Source: Adineta vaga (Eukaryota; Animalia; Rotifera). Taken from it: a DNA stretch of 64,000 bases. The notes below the pieces were generated by a model. The model was given only the letters and a program-made list of their open reading frames with translations, did no database searches and was not told the DNA's origin. The DNA lies in the NCBI GenBank assembly GCA_021613535.1, contig CP075495.1, forward strand, positions 2,976,001-3,040,000, read 5' to 3'. Each line of letters opens with the position of its first letter. Positions within the stretch are counted from its first letter, which is position 1. Of the stretch, positions 1 through 64,000 are shown piece by piece. A program made the translations under genes and the position numbers.

Positions 1-859
1 AAAAACAATTTCTGTTAGCATATAATGCGAAAATAAAAGATACTACAGCGGCTGCTGATAAAGCAACTCGCGCTCAGAAAAGTCAGTTATTTATTTAAGG
101 AAATGTTTTTCACATATCAATTGTTTCTAGATGTGGCGGATACATATATTAAATTATCCAGTGGTTTAAATACTTTGTCAACAACTGATAAAAGTGATTT
201 AACCAAGTAAATCAAGAATTTTGGTTTTTTTTTCATTCAACTCATTTCTTTTCTCATAGATATTGTCTTCTCTTAGCAGATTTCTTTGAAAAAGCTCGAG
301 TAAGATTTTCATTTCGTTCTTGATATTCTGTAGTCTTTCTTTTTTTTTTGTTTTTAAAGAAATTAGAATCACGTATTCAATCAGATACTGATCTAAAATT
401 ATCCGATACATTACGTTATTATATGCGTGATTCGAAAGCTGCACTTGATTTAATGTATCGTCGTTCTCGTTGTTTGGCTGATTTTGAAACAGCTAATAAA
501 AATTTAGATCGTGCTCGAACAAAGAATAAAGATATTCCACAAGCTGAAACAGCACAACAAAATATAAAAACAAAATTTGAAACGATTTCTTCAAAAGCTA
601 AAGATGGTTTGATTAAAATAATTTGTTGATTGATGCAAAAAAAAAATCTTGAAAATTATTTTAGAATTGAATGATTTCAAAACACGACGAGTACAAATGT
701 TTCGAAAAAATTTAATCGAATTTACGGAATTACAAATTAAACATACGAAAGTATGATCATGTTTTGTTTTTCTTGAATTTTCATCTGTAAATTTCTATTG
801 TTTAGGCTCAGATTCAAATGATCAACGGTTTCATTCAACAATCTGACACTCTCGAATAG
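1..859 (+). CDS. SNX6: Sorting nexin 5/6-like, C-terminal BAR domain (5'-partial, multi-exon)
   Basis: Spliced exons give ...KLSDTLRYYMRDSKAALDLMYRRSRCLADFETANKNLDRARTKNKD...FKTRRVQMFRKNLIEFTELQIKH, the SNX5/6 BAR C-terminus; stop TAG at 857-859. Confidence 0.9.
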
Positions 860-1431
860 ATATTCAAATGTTCAGATGTGACGAATTATTAGCATTGAAG
901 AAAACCAAAATCTGTGATTTAATTGAAATTCTTTTCCTTATTTTTATCCCCCATGAGAATCAAAAATAGAAATATACTTTTCGTAATTTTTTTATTGGTA
1001 ATTTTTCTTTTCATCTTTTATTCATTCTTATCTAATTGTTAAACAGCATTTAATGAGATATTTATTGTATAAAACAAAATTTTGAAAAAAACCGAAAACA
1101 AATCTATGTGCAACTTTGTCATTATTGCTTTTGTGTGTTTTATAAAAGAATGTCATACTCTGTAAAGTATTAAACATTAAGAAAAAATCGTCAGTGAACA
1201 CAATTACACAGTGATTAGAAATCAATTGAGAGTGAGAGTGAAAATATATTCATATAATTGAATAGATGTCGCATATTGTTCATCCAGAAAATTTCCTATT
1301 GGATTAATCTGTATATCCATTGATATAATTCTTTTTCAGTTTTGTTGCTTGTTCTCTTCTTCACTCCATTTTTTTTGTCTTATTGTTGTTTATTCATATT
1401 TGTCAATGAACATTTGAAATAACTTGATAGA

Positions 1432-2211
1432 ATGAATCGAACTTTATTAGTTCATTCTAATACAACATTATCATCTGATTTACCACTTCATTCATTAAAT
1501 AGCAACGCTATGCAACAACAAAGACAACAACGTCGTCAAAATCATCGTGTATCATCATCAACATCATCGATAATTGATTCTCATTTAGTTAATCTATATG
1601 CACAATTAGCTTCAATTGAACAGCAACATGCAAATTCATCAACAACAACAATTGAATCAAATCGTTTGAAATCTTTACTTGAATCGTATCATTATAGTTG
1701 TTTACAATTGAAAGCACGATATAAAATTGAAGAAGAACGTATTGATCGTCGGTTTGATTTAGAAACACGTTGTACACGTGCACATTTTCAAGCAAAAAAA
1801 AGTGAATTAAAAGAACTCTTAATTGATCGTCTACGACGTAAACGTAAATTAGTTGTTGATGAAATGCGTTCAGCTATTGATATTCATTCACGTTCATTCG
1901 ATGCTGATCCATTACTTGTGACAATGCAACCACCTCATCCCTTACAAGCTAAAGCGTATAACTTTCGACAACGACCAGATATTGGACAACAAACACCAAC
2001 ATCATCATCGACAACAAATGATGATGAATTTTCAAGTTTATTAACAATGAATGCAATGGGTTCAAGTGGTATCTTATCACCCATTCCACCCCAACAAGCA
2101 GCACGCAAACGTCTTGTTGGAGCATTCAGTATATTTCAATTACCAAAATGGACAATTAAAGACGATGAATGTGAAGATGATTTAAGATTAATAACCAATA
2201 GTCGAAAATAA
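1432..2211 (+). CDS. Sds3/BRMS1-family protein (Sin3-HDAC subunit-like), intronless, lacking the C-terminal domain
   Basis: 259-aa ORF with coiled coil FQAKKSELKELLIDRLRRKRKLV, YNFRQRP and IKDDECEDDLRLI, resembling the Sds3-like Sin3-interaction region. Confidence 0.65.
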   Translation: MNRTLLVHSNTTLSSDLPLHSLNSNAMQQQRQQRRQNHRVSSSTSSIIDSHLVNLYAQLASIEQQHANSSTTTIESNRLKSLLESYHYSCLQLKARYKIEEERIDRRFDLETRCTRAHFQAKKSELKELLIDRLRRKRKLVVDEMRSAIDIHSRSFDADPLLVTMQPPHPLQAKAYNFRQRPDIGQQTPTSSSTTNDDEFSSLLTMNAMGSSGILSPIPPQQAARKRLVGAFSIFQLPKWTIKDDECEDDLRLITNSRK

Positions 2212-2432
2212 TTCCTTTTTTTGCCTGTTTGGGATATATTTCTAATATATATGTACATGTATAGATCGTTTAGAGAGGGAGAACCAACTTCGATGTGTTT
2301 GTTTCTTTTTGTAATATAACACTTTCTTTTTTTTTGTTTTTGTTTAGTGATTTGATAGTATTTTGGTTTATTCTAGATGCTAGTTTGAATTTATTTTTAA
2401 TCAGAAAAAAAGATCTTATAGACGTAGTTTTA

Positions 2433-3569
2433 ATGTGTTCAAATGAATCAGTAGAACAACAGATAGTTTCGACATCTTCATCAAAGAGAATATTAAATGG
2501 TAAAGTATCACTGAAGATGATCGAAAAACGTTTAAATTATTTACGAGAAGAATTAAGAAATTTAACAAAACGAGAAATACTTCACTCAACAAGTAATCTA
2601 CTTATGGAAGAAGAAAGTAATGATGATGATAATGAACATCATATGCAATATAGAAAACGTTTACATCAATTATCAAGATTATATGATAAACAAGTATGTA
2701 TAAAGTTTTGTTTTAAATAAAGATCATAGTATGTCTAAGACATGGATTATTATCTACTTCTTGTTTGTTTTTTTTGAATATTTTAGGTTAAAAATTTGAA
2801 TATGTGGCATTTTTATCGATTAGATACAATTGATCAAATGTATCGATATGAACTCCGACAATCGGATGTAACATTTCAAATGAAAAAGATCGATTTTAAA
2901 TCAAAATTAGTTGCGACATTGAACGATCAACGACGTTATTTAGATTTTGAACATCAGAATATTAATATTCGTTCTCGTAATTTTCCGAATACTGATCAAT
3001 ATCTACGCCATAGACTCAATGATATGAAGGATGGACTTTCACATCATTTAAACGAATCTGCAGAGCAATCACAACGTCCCGGATATAATCTCAGACGAGC
3101 AGTCATCACTGATATTTCTTCGGAAACATCTTCAACAACTTCATTACAAAATCTATCGATATTTAGTAGAAGTAATTCTCTCTTACCACCATTTGGTGGT
3201 ATTGAATTACAACGTTCTTTATCAACTACAGATATCGAACAGGATATAATAGATATTCAAAAAAGTCTTTGTTATAAGAAATTAAAAATCGCTAAGAATT
3301 CATTGCAAAATCAGATTGATGATACAATAACAAAATCTTCTATTGATGTTCGAATTGAAGATGGCCGTTTATGGTATAAACGTGCATGGTTTTCTCGTAA
3401 TACACCTATATTTTTAATCTTTGATGATCTTGAATATATTCCAGCACTTGTTTTAACTGTTGGTCGTAATGATTTACTTGTACGTCGTTCGGGAACTAAT
3501 ATTAAACATCGTATTAGCCTTGCACTTTTACATGATGAGCATTTAACTATTCGTAAACGAAATTTTTAA
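2433..3569 (+). CDS. SUDS3: SUDS3-like Sin3 histone deacetylase corepressor complex component (2 exons)
   Basis: ATG 2433, intron about 2694-2787; C-terminus VRIEDGRLWYKRAWF...LVRRSGTNIKHRISLALL...TIRKR matches the SUDS3 C-terminal domain pattern. Confidence 0.8.
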
Positions 3570-3641
3570 TTTCTAATTTGTTGTACAAATACTTCTTCTT
3601 TTCCTTACATAATTATTTAGTAAAAGAATGTTTATTTTAAG

Positions 3642-6600
3642 ATGACATCATCAAATCAATTATCACAAGATTTTGCCTTCTTTATTCATCATTCAGCTGA
3701 TTCTCGAACATTAACAACTCCAGATAATCTTGAACGAACATGTTCAATTTGTTTAAATCTCTTAACAACATTTCCATCAGCACGTGATGCAATTTTTGAT
3801 TATTTTAATTCATTAATTCGTGTTGGTGTACATTGTTTTATTCAAAATGTATCCTTAGTCGCAAGTAATGAACTTTTTCAATTCATTTTTAGAACATTTT
3901 TACTCAATTTCTATATTTTTTCTCATCATAGGTGTAAGTGATCTATTAACAATAATTGAAGCGAAATTAATATCATTAGCATCACAATCGGATAGTTGGG
4001 CAAATATACTTGCTCATGTAAGTTATTGTTCGGTTCATATGAAATATAGATTTGATTTTATAGTGGTCAATTGATCAATTATTCGATCTAACTGTACGGT
4101 TTGCTAATGAAACGAATATAAAAAAATGTGAAACATTGAATGATCGAATACAATTATGGACACAATGTCAAGCAGCAATGACATTGATTAAAATATGTTC
4201 AGCATGTATCATACATGAGTATGTTTGATTATTCTTCTAATAAATCAAAAGATTTTATTCACAAATCTTTCTTTTAGTACAACAGTAACAAATAATGCAT
4301 TGAATAAATATCTTGAAGCATCCATACTTAGTCGACCAGCATTTGATTGGGTTACTGTATCTTTAAGGTAGAGAATTCTTTGAGTTAAAATTTTATCTGA
4401 TTGAATGGTTTCTTTGTTGTTTTAGTTTACGATGTGGTCAAACTCTTATATTTCATTTGATACAACTTAGTTTACAAGAAGCAAATCAATTGCAAATTGT
4501 ACATGGTGTACGAAGTATCTATGCTGTTTGGTCATCACTTGAAATCATTGCTGAACAAGAACCTCAAGTATTTCATCAAGTTCTTATGAAACAAATTCAA
4601 GTAATTATATTGAATTTAACGGTGAATGATCACAATTTTTCTTTCATAGAATTTATTAGCAAGTGATGATATTAAAAAACATGTTTCTATTCTTCCCTTA
4701 ATACAAATGATTTCTGTTGTAACTACTGGACCATTATGTGATATTGTTTATTATTCTCTTTATCGATCTCTTAATGTCCTTAATCTTCGTCGTTTATGTT
4801 CATCAATACGACAAACAAAAACAATTAATATTGAAGAGTAAATTCATTGTTTTGTTTTGTTTTCTTTCAATTAATATTATTGTTCTTTGTAAGATTAACC
4901 AATGAATTTATTTCGGGATTGATGCGAGTTCGAACCGATGCATTTCATATCATTCAATTTATTCTTAGTTTTATTCATGAAGAAATTCCAGCAGGTAAAT
5001 CTTGTTTTCTTCTTTGTTCTCTCACTTTTTCAATTTGCTTTTTTTCTTCTTCAGATCAAGATGAAATTGAATTAACATTAAATCGTTGTTGTAAATATGT
5101 TCTTCAACAATTATGTCATGAATGTCATTGTAAATTTCGTTTACAAAAAGACAATCAAAAACCATCGATACCAATTTTATCTGCATTACGCCTTTCATTT
5201 GATCATCTTCTTGATCTTTTAAATTATACAAAACATTCCGAAAAATTTCAATTAATTCATGATTTATGTTTTAATATTGCACTTTATAATGGTGATGATA
5301 CAATCATTAAATATATTCAATATATATTCACAAAACGAACTTCAGTAAGATAAATTTTCGTTGTTTTTCTTTTCTATTCTATTCTATTCTAATTTAGCTT
5401 GATGTTCTACAAGATGTTCATCTTGAATTTGAATATTATCATCCAAATTGTTTTCATGATAGTCTTAATTCAATATTTGAACAAAATGATTCATCAAAAA
5501 TTACATTATGTCTGGAAAATCTGCTTCAATTGTTGCTTCTTGATGAACGTTCATTATCCAATAGGTTTGTTCATTTAATTTCTTGTTGATTTCACAATTG
5601 ATTCTTTTGTTTTTAGTCGTTCATTACAATCCATCATCTGGTCATTAATCGATCATTTCAGTCGATTTTTAAGTGAAAATTCAATTGATTACAATCTTAT
5701 TCTTCAAATCTTTCTTCAATTACGATCTTATCAAGTTCTTCCAACGTACGAACAAATTCTTCAACTTGCCTCTTCATTTACTGATATACATATGAAAATC
5801 ATCGAAGATAATAATGAAAAATTAATAGAAAATTTACTTCTTTGGCGTGATACTCTTTTGAATTTTATTCATTTTAATAATCATGATTTTCATTTGTTTA
5901 TAATCAATACATTGATCGATTTTATCGTACCAAAATTAAGTGTAAGAAAGATCAGTTCATCTTTGAAATATTCGTTCTATTTTTTCATTTAGCCTTTTGA
6001 CAAAATTGATGATACGAATGTCGTTCGTCGACCGATGGAGTATCAACTTCACTTTTCGAACAAAATCTTAGTATGAATATTATGAATTCGAATCGTGTTC
6101 CATCACGTTCATTTAAAAAGAATTTCAATAATGATCGATTGATCAAAATACCAAATCAAGTAAGAAATCAACAGAAATTTATTGTATAAGTCAAAATTTT
6201 CTTCATTAGTACATGGATCAATATATCATATTAATGACAGATGTATTCAATGATTTAATCTATAATATTAATTCACAAAAATCACAATTATTGACGAGTT
6301 TAGCAACATCGTTAGTTGATAATATTCTACCGGATTCAACAATTGATACACAATTTGATGATGAACAATACAAAGCACCCAATGAAAGGTAAGCAAAAAC
6401 TAAAACTCATGTGATATGAATTACATTAAGTCGATGTGTTTTAGAAATCTCGCATTGATTCGTCGTCTTGATGAACAACCATTTGTATGGATATTACTTG
6501 AAATAATTGCAACAGGTAAAACCTTCGATCATGTTTTGTATAAGACATTGCTTTTCTTTTGTTAGATAACAATGCATTTCAATTATGTATACCAATCGTT

Positions 6601-7053
6601 CGTTGTTTATTATGTGCTTTAATTGTTCAATGGGAGAATTTTCGTGGTGAAGATCGAGCAAAAACTTCTTTGAAACAATTAACACTTTCAACAAATTTAA
6701 TTCTTCTTCTTAAAAAAGTCAGTACATTTGTTTGCATATTTATTTTGATCAAAACATTCTTCTCTATTTCTTAGGCTCGTTATCTTCCAACACCATTGAA
6801 TGAAATCTATGAATTATTTCCATTTATCACAGCTTACGATTGTTTTACTCTTCTATTAAATATTTGGAATTATTTAAAACAAAATCAGCAAATATCTCAA
6901 ACAAGATTATTACCACAACAACAAATGATTGGTCGTGATTCACTCTATTTTGATCCAATTCGATTTGTTATACAGAAAAATATTGCAGATGTTGGACATA
7001 TCGCCGAACATTTTCTTCATTTACAATTACAAACAACTACGTCAAATTCATGA
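3642..7053 (+). CDS. INTS5: Integrator complex subunit 5 (multi-exon)
   Basis: N-terminal LLTTFPSARDAIFDYF; C-terminal EQPFVWILLEII, VRCLLCALIVQWE, LPTPLNEIYELFPFI...LLLNIWNYLK are INTS5-like motifs; many short GT-AG introns. Confidence 0.8.
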
Positions 7054-8971
7054 TTAAAAAAAACTTTCTTTTTTTCCCCTCTTTTCGTGTATTTCATATC
7101 AATTCCGGTGAACGAGTTCAATATAAGAATAAATAACTTCATGTCAGATAGAATAAATCATGGTTTTTCCTTACACAAAACTTTGGAATTCACTTCTTTT
7201 TTTTAATAATCATGATGCCTTTAGTTCTAATTAAAATGCACTCACATAAAAGCCTGAGATTGGTGAAGAGATATGAAACATTAAGGTCACGTATGTGTCA
7301 TATCTGTCGAAGTAAACGCATCATGTTGAATAGAATGAAGAGCAAAAGAAAAAGAAAAAAAACTTTAATCACATATGACAATTTAGACAGGTTATCAAAA
7401 ACTATTCAATTTCTCTTTTTTTGGCTTGTTATTTGTACAATCAACAAGTATTTAGCACTGTTACGTCTAATGACAAAGCGAGTGTTGCATCCAACTGTCG
7501 TTTACTTGTCATTATTATGAAGATGTACTTCGAGGTCAGTAGACGAATTGAGAAATGATAGTATGAAACAAATCGAAGGACTTTGAATATTCTTTATACA
7601 ATAGATTTTTTTATACTTTGGTATATTAAACAAGGACAAAGTGAGTTTTTTTCACCTTGTTTTATATAAATAATTGGTATAAATAGCAACTAAGGGAACA
7701 TTTGGAAAATTCATTCATGTTTTTCTCATTAACATAACATAATGTCTACTATTTTCTATTCAATGTACTGAATAATACTATGGAGAAGATGAGATACAAC
7801 CAAATATTTATTATCATCAAGAATTGTTCAATACTATTTTTAGGTAAGTTATTTTTTCTCTCTAGGAAACGACTTTTTTTGTGAGAGCCGGAAGCATTTT
7901 TCCTCTTTTCTTAATTTGCATAACAAAACTAATGACATCTGTACTGGATTTCTAATGATTGGCTATTATTTCTATCTACTCGAACGATGTCTCAGATTAC
8001 ACATCAATCAATCAACCGCATGCATTGCCTTCACCATAAATATCTGAATGCTATATAAACAAGATTATACTCGATTAGAAATTTTAAACCTAGCTTACGT
8101 TTTTCTTCTCTCTTCTAAAGGATATTCAAATCCTACAGATCAATCAGAAGATTTCGAATCTTTCTTCTTGTTTTACATCTGTTCATAATAATAAACATGA
8201 CGATGTAAGACATCTGTCAACATTCACTGACTATCTCACCCGTCTATCTAATCTATTTACTCGACTCATACTGTCACTAAATAACACAAATATATGTCCA
8301 ACAATATGCTTCATCATCAGCCTTCAACTACCTTATGATTGTAAGTAATACGAACGATTTATATAGATATCCTTACTACTCTTCGAGTTGAAGGTTTTCT
8401 TCTTCGTAGGAAAAAAAATGAGTTTAACAAACACACTTTTAGTACAATATAGACAAAAAAAATACTTTCATAAACGATATGTTAATATCTATCGAGTAGG
8501 GAGCCATGCTTTATGTAATTGAAAAACGCATCTTGAATAGAAACTATAGCTGTTCATAAATAACTAGCGACATAGTGATAAATATTTAAATCATCTATCA
8601 TATTCGAGAACATAAATATAGAAATTCGTTCATTGTCAAACAAAAAAACTATACAAATCCCCTAGAGATTCGAAAAAATTGACTCTAATTTCCTCTCTAG
8701 TTTCCTTACTAGAAAACTAAAAGTGACGTAGTTTTCGCGTTTTACACAATTTTTCCAATCACATATTTCGTTATTGATCAAAATGTAGAAGAAAGAAATT
8801 ATCATAAATATTGTATTCATTTAATTCAGGCAATTATATAACTGCAGAGAGAGAATAGAAAAAGAAATTTTTCTATGTTAATCCCTCGATATTTCTCTTT
8901 TGTTTTCTTGTGTTCTATAGTTTTCAATTTCATATCTTCAATGTATTCATGGAACACTTTAGATTATACTT

Positions 8972-10884
8972 ATGTTTCGATCATGGGCAAGATATTCATC
9001 AATTTCTAATCGATTAATACATACCGTGACAAGACAAGAAAATGAAGGCAAAAAGAAAGTTATTGTATTGGGCGCTGGATGGTAAGTTTTAATTTCTTCA
9101 ATAACAAAATGTAATTTTTATTGAATAGGGGTGGTTTTCAATTTGTTCGTTATCTAAATCGAAGTAAATACGATGTTACGTTGGTAAGTAGATTTTTTTT
9201 CTCAACTATGATGATTCTAGTCAGAAGTGGGAGGAAAAAACCTCGAAGATCTTTTATCTTATATAATACCGTTTAAAGCAAGGTCAGTTATTCAACTTGC
9301 TAATCATAAAAAAAGAATTCTCACACTAATGAACAAATATCTTCTCCATGAATAATTTTCTTCGGAAATTTTCTTCTTCCTTTTTCTTTTTTCTTTCTCT
9401 CTCATATACATTGATGTCGAACATCAAAAGATTGACTGATTACTTTAAAGATGTCTTTAATGTTGATAGGTTTCACCACGTAATCATTTTCTTTTTACGC
9501 CTTTATTACCATCAACAACGGTTGGTACATTAGAATTTCGCTGTATTATTGAACCAGTTCGAACACTTTCAAATTTATATTATTATCAAGCACATTGTGA
9601 TGAAATTAATTTACAAACAAATGAAATTCATTGTCGAGATTTTTTTCATACGAAGAAAGAATTTACACTTAATTTCGATTATTTAATTTGTTGTCACGGA
9701 GCAAACTCGAATACATTTCATGTTCCTGGTGTTGAACAGCATGCATTCTTTCTCAAACAACTCTCCGATGCACGTGCAATACGCAATCGTCTGATGGAAT
9801 TATTCGAACGTGCATCAAATCGATTTATCTCTGAAGAAGAACGAAAAGCATTGACAACATTTGTTATTGTTGGCGGTGGACCAACTTCAATTGAATTCAG
9901 TGGAGAACTACATGATTTTATCGTTGAAGATGTAGCAAAATGGTTCCCCGATGTCAAAACACGTGTCATTGTAGTCGAAAGTACTGATCATATTTTAGGA
10001 ACATTTGATTCTAAATTAACAGATTATGCGATGAATATATTAAAATCACGTTCAGAAATTACTTTGAAAACAAATACACATGTAAAACGTGTTGGAGAAA
10101 ATGAAGTTTTACTTAGTAATGGTGAAGTTATTCCATGTGGAATCACAGTATGGAGTACTGGTAAGAAATGGAAAAAAGTATTTCAATGTCGTTAATGTAC
10201 TTGAAAAAAAAGATAAAAGGATTGAAGAAGAAATGTAACTTGCTGATGAATGTCACTTATTGTAATGTTACTAAGAACCATTTCATATATTCACATATTT
10301 TTAGGTCTTTCTCCAAATGAATTAACTTCAACCTTATCATTCTCGAAAGAAAAACGTTCTGGACGAATTTATACAAATGAACATCTTCAAGTTTTACGCG
10401 ATGATCAATCTATAATTCCAAATATCTTCGCTCTTGGTGATTGTTCTACACCGATGAACCAGGCAATTCCTGCGACTGCACAAGCTGCAGTACAACAAGC
10501 AAAATATCTTGCGAAAAGATTTAATAAAAAAGAAATCGATAACCAGACATATCCTGCATTTAATTTTAATAATTTGGGTATGTTAGCTTATTTAGGTGGA
10601 TACGGTGGTTTAGCCGATTTGAAACAAACGAAAACAGCAGGTTTCTTATCATGGTTATTATGGCGATCAGTTTATTTGACACGATTAGTTAGTTTTAAGA
10701 ATCGATTACTCGTGTAAGTAAATACATCGATTATAGTTCGTTCATTTTAATGAAATTTATTGATTTATTTTAGAGCTATGTTTTGGTTCAAATCTTTCGT
10801 ATGTATATGATAGACTATTGAATATAAATATGAATATGTTTTTGTTGTTTCTAGATATTCGGTCGTGATATTAGTCGATTTTAG
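8972..10884 (+). CDS. Type II (alternative, rotenone-insensitive) NADH:ubiquinone oxidoreductase, NDA/NDE-like, 6 exons
   Basis: Arg/Ser-rich presequence MFRSWARYSS; VIVLGAGWGG; VSPRNHFLFTPLLPSTTVGTLEFR; second Rossmann motif VIVGGGPTSIEFSGEL; quinone motif AQAAVQQ; ends FGRDISRF*. Confidence 0.93.
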
Positions 10885-11002
10885 AGAGAGAGAGAAAAAT
10901 AGTTTTTGTAGTCTCACTATAAACCTGCTCGATATTTAAAATAAATCGAATTCTTCTCCATTTTAGATTAATTAATCTCGGTATTATTATGTTACTTGAA
11001 AG

Positions 11003-14000
11003 ATGTATATTATTTCTCTAATTCTATTTTTCATTTTCATTCGTTGTCGAAATATTCTTGGCAATCAAATTGATATCGATATTCCTTCAATATCATCGTC
11101 ACATATATTTGAACTTTCATCAAATACATCACAATCTCTTCATCGTGATGTACTCTATGGACTTGTGGATGGTACATCTGGTGCCATTCCATCAGCAATT
11201 CATGTCCGAGCTTCGTATGAACAAGTTCAAATCGAACGATTTTTCAATCTTTATGAACCTAGTAATAAACAAAATCAACAACAGTTAAATAAAGAACCTA
11301 TTTTTCGCAGTTATTTACTTACACCAACATTTAATCGTTCATATCCATTTGTACGAGTATTAATCGCTTCGGCACAAGGATCTTATGAAAATATTTCCAT
11401 ATTGCCTATGTGTGCCATTGTCACAGCTGTGAATGATCAACATTTATATGAAACACAAGCTTGTTTCGTATCACCAAGTACAGGCCATTGTTTAGTAACT
11501 TTACCTGTATTAAAAATGGTGGAATATGCGACGAAAAATCAAACATTGAATAAAATTGAACTTTATCTTAAAGTAATCTCCATATAAAAACGTATTTTAT
11601 ATCAATTACTCTGATTTTTTGTTTAGCTTCATCATGTTGCACGAGTAAATGATTGTTTAGCTGATTCTACACCTAACCAAGATCATAGTCATCAAGAAAC
11701 ACGTATTGGCCATTCGGAATATCTTGATAATGATAATATTATCTTTTCAACGATCACTCGTTCATCCATATCCATTGATTATCCACAGGGTATTCATTAT
11801 GCAAATTGGTATTTTCCATTGAAATTAAAATTAATTCTTTCATCATCAACTCCTTCTTCAATTCTTCTTCGTTCTCGTATAACATCACATTTTTCCATTT
11901 ATTCAATTCAAAAACATCATTTTCAACTTAATCATACTCTTTCCAATCGAACAACATCAACAGATATCGATTTTCATATAACTATCAATCGAACAAATAA
12001 AAGCGAACAAAAAACTTCCATAGAAATTGATTTAGCAACTTTAACTCTAATCATTAATTCAACAAAACAATCGAAATCGAATTCCATTTTCTATATTGAT
12101 TTCTTTTTATTATCAAACAAATCATCGGATACAAAAGAATCGATCTTTCGAATACCCATTCATGTTCAATATGATGATACTCAAACAATTGTTGCTCTAA
12201 CGGATTTTACTAGTTTAATCAATATTGCTATGTTATCAATGCAAATGCAACAGTTTTCATTAAAAATTCTTGCCGTCAATTATTCCGGGTATGAAACTTG
12301 AGTATCCTTTTTGGAGAAAAGAAAACGAAATTTCGTTTGATATGTTTAGATCTATTCAATCCATTTCTCAAGCAGTATGTCATTCGGAAAATATCTATCT
12401 AATTCAAGTTGATTCCAATTGTAATCATATCTATTTTTCTGGTCATGAACGTGATGATTTCTTTGATCATATTAATAGTCCAACATCGATTGTTGTTCGA
12501 TATCAAAAATATCTTCAACGTTTACATTTTACAATCTATATACCTGAAAGACCATTACGTATTGAATTAAGTGATATGAAATTATCTCGAATTAATGGTT
12601 GGTTTATTATGAATCGTGATGAGGATCAACAGAAATCAGAATCATCAACGAATGTATCTGAAGATGAAGAAGAGGATGATGACGACGACGATGATGATGA
12701 GGATGATGATGATATTAAATGTCATCCAGTTTATCAAATAGCACTCGTTCATGTTTATACCAAATTCTATCGAACAACACAAAGTAAAATCATATCATCT
12801 AGAAATTTTTCTCTTTAAATTTCATTTCTAGATGGTGATCGTATTTATCTTTTCAATAAATTAAATGTTCTTATTACACCATTTGTTCGTAATCATCTTG
12901 AAACCGAAGATTCACGTGTAGCCATTGTTCGAAATGGTCGAGTAATTGGTATTGGACCTGGTATAACAAATGTTCGAGTAACTATTCTAAAAACAAAAAA
13001 ATGTTCTCTTTCATAAATCATTTAATCTTTTATTTAGATTTATTCATTTACAAATAAACTTCCCATGGGTTCAAAAACACTTTTTGTTGATGATCAAGAA
13101 TCCATACGTCTCGAAAATATTTCCTTGAATCTTTTAACAAATATCGATTTACAAACACATTTTATTGAACATGTTGATCCAATTTATAAGATTCAATTCC
13201 TTATCAAACCAATTTTCAATCGATTTAATCTAGATAATCATAATCAAGTAATATCAATTTAATCTCATTTCATTTCTATTTGTTTCTTTTCATAGTTTGG
13301 TCAAATTAATATTATTCTAATCTATTCCGATAATACTTCGATATCATTAGATGAAATTCCATCTGATTATTATCAATTTGATCTTGATCCTTCACGTACA
13401 AATCCATCATTAATACGATTTGATTCGATGACATCATGGAAAAATTTACATATTTATCCATTAGCTGTCGGTCAAACATTCGTACATGGTCGCCTTAAAC
13501 TAGGTCAACAACAATGTACAGATGATCGAAGTTTTTCTCAAACGGATCTTACCTGTGAATTAACAATTGAATCCCATGATAAACAACGAATTCCTAACAA
13601 ATATGATAATAATAATAATTCATATTCATCATCATATCATTCAAAAGATCATTATGTTATATTAAATAATCATCATGATCAACGAACAAAAACTTCTCCA
13701 TTTCTAATTGCTGTATCGATTCTTTTAGGTGCATGTATTGTTTTATTTCTTGCTTTTCTTGTTCACTGGTTTATACATTTTTATTATCAAAGAAAATCAG
13801 CAGATCCATTACGACGACGAAGACATTCAACACAAAGTGGTGCTGAAGAAGCCAATCATGATTGGATATTTCTTGATAGAAATTCTCTCGAAATGCCAAT
13901 CAAACAACAACAACCACAACCACAACAGCAACAAACACATTCACCATCCGTACATAGTTCAACATTTCATATAACATCGAATCCATTAATTAATGCGTCA

Positions 14001-14087
14001 ACATTACAAAGACAGAAGGAATTATCTGAACTTTCACATTCACAAATGATTGCTTATTTTGATAATTTAAAAGAATCTCATGCTTAA
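11003..14087 (+). CDS. TMEM132: TMEM132-family single-pass membrane protein (multi-exon)
   Basis: Signal peptide; PLRIELSDMKLSRINGW; CHPVYQIALVHVYTKF; GRVIGIGPGITNV; TM helix; NHDWIFL; C-terminal YFDNLKES. Confidence 0.85.
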
Positions 14088-14497
14088 TAATTCATTGACA
14101 TCCACACCGGTGTCAATATCTAGTCATATGAAGATTACGCAGTGAAAACTTTCGTTGATCGACAGTGAAGATGTCCTTGTTCCTTTATCATTTTGCAATG
14201 CTCAATTTGTCAAATAGACTTACGAAATTTATCATAATATATCAGAAAAGATTCAGAACATTATTTATAATTAGATTGACGAACTCCGTTCTTTTTTTTT
14301 CTTTTTTATATGTTGTGCATTTTCATACCATTTCAGTTCTTTTTTTTATTTATGTATTGAGTTTGTTTTCTTTTCATTCGTTTATATTCGTAATCGAACA
14401 TAAATATTGATTTGTATGTGTGATTATTATTAGTATTTTTTTTTCATTTAGAAAAGAACTAAGATATTCAAATAAAGTAAAAGTAATTAAAATAGTT

Positions 14498-15031
14498 TCA
14501 TTTTGTATTGGATGAATTCGGTGTTGCTGGTTTTTGTTCTTCAATTTGACTTGATCGATCATTTATTTGTTCTTTGTTTGCTGTGGAAGGTGGACGATCA
14601 GTATTTGAAGATGTTAATTCAGGTGGATCATATTGAGTACCAATTGAATTACATTGTGGATAATAATAGGGTAAATTTTGTTCTGTAGTATGAATTTTTG
14701 ATATTGCGATAGGTTGTTGATATGTATATGGATTATATTGAGAATTAAGTTGTTGAATTTTCTCTGGTGGTGCCATTCTACCGACTAATCGAATAGTTGC
14801 TAGATTTTTTATCCCAAAACAACTTAATACTGCATCCGTATGTGGATGTAATTCTTGACCATGAAAAACAAGATTTTGTAATGTTCGTGGTACTCGAAAA
14901 TCTCGTTCGATAATAGTCATTAAATCAGCTACAGTTGGTTCAACACCATCATATGCTGGCACAGATATTTCGTGAATATCTCCACCGAAATGAAGTTGAA
15001 GTTTGACACAAAAAACGCGTGGTTGATACAT
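14498..15031 (-). CDS. Ubiquitin-like domain protein (BAG1-type Ubl, no BAG domain), intronless
   Basis: EPTVADLMTIIERDFRVPRTLQNLVFHGQEL...LSCFGIKNLATIRLVGR resembles the BAG1 Ubl domain; followed by a Q/P/Y-rich tail. Confidence 0.7.
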   Translation of the reverse strand: MYQPRVFCVKLQLHFGGDIHEISVPAYDGVEPTVADLMTIIERDFRVPRTLQNLVFHGQELHPHTDAVLSCFGIKNLATIRLVGRMAPPEKIQQLNSQYNPYTYQQPIAISKIHTTEQNLPYYYPQCNSIGTQYDPPELTSSNTDRPPSTANKEQINDRSSQIEEQKPATPNSSNTK

Positions 15032-15433
15032 CAGTTAATTCGGAGAAAAGAAATTATAATTCGAGACTTCTCAGTTTTCTTTTCTATTTGCAAACATACA
15101 AGCAGAAGTGTTACTTGATTGTGTTGCTATTGGCGTTAAGAAGTGAAAAAAATGAGTAGGAGAAAGAAAAAGGAAAAGAATATTGACGATCTCTCTTTCT
15201 TTTTTTCTTCCCTCGTATTAGGCAAGTCTTTTCTTTCAAACATTGGTAGTTACAACACATAGAAAATGATCGGAACGTTTTATTTGTAAAAAAATAACAA
15301 ATAATAACAATAACAATGAAAGAAAAGATTTATTCCATATCGGATAATTGCTCATCATCACTAAGTTCAAGATCATTGCGTTTCTTTCTGTTAGACTTTT
15401 GTATTTTCTAGAATACAAAGAAAAAAAAATATA

Positions 15434-17748
15434 TCATGCAGATTCATCAATAGAATTGCTCATTATCTATTCCAGTATCATTAAGTATAGATCAAAAATC
15501 GTATAGAACGAGACTGTTTTCTCACTAAGTATATGTTAAGAAGTTGAAGAATTCTTACATTGAATCGTTGTAAACGTCTGTTTCGTTTTAATTTACTGTA
15601 TTCTTGTGCAATGTCATCAATATGTTTTTCATTTTCAGCTCGTTCAGCTTCAGCACCTAAAACTCGTTCATTTTCAATTTGTTCACGACGTAAACGTTTC
15701 AAACGTTTTTTAAGGTTTTTCTCTTTTTGTATTGAAAAAGCGACAGTCTATTGAATAAATAAAACAATCATTTCAACAATCAAAAGACTACTCTCTCTCT
15801 CTTACTCTAACACGTTTTTGTGGTCTTAAACTTGGATCGTCTTTTTCCATTTGTCGTTTTTTTGCTAAACTTTTATCCCTTAAAAAATAAAGCAAATTCT
15901 AATATTGATTCATCGAATTATGAAGAAATTTACTTGTAAGGAATAGCATCAGCATTGATGGTTTTATTTTGATTAAAATTGGAGATATCCCGATTTCTTA
16001 ATTCAGGCATTCTTGGTAAATGAACAAGTGCAAAAGCACCTTCAGCAACTCCAACTAAATCAAGTTCTTTCAAACGTAAGAGAAGTGAACATTCATGTTT
16101 AGCATATGCTTGAACATAAGAAACAAACGCTTGTTTTGATCGATCATAAATACCTCTATACATAATAAAACAAAAATAAAGATCACAAAAGATTTTTTTC
16201 TATTTCATATTCTTACTTATCACTTGTAGCTAATTGTCGTACAGTAGGTACGATATTTTCAATCGTATTGATATCAGGTGTTGTCATTTCAGTTAATGGT
16301 ACTTTTTGACTATTCAACAGAAAATTTACATAAGCACCTTCATTTGGTAAAAGCATTAATAATGCATTTCCAAGTCTTCCAAGCCGAGCTGTTCGACCGC
16401 AACTAAAACATAATTCATTGATTGTCAAAGAAGCTTCGTAAAGAGTTTTATCTACCGATGAACAAACTGTACAACTGTGGTTGGTGGATCATATTGAATA
16501 ACCCAATCGACATCTGGTAAATCAATTCCACGTGCAACAATATCCGTACATAAAAGTACTGATGTCGTTGTTGTTGATGTTTCCGAACGAAATTGTTCAA
16601 TAACTGTTGTACGTTTATTGCGTAATTTTCGATGTATCGCATAAACTGTTGTTGATGTTGATGAACGAAATAGATGCTTTAGTATACTAGCAAAATATTG
16701 AACACAAGCGCACGTAGAAAAGAAAATCATTATCTTTGCTGGACGTTGTTCATTAATGAAATGTATTAATTGACTAAGTTTTTCATTGGGTTCACAAATC
16801 TAAATGATCAGAATACATTCGAGTTTTTCTGTTCAAAATATACAAACCATATAAATATTTTTCAATGTTGATGGTGTACGTTGAGCAGCAGCGGATCCCG
16901 TTTGTTTGACTGTAATTCGAACAGGATTTCGAAGACCAGCACGAATCAATTTTTCTAATTCATCAGTTTGAGTAGCAGAAAATAAGCCAGTTCGTCGTTG
17001 TTTTGGAAGAGCATCGAATATTGTATTCAAACTAAAAGAAGGTATTTAGTGAATGTCGACATTGTGAAGGAGATATCCTACCTTGTTAAAAATCCTAAAT
17101 CCAGTAGGCGATCAGCTTCATCTAAGATCAACATTTCCTAAAAGATAGTTTCAATAAAAATGAATGAAAGCATTTGAATAACATACAAGACTTTTGAGAT
17201 TTGTAATGAGATTGAACGCATTCGTTTTCACTTTTAATAATTCTTCAAATCGACCTGGTGTTGCTATGACAATTGATCCACCATGTTGATGAAATTGTTC
17301 AATATCAGATTCATGTTTTGTTCCACCAACAAATCTAACGCATGAAAATCGTTGTTGATCATCGAATGATTGAATAAATTCATTTACAATATCAAATGTT
17401 TGTTGAGCTAATTCACGTGTTGGTGAAATAATCAATGAATGAATATGATATTTATCAAAACGAGTTTCATTTGTATATTTTTTCAAAAGCATTTCAAGAA
17501 GTGGCACAACAAATGCAAGTGTTTTTCCACTACCAGTTACAGCTTCGACACAAACATCTTTATGTTGAAGAAAGAGTGGAATGGTAATTGCCTAGATTGA
17601 ATAAATAATTATCTTAAAAAACTTTAATTTAGTTACCTACTTGAACTGGTGTCATTTTATTGAATTTTTTTCCTTTTAGAAATGTTAATATTTTCAAATT
17701 TAATGTTGCTGGCCATCGATCCGTAAATGTTTCATTCGTTTTACTCAT
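15434..17748 (-). CDS. DDX55: ATP-dependent RNA helicase DDX55/Spb4 (multi-exon)
   Basis: [63 protein letters not shown]...HLPRMPELR. Confidence 0.93.
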
Positions 17749-17917
17749 TGTTTTCAAAAATCTAAAATAGGACTATGACATATGAGGAGATGATCTTTTT
17801 TCTTTGTTTTCATTGAACGGTTGCTAATAAGTATGTTTTTTTCTCTCGACAAGGACAAAAGTAGATTCATTTTTTTACACAAAAAAGAAAAAAAACCGTA
17901 TGTTTTTAGCATCAATT

Positions 17918-18976
<1,059 letters not shown>

Positions 18977-19044
18977 GATTTCTTTAAATAAAACCAACAA
19001 ACAAACTCAATCAAATATCAATCGTAATCGTACACAATATATGA

Positions 19045-19560
19045 TAGTGGCGCCCTCTAATATTCCGATCGAATATCTCAATTGAAATCAACGAAATATT
19101 CACTTAAATGTAAATCTTCGTTGAGAAAATCTTTTCACACAAACTTTTGGTTTTTCTTCACTGAAATTTTCCTATTGGTTCATTTTCTCAAAGCAAAGAG
19201 AGAGAAGAAAAAAACAACAGATGAATGACGTCACGCATACTACGCTTTGCATTGCTTATTCTATTGCAAAAGACGTTTCTTCGCGTTGATATAGGTACAA
19301 TACTCAATAACGAAATCAAGGTGTGCATAAAGAATTCTTTCAATAAGTAAAAAAAACTTAGATCTAAATAAAAGAAAGATTCTCATAACGTATTCTCCTT
19401 GGAAAAAACAAACTAATCTTATTGATCATTAATTGACCTTTTCCCAAAACATCAAGCGTAAATAACACTAGACAAACTTTCAACTGAATGAAAACCTCAA
19501 CTGATGAGTCATCGAATTCACTAATCTAGTCCTATATCGGTCAGCTGTGATCATGACTCA
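19045..19560. promoter_or_regulatory. Divergent NDUFS8/CECR2 promoter with CTCF-like, CRE and AP-1 motifs
   Basis: TAGTGGCGCCCTCTA 19045-19059; TGACGTCA 19226-19233; TGAGTCA 19505-19511; TGACTCA 19554-19560; lies between head-to-head ATGs at 18976 and 19610. Confidence 0.45.
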
Positions 19561-19609
19561 CACAATGATGTTTTGTTTTTTTTAGAAGTAAACAACAACA
19601 ACCAGGGCC

Positions 19610-22600
19610 ATGTCATCCGAATGGCCCGATGCACAATTATCGAATATACAAAAAAGTATGTCAATACAAGGCAATAATATTTGTTTATTTTTTTTTAAAT
19701 TTCAATAGCTTTACAAAACAGTTGGCAAATTCCTTATATAACATTATATGCCCGAATATTTTGTGAAGCTTTTCAACTATTCGATTTTCATCAAGAGGTA
19801 CGAGAGAAAATTTCGAACGATTGAAATAGTTTTTTTATTTGATTTTAAAGGAATTGGAAGATGCATTATTATCTGATAATCCCGAAGAAATTCATCCTTT
19901 TCTTCAAGAACTTCTCATATCATTACTTACCGGATTAACACGTTTACATGTCAAGTAAATTATTGAAATACTTTATGTTTAAATATGACATAATTTATTT
20001 TTCTTATAGTTCGGGTAATATGTTTATGATGTTGAGTAGTGTTCTTAAAAAATGTGATCTGACTATTGATTCTTCTTGTTCATCATTTGTTATGACAATA
20101 TCTGATGATACAATATCAACAACTGAATGGAACGAAATGGGAATTTTTGAAAAAGTAACCGTTTTACGCGCTTTATGCGATGCAAAACTTAATCGACCAG
20201 ATATTGAACAAATTACAGAAGTAAATACGAAAACGAAATGATGTACAAACTGAATTCGATTTTCTCTTATCATTCATTTAGAATATGCCAGCTGATTCAC
20301 TTCGTTTTGAACCATTTGGTGAAGATTCACGGGGAAATAAATTATGGTATTTTGGCGATACACGTCTCTATTCTGATTCATCGAATAAAGATACTGAGTA
20401 AGTAGTATAATAATAAAATCTATTCAATGGAAGAAAAACGACATTTTTATTAGACACGCCTTTCCGGTATCGTTTGATAGTTTGCTATTCATGTTTTAAG
20501 TGTTACAATTAGTTGAAACTCGTGGGCATTGATAGTCGTTTTTATTCGGAACATAGCTATTATTGAAAATATCGAGAATACAACAGACGTAAACAAATAC
20601 TCAGATTTCTACGAATCTAAAGAAAAAGATTAATATCGCCTATATTCACTTGAATGATTTGATTCGTAAATTATTTTCACTATTAAAATGAATAGATTGA
20701 ATAAAAACAAATATCACTCCACGTATTACAAACTTGAATAGATCATTTACTAAGTTCAAGATCAATCGAGCCTTAGTCTTTGAAATAGTGATTAGCTTGG
20801 AAAGATTTCTTATAAGTTCTTTTTTTAAATTTTATTTAGAACATCAACATGGCAATGTGTTTGTCGTACATTAGATGAATGGAATACATATATTGAAACA
20901 TTTCGTAAAACATGCTCAAGAAAAAATTCGAGCCTTAAAGATCGTAAATTATTAGAACGTTTAGTAGAATTAAATACGGAATTACCTGAAATTTATGCAC
21001 GTAAAGAACGTGAAAGACAACGTCGGTGGACATCTTATGAACCGAAGCGTTCTTCAACACGTCTTGAAGCTAAACGACAACAACGGATAGAATTAGAAGA
21101 AATAACTCAAGAACAAAAAGCGCGACATGAAAAATTTCTTGAATTCAAACGACGTCAAGAAGAAACTATTGCGAAAGAAAAAGAACGTTTAGAACGTAGT
21201 GAACGAGTTAAACGCAGAGAAGGTTTGATAATAAAACAATTGTCTAGTTTTCATTCATTTTGTTAATGAAATTCTTTATTTTATATTCTTTAAGAACGCG
21301 CAGATCGTATTCGACGTCGAGCAGCGGTTGGATCATCTACAGGTGCAGTAGATGGTTCAGAAATGTCGGATAATAGCAATGCATCATCAACATTAAATGA
21401 TGAATCTAGTAATCCTATAGACACCAGTGATATACATCAAAAAGGTAAAGTTAATCTTCTGTTTCAATACTTTCTACAGATTATATTTTAGTATTGACTT
21501 TATTACGAACAAATGAGAACAGTTGGCCATTTCTTGAACCCGTTACTGAAGAATTAGCACCAAGATATTTCGCAATTATAGAAGTAAAAACACCATGAAA
21601 CTAGAGTTACTTGATTTCTATTGAAAATCCTCGTATGTATTTAGAATCCAATGGATCTTTCAACTGTTCAACAAAAGATAAATGCTAAAGCGTATGTTAA
21701 TAATTCAGTGGAATTCATTCGAGACATTGAACTTATGGTCGCCAATTGTGAAAAATACAATGGCAAACGAAGCAGTAAGGAATAGTTAATTTGATTATTT
21801 CGATGTCATATTTTCTTCTGTATAGTTTTGGGACGATTAGCTAATCGTCTTCTTCGTTATTTTAAAGATTGTTGGTCTGAATACCAACCAGCTACACCAC
21901 AATTTGATGATGATCTCGATGATTTTAATCCATTGAAACGACGTTTACATGAATCAACATCGACTAGTATTACAAGAGATAAAAATAATAATACAAGACC
22001 AAGAAAAAATTATCGACAACTAGCTGGTTTAAGTGATGACGACGATGAGGATGAAGCTGAGTATGTACCTGCACCGAGTTCCAAACGCGTAAGTACTTTA
22101 TTTTCCTTAAAGAACAAAAATATAACTCTTACTGATGACTTTTTCTTTTCTCTAGGCTCGTCATTCAACACCATCAGTACCAATCTATATAACAATTGAT
22201 CCTGATTCTCCCGCATCCATAGTCTATCACGATCATTCATATTTTATTCGTCATGAATCTACAGATACTACTCATCGACGGAAATCATCAATACCAATTG
22301 CAAAACCTTTGATAACTAATCAATCGCACACTCAAATTCAAACTCAGACTCAGACTTCTCTACCTTCTGTACAAGTTCTCAATCGATTACTCCTTGAACA
22401 TCAACAAAAAACAAAGAATTCTACAACTGATCTATCTACAAATCCTTCAACGTCAACATCCTCAACACCACCACCACCAACAACAACAACAACGACGACT
22501 ATAGATTTCAGTGCAATTCTTCGTGCACTTCTAGCTAAACAAGGTCAACATATAACTACAATTGAAAAAAAACTCGATCATAACGCAGCAATTCCTCTTC

Positions 22601-22665
22601 CTTCGTCGAACACATCATCCCAACCTGTTATTGCATCTCAAACACACTCTGATTCATCAACATAA
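19610..22665 (+). CDS. CECR2: CECR2-like bromodomain chromatin remodelling regulator (multi-exon)
   Basis: LQNSWQIPYITLYARIFCEAFQLFDFHQEELEDALL (DDT-like), SLRFEPFGEDSRGNKLWYFGDTRLY, bromodomain [29 protein letters not shown]...NCEKYNG. Confidence 0.85.
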
Positions 22666-23069
22666 CTATTCATTTGAAGAAGAGATAAACAAAATATTTT
22701 AATTCTCTCACATTTTTCGTTCTTCTTATTGTGTACAAAAAGAAAAAAGTGGATTTGATTATTCGAGAAAAAATAGCAAACCCTATGAGCATGTATCTTC
22801 TTTGAACATTCGTTCCGTTCTTTCTCGTTCTTGTTTCATTGTCCGTTTCTGTCTCTATGTTTGTATGTATTGTTTTGATGCTAGTGAAACAAAACAGAAA
22901 ACCGTACAACAAGCGAATATAAACTGATTACTAAATGCAATAAGATTTCAATGGAATATTATAAAATAAATGTCTTTTCTTTGTTCAATGATTATAATAA
23001 TGACAAAAAATTAAAACAAAAAAAGAATCAAGCATAAGTAACTACAAGATACAAATCAAGCAAAAATGT

Positions 23070-25106
23070 TTAATTGTCAAAACCGTCATCATCATCATTA
23101 TCATCGTTGAAATTTCGACGGCGAGAATTTGGAATCAAAGCACCTAAAGCAGACAATTGATTACCAGTGGAAGTTGTATTTCCTACAATGTTTGTCTTTG
23201 ATATAAAATCATTGATACTCGATATTGGTCGAGTATTATTGGACGGAGATGGTGAACGACGTTCATTAAAGTTTGATGATGTTTGTGTCTATCAAAGAAG
23301 ATGTAAAAAAATCAATCAGTTTTATATGAATAGGAAGAAAACTAAAAAACTAAATTACATTCATATACTCATGTTGTGGTGTATAGCCTTCTGTATAATC
23401 TTTTGGTGTGTCATTAACTCGTTGAGTACGTGTAGTACTAGCTGTTGATGATGATGAGATATATCCACCAATTGGTGTTGGTGAAGCTTCACGTGAACGT
23501 TGTTCACGTTCATAATTATTCGTATTCGAATTTGAACTTCGGTATTTTGTTTCATAGGATGATGTTGACGATGAATGATAATAATTTCGATTTGAAACTG
23601 GATTTTCAGTGACAATTGTATTCATAGGACTATCAGTAGAATATTTACGATTAATTTTGTCTTCATCGATACTCAAACGAGAATAATTATCTGTAAATCA
23701 AAGAAAAAAAGAATCGTTTTCTGAAAAAGAAATTTAGTTAAAATAGTCTATTACCTGATAGATTACTTTGCCGTTGGTAAGAATCATTTGATGTTATTGA
23801 TGGACTTCGACTTCGATCTCGTTGATTATCCTGTATTGGATTGATCGGTGTTTCCATACGATCAATTGTGGAATCTGTTCGTTTCGATTGTACAACAACA
23901 GGTATATCAACAAGAGCTGATGTCTTATTATTACCATAGGAAAGTTTTTCACCATCATATGAATATTTTCTACGATCATTATCTTCGGTAGATTTTGTTG
24001 GTTGTGAATCATTTGTTTTATATTCAACAGGTATTCGAAAACCAGTTGGACTTGGTGATCGTCGATATTTTGAATCAACAAGGTTGTCTACTGAATTTTT
24101 GCGTTGATTTCCTGTTGAAATGTGTTCACGTGAAGTATTACTATATCGTTGATTTGTTGGTGTAGAACTAGAATTATCTCGAAAAACATTTTCACTTGAA
24201 TTACTTCTTTGTCGTGTTTGTTGAAATGTTTCGGTTGATCGATCGAGATCATTACCATACGATGGACGTCGTCCATATCGATTCTCATATGTTGATGTTT
24301 GTTCTGTTGACATTGTAACACCACTAATTAAACCATGTGCACCAAATTGTTTTGTATAACATGATTTACAATAAATTTCACCTTTATGTTCAGATAAATG
24401 TGTAGCATCTAATTTTCTCTTACATGTAAAACAATTGAAACAACTCGAATGAAATGCCTAGAAATGAGAGAAGTATTAATATCGAATAAGAACTTTAAAC
24501 AAAAACACATACTCGACCAGCACCAACTTTTCTCTCAGCTAAATAGACACTCTTTAGACATCGAGCACATTTTTCTCCACCACCACCATATTGTGGCATT
24601 ATTGTTGCTGTCTGTGGTTGTTGTTGTTGTTGTTGTTGTTGTTGTGTTGGTTGATTTTGTCGATTTGGATAAGGATTATGTAGTGGATTTATATGATGTC
24701 CAATGCCTGCTGTTGGCAACTTACGTACTGTTTTTGGACTACCTGTAATACTAAAAAAAGAAAAAAATGTAAAAAAAAATGCGAAATAAGACTCATAAAA
24801 AAAGCTCTTATGGTATTGATTTAAGGATTCAGCACTATATTTTGTATGTTCCAGTCATTCATCGAGAATATGAAAAAAAAACTCCTCTTTCTGTCTCTTT
24901 TGAATTGATTCATGTAATATATTTATAACTATTAACCTATTCTATAGGTTTCAATAGAATAAAATCAACAAAAAAGAATCCCGAACGAACGAACGAACGA
25001 AACAAATTCTTGACACTTACTCAGCCACATATTCAGAATAGTTGACACGAAATGTCGATGACGAAGTGTTGTCATTAGTTGACGTTCTTGTAGAAGTAGA
25101 GGACAT
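23070..25106 (-). CDS. CRP/MLP-type LIM-domain protein with long Ser/Arg/Thr-rich tail
   Basis: GGGGEKCARCLKSVYLAERKVGAGRAFHSSCFNCFTCKRKLDATHLSEHKGEIYCKSCYTKQFGAHG; poly-Q; several short introns. Confidence 0.8.
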
Positions 25107-26409
25107 TGTTGAATTTTGTGTTTTTCTCAATGAGTTTATATCTGTTAAAACTTAACGTCCTTTTCGTTTTTTATATACGCACTCAACGCTGCACTCCTAC
25201 TCATTCGTTTTTCTTCTTCTTTCAATATGATATTTTTTCTTCGTTCTCATCAAAAGCACGCTGTTTGTTAACAAACAATGATGATAATAGAAGTGTGCAG
25301 AAAACGAAAGAGAATGCATTGGAATGTTGATGAAATATTCACCAATAATTTATGATTCGTCTTGTTCTTTTCTTTTACCTTTTTTGGGTATCTTATTTGT
25401 CATTTCATTACATATTCACCATTTTCAAATTGAAAAAGAAAATAACCAAAGATTCATCGATTTCTTATGAATCAGAAGTATGACTAGTGCATGAATGGAG
25501 GTGGTGAACTCGATTTGATTGATTGACAATGAGAAAAGTAAAACATATCTGTTAGTTGATTATGAGCAGTTGTTACCTTTAACGTTTATCTTAAAATGCA
25601 GACTTCTTTTTCTTATCTTCAATAATAATGACAACCTAGACAGAGAACGAATAACAACAACTGGCAGAAACTAGATGTAATTTAAACAATATGATTTCAG
25701 ATTGTTTATACAAAAGAATGAATGTGTATTTTTCATTTCGATTTATGAACAGATCAACATCACGTACTGATGACAAGGTATACACACGCTCAAATGAATA
25801 GCAGTGTATCATTTGTAAGATAAAATCGATTAGCAAAATTTTGTTAGCAGAAAATCAGCTGAAAAATTGATGATTTTAATTGTCAAGTAATTATATTTCT
25901 TAAACGTCATCTATAGCCTTTGATTTGATAAAAATCAAATATTTGAATCATTTTTCACAACAAATCACTTTGATTCATGTCACAAGTACGATGTAATATA
26001 CATGCGTTCGTTAGTTCTTCTATCTGACTCAGAAATGTATGATTCATCATGATGAAATGAGCAAGCGTCTCGAAAGACTAGTAAAAATGTTCTTTTTCTT
26101 ATGTTCCCGATGCAATGAAAAGGCGAAGGAAAAAAAACCTTATTGCTTTTTCTATGCGTGGGTTTTGTTTCCATTATGACTAACGAACGAGAACTGTTCG
26201 TCAGATGAGAAATATAAAACTTGTATCGGAATAAGCAAAATTGAAATATAAAAAACATTTATATCGTCAAAGAAAACAACAAGAGAAAAAGAGCATCAAC
26301 ATTAATAACCTATTTACAAGAGGTAAATTTACATAGTCATTGTATTTTAAAGCACAAAAACAAGAATATTGCTCATTTTGTTCCATAGAAAACAACGACA
26401 TATTCTACA

Positions 26410-27405
26410 ATGGAAGCATTGGCTGGTGCTGGCCTATTACCATTACCGTCTAAATCAATGATGAAAAGTAAATTCTATCTTCCACCTGTGATTCAATCAG
26501 ATGATCTCTATCCGGTATTGGATGAAGTTGCTATGGATGTTAAAGCTGAAGAACATCGAAGAGAGGAAGATGAACAACAAGAAGATACATTAGTTAAATT
26601 AACACCATATCCAACTCTTGTTGAATTACAATCGATTATCGAAGAGCAAAAGTCTGATGCACCTGCAGTGATTGAACCTCCATCAATTGAACCATTGAGA
26701 GATTTCATTGAAAAACGTGCAATCACTATTGAAGGATTGAAAGAACTTCGAGCTCGAATGGCCAAACATATTTTAAATTGTAAAATATCCAATACGGTTG
26801 GTAATTCTGCATCCATTATTGGTGGTATTCTTTGTTTTGTTTTTCCTCCAGTTGGTGTTCCAGTCCTTCTTGCTGGTAGTGCTACTAGTCTTGGTATGTT
26901 TCGAATATAGAATTTTTTTTTCGTATCTATTTTCGTTGTGCTTTTAGGAACGGCAATTACTGAAAGTGTGATAGAAAAACGTCTTCGAACGAAATATACT
27001 ACTATGCTAAAAGAAGATTCATTAGCGATGCAAATTTGTGAATCAAACTTAAAAGATATTACTGCTTGGCTTGTTACTGTTTATTCACTTGGTTATTCTG
27101 TATCAAAAGCTGGAGTTAATTTCTTACAACTTTCCCAAGCCATTCAAGCTGCAGGTACATTAGGCGCATGGGCTGAATTAGTTGGACAACTGCCATCATT
27201 AGCTGGAGCATTGGCAACTGGTGCTAAAACTGCTGGAACAATCAGCGGGAAAATACTCGGAATTTCAGTGATTATCTCTGTGGCTGATCTTATTCATACA
27301 TGGGTATCAAAAAGTGCAACATTAAAATCCATTGACAAAGATATTGCACTACTTGAACAACAATTAACCGAATTAAAACGTATTGCCGATGCGTACCATG
27401 CTTAG
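26410..27405 (+). CDS. Apolipoprotein L-like protein (2 coding exons)
   Basis: ISNTVGNSASIIGGIL...PPVGVPVLLAGSATSLGTAITESVIEK hairpin, Gly/Ala-rich segment, C-terminal helix SKSATLKSIDKDIALLEQQL; intron about 26894-26948. Confidence 0.7.
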
Positions 27406-27453
27406 TCAAATATTTTACTTATATTTTTTTACTTAGAAATAAAAAACACATAT

Positions 27454-27783
27454 TCATTTGAGACTATTTCGAATATTTTCAAAGAGTTTTTGTCCTTGTT
27501 CTATTCCATTATCGAGATTTTGTTTTACGATATCAGTATTTGGTAAATGTTGTGATAAATTACCGATCCATTGCGCGATTGATGATTGAGAATTGGCATT
27601 AAGAGCGAAGAATTTTTCTTTGTATTCGTCGAAAATTTTTAATTGATCAGTGATTGATAAATTTTTCAATTTGCTAAGAAATTCATTGTCTTGTACTAAT
27701 TTATTGAAATCAATTGCTTTTGCAAGCTGTTGTTTGAGTTTATCGAAATTATTATCGATCGAAGTCGATGTATGTTCAGTCAT
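27454..27783 (-). CDS. Small uncharacterised helical protein (109 aa)
   Basis: Intronless ORF with protein-like, amphipathic-helix composition and no Cys; no recognised domain. Confidence 0.55.
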   Translation of the reverse strand: MTEHTSTSIDNNFDKLKQQLAKAIDFNKLVQDNEFLSKLKNLSITDQLKIFDEYKEKFFALNANSQSSIAQWIGNLSQHLPNTDIVKQNLDNGIEQGQKLFENIRNSLK

Positions 27784-28367
27784 TGAAAAGAAAATAAATT
27801 ATTATGCTTGTTGCTATGAATACAATTGATTCTATAGTTACTAACAATGAATTGCGTATGAATGAAATTGATAACAAATTAGTTTTGACCTCTATTTTTA
27901 TCATGGAGCGTCTGTTCTTGGCACTCCTCTTTATTAATTCAGAACTCCATGATTATGAACTTGATTTATTCAAAAACAGAATTAGAATAAATCCGTCTTA
28001 TATTCGAATCTGACAGATAATTAAAAGTTTTATCAGATAATTCGACTAATTTAATCAGCTTAAAGAATATTCAGAAAAGCTTCTGACGTACATACTGCCC
28101 AGGTACTTTCATATGATATCCGTTCAGTGAGTACACTCATTCGAAAATCACATCTATGAAATTGTAAAAGAGATTTTTTGTATTTTTACGAACAAAACAA
28201 AAACAAATGTCTCGCTGCATATAACAGATGTTTTTATATATGTATGATATTTACAATTTACTTGTATTTTTCTGCATTAGCAGAAATTGAGAAGAGACCG
28301 AACAATAATAGGGAAAAATAAGATCAAAATACAAATCACCGTGATGCTTTCAAGGAAAAAATTCATT

Positions 28368-30950
28368 TTATAATTCTGTTCTTTCACCGTTTTCAGTTTT
28401 TGCTGCTGAATTGTTTGCACCTATCGGTACTGGATTTGACTGAATAATGACTTCAGTGGAATGTTTTAATTTCCAATTGAGAAAAATGATAATACAAGCA
28501 ATACCCGATATTAAACGTGTAGAAAAACCTGATATAGCCATTGACATACCCATACGTTTATTGTCATAAACTTTACATGTTCGTCGTGAATAACAATCTG
28601 TTAACCATACTAGACAAGATTGATCAAAAACGAACCCAAATAATAATGGACCAGTGGTTTGACCAAATACTCGAACAATTGTTTGTCTAAGACCAAGTGC
28701 CATACTTTGATAATGAAGTGGAACACTATAGAGAAGAACTTGTAACATTGGAACTTGAATAAATGCTGTAAAGAACACAACGAATGCAGCACCTGTCATT
28801 GTTAATGCAAAAATTAATGTACCTATGTAGAAGTCAAATAATTAGTAAATACAGATGAGTTTTTTTTCTCTTACAAGGTATTCGTCGAAATCGACAAGCT
28901 GCTTCAGTTAATATTATTGTTTCTTCACTTGCACAATTACATGAATAATATATACTACTACCGTTCGTCGGAAATGTCGTTTGATTAGTACAACCAAAAT
29001 GACAAGGTGATAAATACATTCGACGAGGGTTAGTTTCAGTACAAACTAAAAGAAGATGATTATGTTAAGAACAATTGACTCAAATGTTTCAATCTTACCT
29101 GGATAATATACATTACGACAACAATCAGCATTTCGATTTGAACAAGATGAATATTCAAATTTGAGTTCAGGACAAGATAATGTTAAGAATAAAAATAGGA
29201 AAGATGAAGCTGTAAATACGATACCACAGACACGTGCACATCGCATTGGTGTCCAAGAGAATTTATTCATACACAAGGCACCAATTGGACAACCAATAAT
29301 CACGGATAATAATGCAATGGCACCGGTTATTAATGTGGCTGAAGATGTATCTAATTGATGTTGATATTCGAAATATTTTGTAATAAATGGTACAAATCCT
29401 AGAAAAGAATTATATGTATTGAATGAAATGAAATCAAAAATGATATTTACCTTTGATTAAAATGCCTTCAAATAAATGGGCAATAATAATTAAAATATAT
29501 CGCATATTTTTCAATAGATCATGTATGACAGAAAACATATGTCGACAATTTTCAGCAAGAGTTCGATTGATACTAGATGTTGATGAATCAGTCACCGATG
29601 ATAATGTCGTTGTTAGTGTTGATGAAGGTGTTATATTACCCGTTGATATTTGATTGGGTAGTGATTCTGTGGAATATGCATGATTAACGATACCTTCATT
29701 TCCATTATCATTCGATAATGATGAAGCAGTTGTAGGTCTTTGTGGTAATGGACTTAATTGACGTAGTTTTCGATTTGATAAACGATATTCATTTGCCAAT
29801 GGTTTCAATGCAGGTAAACTCTTTTCAGATGGATTTGGTTCATTTAGAACTGAATTCGATGTATCATTATATAGAGCCGGTGTAGGTGGACATGAACTAA
29901 GTATAGAAATAGTCGTCGCACTGTCTTCGCGCTGAATAGTTAAATCTAAAGGAATAAAATATACGCATCCCTTTCTTCTAAAATAACTACTCAATTACTT
30001 GGTGGATTTGGATTATTTTCAGTGGATTGAGTTGTTATATGTGTGGCGCCAGGTTCTTCAAAATTGGGGAGACCAGACACCAACAATCCAATTGCTAAAC
30101 ATAATCCACCATAAACAATATAAGGTAACCACCAACATCCAACCCAAAGTGGATGATTCGGTGTTAACCAATATGGTAATCTTCGAGCTGGAGTTAATTT
30201 TGTATAGATTAATAAAAATCGACCTGTTGCGACAATACCAAGTGCACCACCAACTGTTCCAACAGCAAAATAAATTCCTTGACAATATGCTGCTTTTTCT
30301 CGTGGAAAAATTCGTTCAATATATGCAATACCAATTGTAAACAGTGCAACACTGCCGATACCATTAATAAAATTTCCGCTATATAACAGAAACTTGGCTG
30401 CTTTTGCTGTATTAGCTAGACGTTCTTGTTTCAAACATGAAACATCAGTTATATTTAAATCATTGAATGGATCTTTATAACATTGAAAAAGAACATTATT
30501 ATAAGATGAAATAAGTTGAGTTGAATCTGTATTGAAATTCAGTGTATTTTCTCGATGAACAAAATTACTTGAAGCAATAAACATATTACCAATGCCGACA
30601 ATAATCATATTCAAAGAAAAGAACATAGGCGATGAATATCGGCTACCTAAATAGCCAACGATTGGAGAAGAAAATACGGTGGCTAAATCATATAATGCTA
30701 AGAAAAGACCCGATTGTACACTATTTAAATAGAATACACGTTCTAATGTTGATATAACCGCATTATTTGCACCATTCACAGTAAAATTTTGAATAAAATT
30801 ACAAATACATAAGATAATATAGGCAAATACTGGTTGACTTAATACTCCACCATACCGAAAACTTCTCCAACCAAAGAGATTATATTTCATGTGTGTATAA
30901 TCATTTCCATTAGTTTTCGCCGTTGTTTGAATAATTACTTTCGGTGTCAT
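28368..30950 (-). CDS. SLCO: Solute carrier organic anion transporter (OATP/SLCO)
   Basis: ISTLERVFYLNSVQSG, HPLWVGCWW, Kazal-like YLSPCHFGC, FGFVFDQSCLVW...CKVYDN. Confidence 0.92.
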
Positions 30951-32803
30951 TTGATTTTCGATACTATTAAATATATTGAATCATTTTTGCTTTACTTTTT
31001 TCGATGAAATCAATATCTAAAATATATCAATTTAGTTGATATTCAATCACAAATGATTTTCGAATCGGTGATGAGCTCAACTTAACCTTTACAATAAACC
31101 TTCTTACCAATGAAATGAGGAAATAATACTACTTCGAACAGCGAATTGATTTAAGCAAACATTAATGTTGTCCTTACCTTCATGTACAGAAGTAAAATTT
31201 ATAAAGTACATTCAAACATACGTATATATATACAACTCAGTCAACGACTAGATATATCATTTTTGATTAATGTCAATATGTAACGTTATATGTCTTTGAT
31301 TACTTATTTTTGCTGCTTCTACAAGAGATAAAAAATTCGAATATTGCTTTACATACTTTCTATTTAGTGGGTATGCTAAGAGAATCTAATAAGATGATTA
31401 AAAGAAGAAAAGGAATGACAACAGATTTGCAAAAAAAAGAAAGAATTTCATAAAAGAAAAGTTACCATGACTTTCAATCTAACAGAAAACATCTTTTTCT
31501 CTTCTTTTAGTATTTTAGCAACAGATGGAAAGGGGGAGAAAAATAGACAATTATATGAGAATAATATTAAAGTTATTCGAAGATGAAAAGATCAATTACT
31601 TCAATAGATTTTTACGTAGGTGTTCAAACTGTCTGAAGATAAAAGCTTGTTTTTCTATCTTTGTTTAAACTATCTGCAAGTTGGTACCATGTAACCATAT
31701 GTTAATAAATGTCTAAACAAGTTACTTACAATGTATTGGAATATTATTCTTAGAGAATGAAAAACTCGACATACCTTCGCTCTTTTTCCTTTTCTTTTTA
31801 ATTTAACTAGAATTTTTTTTCTCCGGTCGTATCTTTTTTTCTTTATTAAAGGTGATGAAAACGATGTTTTCCGTTCCTTTTTTCTTCTTCTTCTTCTAAC
31901 TATTTGAAAAACTAGGCAAGAGAAAAAAGACACTTGACTAACTCGATGTTCAAAATGTTCACTATCTATTTTCAGACATTCTCTTTATTAAATAACAGGA
32001 TACAGTCAATGTCAGATTGGTGTAAAATTCTAAAAGAATAGTCACTTTTTCATTCTGAAACAACATAATGAACAAGAAAACTAAGAATTGCTTTTGATAT
32101 ATTCTTTTTAATGAAGGTCTGACGTCGTATATTACAAAAGAGAGATGATAATAATAATGAGGATGATGAGATATTCTAATGCAAAAGACAGGAAGAGAAT
32201 TTGAGTGAGTAAATCTTAATGTAAAGAGAAAAAAAGGAAGAATACAAAGGACGATGAATATGAGAGAGAAAAAAAATATGTTGCTAGTTGTTTGCTTTTT
32301 TTAAAGTAAATAGAATCAGTGTCATGTGCGTGTTTTCTTCGTTGATGATCTTAATTTAGTAAGTATTTATAAATAAAAGATAAAATTCGTCACGCAGTCG
32401 AAGATCTTATTTATCTAATAAAATTATTTTGATTATTATTACATAATAGAGTTCATAAAGACACCTGAGGATGCTCTGGTTTCTGTTGATTTTCAAGTGC
32501 AAATAGAAAATTTGTTATTTCAATGAAGACAAAAACAAGACAAACTGATTGTACATGCTAATATTAAAAGCAAATATAACTGACTGATTTAAAGGTACGG
32601 TGCACATTTCATCTAGTTACTGATTTGTAATAGGGATATTGACAATCAACGAATGGAATAAAAAGTATTATTAGTATCAAAGAAACTCGACATTATGTTC
32701 ATCAAGTATAGATTTGTACTAACAAAAATCCATTTTAAAGTTAGTATCATTCAACGTACAATTTATTTCATGTATAAAAAGAAAACACTCTCAACATTTT
32801 TGA

Positions 32804-33647
32804 CTAAGCTTCAAAATTTGCTACAAATGCTACGATCGCTACAGTACTAACTATAATAGTCATATAATTATAATGTCTATCATCAATCACATGTTGACAT
32901 TCTTCTTGTTCAATTTCTGATCGAGGTGATGAACAATGTTGTGGAACTGAACGTCGTTCACGTGATGAAGCTAAACGAATATTTTCTCGTTGAGGTTGTT
33001 CCTGAGCAAGAAGAAAATATTCGCTATCACACGAAGATAATGTTGTGGGTGCTGATTCAGCTAAACCATGTCGAATAAGTTCTTTATTGATATTTAAATT
33101 ATTCTTTGCTAAATTATAAACTTCACCAAAAACATATGCGCCTGGAGATTGAATGGAACGAGCAATAACATGTACACGAACGAGATCATCAAGTTTAACA
33201 AATGCTTCTAAAGGTCTAAATAAATTTAAAAAAAAAGGATTTGTTTTTGTGGAAATAAGTCGCAAATGTCAATTCAACAAACTTATAAGTAAGCGGTTCA
33301 AGAGGATGTTTACGAAGAAAAGCAGCTTTCCACATATTTGTTGTATATATACATGCTAGTTTAATACGTGTTGTACCATTATATCGTGTTCGTACGGTTA
33401 TGGTATCAATACTAAGATGTGTAATTTGTCCGACTGAAAAAAAAAGAATAAAACTAGATTTGAAAACAAAAAATCTAACATGATTTATTTTACCTATATC
33501 AAACGGAAATTCAAGTGCACTTAATTTACTAATATTATGATATTCTTGTTGTCGTTGGAGAACGGTAAGTAAACGAGTAGAATTTATATTATTATTACCA
33601 TTGCATTTGACAATGGTCAAAACAACGAATACAAACCAGCGACACAT
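32804..33647 (-). CDS. Staphylococcal-nuclease (SNase/TNase)-fold protein with signal peptide and C-terminal hydrophobic anchor, 3 exons, 238 aa
   Basis: Exons 33647-33494, 33433-33283, 33215-32804 join in frame (717 nt); SIDTITV, RIKLACI, FGEVY, NINKELIRHGLA, LLAQEQPQRE follow the SNase motif order. Confidence 0.65.
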
Positions 33648-34227
33648 TCATTCAATATCAATTTGTTAATTTATCATTGTAAATACTCTTCAATAGAAGA
33701 TAATAAAGAACCTTGAACATCATTCGTGATTACTAAGTTGTAGTTGGTTATCAAATATCAAGTGTTCCGTCTTCCGAGATGTTCAGACGCGGTCATGAGA
33801 ATCAAAGATGGAGCAATGAACAATGTAAATTCAACATTGTATGTGGTGGCATCATCGATCTATGATTATTTCATATAAGAAAAATTTTCGATGAATAAAA
33901 TGTTTCATTTTATTACTTTTTCTTTACTTTTCACTATACTTAACTTTTCTTTCTTGGAAATGTGAAGAACTTGTTAGATGTCGCTAAAATTCATCATTTG
34001 ACATCGCATGAAAATAAAAACATGAAATAAGTATTTTTTTTATTTGCATGCGTATCCGTGTTCGATATAAAAACGATGATCTGCTGTAATAAACCTCTCT
34101 GCATATCAGTAAAATGTAAAGAAGTCATTTTTATTCGGTAATATAAAAAGACGATTCATGTACAAAACAATATTAATAACATAATCGAAAGTTCCTTCTT
34201 TTTTTCTACTTGATATTATTATGTATA

Positions 34228-37200
34228 TTAATTAGTTCCATATGTTAATCCTGAGTGGACAGGAGTGTATTCGCAGATTGTTTTAAAGTATTAGCAAACC
34301 AATTACGAAGATATGCATTATTTGTTTGAGCTCCAAATTTCGGATTTAGAAACCATTCAAGTTCAACATATGCATCTGAATCAGTCAAACGAGGTACAAT
34401 CTATAATTAATAGAATATGTAACATTAATATGAGTAGATGAATACAATTTTAAACATACTTTTGATAAAGTTTCATCGTCATTTTCTATTTTAACAGTCT
34501 GTTCTCCTGTGAGAAGAACGAATAATTCTCGTAAAATTGAGTGTATTTGATTCTAGTAGAAAAATAAAGAACAAATGATTCATGTAGTTTAATGATCTTT
34601 ATGGTTTACTTGATTTATTTGTCTTGGATCTGTTTCTGCAATCTGAGCAAGTGGTAAATATCTAGAAAATAGAATGAGATTATTATTTTCAAAATGACTT
34701 CATTGTAAGATATAGAAATCAGTAAACATACTTTTTATGTAAATGAAGTAATTTTTCTAATGGTACAGACACAACATTAATCAAATCATCATTTCCAGTT
34801 GTATAAAAACCAAAAACAGGTGATAATTTTTCGTTTTCTCCTTGTAATGTATATATACGTATTGTATTCGATGAATACCATGCTAAACTAAATTCTGTTT
34901 TTAATTGTTCGTCAGATAGTTCTTTTTTTAGCATATTCAAATGAATATTTGGACAATGTTCAAGATCATCATCATTCATTCCATCATTGCCATTTATTTG
35001 TGCACTACGAATCTTTCGTGCTGATGAAACTGATGCTCGACTTGGTAATTTATCTGTTGATGATGAAGTTATTTGTAATACATTGTCATGATAGATATCC
35101 GATGGATATATTGACATACATTGTGATGAATAATGATAGAGAGATTGTAAAGTTTGTGTGACGCCAACAAAGCGTGGAAATACGTGTAAAAAGAAAAGAT
35201 TTGAACGACCAACGGCATCACAATCAAATGAAAGTAATTGACGATTATCAAGACGTTTAGCAACATTATTTTGATAATCTGAAGAAAGAAAGGAAATGAA
35301 AAATGAAAAAGAGATGATAATATCTTACTAAGAAGATGTAACCATGTTAAATCTTGTGTGGCTGTCATATTGAGACGATCAAGTTTCGAATCAAATGATT
35401 CTGGTAAAGATTTTGCTTCGAAATGTGGTGCTAATGTTAAAACTTCTTTTTCGGCTTGACCTATTTGAATCAATAGATTATAATTGTAAGATTGAAATTC
35501 AATTTATTAAACTCACTTTTAAAAATACGTCGACGTTCTGGAAATACAAAATAACCGATGATATCACCTGCTAAGTATGTGGGCCAATTTACTTCATCTG
35601 TTTCAGAGAATTCTTCAGCTAGGCCAGGTAATTGTACACTAAACAATGACAAAAAAGAGCAATTTCATGTAACTACTTTGTTCAACTTTTCGAAATACCG
35701 TTGTTTTTGATTGACTGCCATTTGTGTTGCAGTACGTATCGCTATTGATGCTGCTTGTTTTATCTGTTGTTGTTGTTGTTGTTGTTTTTGATGTTGAGTA
35801 TTCGAAGTATTATTCGAAACAGCAACACTAGCACGTACTTTCGTTTGTTGCTGTTGTGTAGATACTGATGATGGATCAGTTGCTTGACCTTGTGATCTGA
35901 CTAATGGTAAAGATTTGATTGATAATTTTCGTGTGACATCGATCGATACGCGTGTATATTCAAGTAAGACAATGGCCAATTCAAAATAACATGTTTGAAT
36001 AAATTGACCATCATTTGTACTAAAATAACAGAGACGAATAGCATCTAATAGATATTGTACAACTGTTTTTAATGGAATTGTTATTGTAGACGTTAAATTA
36101 ATACGTTTTTGTAAACGACCAATACGAGCTAAATGTAAAAGACATTCATAATCAATATTAACATAACGTTCGACTAATGTTCGATTCAATGTTAAACATT
36201 GACGAAATAATGTTTGTGCATTCTCAAATAGATTATTCATTGTTGGATTTTCATTTAATGATCGATATGCTGAATCAACAATGATTGTTGCTGTACGTAA
36301 TTTAGCAAATACTAATGGAAGAAGTAGTGGTGAATAGAGATTTGTTAATGGAATAATAGGCATTGAAAACCAATCGTGAGGATGAGTAGAACTTGTCATT
36401 TGAATACGTTCACGCATTTGAACAAGCTAAATAGAAAAGAATCAAATTTCGAGCAAGATTTTTCATCAGAATATAAATATACATACAAAATCTAGTATTG
36501 ATGATTGTAATTTATCATTTTCTTTTTCTTCAATAAATTTCGTAACAGTTCCATTGAAATCTTGAACACATTGATGTTCCCAAAGAAGTATTTGTGCTAA
36601 TGATTTATTACATAAAATCTCGACAGACAAAAGATTATTCTGTTGAACTAAAGCTGATTGAAATAATTGACAAGCTGTATTCAAACGTTGTATATTTTCT
36701 TTAATATCTACTAATTCACTTAAATTATGCAATGATTTATATAATAAAAACGTTGCTTGCATTGATTCCGATTGATATTGTTCAGATTCAATTAAACCAT
36801 GATCAATATAAACATTAACATTAGCTAATTCTTCACGTATATGTTCATCGATACCTTTGACTTTGCCTAACGAATTAATTTGCTGTAAAATTATATAACA
36901 AAGATAAGCACGTTGTTTTAACCATGTATAAACATTTAAATTATGTGAATAACGACTATTAAAAAGGATATTCAATGCATTCAATGTTTTTTGTGGATGT
37001 CGAGTAATAGCACTTGCACGAGGATAGGATGATTTACGTTTTACTGATCTAAACAATTAAAACAATAAAAAAAAACAGAACTATGAATTTGAAATTTAAT
37101 TTACCCATTTGCTATTTTCTTTTCGGAAATATTATCTTCTCCAATAGTTGATAATACTTTTAATGTTTCTAAAGCATATCTTGCAGCTAATTGATCAAGA

Positions 37201-40200
37201 TGACATTGATGTGCACATTCAGCTAATAGTGTTAAACAATCAATAAGTAATTGATATTCAAATGATTCTAAATTTGATGGATGATCACGAGATAATTCAT
37301 CTGTTTGTTGTAAAATATTCAAACATTTCTCAGCAAATATCTTTCCAGTGCCAATAAGATAAGATTTCATATGAACAAATGAACACGATGATTCATCTGA
37401 GAAGATCACTGATTTTCCTTTTGCTATGAATGATAATTAAGATTAAATACATAAGAAAAGAAAATATTGTTCATCGACTTACTTCCATCACTACCGCTAA
37501 CAGTTGTTCGACGATATGTACGTGAGATGGGTCCAGTTAACATTTCTTTTAATTCACTATTTCTAAAAATACATATATAATTATGTTCGTATGAGAAAGA
37601 AAATCGACGGGAGAACTTACTGAAATAGATCCAGATCAGCTATGACTGGAATACGTGCTGCCAAACGAATGAAAAATAATGATAAAAGATAATGAAATTC
37701 AATCGATAGATGAGTTCCATAGAGCTGAGAAATTGTTGGAGATAGTTTTACTGTCAGAAGACCTTCCAGTGCCTAATATACATATATATATATATATATA
37801 AAGTATACATCGATTGAAAAATGACGATCGACTTACTCCGACATTATCATCTGATATAATACTTTTAGCATTATCAAAATATTTTGGCTAAAATATAGAA
37901 AATCAGGTTGATCAATTGAATGAAATATATTATTTTACTTTATATTTTGATGAATTCGTATCCGATAAACTCAATCGATATTGTCCTGGTAGTTGTGGAT
38001 GAGGTAATTTTTGTCCATCAATAAGCATATAAATAATTTCATGTGCTTCATGAAATAAATTCAAATGAATTAAAGCACGTAAACGTAAAAGTCGAGCTTG
38101 TACTGTATGTTGAGTATTTCGACAATGTAAAGCAAAAACATCATACAATGAAATAACCGGAAGAACCTAGAGGAGAATTTATATTTATCGACATACATTT
38201 TTCCATATTTAGCTTACTTGAAGACAAATATCATGACGAATGAGTGCTTCACTCGTATAAGCTAATGTATCCATCAATGTCCATGGATTTAAACGAAATT
38301 CATCGCTTGTTAATTGTACACCGGGCCATACATGAACAGAATGGTCAATAAATAAAGTTGCATAATCCAGATCATGTTCCGAATGTGGTAAAGTATAGAA
38401 GAATATTGAACGTAGAAAATAGGCACTTAATAAACATGTTTGAAGATGTTGATCACAATTTAAATGAATATGATATCTAAAAGAAATTTGGAATAGAAGA
38501 ATTAAAAAGGAAATCTCAATATTTACTTTGCTAATTTTGATATAACTATAGCACACAATAAACATCCCCAAATACCACATTTTTGAATCAATTGTGTACG
38601 ATTTGATAATAAATTTTTTAATGAATCTTTTTTAAACCAAGTTGTGATAACATCCGTACTATCGAGTATTGTATCAATTACATCGCACCAGACAGTTTTC
38701 GATTCCCTAGAAAGTATTAACTATATGTTTTAGTCTCATGAGATAGTATTGATGTCACTTACATTAATTTATCGCAATGAAAATATAGATCACCCAATTC
38801 AGTCTGTATTTGACAGTAAAGATCACGACGATTTTGACCCAATAATAATTCTATATATATGTAAAAATTTGATATATCAATAGTGAGCTTTCTTCGATCT
38901 TACTCGCTAATGTTTGATATGCATCAATAACTGATTCTTTCGTAATTTTTGTTGATGGTGATGTATCAATCTTATTATTTTCTAATGGTGAGAATTCCAA
39001 TGGTTCACCAGGTGTTAATGGTCGAAATTGAAGTGTTGATATTGTTTCTTTCTTTCCAGAAATTTGTCTTTCTTGTTTGGAAGTATCTTCCGTAATCGGT
39101 GTAAAAATTAGGAAATCTTTTGTTAATTGTTGTTCTTGTTTAAATATATAGAATGCGAACATTTTTCGACATTCAATTATTGATCGAGAGGAAAAATGAG
39201 TCTTTTCTAAACCTTGTCGTAAAAGTTTACGACTAAATTCCACATCCAATGGTATACTAATCAATTCTAAGGCATGATTTGTTTCTAAATACAAGAAAAG
39301 AAAACGATAAGAATAAAAAGAAGTTCATTTGAGATAACATACGAGCATAGAAATCAAATCCTTTTGGATCAAGTCGATCATCAAGACTAAGAGGTAGACT
39401 GGGATTTTCATATGCATCATTTGAAATTTTAAAGAGTTTTTCTGGTCGAAGTGTATAAAAATCATCGGGATGTATAGGTCGTCCTAAAGTAGCAATTGCA
39501 GCATTGAAATGTGGTTGATCAATTGAATTGTGTCGATCACGTAATTGTTGTAATAATGCTGTTTGAGCAGCAATTAACAATGGACTAACTAAATCAGCAA
39601 AATAATGACTAAAAGAAAAACAAACTAAATAATAATATTCAGTCGTTTTATAATGATTTACTCGGATAGAGCATTGAATTTCATTGCTATCGTTCCTAAT
39701 TTTTCCCATTTAGCTGCAACATACAATGCATGTAATGCTCGTAAAATAAATTTCTTAACAAATCGTAGATCCATTAATATCGTTCGATCTTGTGGTTGTT
39801 CGAAATTAAATGTTGTTCCTGTCCATGAACATTCAATATTTGTAAACCATTGATTTAATTTATTTGAATTTGTATTTTTCAATTTATCATTTTGATTATC
39901 ATAGAATGGTTTTGTACGAAAGAGCATATCGAGAAGTAATTCACTTGCAATAAACATTGTTTGATAACTATGTGAAAGTAAAGCATTGATTGAAAAGATT
40001 TTATTCAATGTTGTCGTTGCAAGATATTGAATTAGTTGTTCCAAAGAATCATAAAATGATTTCGACACATTTTGTAATAATGTCCAATTATTTGAACGAT
40101 GAGCAAGTACAATTGAACGACGATAATGAACAAGAAAACGATCAATATAAGCACGAACACGTTTGAATCCATATGGATCTTGAGAATTCGATTGAGTTGG

Positions 40201-43200
40201 ATGTTCATTAGAATCATGATGGGGAGAATCTGATCGAGTGAGATTCTTCGGATGTGGAATAGAATTTGTATTTGGTACTTTTCGATCACGAACGGAATGT
40301 TGACCATCATTTTTTAAATAAACATTTGGATCTGATATTTGACCTACAAAAATGTTTTCAATAGTTAGATTTTATTATCTTCTACGATTTTCTTCTGATA
40401 TCTTACCAATGACTAGTTCATGAATAATTTCTATTCGATCTTTCACATCGGATCGTAAGAATTGAAATTCAAATGTTTGTTCTAATGTTGGATCATCAAG
40501 TATTTCATCATCGGTAATTTTTCGTAGAATTAAATTTGTTTGATCATATGTAAATAAATTTGGATTAATTCGATCAAATCGATAACGTCCATCTTCTAAT
40601 AAAACATGAAGTTTATCATTCATCTCTTTAATAACACATGGAATTCGATCAAGACAATAAAGTCCATTGAGTAATTCATATTCAGAACGCCATATTAATT
40701 CTTCATTAAGAAAGCGACGAAATTTTTTTCTAGCTTGACTTTGACGATAAAGATCAGGTAAAATATTGAATAATTTATCAATTGCCTATTAAAATCAAAA
40801 ATAAACATATCCTTGATTTTTAAATCTCTCCGTGACATTCTCCTATTTTTCTTATTGTTCTCTCTACCCACTTCGATAATGCAGGCTTAACAAAAAGAAA
40901 TTCATGACAAGTACTCCCCCCTCTTCGTGTTCTTTTTTTCTTATTAAACATAAATACTCGAAACAACTATAACTTGATAATTCTTTTCAAATCATGAAGA
41001 TAATTTCTTATTTCTTAACAATTATTATTCTGAAGATAACATTGATTGAATCAATTAATAATACAAATATTGGTATTCATATTCAAATATTTGATAATAT
41101 AGCTGAAATTCTTCAACCAATATCACCATTTGATTTACCAATTAGTTATTCTCAAGAAGAATGGAACGATATTCGAACAGATTCATTTCGATTAATTGGT
41201 GAATATATTCATATTCAAGCGCAAATTCTTTCGTATAATCGAACATCTTCAAATGGACAAAATATTCTTATTCAACGTCATCTACAAAATGATACTTATA
41301 CATCAGCTATTATGATCGATGAAACACGATATTTAATACATGATCTTATTGATAATACATATTATATTATCAGTCCTGACCGAATAAGATATTTATCCAT
41401 TCCATCTACACGTAAATATTTGGTTGATTTTGTATTTGATACAAATCATGAAGAACAACTTTATCTGCGATATTTACAAAATAATATTAAATGGAAAGTA
41501 CAGTATGATCTTTTATTAGAAATAAATGATACTGATTCGGTTTTACAAGCATATGCAGATATAAGAAATGATGGAAATTCATTATTGATGATCGATTCTG
41601 CGGAATTAATTGCCGGTGATGTCAAAATTCGATCATCTTCATCTTATTTCAGTTCGTCTTATGATACATATGCTGCATCTGATACTAGCGCAGGTGCCTT
41701 TGGTCAAGCAGTAATGTCAGTAACAACTCCGGCACCTGTAATGATTTCTCAAGGTGAAGAATTAGCTGGTGTTTATATCTTTACTATAAATGACACATTT
41801 ATTCTTGATCCTCATTCGAATTATATACTTCCAATGTTTCGTCCAACAATTGATGTTGAACGTTATGGTTCAATTGATAAATATTTTCGTTCGGCAGATA
41901 ATCGTGGTAATGCTCAACGCGCATATCGTCTTCGTGTACCAGATATCTATCTTCCGAAAGGACGTGTTTTTGTTCGTGAATCCAATCGATTAGTTGGCGA
42001 AACTACATGGGCAGATTATTCAGCAAATGAAACCAATGAATTTAATCTAGGTGAAGATCCTGATTTACAATTTCAAGAAACTATTCAATTAGTTTCACGT
42101 CGACAAGCATATGAAGCTAATGGTTATCGTTTTATATTATCAACTTATACAATGAATTTACGTTTAATTAATAATAAGAATCGTTCGATGAATTTCGAAT
42201 ATCGCTTAAGATTTTCTTCACAAGATAATTTAACATTGAAAGAAAATACGAATGAAAATCTATTACAAGTCGATGGGTCAGCAATTTTTGGTATCTTTCA
42301 ATTAAATTCCAATGATGAACAAGAATTGAAATTTACTTTTGAAACACAGTAAAAACTATTGACTATATATTTATCGATACGTTACTTTTTTGTTTTTGAT
42401 AAATCTTATTGTCAATAAAACTGTCATCGATTCGAAATGATTAAGATTTATATAAGGATTAATACTCCATGAATTAATAATACTTACGGGTTTTTGACGT
42501 TGTTCGAGTTCTTTACGAATTGTATCAGGCGTTTTTGTTGGTATAAGATAATGATATTTCGTAGGTTTAGCACGAAGAATTTTCTTTGTTAGAGCAGTTT
42601 GTTTTTTCTTTCCATTTAATTGTTGTTGTTGTTTATTCTTTTGTTCAGGACTAAATTCTGTTACTGCCGCCGCTAAATATTTCGAATATTTATAGAAAAG
42701 ATTTTTTTTCAAAGAAAACTATATCTCTTACCATATCTATTTTCATTACTACCCAATATAGCAATAATATCTTCACCTTTGGTAATAATCATTCGCCATG
42801 GACCAAGAAGAAGTTCATTTCGTTTGGAAATAAATGTTTGATTATCATCATACCAATTAAGTGTTTCATCATTCGATGATTCAAGTAAAGATTTTGTTAA
42901 AACTTGAGCAAGATATTCCATATATACTGGACGTTTTCGAAATTTTTGAACTAAAACAAAAATAGTCTATGAATGAAATGTATCGTTTGTTGATCGAATA
43001 GAAACTGACTTTCTTTATAACTATGTTGAACTGATGTTGTATTAATAAAACTGTAAACAGTTGTTGTTTCTTCATTTCCATTGAGTGCTGCTTGCATATT
43101 TCGTTCTTTAGTTACAAATCGTTCTAAGGCTTTAAGTTCTTCATTATGAATTGATGCATAATACGATTTAGGCATGATTTGTTCAGCAGCTTCATCGGAT

Positions 43201-46200
43201 AAGATAGTGTGTCCTTGTGTACCTGATGCTGATGTTTGATTGGCTCGATTCACATCATTCATTTGTGTACTTATCATTGTTGAAAGAATTTTCTTTCCGA
43301 TTTGATTGATTACATTTGACATTTTAGTTTCATTATTTTCTTGTAAATATTCACTGAGATAGGATGTCATACAAGCAACCATATGGTAGAGATTTTCTTG
43401 TGTTAATCGTGATCTTTGTTTGGTTATTTGTTGAGATATTTCTTCAAGTACAGCAAGAGATTTATCAAAGATATGATTGAGAGAGGAATAGAAGATTTTA
43501 TGAAAGATTAATGGTGTTAATAAACCATACAGATAAATAATTGATTGCAATGTATATTGTGAATCATTGAGCCAACAAGAAAGTTCTAAGGCAATTAAAA
43601 TTTGACTACAAGCATGTATACGATTGATCTAAAGAAAATGATTTGAACAAAAAATATGAAAAATGAGAGAAAAATTGATACCTGATTGGTACGATTCGAT
43701 GATGTTGGTGTTATCATATCACAATAATAATGATTTTCTTTGATAAGTATTTCCAAATTAATGAAAATTGAATTGATAAATTTTTGTAATAAAGATATCG
43801 AACTTTCAGCTACACATGAATATCGTAGTCTAAAATAGATAATAAATGTGTATGAAAACGTTTATTAACTCTTTTTCTTGTATAATTACTCGTAAAGAAC
43901 TAATGGATTTTCTGTAATCAATTCTCGTATTGAACTATCGATCTTTGCTGGTGTTCGAACAAAATATGTCCAAATTGAATGGAATGCTTTTTTAGCAACT
44001 GCATATTGTTTGATCTCATAGGATACCTAAAGAGAAATATTTTCATTGATTTAAATAAATGGCAAAACTCTAAAAACAAACTTGTGATAGAAGACATCGA
44101 ATAAATAATAATGATATTGGATTTGCTGCTAAAATTGGTTCAGTTGATTCACTAACACTTTCACCAATCAATTGTCCTTGTGCATCATAAATAGCTAATG
44201 AAAAGACGTATTTCAGATCAGGATCAAGACCAGAAATTTTCACGGATTTAATGAAACTAGCTGGAATCTAGAATGAAAACATAGATAGGAATTATTTGAG
44301 AAAAGAATAAACTAACCTGTTGACCACTGCCTGGATAATTTGTATCAGCCATGCGAGCTTTTGCATTTGGACGATCTGCTGCTCGACAAAAGATTCGATA
44401 AGTAGCGACCTACAATTAAATTTTCAACAATAAAAAGAAAGGAAATGTAAATAAATTTTACTTTGCTAGATAGAGAACCAAATTCTGGTGCTATCACATA
44501 GACAAAATTCGGTGCTCGAGCAACAACACAGGGTCGTGGAACGATTTCATTTGAGAGTTTTTCTGATTTTTGATTTTGTTGATGCCAAAAATATAAACGA
44601 TCTTCTTCTTCCGCAGCTAACAAATGTTTATAAGCTTTCTAAAAATGAACTCTATATTACAAACATTGATTCATTTCAATCCTTACCTGCATATATTCAG
44701 CTGCAAGATTGGTATCATGTCGTGTACTTGCATAGGCTGCACATAATAATGCTTTCTTATGTGAATTACCTCGTGCATCAGTAAGATATTGATCAATTGG
44801 ACCTTTTTTTATTGTTTCTAAAAGAAAGTTTCTCGATGAACTTTTATATATTGACAAATCAAGTTCTTACTAGCGTCAGATGTTTGCTCAAGAAGTGCAG
44901 CAATACGACAATAGATAAAATGTAATTCGGCATCAAGATCTTTGATAAAATTATCCATTAATTTACTAGTTTGACCTTTTTCCATATGAAAAGGTTGTGT
45001 GGCAAAAAATCGAATTTGATTAAATGAATCAGTTTCATCGTTATCATCATCATTCGAATTTGCTGACTAAATTACATAGGAAAAGTTTCCATAGAATTCT
45101 AATCAAACAAAAATATATCTGTACCCAATTTCGATCGAACAATGATGAACCATCTGATCGAATAAGATTCGATCGTGCTTGAGCTAGTACATTCAATGAT
45201 CGTGCAAGAAATTGTTCAGCAAAGAAGATTAAAGGAAAATGACGGGATAAAACTAAAGAATTATTTTCAAGTGATGAATGAGGATCAGCACTATGTGATT
45301 GTTGTTTTCGCGATTTTTCATCTTTTATTGTTGAATTTTCCTGTGATGTCTGTTGTCGTTTGAATTCATCTGTATAAGTTTGTAAGACTGATTTTGCACA
45401 ATGAGTGGTAATCGATTCACGTAATTGATCTAAACGTTGTTTATAACAATTTGTGCGAGTTGCTCCTGAAATAATGATGTTATAATGATGGTTTAAAGAA
45501 AATAAATCAATATTTTACCTTCAATATATGAACTTGGTTGAATTAAAGCGAATAATATTTGACCAAGACGAAGTGAACATTCAGCATAAGCACTTGCATC
45601 TACCACTGCAAAATTAAAACGAGACATTATTTCATGAGTTTGAAAACATAAATGAATCCACTAGAAATAAATATCAATGAATAGGTTTTTAGTAGGATCA
45701 ATATTTTACTCTAATATGATCGTGATCAAGTCGTGTTAACCAACGATGATTATCATTTGGTTCATTATAGAATCGTCGTAAAACAGGTCGACATTTGTTC
45801 CAAAGTAACAAACTAATATCAATGAGAACATCTGGTTCAATTTTTTCATGCTAAAATCAAACAAATGAACGGTATTAAAAGTTATAAACATCGTTTGAAA
45901 TACTTACAATTTGTGGATCCATTAAGACCAAAAAACAGAGATCTTCTAATAATTCTTCTACAGAACGTTCTTGATTGATTGTTTCACTTGTTTTCACTTG
46001 AACATTTGTATTCGATTCAACACGTTTTCCTTTAGCACTATCAATTAAATCTTTTACAGCTTTTGGTGTTTTCATTTTTTCTTTAGCACGTTCAGGACTT
46101 TTCTTTCGTGATCCTTCTTTACTTTTTGGTGGACTTTTACCACGTGGTTTTTTCGTTTCAGTTTCTTTCGCACCTTTGACAGCTCGTGCATTCTTTACAT

Positions 46201-48188
46201 TCTGTGCTGCTTTACGATCTTTTTCACATTGTTCAATTTCATAAAGTATTTGTAATAAAGCAAGAACAGACGTTTGACTACCACCTGCTCGATCTACTAA
46301 TTCACTTATTGGTTCCATCATCGATTCAAATACATCATGAACTTGATAATTAAATGCTAATTTAACTAACTGTAAAACATATGATAATGGTACAACATAA
46401 CGTCCTAAAGAAAAACAATAAGAACAAAGTAAGATCTATATAGAAATGAAAGACTTATTTTCTACTGACCATTAATCGCTAAATCAAGTAAATTAACGTC
46501 TTCTTTTAATGTAACATTTGGATAGATACTATTTTCATTAGCTCCTGGAATTTGATCAACATTTGCATGTTTAACTACAAAGAAAAATAGTGCGAAATCA
46601 ACAACTGATTTGTCTCTTTACCTTGTAAAATATATTGAGCTGCATAGAATAATTCTATGGTAACATCAAGTAATTCTACTTCATGTTCATTTGCTGGACC
46701 ACTTAGAACTAATCGTCGATTACTATCAGATAATGCTTGAAGTATTGCTAAAAACTGTGCACAACGACAATCAAACATATCACTAAGTAATTTTTCTGTT
46801 AATGTTCTTGGCCATGGACCACTAATTTCTTTATTTTGACGAATTTTTGGTCGAAGAACACCTTTTGCTTTTCGACGACTTTCAAAAACTGTACGTTTAA
46901 ATATCATCGTAGCAACTTTAATTGTAGCATAACGAAATGAGTTTTCAACTTGACATTTATCACCTTCAATACTAAGTGCTTGTAATTCATGAAGATTTTT
47001 AAATTGTTCCAATGCACGACGAGCAAAATTCTAAACAAATATATTAACAACTATGTAAGTTTAAATAAACTCGACATACTTCACCAGCAATTGCTTTCTA
47101 AAATAAAGATACAAATATAGATACATGTATCAATCGATTAAATTATCCTACTTCGCCATCTGCTGGTGTTCGACTATCGTAAAATGCTTCACATGCGGCA
47201 CAATACAGTGTCGATCGCCATGGTAAATATACAATGGATAACAATGGCAAACACATTTCCGTGCTAACAGCAGCCCAAACAAGATATTCGACAACCTGTA
47301 AAAAGATTAAGAACAAAAAAAAGACTTTTAAAATTCAGAACAAAGATTCATTTGAAAACCTGTAGAGAATAACCCAATGTCATTAAATAACGACTCATTT
47401 TATATAGATAAATTGTTCCATTATAAATAAGCCATGACCATCGATCATCTTTCAATGCTAGATTCATCAGTAATCGAGTAAATGATAATGCAATTAAACA
47501 TCGATCAAGTGTTTCATCAAGTTGTACTTTCACATCTTGTTCTATCGATAAATAAAATAAACAAAGTGCACAACCCATTAAAGCTTGAAACTACAGAAAA
47601 TAGAGCAGATTTATTTCGAATAGAAAGAATAAACAACATACGGATATATCAGCCGTAGCATCAGATAATCCATGTGGAAAAAATCGTTCTTCAATTTGAT
47701 CGGTTGTTTGAAAATCTTGCATATGAAACGTTCCAAATTCATTTAAATATCGTTGATAACATTGAAATAATGCCAAACTATATTTCTATTAAAATGTAAA
47801 AAAAGAAACGTTCAATATATGTTTTGTTTTCGTTGCATTTAAATTCTTACTTCATGTGCAACAAGAAATTCTCCAAGATGCATTAGTTTCTCACAATATA
47901 ATCGTACTGATACTCTTGATTGAAATGTCCCCCATAATTGAAATAGTGTCTCCGATCTAGAAACTATATTTGTAATTATTTCGTAGAAATAAATTTTTCA
48001 ACATACAATCGACCATCGATCATTTGATTAGATTTTGGTTGTTTTGCCACATAATTTTTAAAGTCCGAAATTTGATTTTCAAAACTTTGCAAAACAGGAT
48101 TTTTACTATCATCAATATATGAATAATAAGCAGCTGTATTTGTTTTAATTGAACGTTCAACAGCTTTTGTTCTCAAATTTGCTGCCAT
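34228..48188 (-). CDS. CFAP54: Cilia- and flagella-associated protein 54 (very large, many exons)
   Basis: KNPVLQSFENQI, WLIYNGTIYLY, YLPWRSTLY, MIFKRTVFESRRKAKGVLRPK, WPRTLTEKLL, ISGLDPDLKYVFSLA; continuous exon chain over about 14 kb. Confidence 0.88.
37777..37800. repeat. (TA)n microsatellite in a CFAP54 intron
   Basis: Interrupted ta run visible in the sequence. Confidence 0.8.
40994..42352 (+). CDS. Secreted DUF4139-like protein, intronless, nested antisense inside a CFAP54 intron
   Basis: 452-aa ORF with signal peptide; LRYLQNNIKWKVQYDL, LQAYADIRNDG...AELIAGDV, LPKGRVFVRE...LVGE...FNLGEDPD resemble DUF4139; host intron is 40786-42385. Confidence 0.8.
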   Translation: MKIISYFLTIIILKITLIESINNTNIGIHIQIFDNIAEILQPISPFDLPISYSQEEWNDIRTDSFRLIGEYIHIQAQILSYNRTSSNGQNILIQRHLQNDTYTSAIMIDETRYLIHDLIDNTYYIISPDRIRYLSIPSTRKYLVDFVFDTNHEEQLYLRYLQNNIKWKVQYDLLLEINDTDSVLQAYADIRNDGNSLLMIDSAELIAGDVKIRSSSSYFSSSYDTYAASDTSAGAFGQAVMSVTTPAPVMISQGEELAGVYIFTINDTFILDPHSNYILPMFRPTIDVERYGSIDKYFRSADNRGNAQRAYRLRVPDIYLPKGRVFVRESNRLVGETTWADYSANETNEFNLGEDPDLQFQETIQLVSRRQAYEANGYRFILSTYTMNLRLINNKNRSMNFEYRLRFSSQDNLTLKENTNENLLQVDGSAIFGIFQLNSNDEQELKFTFETQ

Positions 48189-48368
48189 TCTTTTTCGAAT
48201 TGAAAAGTGTATGAAAAAATTGTGAATATGAAGCCATTTGACATTACTGAAACTAAGAACAGACCTCTTATTCATCACAATAAGACAAACATTATTCGCT
48301 AGATGTCGTATAGTCTTTGTTTAACTATTATATTTATATTATTAAACTATGAGCCGATCTGATTTTCT

Positions 48369-48382
48369 TTTACCACGACAAC
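48369..48382. promoter_or_regulatory. RFX X-box-like element in the CFAP54/FAM227 bidirectional promoter
   Basis: TTTACCACGACAAC resembles GTTRCCATGGYAAC; lies in the 218-bp gap between two head-to-head genes. Confidence 0.35.
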
Positions 48383-48406
48383 AATTTATTTTCTTTTAAC
48401 TGTTCG

Positions 48407-50764
48407 ATGGTTGACATTGCTCGTGTTTTTTCCCCTGTAGTCGTCTTAGAAAGTAGTGAAGCCCGACCGAAATCATCGGATCGAATTCGTAGTGCTTCCA
48501 CTAAACGTCGATTATCAAGTGCTGAAACACGTCGAACACCTCGTGTATCATCTGCTGTTTCAACTATTGAAATTAATAATCAAATACAGGGAAGATATTT
48601 TACCAATGCCATTACTAATGAGAATGATTTCGAACGTGAACTTAAGGAAGAATTAAAAACTCGTAAATAAACGATTTTTCAATCTCTTCTTTTGTTATTC
48701 ACAGATAATCTACATGTATATACTTTTTCTAGCTTTAACTGGAATTAATTTACGTGGATTAATTAATGAGAAGATTTCTAAACTTGATCGAGCATTGAGA
48801 GAAGTTGGTGCAACATCCGATGCTAATCAAAAGAAAGCATCATTGACTTCACAAAAGCTTCGAGAGAATGCTATTCGAAATGGTTAGATTCTTTTTGAGA
48901 AAAAAGTTCTTCCTAGTTATCTAATTTCATTTCTCAAAAAGGACAATCAAGACAGCAGGTCCAACAGTTTGTTGGACTTCTAGCAACAAAAGCAGCTTCG
49001 GAAACTTCAGCTTCTGTTACAGTGAACTTAGATGTAATGTTCTAATGTTAAGAAATCATCTGGATTTTCTTATTGTTTCCATTAGGAAGATAAAGACACT
49101 GCGTTGGAACAAGACAAATCAACATTATTAGAAATTTTTAAATATCCCGGTTTTCATGAAGATCATATTACTCCATTACCATTTCATGTTGTTCTCGAAA
49201 CCGAAGTAATGAGACATATACTTTCAAAAGAGTATACATTATCAAAACAAGTAATCAAAATAATTTTTGATATTGTAAATATGTTCAATTGACTATAGGC
49301 ACCTCATATCAAATCATTGATTCAACTCTATCATTCATCTCAAACAAAAGCATTGATTTTGGTAAGTTCAATTATCACATAAACGAAATAATTATTTATC
49401 AATGAATTCAAACAGGACATATTTTGGTGGATATTTCTTGACAATTATCAAAATCAGCCCGATATTCAAAAGAAATTACTTGCTCGAGCTTCGAATAATT
49501 ATATTTCTCTTCTCATGATGAATATCGATATACGTTATCGTGATAAATGTTTTCAAGTTTGAAACTTTTCTCTTACTTTTCCACCAACAAGTTTTTGTTT
49601 TCTCTTAGGTTTATCCATCACTTTTAGCTGAAACTGTTTTTGCATGTTTTAAAGTTTGTTTTCCAATGTCAATCAAACGAATGCCTGTTGATGCTGATGC
49701 AGCAAATAAAACAAAAAAAGAAAATGAAGATCGTCCATCTGAACTTCCTAATACGCTCGGTCAATCATCGAAAGAATTAGTCAATTTAGATAGTTTTAAA
49801 AATTCTATCGCCAATATTTGTCAATTATGGATAGGTGGAATTCCAGCACCACCTCGTCGTTATGAACAATGGCGATCAAAAATTGTTCAACAAGAAAAAA
49901 TCTCTTTCATAGAACCAACAACAGAATCAACAGGCCATCAATCATCTTTACACAATCACAATATGAATGAGACAAAACATGAAACTAATGAAAATGCTCC
50001 TCAAGTTTTACTTGAACGAAGAAAACATAAGGAACCTCAAGAACGTTTACGAACTTTGTACAAGACTACCAATGATCCTTTACCTGAGTAAGAAGAATGT
50101 TTTTATACGCTATTGATGATTGAATGATGTCTGTATTCTAGTCGACGTGTACTTTTTGAAGATTATCGATTTAATATAAATGGATATTCACCATTAACCG
50201 AAAAATATCTTCGTTCAAGGCATATGTTAAAAAAAGCTGGTACACAATTTTTTATATCACATCCACAAATAAGTCAAGTTCCAACTATCGAAGTAGAAAC
50301 TTATGAAAAAGAAATCCAACGAACAGCACAATTCTGTCGTATTGTACGAGCACAAAAACATAAGTTAGTTTGATAATTTAAATGACATGTATTATTTTCT
50401 AACGAGACATTTTGAATATAGAGAACGAGCGGAAGAAGACAATCATCGAAAATTGATTAGAAAACATGTCGAAAAATTAAGAACACAAGATGAATTGAAA
50501 AAACAACAAAAACAAGCTTCTATTTATCGTCGAAAAATGATGGTAGGAAATTGAAGTTTTCTAAATTATTCAATATAAAGTGCACTTGAGTTTAATAGAA
50601 GTATCCATATCCTCATTCGAGTGTTTATTTTGCATCTAGCATAACGCAGAAGTTTATAGAATGAAAAAGAAACAAACTACTTGACTATTTCGATTTCTAT
50701 TTAGAACTTTCTCAACGATGACGTGGAAATCTTGTCTCAAAGTTCTGTCAAATCTTATGAATAA
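48407..50764 (+). CDS. FAM227: FAM227-family (FWWh domain) protein (multi-exon)
   Basis: DIFWWIFLDNYQ...LLARASNNYISLLM...RDKCFQVYPSLLAETVFACFKVCFP and FNINGYSPL motifs. Confidence 0.8.
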
Positions 50765-51191
50765 ATTCTGTTCAATTTTTCCTTCATAATTTATATTTTT
50801 CTTATTGAAATAAAGTTCTTCGAATTTTCATAAATTAGTATGTTCTTTAACTCACTTCATTCTCGAATTGAATGACTGATGAAATTCTTGCATTTGTAAT
50901 CAAGAAAATGGAAAAAGTTATACGATAATGTATGTCTTACACTGATTATTCCAGTCCAGTATCTTTTCAAACAAAAAGCCGTAAATTAACAAATTAAACA
51001 TACTTACACTTAATTTCAATGGGATATACTTAAATTATAATCAACAATTTATATTCTTTTTTCGAAGACAAAACACAGTCAGTTAATTTCCTCATGTTAT
51101 TTATTATGATAAAATCGTTTTTATAGTTGCACTTCGAATAAAATTTCTAGTTTAATCGAGTAATAATGATACAGGAAAATACTTTTGCTTT

Positions 51192-51673
51192 TTAATTCGA
51201 CGCTTCGATCAATTGTTGATTCACTTGCGCTAGTTTTGGACTGTCAATATATGATTCACAAGTATAACAATAAAATGAATGATCTGATAGACTTAAACAA
51301 ATACTATGTCCCGTATTTTGATGATGTACTAACATATGTTTTTGTTGATAACGTGAACAACCAACCTATATAGAAGAATTTCGTTAAAACTATTTCTTTT
51401 ATTTTTCGATCATTTACTTGTGAACAATTTTCTTGTAAACAAATCCAATTCTCTCGTATTGCACCACAATCAGTACATGGTGGTTGATGACCATCAACTT
51501 TATTAGCTGATTGTGGTAATGTATAAGTACGATCAGCTAAATGAGGACAATTTGTTTTTGGTACTACGGCAAATGGCTATAAGATAGAAAATGATTTCAT
51601 GCAAAATGTTTTACTCTTCAAGACTTACACCAATTAAATGTGGTTCATCGAATTGATTTGATGTTGTTGTCAT
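51192..51673 (-). CDS. Stand-alone HDAC6-type ZnF-UBP (ubiquitin-binding) protein, 3 exons, about 125 aa
   Basis: Absent from the ORF track; spliced translation PFAVVPKTNCPHL...PCTDCGAIRENWICLQENCSQVGCSRYQQKHMLVHHQNTGHSICLSLSDHSFYCYTCESYI. Confidence 0.88.
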
Positions 51674-52017
51674 GTTAATTTACTTCGACTTTATATCTTC
51701 AATAATGAAAAAGAAAATAGTATACTTAACATGTTTTATCTTATATACATAGATTTCTCATTTTATTGATGAAAGAACCGGGAAAAAACCAAGTATGATT
51801 TGTGTAATTTCTTTTTTTTCCTTTCTTTTTTTATTCATAACAGAAGCAAATACAGAAAAATAATCAACCATATTTGAAAGAAGCATGCATATGTTTTTTC
51901 CTAAACAAAAGAAAAAAGCTGATTCATAAACTATTAGCACATATATATCTTTTTTTTGGATAGTCAAGTCATACGAATAAGATATCTTCTTTCGGGAAAT
52001 AACACAAATAACTAAAG

Positions 52018-54187
52018 TTAATTAATACCACTACCAAATAGTATGTTATGACTTGAAAATTTTTTATTTACAGCTAAATTTCATATTCTCTAATCCATTG
52101 AATCACCTAAAATGAATCAATAATAGATATTTTATTATCTACAAGAGAAAACCATCATACTTCTCGAACGACTACGACGATTATATCGTGATTTTGATGG
52201 TGAACGAGATGCACGACGGATATTTCCTTCAGGTTTTTTCCGACGATTTGTTAATGTTGCATAACGTGGTGAATCAAAATAAAGTTCAACATAACGACTA
52301 CCTAGAGAAAATCATTTATTTACGATTTAATAATTCGTTAGTCCTTTACAAATGTTCTTACCCATATATTTTCGATCATATTTCATTGCTTCATCAACTT
52401 CTTCGATTGTATTGTAATAGAGATATCCATTTCCATTTGGTCGTTTCATACGACGATCTTGTGCAATTTCGATGCGTGTTGGTTGACATGACGATGGAAA
52501 GAACTAGAGAATAGTATTGTTTTATTTTAAAGATTTCCATGAAACAAAATATGCAATTACCTTTCGAACATCTTCTTCAACAACAGTATATGGCATACCA
52601 CGAATTTTCACAATGAATTCTTCGTGACGAGATGATGAACGACGAGCTGGACTACGACTTCGACTTCGACGTGAACGATTATTATTATTGTTATTATTAT
52701 ATGAGCCTATGCAATAGTGAAAAGTATGTTATATATAAAATTTAGATATTGGACATTACGTTGATTGAAACTTCTTGGTGGAGCTAAAGAAAAAACGATA
52801 GATTAGTTCAATTGAATATAAAACTCATGATTTGTGTTGTATCTTACGTCGTGATCGTGGCGATGGAGAAACAGATGGTGAATGACGTCGTTTCATATCT
52901 TTTGGACGATAATCTATAATAATTTAAATTGGAAATCAATAATAAAAACTTGAGATATTCATACTTCCATGACTTGTCGATCGTGAACGTTGCCGACTTC
53001 GACTTCGTGAATTTTGTTTCTCATTATGATTATTCGTTTCAGTTTTATTATTCACATCAGTATCCTCCTCACCAACAAATTGTCTTGCATTCGCTCGTGC
53101 ATCATTCATAATCCGTCGTTTTGCTTCTTCATATGTTGAGGGAAATAATTCAATACACCTAATGAAAATCAAAACATACATTAATCAATAATTATACTCG
53201 ATATGAACATAAAATCTATTGACAAAAATCTTCTTTTCTTTTTAATTACTACGACATGAAATATGGAAGGAATGAATTTTTTCTACCTGACATAAAACCG
53301 GCAACACCATTGATCAGTACACCTCACCTCTCACCTAATCCTCCCTTTCTTTTCATTTTATACTCCATTGATTAAATCTGCTAGTGCTTCAATATTTTCT
53401 ATCGAAAGACCATGTCCCATCGAACCTGTGTTGTAAACGTTTTTGATCATGTATGTCAATTGCTTTGTATGCATTATCCATGTCAACAAAAGCAACAAAT
53501 CCATCACCCAATGCTTGATCAGCCATATCTCGTGTTATATAAATACCATTTCTTGCTATTACAATATCTAAATATATGACAAATACAAAATTTGAAATAA
53601 CACTTCTATTCTTTCGTACGTACTTTCAAAGAAATTTTGAACATTACCCATCGTACAAACCGATGGAAGACCACTCATGCGAATAACAGGTTCCCGCCAA
53701 GTTACTATACCTTTTTGTTTAACATAAAAATTGTATTCATGAGAAGTCGTTGGATGGACTAAATGAAATTATTCAAATTGATCTTCATTAAATTTGTTCT
53801 TCATTTCATACCTTCAATTTCTTTCTTATTGATGCAAACACCTGATTTTTTCAAAGCATCTTTAACATCAATCTCTGATTCTAACTCGACGAAACATTCA
53901 TTCGGTGGTGCACTATTATTCTCATTATCAAATAAATGAACCATAGTAACACGACATGCTAGAAAATATATTAATCGACTTAATATGTAAATGAATCGTA
54001 GAATAGAATTGAACTTACGAGAAAGAAATCGTTTGATATCATCTTCAGTTAATGAAGAAGAAATACCATGAAGTTTAACGAAATAATTATTTTGATCTGA
54101 TGATTTCGGGTCATCTCGAACTTCTAATTCATCTCGAACTTCTAATTCATCACGATCTTCTGATTCATCACGTTCACGACTCATCAT
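52018..54187 (-). CDS. hnRNP F/H/GRSF1-like qRRM protein with RS-rich linkers (multi-exon)
   Basis: Three qRRM-like units (YFVKLHGIS...ECFVELES; PVIRMSGLP...GDGFVAF...RCIELF; FIVKIRGMPYT...RRYVELYF) separated by RSRSRS tracts. Confidence 0.82.
54111..54172. repeat. 18-bp coding tandem repeat (RDELEV units)
   Basis: tcatctcgaacttctaat twice exactly, plus degenerate copies. Confidence 0.8.
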
Positions 54188-54531
54188 ATTTTAATATAAT
54201 TATAGATAAGTCACAAAATTCACGTAAGAATAAATGAAAGTTCTAAAAAAAAACTGAATCTAATTTGTATTTATTTAAGTGTATTATGGTCAAATGAATG
54301 AAAATGTAATCTTTTACATTACACATACATCTAGCCTCTTTTCTTAATATTGATAAAATCAATCCAATCGTAAAATGGCGCTACCGTTTCTTCAACTAGC
54401 GACTTTGTAATATATATATCGTTTCATTTTCTCCGTCTATAGATTATTATTTCGTTTACTTTAAAAGTTGACAAACATAATTGATAAAAACAAATAATTA
54501 CAAAATAATTCGAATAACAAATGAACAACTC

Positions 54532-54553
54532 GCACACACACACACACACACAC
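54532..54553. repeat. (CA)n microsatellite
   Basis: Run of ca dinucleotides visible in the sequence. Confidence 0.85.
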
Positions 54554-54770
54554 ATATATGGATATACATATTACAAAATGAGATTTCGTTTTTGTTTTCC
54601 TTAACATCATTGTTTCACCATATGAACTTCTATGCGTATTGCACCGAGATAGAATGAGAGGATGGATATTGGAGATATGAACAAAACACACTTAAAGAAC
54701 CGGTTGAAAGGTTTTTTTTTGCTTTCGTATGGAATGGAATTATGGAAGATAAAAAGAAAGTGTTAGGAAT

Positions 54771-57008
54771 CTATGGCGAGAGACCTTCGTATGTTTCACG
54801 ATGAACATCGGGTAAAGAATTGAAAATTTGTGGTTCATGTCGTTTTATATATTGAACAGCATTCAAATGAATTTGGTTCACTTCTTGAATCGATGGAATC
54901 AATTGAAGAATATCAAGGAACATATTTGGTTCGTCTAAAATAGAACATTTTTATTCAATAATTGAACGGAAAAAAGAAATCAAATATACTTGGATGATGA
55001 CGACGTAAATGTCGATAGAGTACTTGCATTAGTTTCGCTTCAATCTGACCAACTAATTGTTTATCACATAAATCCGGTCGTTCTATTAGTACAATCATAG
55101 GAATACGTGAAAGGGAAAAAGAATGCAATGTATTCATACCTGGATTCATTAGTAATAATGCATTAAATAATGCAATATCACTGTCAGTCCATCGAAGATG
55201 AGTGGCTTTCAATCCTAAATCGAATATTTCTAACATGATAACTCCTAAGGTTCTGATTGTTTTAATAAAATCTCGATCCATATAAGCAGAAAAATCTGGT
55301 GTAAGCATTAGTTTTTGTTCTGCATCGAATAAAGTAAACCAACTAACAAGAATAGTTTCAAAAGCTCCTAAATAAAATCGTAATTCAAAACAATATATAT
55401 CATTGATTTTCGACTTACCATGACGAAATAAACAAATTTGATCATCTTGTGAGATGTGTTGAAAAAATGTATAATATTTAAATGTTCGTAAGATACTTTC
55501 AAATGGAAAACTCAATTGCCAATTTGCCCATACTAATGCCGGATCGCAATTTAAATCATCACTCTAAAATAATAGAAAAAAAAAGTTGAGAATTTTCTTT
55601 CACATTCGTTCAAACTAGTTGTCATACCACTGAATCTGCCCATATAGGTGGATTTTCTTCAATTTTCATTTGAATTTTTTCAAATGTACATATACAAAAT
55701 TGTAGATGTGCACCAATAATAACTTGAGCAATATGATCCATTTCTTTTGCTTCGAGATCGGTTAATAACTTTTCTTGATATAATAACATTGATGTTAGTT
55801 TTCGGACGACTTCTCGATGAATATCTGGTGAAATTGTTTGACGATGTTGAAAAAGACATTCAGGAAATGTTAAAAATGATGAAGTAGATGAATTTGGAGT
55901 TTCAACTGTAACGGATGGTGCACGATAAGGTGAAGATAAAAGATTTGATGTGGTCTGACAGATTCTGTTCGATTTGTAGGTGATAATTGTTTATCTCGTT
56001 CTTCGGGTGGTGTTGGTTGTTTTAGAAAAACTTCATTCGTATTCATGGAATGTTTCGGTTGGTGACGTTGCATTTCTTGTAAACGAGCAAATGCTGATAT
56101 TTTTGTTGGTGATGTCATTAACATTGAATTTGATTCTTTGTCATTCTTAATTAGATTTACAGTTTCTGATCGAGGTCGTTTTGGTCGACGACCTAACCGA
56201 GATGCTTCACGACTCATACCAACATCGAAACATTTCTTTAATCGACAATATTGACAAGAATTTCGACTAAACGGTGTTATTTCACAATTACCCGTATTAT
56301 TACAACGATGAGACATTCCTTGAGTTATACATCGACGAAAGAAACCCTATAAATAATTGATAAGATAATAGTCCTTACGAAGAAATCGACGAAATTTTAC
56401 CTTGCAACCTTCACACGAATTCACGCCATAATGGAAACCACTTGCTTCATCACCACATACTAGACATGGCACATGTACCGTTATTGATCCGGGAATTTTT
56501 CCACCATTTGCTTTTATCAACGAAGCAATCGTATTATTGTTGTTGTTTTCGCATAATTGTTTTTGTTCAAGATTCGGCTCGATTTTGACGGGTGTCGACG
56601 GGAGAGGTGATTTCGAATGATTTAATTCATGTGATTGTGTCAGCGGAACAATGGAAGTTGTCGGTGTTGTTGATAATCGGAAATCTTCTTTTGCATTGTG
56701 GTGTTGATTGGTTTCCGTTAGATTTGAAGTGGATTGTTGCTGAAGATAATGATGATGATGAATAATAGCTGTTGGAGTTGGTTGCTCAACTTCTACATTT
56801 CGACATGTTGATTCAATATCAGTACAAATATTTTGTAGATCTGGAGTTTTAATATAATGTGAAAAACGTTGTTTTGGTTTGTATGGATGATGATAAGAAT
56901 GAGCTGTTTCAATCATTGGATGATGATGATGAATATTGAAATCGTCGTAAACAGTCTGTTGTTGATGTTGTTGTTGTTGTTGTTGCTGCTGTTGTTGTTG
57001 TGGATAAC
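54771..57008 (-). CDS. NR1-subfamily nuclear receptor (E75/Rev-erb-related); 5' end uncertain, apparent frameshift near 55950
   Basis: [30 protein letters not shown]...[27 protein letters not shown]; [44 protein letters not shown]. Confidence 0.88.
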
Positions 57009-58297
57009 CTATTTGTTTGATAAAAAAAGAGTGCGATATGGCTATAAGTGAGAAAATGAAGGCAAGAGAGGGAAAAAGAGAGAGATAGATCGAATTTTTT
57101 CTCTTTTTTCTACATATTTTCTCAACGGTTTGCTGACCTTGAAGTTCAACATGATTTTTTGCATGCGTTCTCTTTTCCTCTTATTCATGATTGAGTAATC
57201 ATTCAGTCGATGCGATCAATGACCTCCACCACTCGAACAATTAGAATATGCGTGAGAGTCAGCGGTCATCTAATGACGTAACACATATTCACACATTCGT
57301 TTCCGTTCTATATCTACATACATATATATATATATAGACAATTATGTTAAAGATAATATTTTCATTGTCTATTGATTAGATCTGTTGATCGTTTTCCATA
57401 AAACCTACCAGTTGCCAGTATTCGTCCAGCAGTCGAACCACATTTCGTTCATCATTGTTCTTTGTGTGCATATGTGTCACCGAAGTAGTGTACTTCTCTT
57501 AATGGTCAAACACTCTTTGGTGTTGCCTCTATATTCTTATTCGGGTTGGTTTATTTGACCAGTGTACTTCCTTCCTTCCTTCCCCATCCTATCGGATATA
57601 GTGCGATTGACCAACACCATCAATTGCTGTCCTTTCTTCGTGTCCTTGAGAGTGAGGTCAAGTAACGAACACGAAAATGAGAAAGAAGAAGAAATGACGG
57701 AGGGAAGAGAGAGAGAGTAATCATGTATGCGAACGAACAAATGAGTGAGTTATTTAATGAGTGTGCCCTATATCAGTCTTGATAATTTGAACACAATTGG
57801 ATAGAAAACGATGGTGATCGAGAGAATGAATAGACGACCTTGATGTGATCCGAAGAATAATAAATGATTAACTGGTTGATAAGAAGTATGTAAGCGAAAG
57901 AGAGATAGAAAGAGCAACACTGAACTATTATTTCCACACAATTTCACAGTTCATTGTATGTCAAATGTTTTTATGATCAGAAAAGCAAAGATCAAATAAA
58001 GTTTTATACAAGAAATGTTATTGTTATATTTATAAATGAAAGTTTTGATGTCATCATCATTGATGAGTTTTGTAATCTGGATAATGATGTGATCGATCAA
58101 TCATCTATGCAACTAAATTCTATAACAATAAAATGTCTTGTACTCATTCATCTTATGAAAAAAAAGTATTTAGTATAAATTTTTTTGACGAGCTATTTAA
58201 TTATCAATCAAAAGACATGAATATAATGTAGTTCATTTCTTTTTCTCATGAGATCTATAATAAATTTGTTTTGTATATGAAATCTCATTAGCAATAA

Positions 58298-59944
<1,647 letters not shown>

Positions 59945-60740
59945 CAATAATTTGATAGTAAATTTTTCATGTTCATAAGGAGAATGAGAATTGAAAAAGT
60001 CAAAATAAAAAATAATTTGTTAGGACGTTTTTTTTTCGATGAGATAGAAAAGATGAAGTTTTATCAAGGAATCGAAATTCGTAAATTATCGAACCGAAAA
60101 GCATGCATGAACATTATTAGTACATACTTTTCGTTTATATATATAAATATTTAAGTTGACATGGAAACAATCGAAATTAATTTCTTTTTTTTAAACATAA
60201 TTATAAATAATGTTCGGTTTATGACATTGAATTTTATTTCTATCGAATCAAGAAAAAGTTGCACTTTGACTTGTTGTTATAATGCAAGCTATTTATAGAT
60301 TATTGAATTGTTTCATAAATTCATAGTAATATTTGTGAATAAACATGCCATGAATAATCGGAAAAATACATCTATCAATGACACATAGTTAGTGCATTTC
60401 TTATTTAATTAAATATACATCAATTTTTTCGTTCTTTACATACTTTAAAGACATTTTCTTTTGCGACGTCATTTCGTTTTTCAATGACGATGTGTAATCA
60501 TGATAGTATACAGATTTATCGTTTTCTTTCGTTTTTCTTTATTGACTCACCATCATTCATTTGTATATTCTTATCCTTGAATGTTATAAAGAGAATGTTC
60601 GTTTTCGTTCTTCCAATCGAACGAATGATTAATCAGTCTATGACTATAAAAGTCGAAGAGTTTATTCGATTTTTCATCACAAGTTCACATATTCACTTTT
60701 CTATTCTCTTTTACATTTGAAATACAGCACACAAGCAAGC

Positions 60741-61172
60741 ATGTCTCATGGAACTCTTCAAGTAACTGTTGTCGAAGGTCGTAATCTTAAAGACAAAGAT
60801 ACATTCGGTCAAAATGATGCATATATCGAATTATACATGGATAAAGATTATAAACAACGAACATCTACAATCAAAGATACTAATTCACCAACATGGAATG
60901 AAACATTTAATTTGTAAGTATAAATAATTTTATCTAAGATTAATCTTAATCTTTCTGTTTTAATGAATAGTAATCTATTGAAAGGACAAGATCAATTACA
61001 TCTTAAAGTTTATGATGAAGATCTTGTTGGAAAAGATTCAATTGGTTCAGCAAAAGTTAGTTTGAAAAAAATTCAACAAGCTGGTGGACATTTAGATGAA
61101 TGGATTAAATTACCAGCACATCTTGGCCTTGGTTCACATGGTGAAATTCATTTAGTTTTACGACTTAGTTAA
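60741..61172 (+). CDS. Small single C2-domain Ca2+/lipid-binding protein, 2 exons
   Basis: GTLQVTVVEGRNLKDKDTFGQNDAY...PTWNETFNF...KVYDEDLVGKDSIG...WIKLPAHLGLGSHGEIHL; intron 60914-60970. Confidence 0.9.
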
Positions 61173-61546
61173 ATTAAATCAAAAACTTTCTCATATTAAA
61201 GCGAATGAACTATTTTAACTTTTTCTTTTAAAAAATAAAGTACTAGAAGATTTTCGAATAAATCGTCCTATATATACATTTCTTTATTGTGTTAATCAAA
61301 ATCCCTGGTTATACAGGGGCAAAGTTACGTCGAGAAAAAACACAGACAGAAAAGGGTAAGTACAACAGAACAGATAAAAATTCAGCGTGTTCGGCAAATA
61401 AAGAAAAAAAAGAAAAAGAGGGGCAAGGCATGGAAGTATCGTCCTTTTCTTTTCTTACAAGCGATCACATCACGAGCAGGCAAATACGTAATAAGTACTA
61501 ATAATTTACTCAGTATTTTTCGTAAAAAATAAAAACTTCGGTGAAT

Positions 61547-63791
61547 ATGTTATCAAAACTTATTTCCAAACAAGTTCTTAATCATGGACTTCGTTTAACA
61601 ACAAGAGCTGCATCAGCATCGGCACAAAAGAAACCTGTTGGTGACCGAAAACCCGATGTAAAATACCAAAAAGTTCGTTGCATTCAAAAATTATTATTTG
61701 TTATCAAGTCACTCTTTGTCTTCTTCTTCTTCTTCTTCTAGCTTTTCATTAATAATGAATTTGTTGATGCAATCAGCGGAAATACATTTGAAGTTCTTAA
61801 TCCAGCAACAGGTGACGTTATCACCGAAGTTGCCGATGCTTCTGAAGTAATATCTTGTCAAAATATTCTTCTTTTTGTTATTTTTAACGATATTTTTATG
61901 AATAGAAAGACATTGATCGAGCTGTGAAAGCAGCTAAAGATGCTTTTCGTCTTGGTTCTGAATGGCGTCGTATGGTTTGTATCAAATCATGAATTCTGTC
62001 TATTCATGTAATGATCAGAACTTATTTTTTTAAATCTAGGATCCTGCTGCTCGTGGTGGACTACTCAATAAACTTGCTGATCTTATTGAACGTGATCAAG
62101 CATATCTTGCAGCTTTAGAAACATTCAATAATGGCAAACCATTCAAAGATTCATATAATATCGATATTCCACATTGTATTTCGGTTCTTCGGTAGTCAAC
62201 ATATTTAACTTCATTTTCGTTATTAATATGTCGTTTCGTATATTAGATACTATGCCGGATGGCCAGACAAAATGAATGGCAAAGTTTTACCTGTTGCTGG
62301 TGATTTCTTTTCATATACCCGACGTGAACCTGTTGGTATTGTTGGTCAAATTATACCAGTAAGAAAAGAAGAATTTGATAGATTGTTTTCAAGAATATTT
62401 CTAATGATCTATTTCAGTGGAACTTTCCAATGATTTTACTCTGTTGGAAAATTGGCCCCTCGGTCGCAGCTGGTTGTACAACAGTTATTAAACTTGATGA
62501 ACATACACCCTTAACTGGACTTTATACAGCAAAATTGATTGAAGAAGCTGGTTTTCCACCAGTTTGTATTTTGTTTTTGAATGCAAATCTTGCCACTAAC
62601 AATTTGTTCATTGATTCTTCAAGGGTGTTATCAATATTATTTCTGGAGATGGACCACATTGTGGAGCATCACTTGTTAAACATCCTGATGTTAATAAAAT
62701 TGCATTTACTGGTTCGACACAAGTTGGTAAAATTATTGGAGCAGAAACTGCCAAAATGGTGAAACGAACAACACTTGAACTTGGTGGAAAATCGCCAAAT
62801 CTTGTCTTTGCTGATTGTGATCGTATGTCTTCTATTTTTTATTCTATGTAATATTTGTAGCATATCGATATCGTTTTTAGTTGATACGGCCGTTGAAATG
62901 TCACACTTTGCATTATTCTTCAATCAAGGTCAATGCTGTTGTGGTACGTTTGAATTGTTTGTTTGCTTTTGTGATTGATAGAAACACTAATTAAATGTCT
63001 GATTTAGCTGGATCACGTACTTATGTTGAAGAAAAGATTTATGACGAATTTGTTCAACGAAGTATTGAACGTACAAAACGACGAAAAGTTGGTGATCCAT
63101 TTGATGAAAGTACTGAACAAGGACCACAAGTAAATAGACGAAATGAATTGACATTATAGTGAAACGAAAACAATAATTTATTTTATTTCCAGATTAGTCA
63201 TGAACAAATGGACAAAATTTTAGATTTAATTGAATCAGGCAAAAGAGCTGGTGCGAAATTACTTACTGGTGGTCAACGAGAAGGCGACAAAGGATTCTTT
63301 GTTCAACCAACACTTTTTGCTGATGTTAAAGATGATCATCGTATTGCTCGTGAAGAAGTAATTTGTCTTCTTTTTTCTTTTAATATTTCAAATGATTTGA
63401 TTTTATATACTTAAAATGATAGATTTTTGGACCAGTCATGCAAATTTTGAAATTCAAATCAATTGAAGAAGTCATCGAACGTGCTAATGATACAGATTAT
63501 GGTTTAGCTGCTAGTGTTTTTACAAAAGATTTAGATAAAGCAATTGTTGTTAGCAATGGTCTTCGAGCTGGTTCAGTTTGGGTCAATACTTATGATAACT
63601 TTGATCCTGTTGCACCATTTGGAGGATTCAAACAAAGTGGTCTCGGACGTGAAAAGAGTGAATATGCTCTTGATTCCTATACCGAAACTAAATGTGTATG
63701 TATTATCGATATAATGATGAAATATATATACATGTATAATATTAATTATTTGTTTTAGGTAACAATTAAGATTTCAGAAAGAAATTCATAA
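61547..63791 (+). CDS. ALDH2: Mitochondrial aldehyde dehydrogenase (ALDH2/ALDH1 family, multi-exon)
   Basis: Presequence; [47 protein letters not shown]. Confidence 0.95.
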
Positions 63792-64000
63792 TTAACTAGA
63801 TGAAAAAAATGTGTCAATATCATCAATGAAATTATTTTGATTCAAAAAAAGCACATTTCTTCATATTTTCATCATGATATTTTTTTTGTATATCATCGCA
63901 GTTCCTAGTTTATCCTTTGATTTTATTATAACGTAGCTTCTTGTCCGATTTATAACTGAAAGAAAACATTATTTGAAAAATAAACAAACAACATACATAA

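What the first reader, a model, noticed from the sequence alone, without database searches (positions are those of the whole stretch)
40786..42420. Bacterial-type DUF4139-like gene living antisense inside an intron of the ciliary gene CFAP54
Seen: CFAP54 introns are mostly about 50-60 nt, but one is 1,600 nt (40786-42385). It is almost entirely filled by an intact, intronless 452-aa ORF on the opposite strand with a signal peptide. The stop is only 33 nt from the host donor site, and the first AATAAA (about 42414) lies inside the host exon, so the transcripts would overlap. Knowledge: DUF4139 proteins are mostly bacterial, of unknown function, often exported. Inference: a horizontally acquired gene that landed in an intron and was domesticated as a secreted protein, possibly expressed in coordination with, or exclusion of, a motile-cilia gene.
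Basis: partly seen in the sequence, partly recalled or inferred. Interest (0 to 1): 0.8.

Follow-up and report, generated by a model that had tools for sequence, protein, structure and literature searches.

The report
Bacterial-derived gene nested in rotifer CFAP54 intron
An intact, expressed, intronless gene for an exported all-beta protein sits backwards inside one large intron of the cilia gene CFAP54 in a bdelloid rotifer; it belongs to a family whose only non-rotifer relatives found are bacterial (Deinococcota), but both the acquisition and the nesting are ancient, so this is a well-documented example of known phenomena.

Summary
The ORF is real: window 40994-42352 (+), 452 aa, intact. 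RNA contigs from two studies splice CFAP54 across it. The nested transcript (about 41001-42431, after AATAAA at 42414-42419) ends inside the intron, so the mature mRNAs do not overlap.

The protein misses Pfam DUF4139 by hmmscan and is only a remote relative of it (hhalign 96.5%). Its close kin are a multigene family in bdelloids, acanthocephalans and a monogonont. The next nearest are exported proteins found in 159 of 201 sampled Deinococcota genomes. Bacterial origin is therefore likely but ancient (before or early in Syndermata). The nested copy is a diverged paralogue, not a fresh insertion.

The same CFAP54 intron holds the gene in Adineta steineri, Rotaria socialis and Didymodactylos carnosus. 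In the collinear homeologous block on contig 5, the gene survives (63% identity) but CFAP54 is gone. dN/dS is 0.13-0.41.

Function is unknown; I infer a secreted, non-enzymatic glycoprotein. Coupling to CFAP54 expression is untested. This is a new member of known kinds (nested gene; rotifer HGT family), of moderate interest.

The parts
40994..42352 (+). Nested intronless CDS, 452 aa plus stop. It encodes an exported-type all-beta protein of a Syndermata/Deinococcota subfamily remotely related to DUF4139.
   Evidence: ORF. Covered by unspliced RNA contigs 41001-42431 in four runs. 61 bdelloid homologues. dN/dS 0.13-0.41.
40786..42487 (-). CFAP54 host intron, 1,702 nt, GT..AG on the minus strand, donor GTAAGT.
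   Evidence: Joint 40784->42487 'skips 1702, CT..AC (cut +1)' in X1, X3 and X13. Sequence read.
42488..42672 (-). CFAP54 exon immediately upstream (in host sense) of the host intron, 185 nt. It ends in phase 0.
   Evidence: RNA joints at 42672/42732 and 42487. Conserved in A. steineri, R. socialis and D. carnosus.
40405..40785 (-). CFAP54 exon immediately downstream of the host intron, 381 nt. It begins in phase 0.
   Evidence: RNA joints at 40784 and 40341/40405. Conserved in the same three species.
42353..42431 (+). Minimal 3' UTR of the nested gene. It includes AATAAA at 42414-42419 and ends 56 nt before the host donor.
   Evidence: X5 contig 42294-42431. Hexamer read.
40786..40993 (+). 208 nt between the host acceptor and the nested ATG. 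This is the presumed promoter and 5' UTR of the nested gene (inferred).
   Evidence: No RNA contig coverage between 40785 and about 41001 in X1/X3/X5. A TATA-like ATAAATA lies near 40950. Inference only.
34722..47815 (-). CFAP54 host gene, approximate extent of the exons identified. It is a single copy in this genome.
   Evidence: PF14858 hits at window 46551-47815. Exon-by-exon collinearity with A. steineri and R. socialis. Single copy.

Best explanation
The window comes from a chromosome-scale bdelloid rotifer assembly. The collection's own names for this family's proteins point to Adineta vaga.

Shown:
- The cilia gene CFAP54 (minus strand) has one 1,702-nt intron (40786-42487) among introns of about 50-60 nt.
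- That intron contains a complete, independent transcription unit. It has a 452-aa intronless ORF on the + strand and an AATAAA signal at 42414-42419, and its RNA contigs end near 42431, still inside the intron. The two mature mRNAs therefore share no sequence.
- The same intron hosts the gene in Adineta, Rotaria and Didymodactylos.
- A collinear homeologous block on contig 5 retains the gene but has no CFAP54.

Inferred:
- The promoter lies in the 208 nt upstream of the ATG.
- The product is an all-beta, multi-sandwich protein with an N-terminal hydrophobic leader, 8 N-glycosylation sequons and no cysteines. Its family's closest non-syndermatan relatives are signal-peptide-bearing proteins present across Deinococcota. 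The family is only remotely related to canonical DUF4139/MuiA proteins.
- An ancestor of Syndermata (or at least of bdelloids plus acanthocephalans, with a monogonont copy too) acquired the gene from a bacterium. It fully adopted host composition and expanded by duplication.
- One paralogue came to lie in the CFAP54 intron before the bdelloid crown radiation.
- The block carrying CFAP54 with its nested gene was duplicated, and CFAP54 was later lost from one copy. The nested gene thus behaves as an autonomous gene.
- The protein is a secreted, non-catalytic binding or structural glycoprotein.
For: ORF and host:
- ORF at 40994-42352.
- CFAP54_N on the minus strand.

RNA:
- Ten small introns are skipped with CT..AC ends, so the runs are RNA.
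- The joint 40784->42487 appears in X1 and X3 (study P1) and X13 (study P6).
- Unspliced contigs cover 41001-42431 in all four runs, while 40786-41000 and 42432-42486 lack contig pieces.
- X5 holds only the nested gene.

Family:
- 61 bdelloid homologues and 16 matches in this genome.
- A profile search of 1.84 billion proteins gave 294 hits. The named ones are bdelloids, the acanthocephalans Pomphorhynchus and Neoechinorhynchus (the latter on a 19-Mb contig among eukaryotic genes), and Deinococcus.
- A partial Brachionus copy.
- 159 of 201 sampled Deinococcota genomes carry it.
- BLASTP against the D. roseus protein: 28% identity, E 5e-39.
- Both trees put the bacteria on one side of a branch, with support 95 and 91.
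- Atlas features and fold point to Rotifera plus Deinococcota clusters, TM 0.63-0.71.
- hhalign against canonical DUF4139: 96.5%, E 7e-10.

Conservation of the nesting:
- A. steineri, R. socialis, D. carnosus.

Homeologous block without CFAP54:
-, and A. ricciae.

Selection, composition and protein features:
- dN/dS 0.13-0.41, GC3 0.13.
- Leader and sequons.
- AF2 model, pLDDT 78, all-beta.
Against: - The strand of the nested transcript is not shown. All four runs are unstranded contigs.
- No 5' end was mapped; contigs begin at 41001-41040, just after the ATG.
- With canonical DUF4139 proteins as outgroup, the root fell among long syndermatan branches (support 61). The tree therefore does not show rotifer sequences nested within bacterial diversity, and the direction of transfer rests on taxonomic distribution.
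- In the gene tree the two Didymodactylos copies pair with each other rather than one with each Adineta/Rotaria clade. The timing of the duplication relative to the Didymodactylos split is unclear.
- No function is known for any close relative, and PDB fold matches are non-specific (Z <= 7.5).
- Secretion is inferred from hydrophobicity only.
Confidence: 0.75

Rival explanations
1. A bacterial gene was inserted directly into the CFAP54 intron by a relatively recent, bdelloid-style horizontal transfer and was then domesticated there.
For: The gene is intronless. Its nearest non-syndermatan relatives are bacterial. Bdelloids are known for abundant HGT (PMC7310846).
Against: - The nearest relatives of the nested gene are other bdelloid paralogues. 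The family also occurs in acanthocephalans and Brachionus.
- The slow-evolving rotifer clade, not the nested clade, is closest to bacteria at 40-43% identity, against 28% for the window protein.
- GC3 of 0.13 equals the host bias.
- The nesting is shared by Adineta, Rotaria and Didymodactylos.
Confidence: 0.04
2. There was no transfer into rotifers. Either the family is an old eukaryotic DUF4139 offshoot retained only in Syndermata, or Deinococcota acquired it from a rotifer.
For: The outgroup-rooted tree puts the bacterial clan inside a grade of syndermatan paralogues. The genome also carries canonical, intron-containing DUF4139 genes, so the superfamily is native to eukaryotes. Named bacterial members are all Deinococcales.
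Against: - The root has support 61 and joins long branches, a typical long-branch artefact.
- The family is present in 79% of sampled Deinococcota, in graded similarity tiers that suggest vertical descent in that phylum.
- No other eukaryote appears among the named hits of a 1.84-billion-protein search.
- All inspected syndermatan copies are single-exon.
Confidence: 0.12
3. CFAP54 is really two genes here, an N-terminal half and a C-terminal half, as annotated in A. steineri and R. socialis. The 452-aa gene would then be simply intergenic.
For: Public annotations split the locus into models of 1518/1541 aa and 1801/1819 aa on either side of the gene.
Against: Three RNA contigs from two studies join exon 40785 to exon 42488 in frame (phase 0/0) with GT..AG ends.
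Confidence: 0.02
4. The arrangement is functional. Antisense transcription of the nested gene through the host intron modulates CFAP54 expression by transcriptional interference or mutually exclusive expression, and this is why the nesting has been kept so long.
For: Same intron and orientation across three bdelloid genera. One run holds the nested gene but no CFAP54 contigs (X5).
Against: - The homeologous copy persists under purifying selection without any CFAP54 around it, so the gene does not need the host.
- Nesting is expected to be stable simply because excision without damaging the host is unlikely.
- Contig depth cannot rank expression.
Confidence: 0.1

Closest known systems
Deinococcota exported 'DUF4139 domain-containing' proteins (e.g. 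Deinococcus roseus WP_189002323, D. gobiensis, Deinobacterium chartae)
   Same: Full-length collinear homology: 28% identity, E 5e-39 to the window protein, and 40-43% to slower rotifer paralogues. Similar length (about 400-450 aa). An N-terminal leader is followed by the conserved first strand (bacterial LRIYPxFxEVR versus window IQIFDNIAEI). No cysteines. Predicted fold TM 0.63.
   Different: These are bacterial genes, often in tandem pairs, GC-rich, with a Sec-type AxA leader. Their function is also unknown, so they explain ancestry, not mechanism.
Canonical DUF4139/DUF4140 proteins (Pfam PF13598+PF13600; NCBIfam TIGR02231 'mucoidy inhibitor MuiA family')
   Same: Remote homology over about 300 C-terminal columns (hhalign 96.5%). 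Predicted structures are similar, TM 0.57-0.61. MuiA of Pseudomonas aeruginosa is linked to the envelope-stress response (PMC10418997).
   Different: The window protein scores nothing against PF13598 or TIGR02231. Its relatives stay below the curated cut-offs (<=26.6 versus 31.8 bits; <=25 versus 112.6 bits). No DUF4140 N-terminal domain is present. The rotifer genome has separate canonical DUF4139 genes with introns.
Nested (intronic, opposite-strand) protein-coding genes of animals, e.g. the cuticle-protein gene inside the Drosophila Gart intron (own knowledge)
   Same: A complete gene on the opposite strand lies inside one intron of a larger host gene, both are expressed, and the nesting is stable over long times.
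   Different: Here the host genome has about 50-60-nt introns, so the host intron is about 30 times the norm. The guest has bacterial ancestry, and a homeologous copy shows the guest outliving its host.
Bdelloid/syndermatan horizontally acquired genes (Gladyshev et al. 2008; Eyres et al. 2015; Nowell et al. 2018; Mauer et al. 2020, as cited in PMC7310846)
   Same: The gene is of non-metazoan type, physically linked to bona fide metazoan genes, expressed, and adapted to host composition.
   Different: It is shared with acanthocephalans and a monogonont. It therefore belongs to the old, pre-bdelloid layer rather than the bdelloid-specific, desiccation-associated influx.

Membership tests
Pfam DUF4139 (PF13598) | hmmscan score at or above the gathering cut-off (31.8 bits) | tested here: not met
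   Window protein: no hit at E<=1. 9 of 17 family members give sub-threshold hits, best E 2.5e-4. Deinococcus and rotifer relatives score 16-27 bits.
Pfam DUF4139 (PF13598) | Profile-level and structural homology to bona fide members | tested here: met
   hhalign of the family profile against canonical members: 96.5%, E 7.2e-10, 298 columns. ESM-Atlas fold matches to DUF4139 clusters: TM 0.57-0.61 over 336-371 residues.
NCBIfam TIGR02231 (MuiA family; DUF4140+DUF4139 architecture) | Full-length match above 112.6 bits with the N-terminal DUF4140 domain | tested here: not met
   No hit for the window protein. Relatives score at most 25 bits, against 296 bits for a canonical control, P0264. No DUF4140 hit.
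Nested intronic gene | Host exons on both sides are spliced together across the guest | tested here: met
   Joint 40784->42487 in three runs of two studies.
Nested intronic gene | The guest is a separate transcript confined to the intron | tested here: met
   Contigs cover 41001-42431 only, the intron flanks are uncovered, and X5 has the guest without the host.
Nested intronic gene | The guest is transcribed from the opposite strand | not testable with these tools
   Contigs carry no strand. Orientation is inferred from the + strand ORF and the AATAAA 12 nt before the contig end.
Horizontally acquired gene of bacterial origin | Nearest relatives outside the recipient clade are bacterial, with none in other eukaryotes | tested here: met
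   Limits: only 150 of 294 hits were listed, and most metagenomic hits are unnamed.
Horizontally acquired gene of bacterial origin | Recipient sequences nest within donor diversity in a rooted tree | tested here: inconclusive
   Bacteria and Syndermata are separated by one branch (support 95 and 91). The outgroup root is weak (61) and falls among long rotifer branches.
Horizontally acquired gene of bacterial origin | Integrated in the host genome rather than a contaminant | tested here: met
   The gene lies inside a spliced metazoan gene, in a syntenic position in four species. The acanthocephalan copy is on a 19-Mb contig among eukaryotic genes.
CFAP54 (host) | CFAP54_N domain (PF14858) above cut-off | tested here: met
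   158 bits on exon 46578-47030, plus 97 and 57 bits on neighbouring exons.

The most novel reading that the evidence does not exclude
A Deinococcota-type exported protein entered the syndermatan stem lineage and became a multi-copy animal family. The CFAP54-nested copy would then be more than a passenger: its antisense transcription inside the host pre-mRNA would be used to gate CFAP54 output, or to set its own expression in non-ciliated versus ciliated cells. That would explain why the same intron has housed it through the whole bdelloid radiation. A still bolder variant is transfer in the opposite direction, from rotifer to Deinococcota, as the weakly rooted tree hints.
Probability: 0.1. 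Interest if true: 0.6.

Novelty: new member of a known kind. Interest (0 to 1): 0.35.

Why it matters
- It is a clean, RNA-supported case of a gene of bacterial ancestry that is fully integrated into animal gene architecture, sitting inside a spliced intron of a conserved cilia gene.
- It shows that part of the 'foreign' gene content of bdelloids is shared with acanthocephalans and monogononts. That part predates bdelloid asexuality and desiccation tolerance, which bears on how HGT rates in bdelloids are counted.
- The homeologous locus, where the guest survived and the host was lost, is a natural experiment showing that nested genes can be autonomous.
- In practical terms, it flags a recurrent annotation error: CFAP54 is split in two in public bdelloid annotations.
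- It also defines a Deinococcota/Syndermata subfamily that Pfam DUF4139 does not capture.

Tried and rejected
- Pfam and NCBIfam on the single protein gave nothing.
- A PDB sequence profile search gave nothing at E<0.79.
- Foldseek against PDB gave only low-TM multi-Ig/adhesin and OST-subunit noise.
- VIA-align wide gave Z <= 7.5: glycosidase accessory beta-sandwiches for residues about 290-452 and SH3/Tudor-like barrels for 83-137. By the tool's own calibration this is too weak to infer function.
- The search for related loci on genome contigs failed with the alignment (no conserved stretch) and with the D. roseus protein (no confirmed locus). I used the genome search through a handle instead.
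- The look-up of encoding contigs for the contig-5 paralogue returned nothing because the window's own genome is withheld. I fetched it with the fetch from genomes.
- I looked for CFAP54 remnants at the contig-5 locus. None was found at E<1e-3, and only about 22-bit tblastx fragments that I treat as noise.
- I tested whether the large (about 9.1-kb) Didymodactylos intron holds the extra genes seen at the homeologous locus. It does not.
- I looked for CFAP54 beside the acanthocephalan and Brachionus copies. There is none.
- Literature: 'DUF4139' occurs in 4 papers, none on rotifers.
Exons were searched one by one by reference.
Full report
**1. The observation**

The + strand carries an intact 452-aa ORF at 40994-42352. 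Local GC (0.25-0.36) matches the window average of 0.30.

The minus strand carries a long, many-exon gene. Its exon at 46578-47030 matches Pfam CFAP54_N at 158 bits, and neighbouring exons add 97 and 57 bits. The host is therefore CFAP54. The window is G000:C2:2976001-3040000 of a 6-contig, 100.8-Mb assembly. Names attached to family members in the protein collection point to Adineta vaga.

**2. RNA evidence**

I laid Logan contigs of four runs from three studies on 38900-44400.
- In X1, X3 and X13 the contigs skip ten short stretches of 49-63 nt with CT..AC ends, which is GT..AG on the minus strand.
- The same three runs (studies P1 and P6) each have a contig joining 40784/5 to 42487/8, skipping 1,702 nt.
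- Read against the sequence, the intron is 40786-42487 with a GTAAGT donor. Both flanking exons (42488-42672 and 40405-40785) meet in phase 0.

It follows that the stop codon is 135 nt from the donor, not 33. The AATAAA at 42414-42419 is intronic.

Unspliced contigs cover 41001-42431 in all four runs, while 40786-41000 and 42432-42486 carry no contig pieces. X5 holds only this gene and no CFAP54. This is a discrete transcript that ends about 12 nt after the AATAAA, inside the intron. The mature mRNAs do not overlap, although the guest lies wholly within the host pre-mRNA.

Contigs give no strand and no reliable 5' end. The + orientation is inferred from the ORF and the poly(A) signal.

**3. 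What the protein is**

*Family scans.* hmmscan against Pfam and NCBIfam finds nothing for the protein itself.

*Close relatives.*
- The word-index search returns 61 proteins. Every one that carries a name is from a bdelloid (Adineta, Rotaria, Didymodactylos). Some are named 'DUF4139 domain-containing' by UniRef.
- The window's own genome has 16 matches. They include a 63%-identical copy on contig 5 and a tandem cluster on contig 4.

*Wider relatives.* A profile of 17 members searched against 1.84 billion representatives gives 294 hits. The named ones are:
- more bdelloid paralogues;
- the acanthocephalans Pomphorhynchus laevis (several copies) and Neoechinorhynchus agilis, the latter on a 19.4-Mb contig among SNF2, MFS and MA3 genes;
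- Deinococcus species.

A second profile search adds Deinobacterium, further Deinococcus species, a partial Brachionus calyciflorus protein, and Rotaria paralogues 40-43% identical to the D. roseus protein. The window protein aligns to the D. roseus protein over 388 residues at 28% identity, E 5e-39. In Deinococcota, 159 of 201 sampled genomes carry the family, with E-values in tiers that track genome-size classes. That suggests long residence in the phylum.

*Independent support.* ESM-Atlas features and predicted-structure search both return Rotifera and Deinococcota clusters first, at TM 0.63-0.71. DUF4139-annotated bacterial clusters follow at TM 0.57-0.61.

*Relation to canonical DUF4139.* All members of the subfamily stay below the curated cut-offs for canonical DUF4139/MuiA. 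Profile-profile comparison does support remote homology over about 300 columns, at 96.5% and E 7e-10. The rotifer genome also holds separate, intron-containing canonical DUF4139 genes. 'DUF4139-like' is fair as a superfamily label, not as family membership.

**4. Phylogeny**

- In a 75-sequence tree, all bacteria-like sequences lie on one side of a branch (SH-aLRT 95) and all syndermatan sequences on the other.
- With more rotifer, Brachionus and Deinococcales sequences plus canonical DUF4139 outgroups, the bacterial clan is recovered again (support 91). Its nearest neighbour is a slow-evolving clade of Brachionus, Didymodactylos and Rotaria.
- The outgroup attaches with support 61 among very long syndermatan branches, so the root is unresolved.
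- The window gene sits in a derived bdelloid clade: ((A. vaga C2, A. ricciae), A. steineri, Rotaria), sister to a clade of A. vaga C5, A. ricciae and A. steineri 'B' copies.

My reading is one old bacterium-to-syndermatan transfer followed by duplication. The direction rests on distribution (phylum-wide in Deinococcota, only Syndermata among eukaryotes, all inspected animal copies single-exon), not on the tree.

HGT shared by bdelloids and acanthocephalans is already discussed in the literature (PMC7310846).

**5. Age and autonomy of the nesting**

Exon-by-exon tblastn shows the homologous exons flanking the gene, in the same orientation, in:
- A. steineri;
- R. socialis;
- Didymodactylos carnosus, where the intron is about 9.1 kb.

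The nesting therefore predates the split of these genera. Public annotations of the first two species cut CFAP54 into two models at exactly this intron. The RNA joint shows this is an artefact, at least in the window's species.

CFAP54 is single-copy in this genome. Contig 5 around the 63% paralogue is nevertheless collinear, in inverted order, with window genes at 54.1-52.3 kb, with the nested gene, and with genes at 30.9-24.2 kb. It has no CFAP54 exons. A. ricciae shows the same arrangement. The simplest reading is duplication of a block already carrying the nested pair, followed by loss of the host around a surviving guest.

The copies inspected in acanthocephalans and Brachionus are not next to CFAP54.

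One caveat remains. The two Didymodactylos copies pair with each other in the tree, and the un-nested one shows no synteny with the other loci. When the duplication occurred relative to that lineage is therefore open.

**6. Selection and composition**

Pairwise Nei-Gojobori dN/dS is 0.13-0.41 among nested and un-nested copies. GC3 of the window gene is 0.13. The gene is a constrained coding sequence fully adapted to the host's AT-rich usage.

**7. Function**

- The AF2 model (pLDDT 78, pTM 0.61) is all-beta, with several sandwiches and a disordered Ser-rich loop at 215-248.
- PDB searches give only generic beta-sandwich and SH3-like similarities.
- The window clade and the bacterial homologues share an N-terminal hydrophobic leader just before the conserved first strand.
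- The window protein has 8 N-x-S/T sequons, no cysteines and no later hydrophobic span.
- Some other animal paralogues lack the leader and are cysteine-rich, so localisation has diversified.
- No invariant residues suggest a catalytic centre.

I therefore infer a secreted, glycosylated, non-enzymatic binding or structural protein. This is the weakest step of the account.

The only characterised superfamily member is MuiA of Pseudomonas, which is tied to the envelope-stress response (PMC10418997). It is too distant to transfer function.

**8. Verdict**

It is wrong about recency, about direct landing in the intron, and about exon overlap.

Nested genes and rotifer HGT are both well known. The added value lies in the pan-syndermatan/Deinococcota subfamily, the deep conservation of the nesting, and the guest outliving its host at the homeologous locus.

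Noticed in passing
L014 3492-17039; L019/L020 1-19511: Public annotations of Adineta steineri and Rotaria socialis split CFAP54 into two gene models (1518/1541 aa with CFAP54_N, plus 1801/1819 aa) exactly at the intron that holds the nested gene. RNA in the window's species shows a single spliced gene.
   Followed up: yes
G000:C5:14329000-14352000 (L015-L017) versus window 24100-54100: A collinear, inverted homeologous block. It keeps the RRM genes, the DUF4139-like gene and the OATP/MFS genes, but lacks CFAP54 and carries other genes instead (Exo_endo_phos2 and unknowns, as in A. ricciae L021).
   Followed up: partly
G000:C4:13395576-13398946 (L003, L008): A tandem cluster of at least two paralogues of the family on contig 4. 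Further copies lie on contigs 1, 2 and 4, some with in-frame stops (possible pseudogenes or introns).
   Followed up: no
G000:C4:11608266-11609300 and G000:C3:6367190-6368340 (L009, L010, L013): Canonical DUF4139 genes (115 and 96 bits) interrupted by stops or introns. These are probably the vertically inherited eukaryotic DUF4139 genes, distinct from the nested family.
   Followed up: no
window 41038 (run X3): One RNA contig matches from 41038 onward but carries 255 unlike letters before it. This may be a chimeric contig, a paralogue junction or an alternative 5' exon. Unexplained.
   Followed up: no
window 42619: A 3-nt insertion (TTG) in one X3 contig, inside the glutamine-rich stretch of the CFAP54 exon. 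It is probably an in-frame allelic or strain indel.
   Followed up: no
L023 4659-10435; P0041: Gene models fuse the DUF4139-like ORF with unrelated downstream exons: 623 aa in Didymodactylos, and 642 aa with Exo_endo_phos2 in Rotaria magnacalcarata. These are likely annotation artefacts. A further 245-aa ORF lies at L023 7711-8445, inside the large Didymodactylos intron.
   Followed up: partly
G001:C5:45632-48285 (L026 4565-7221): Deinococcus roseus carries two tandem paralogues of the family (34% identical). Many Deinococcota genomes have 2-6 copies.
   Followed up: no
P0254, P0119, P0106 versus P0001: The slow-evolving rotifer and acanthocephalan paralogues start directly at the conserved LRIYP-type strand, without a hydrophobic leader, and have 6-9 cysteines. 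The nested clade and the bacterial proteins have a leader and 0-3 cysteines. This suggests different cellular locations within the family.
   Followed up: partly
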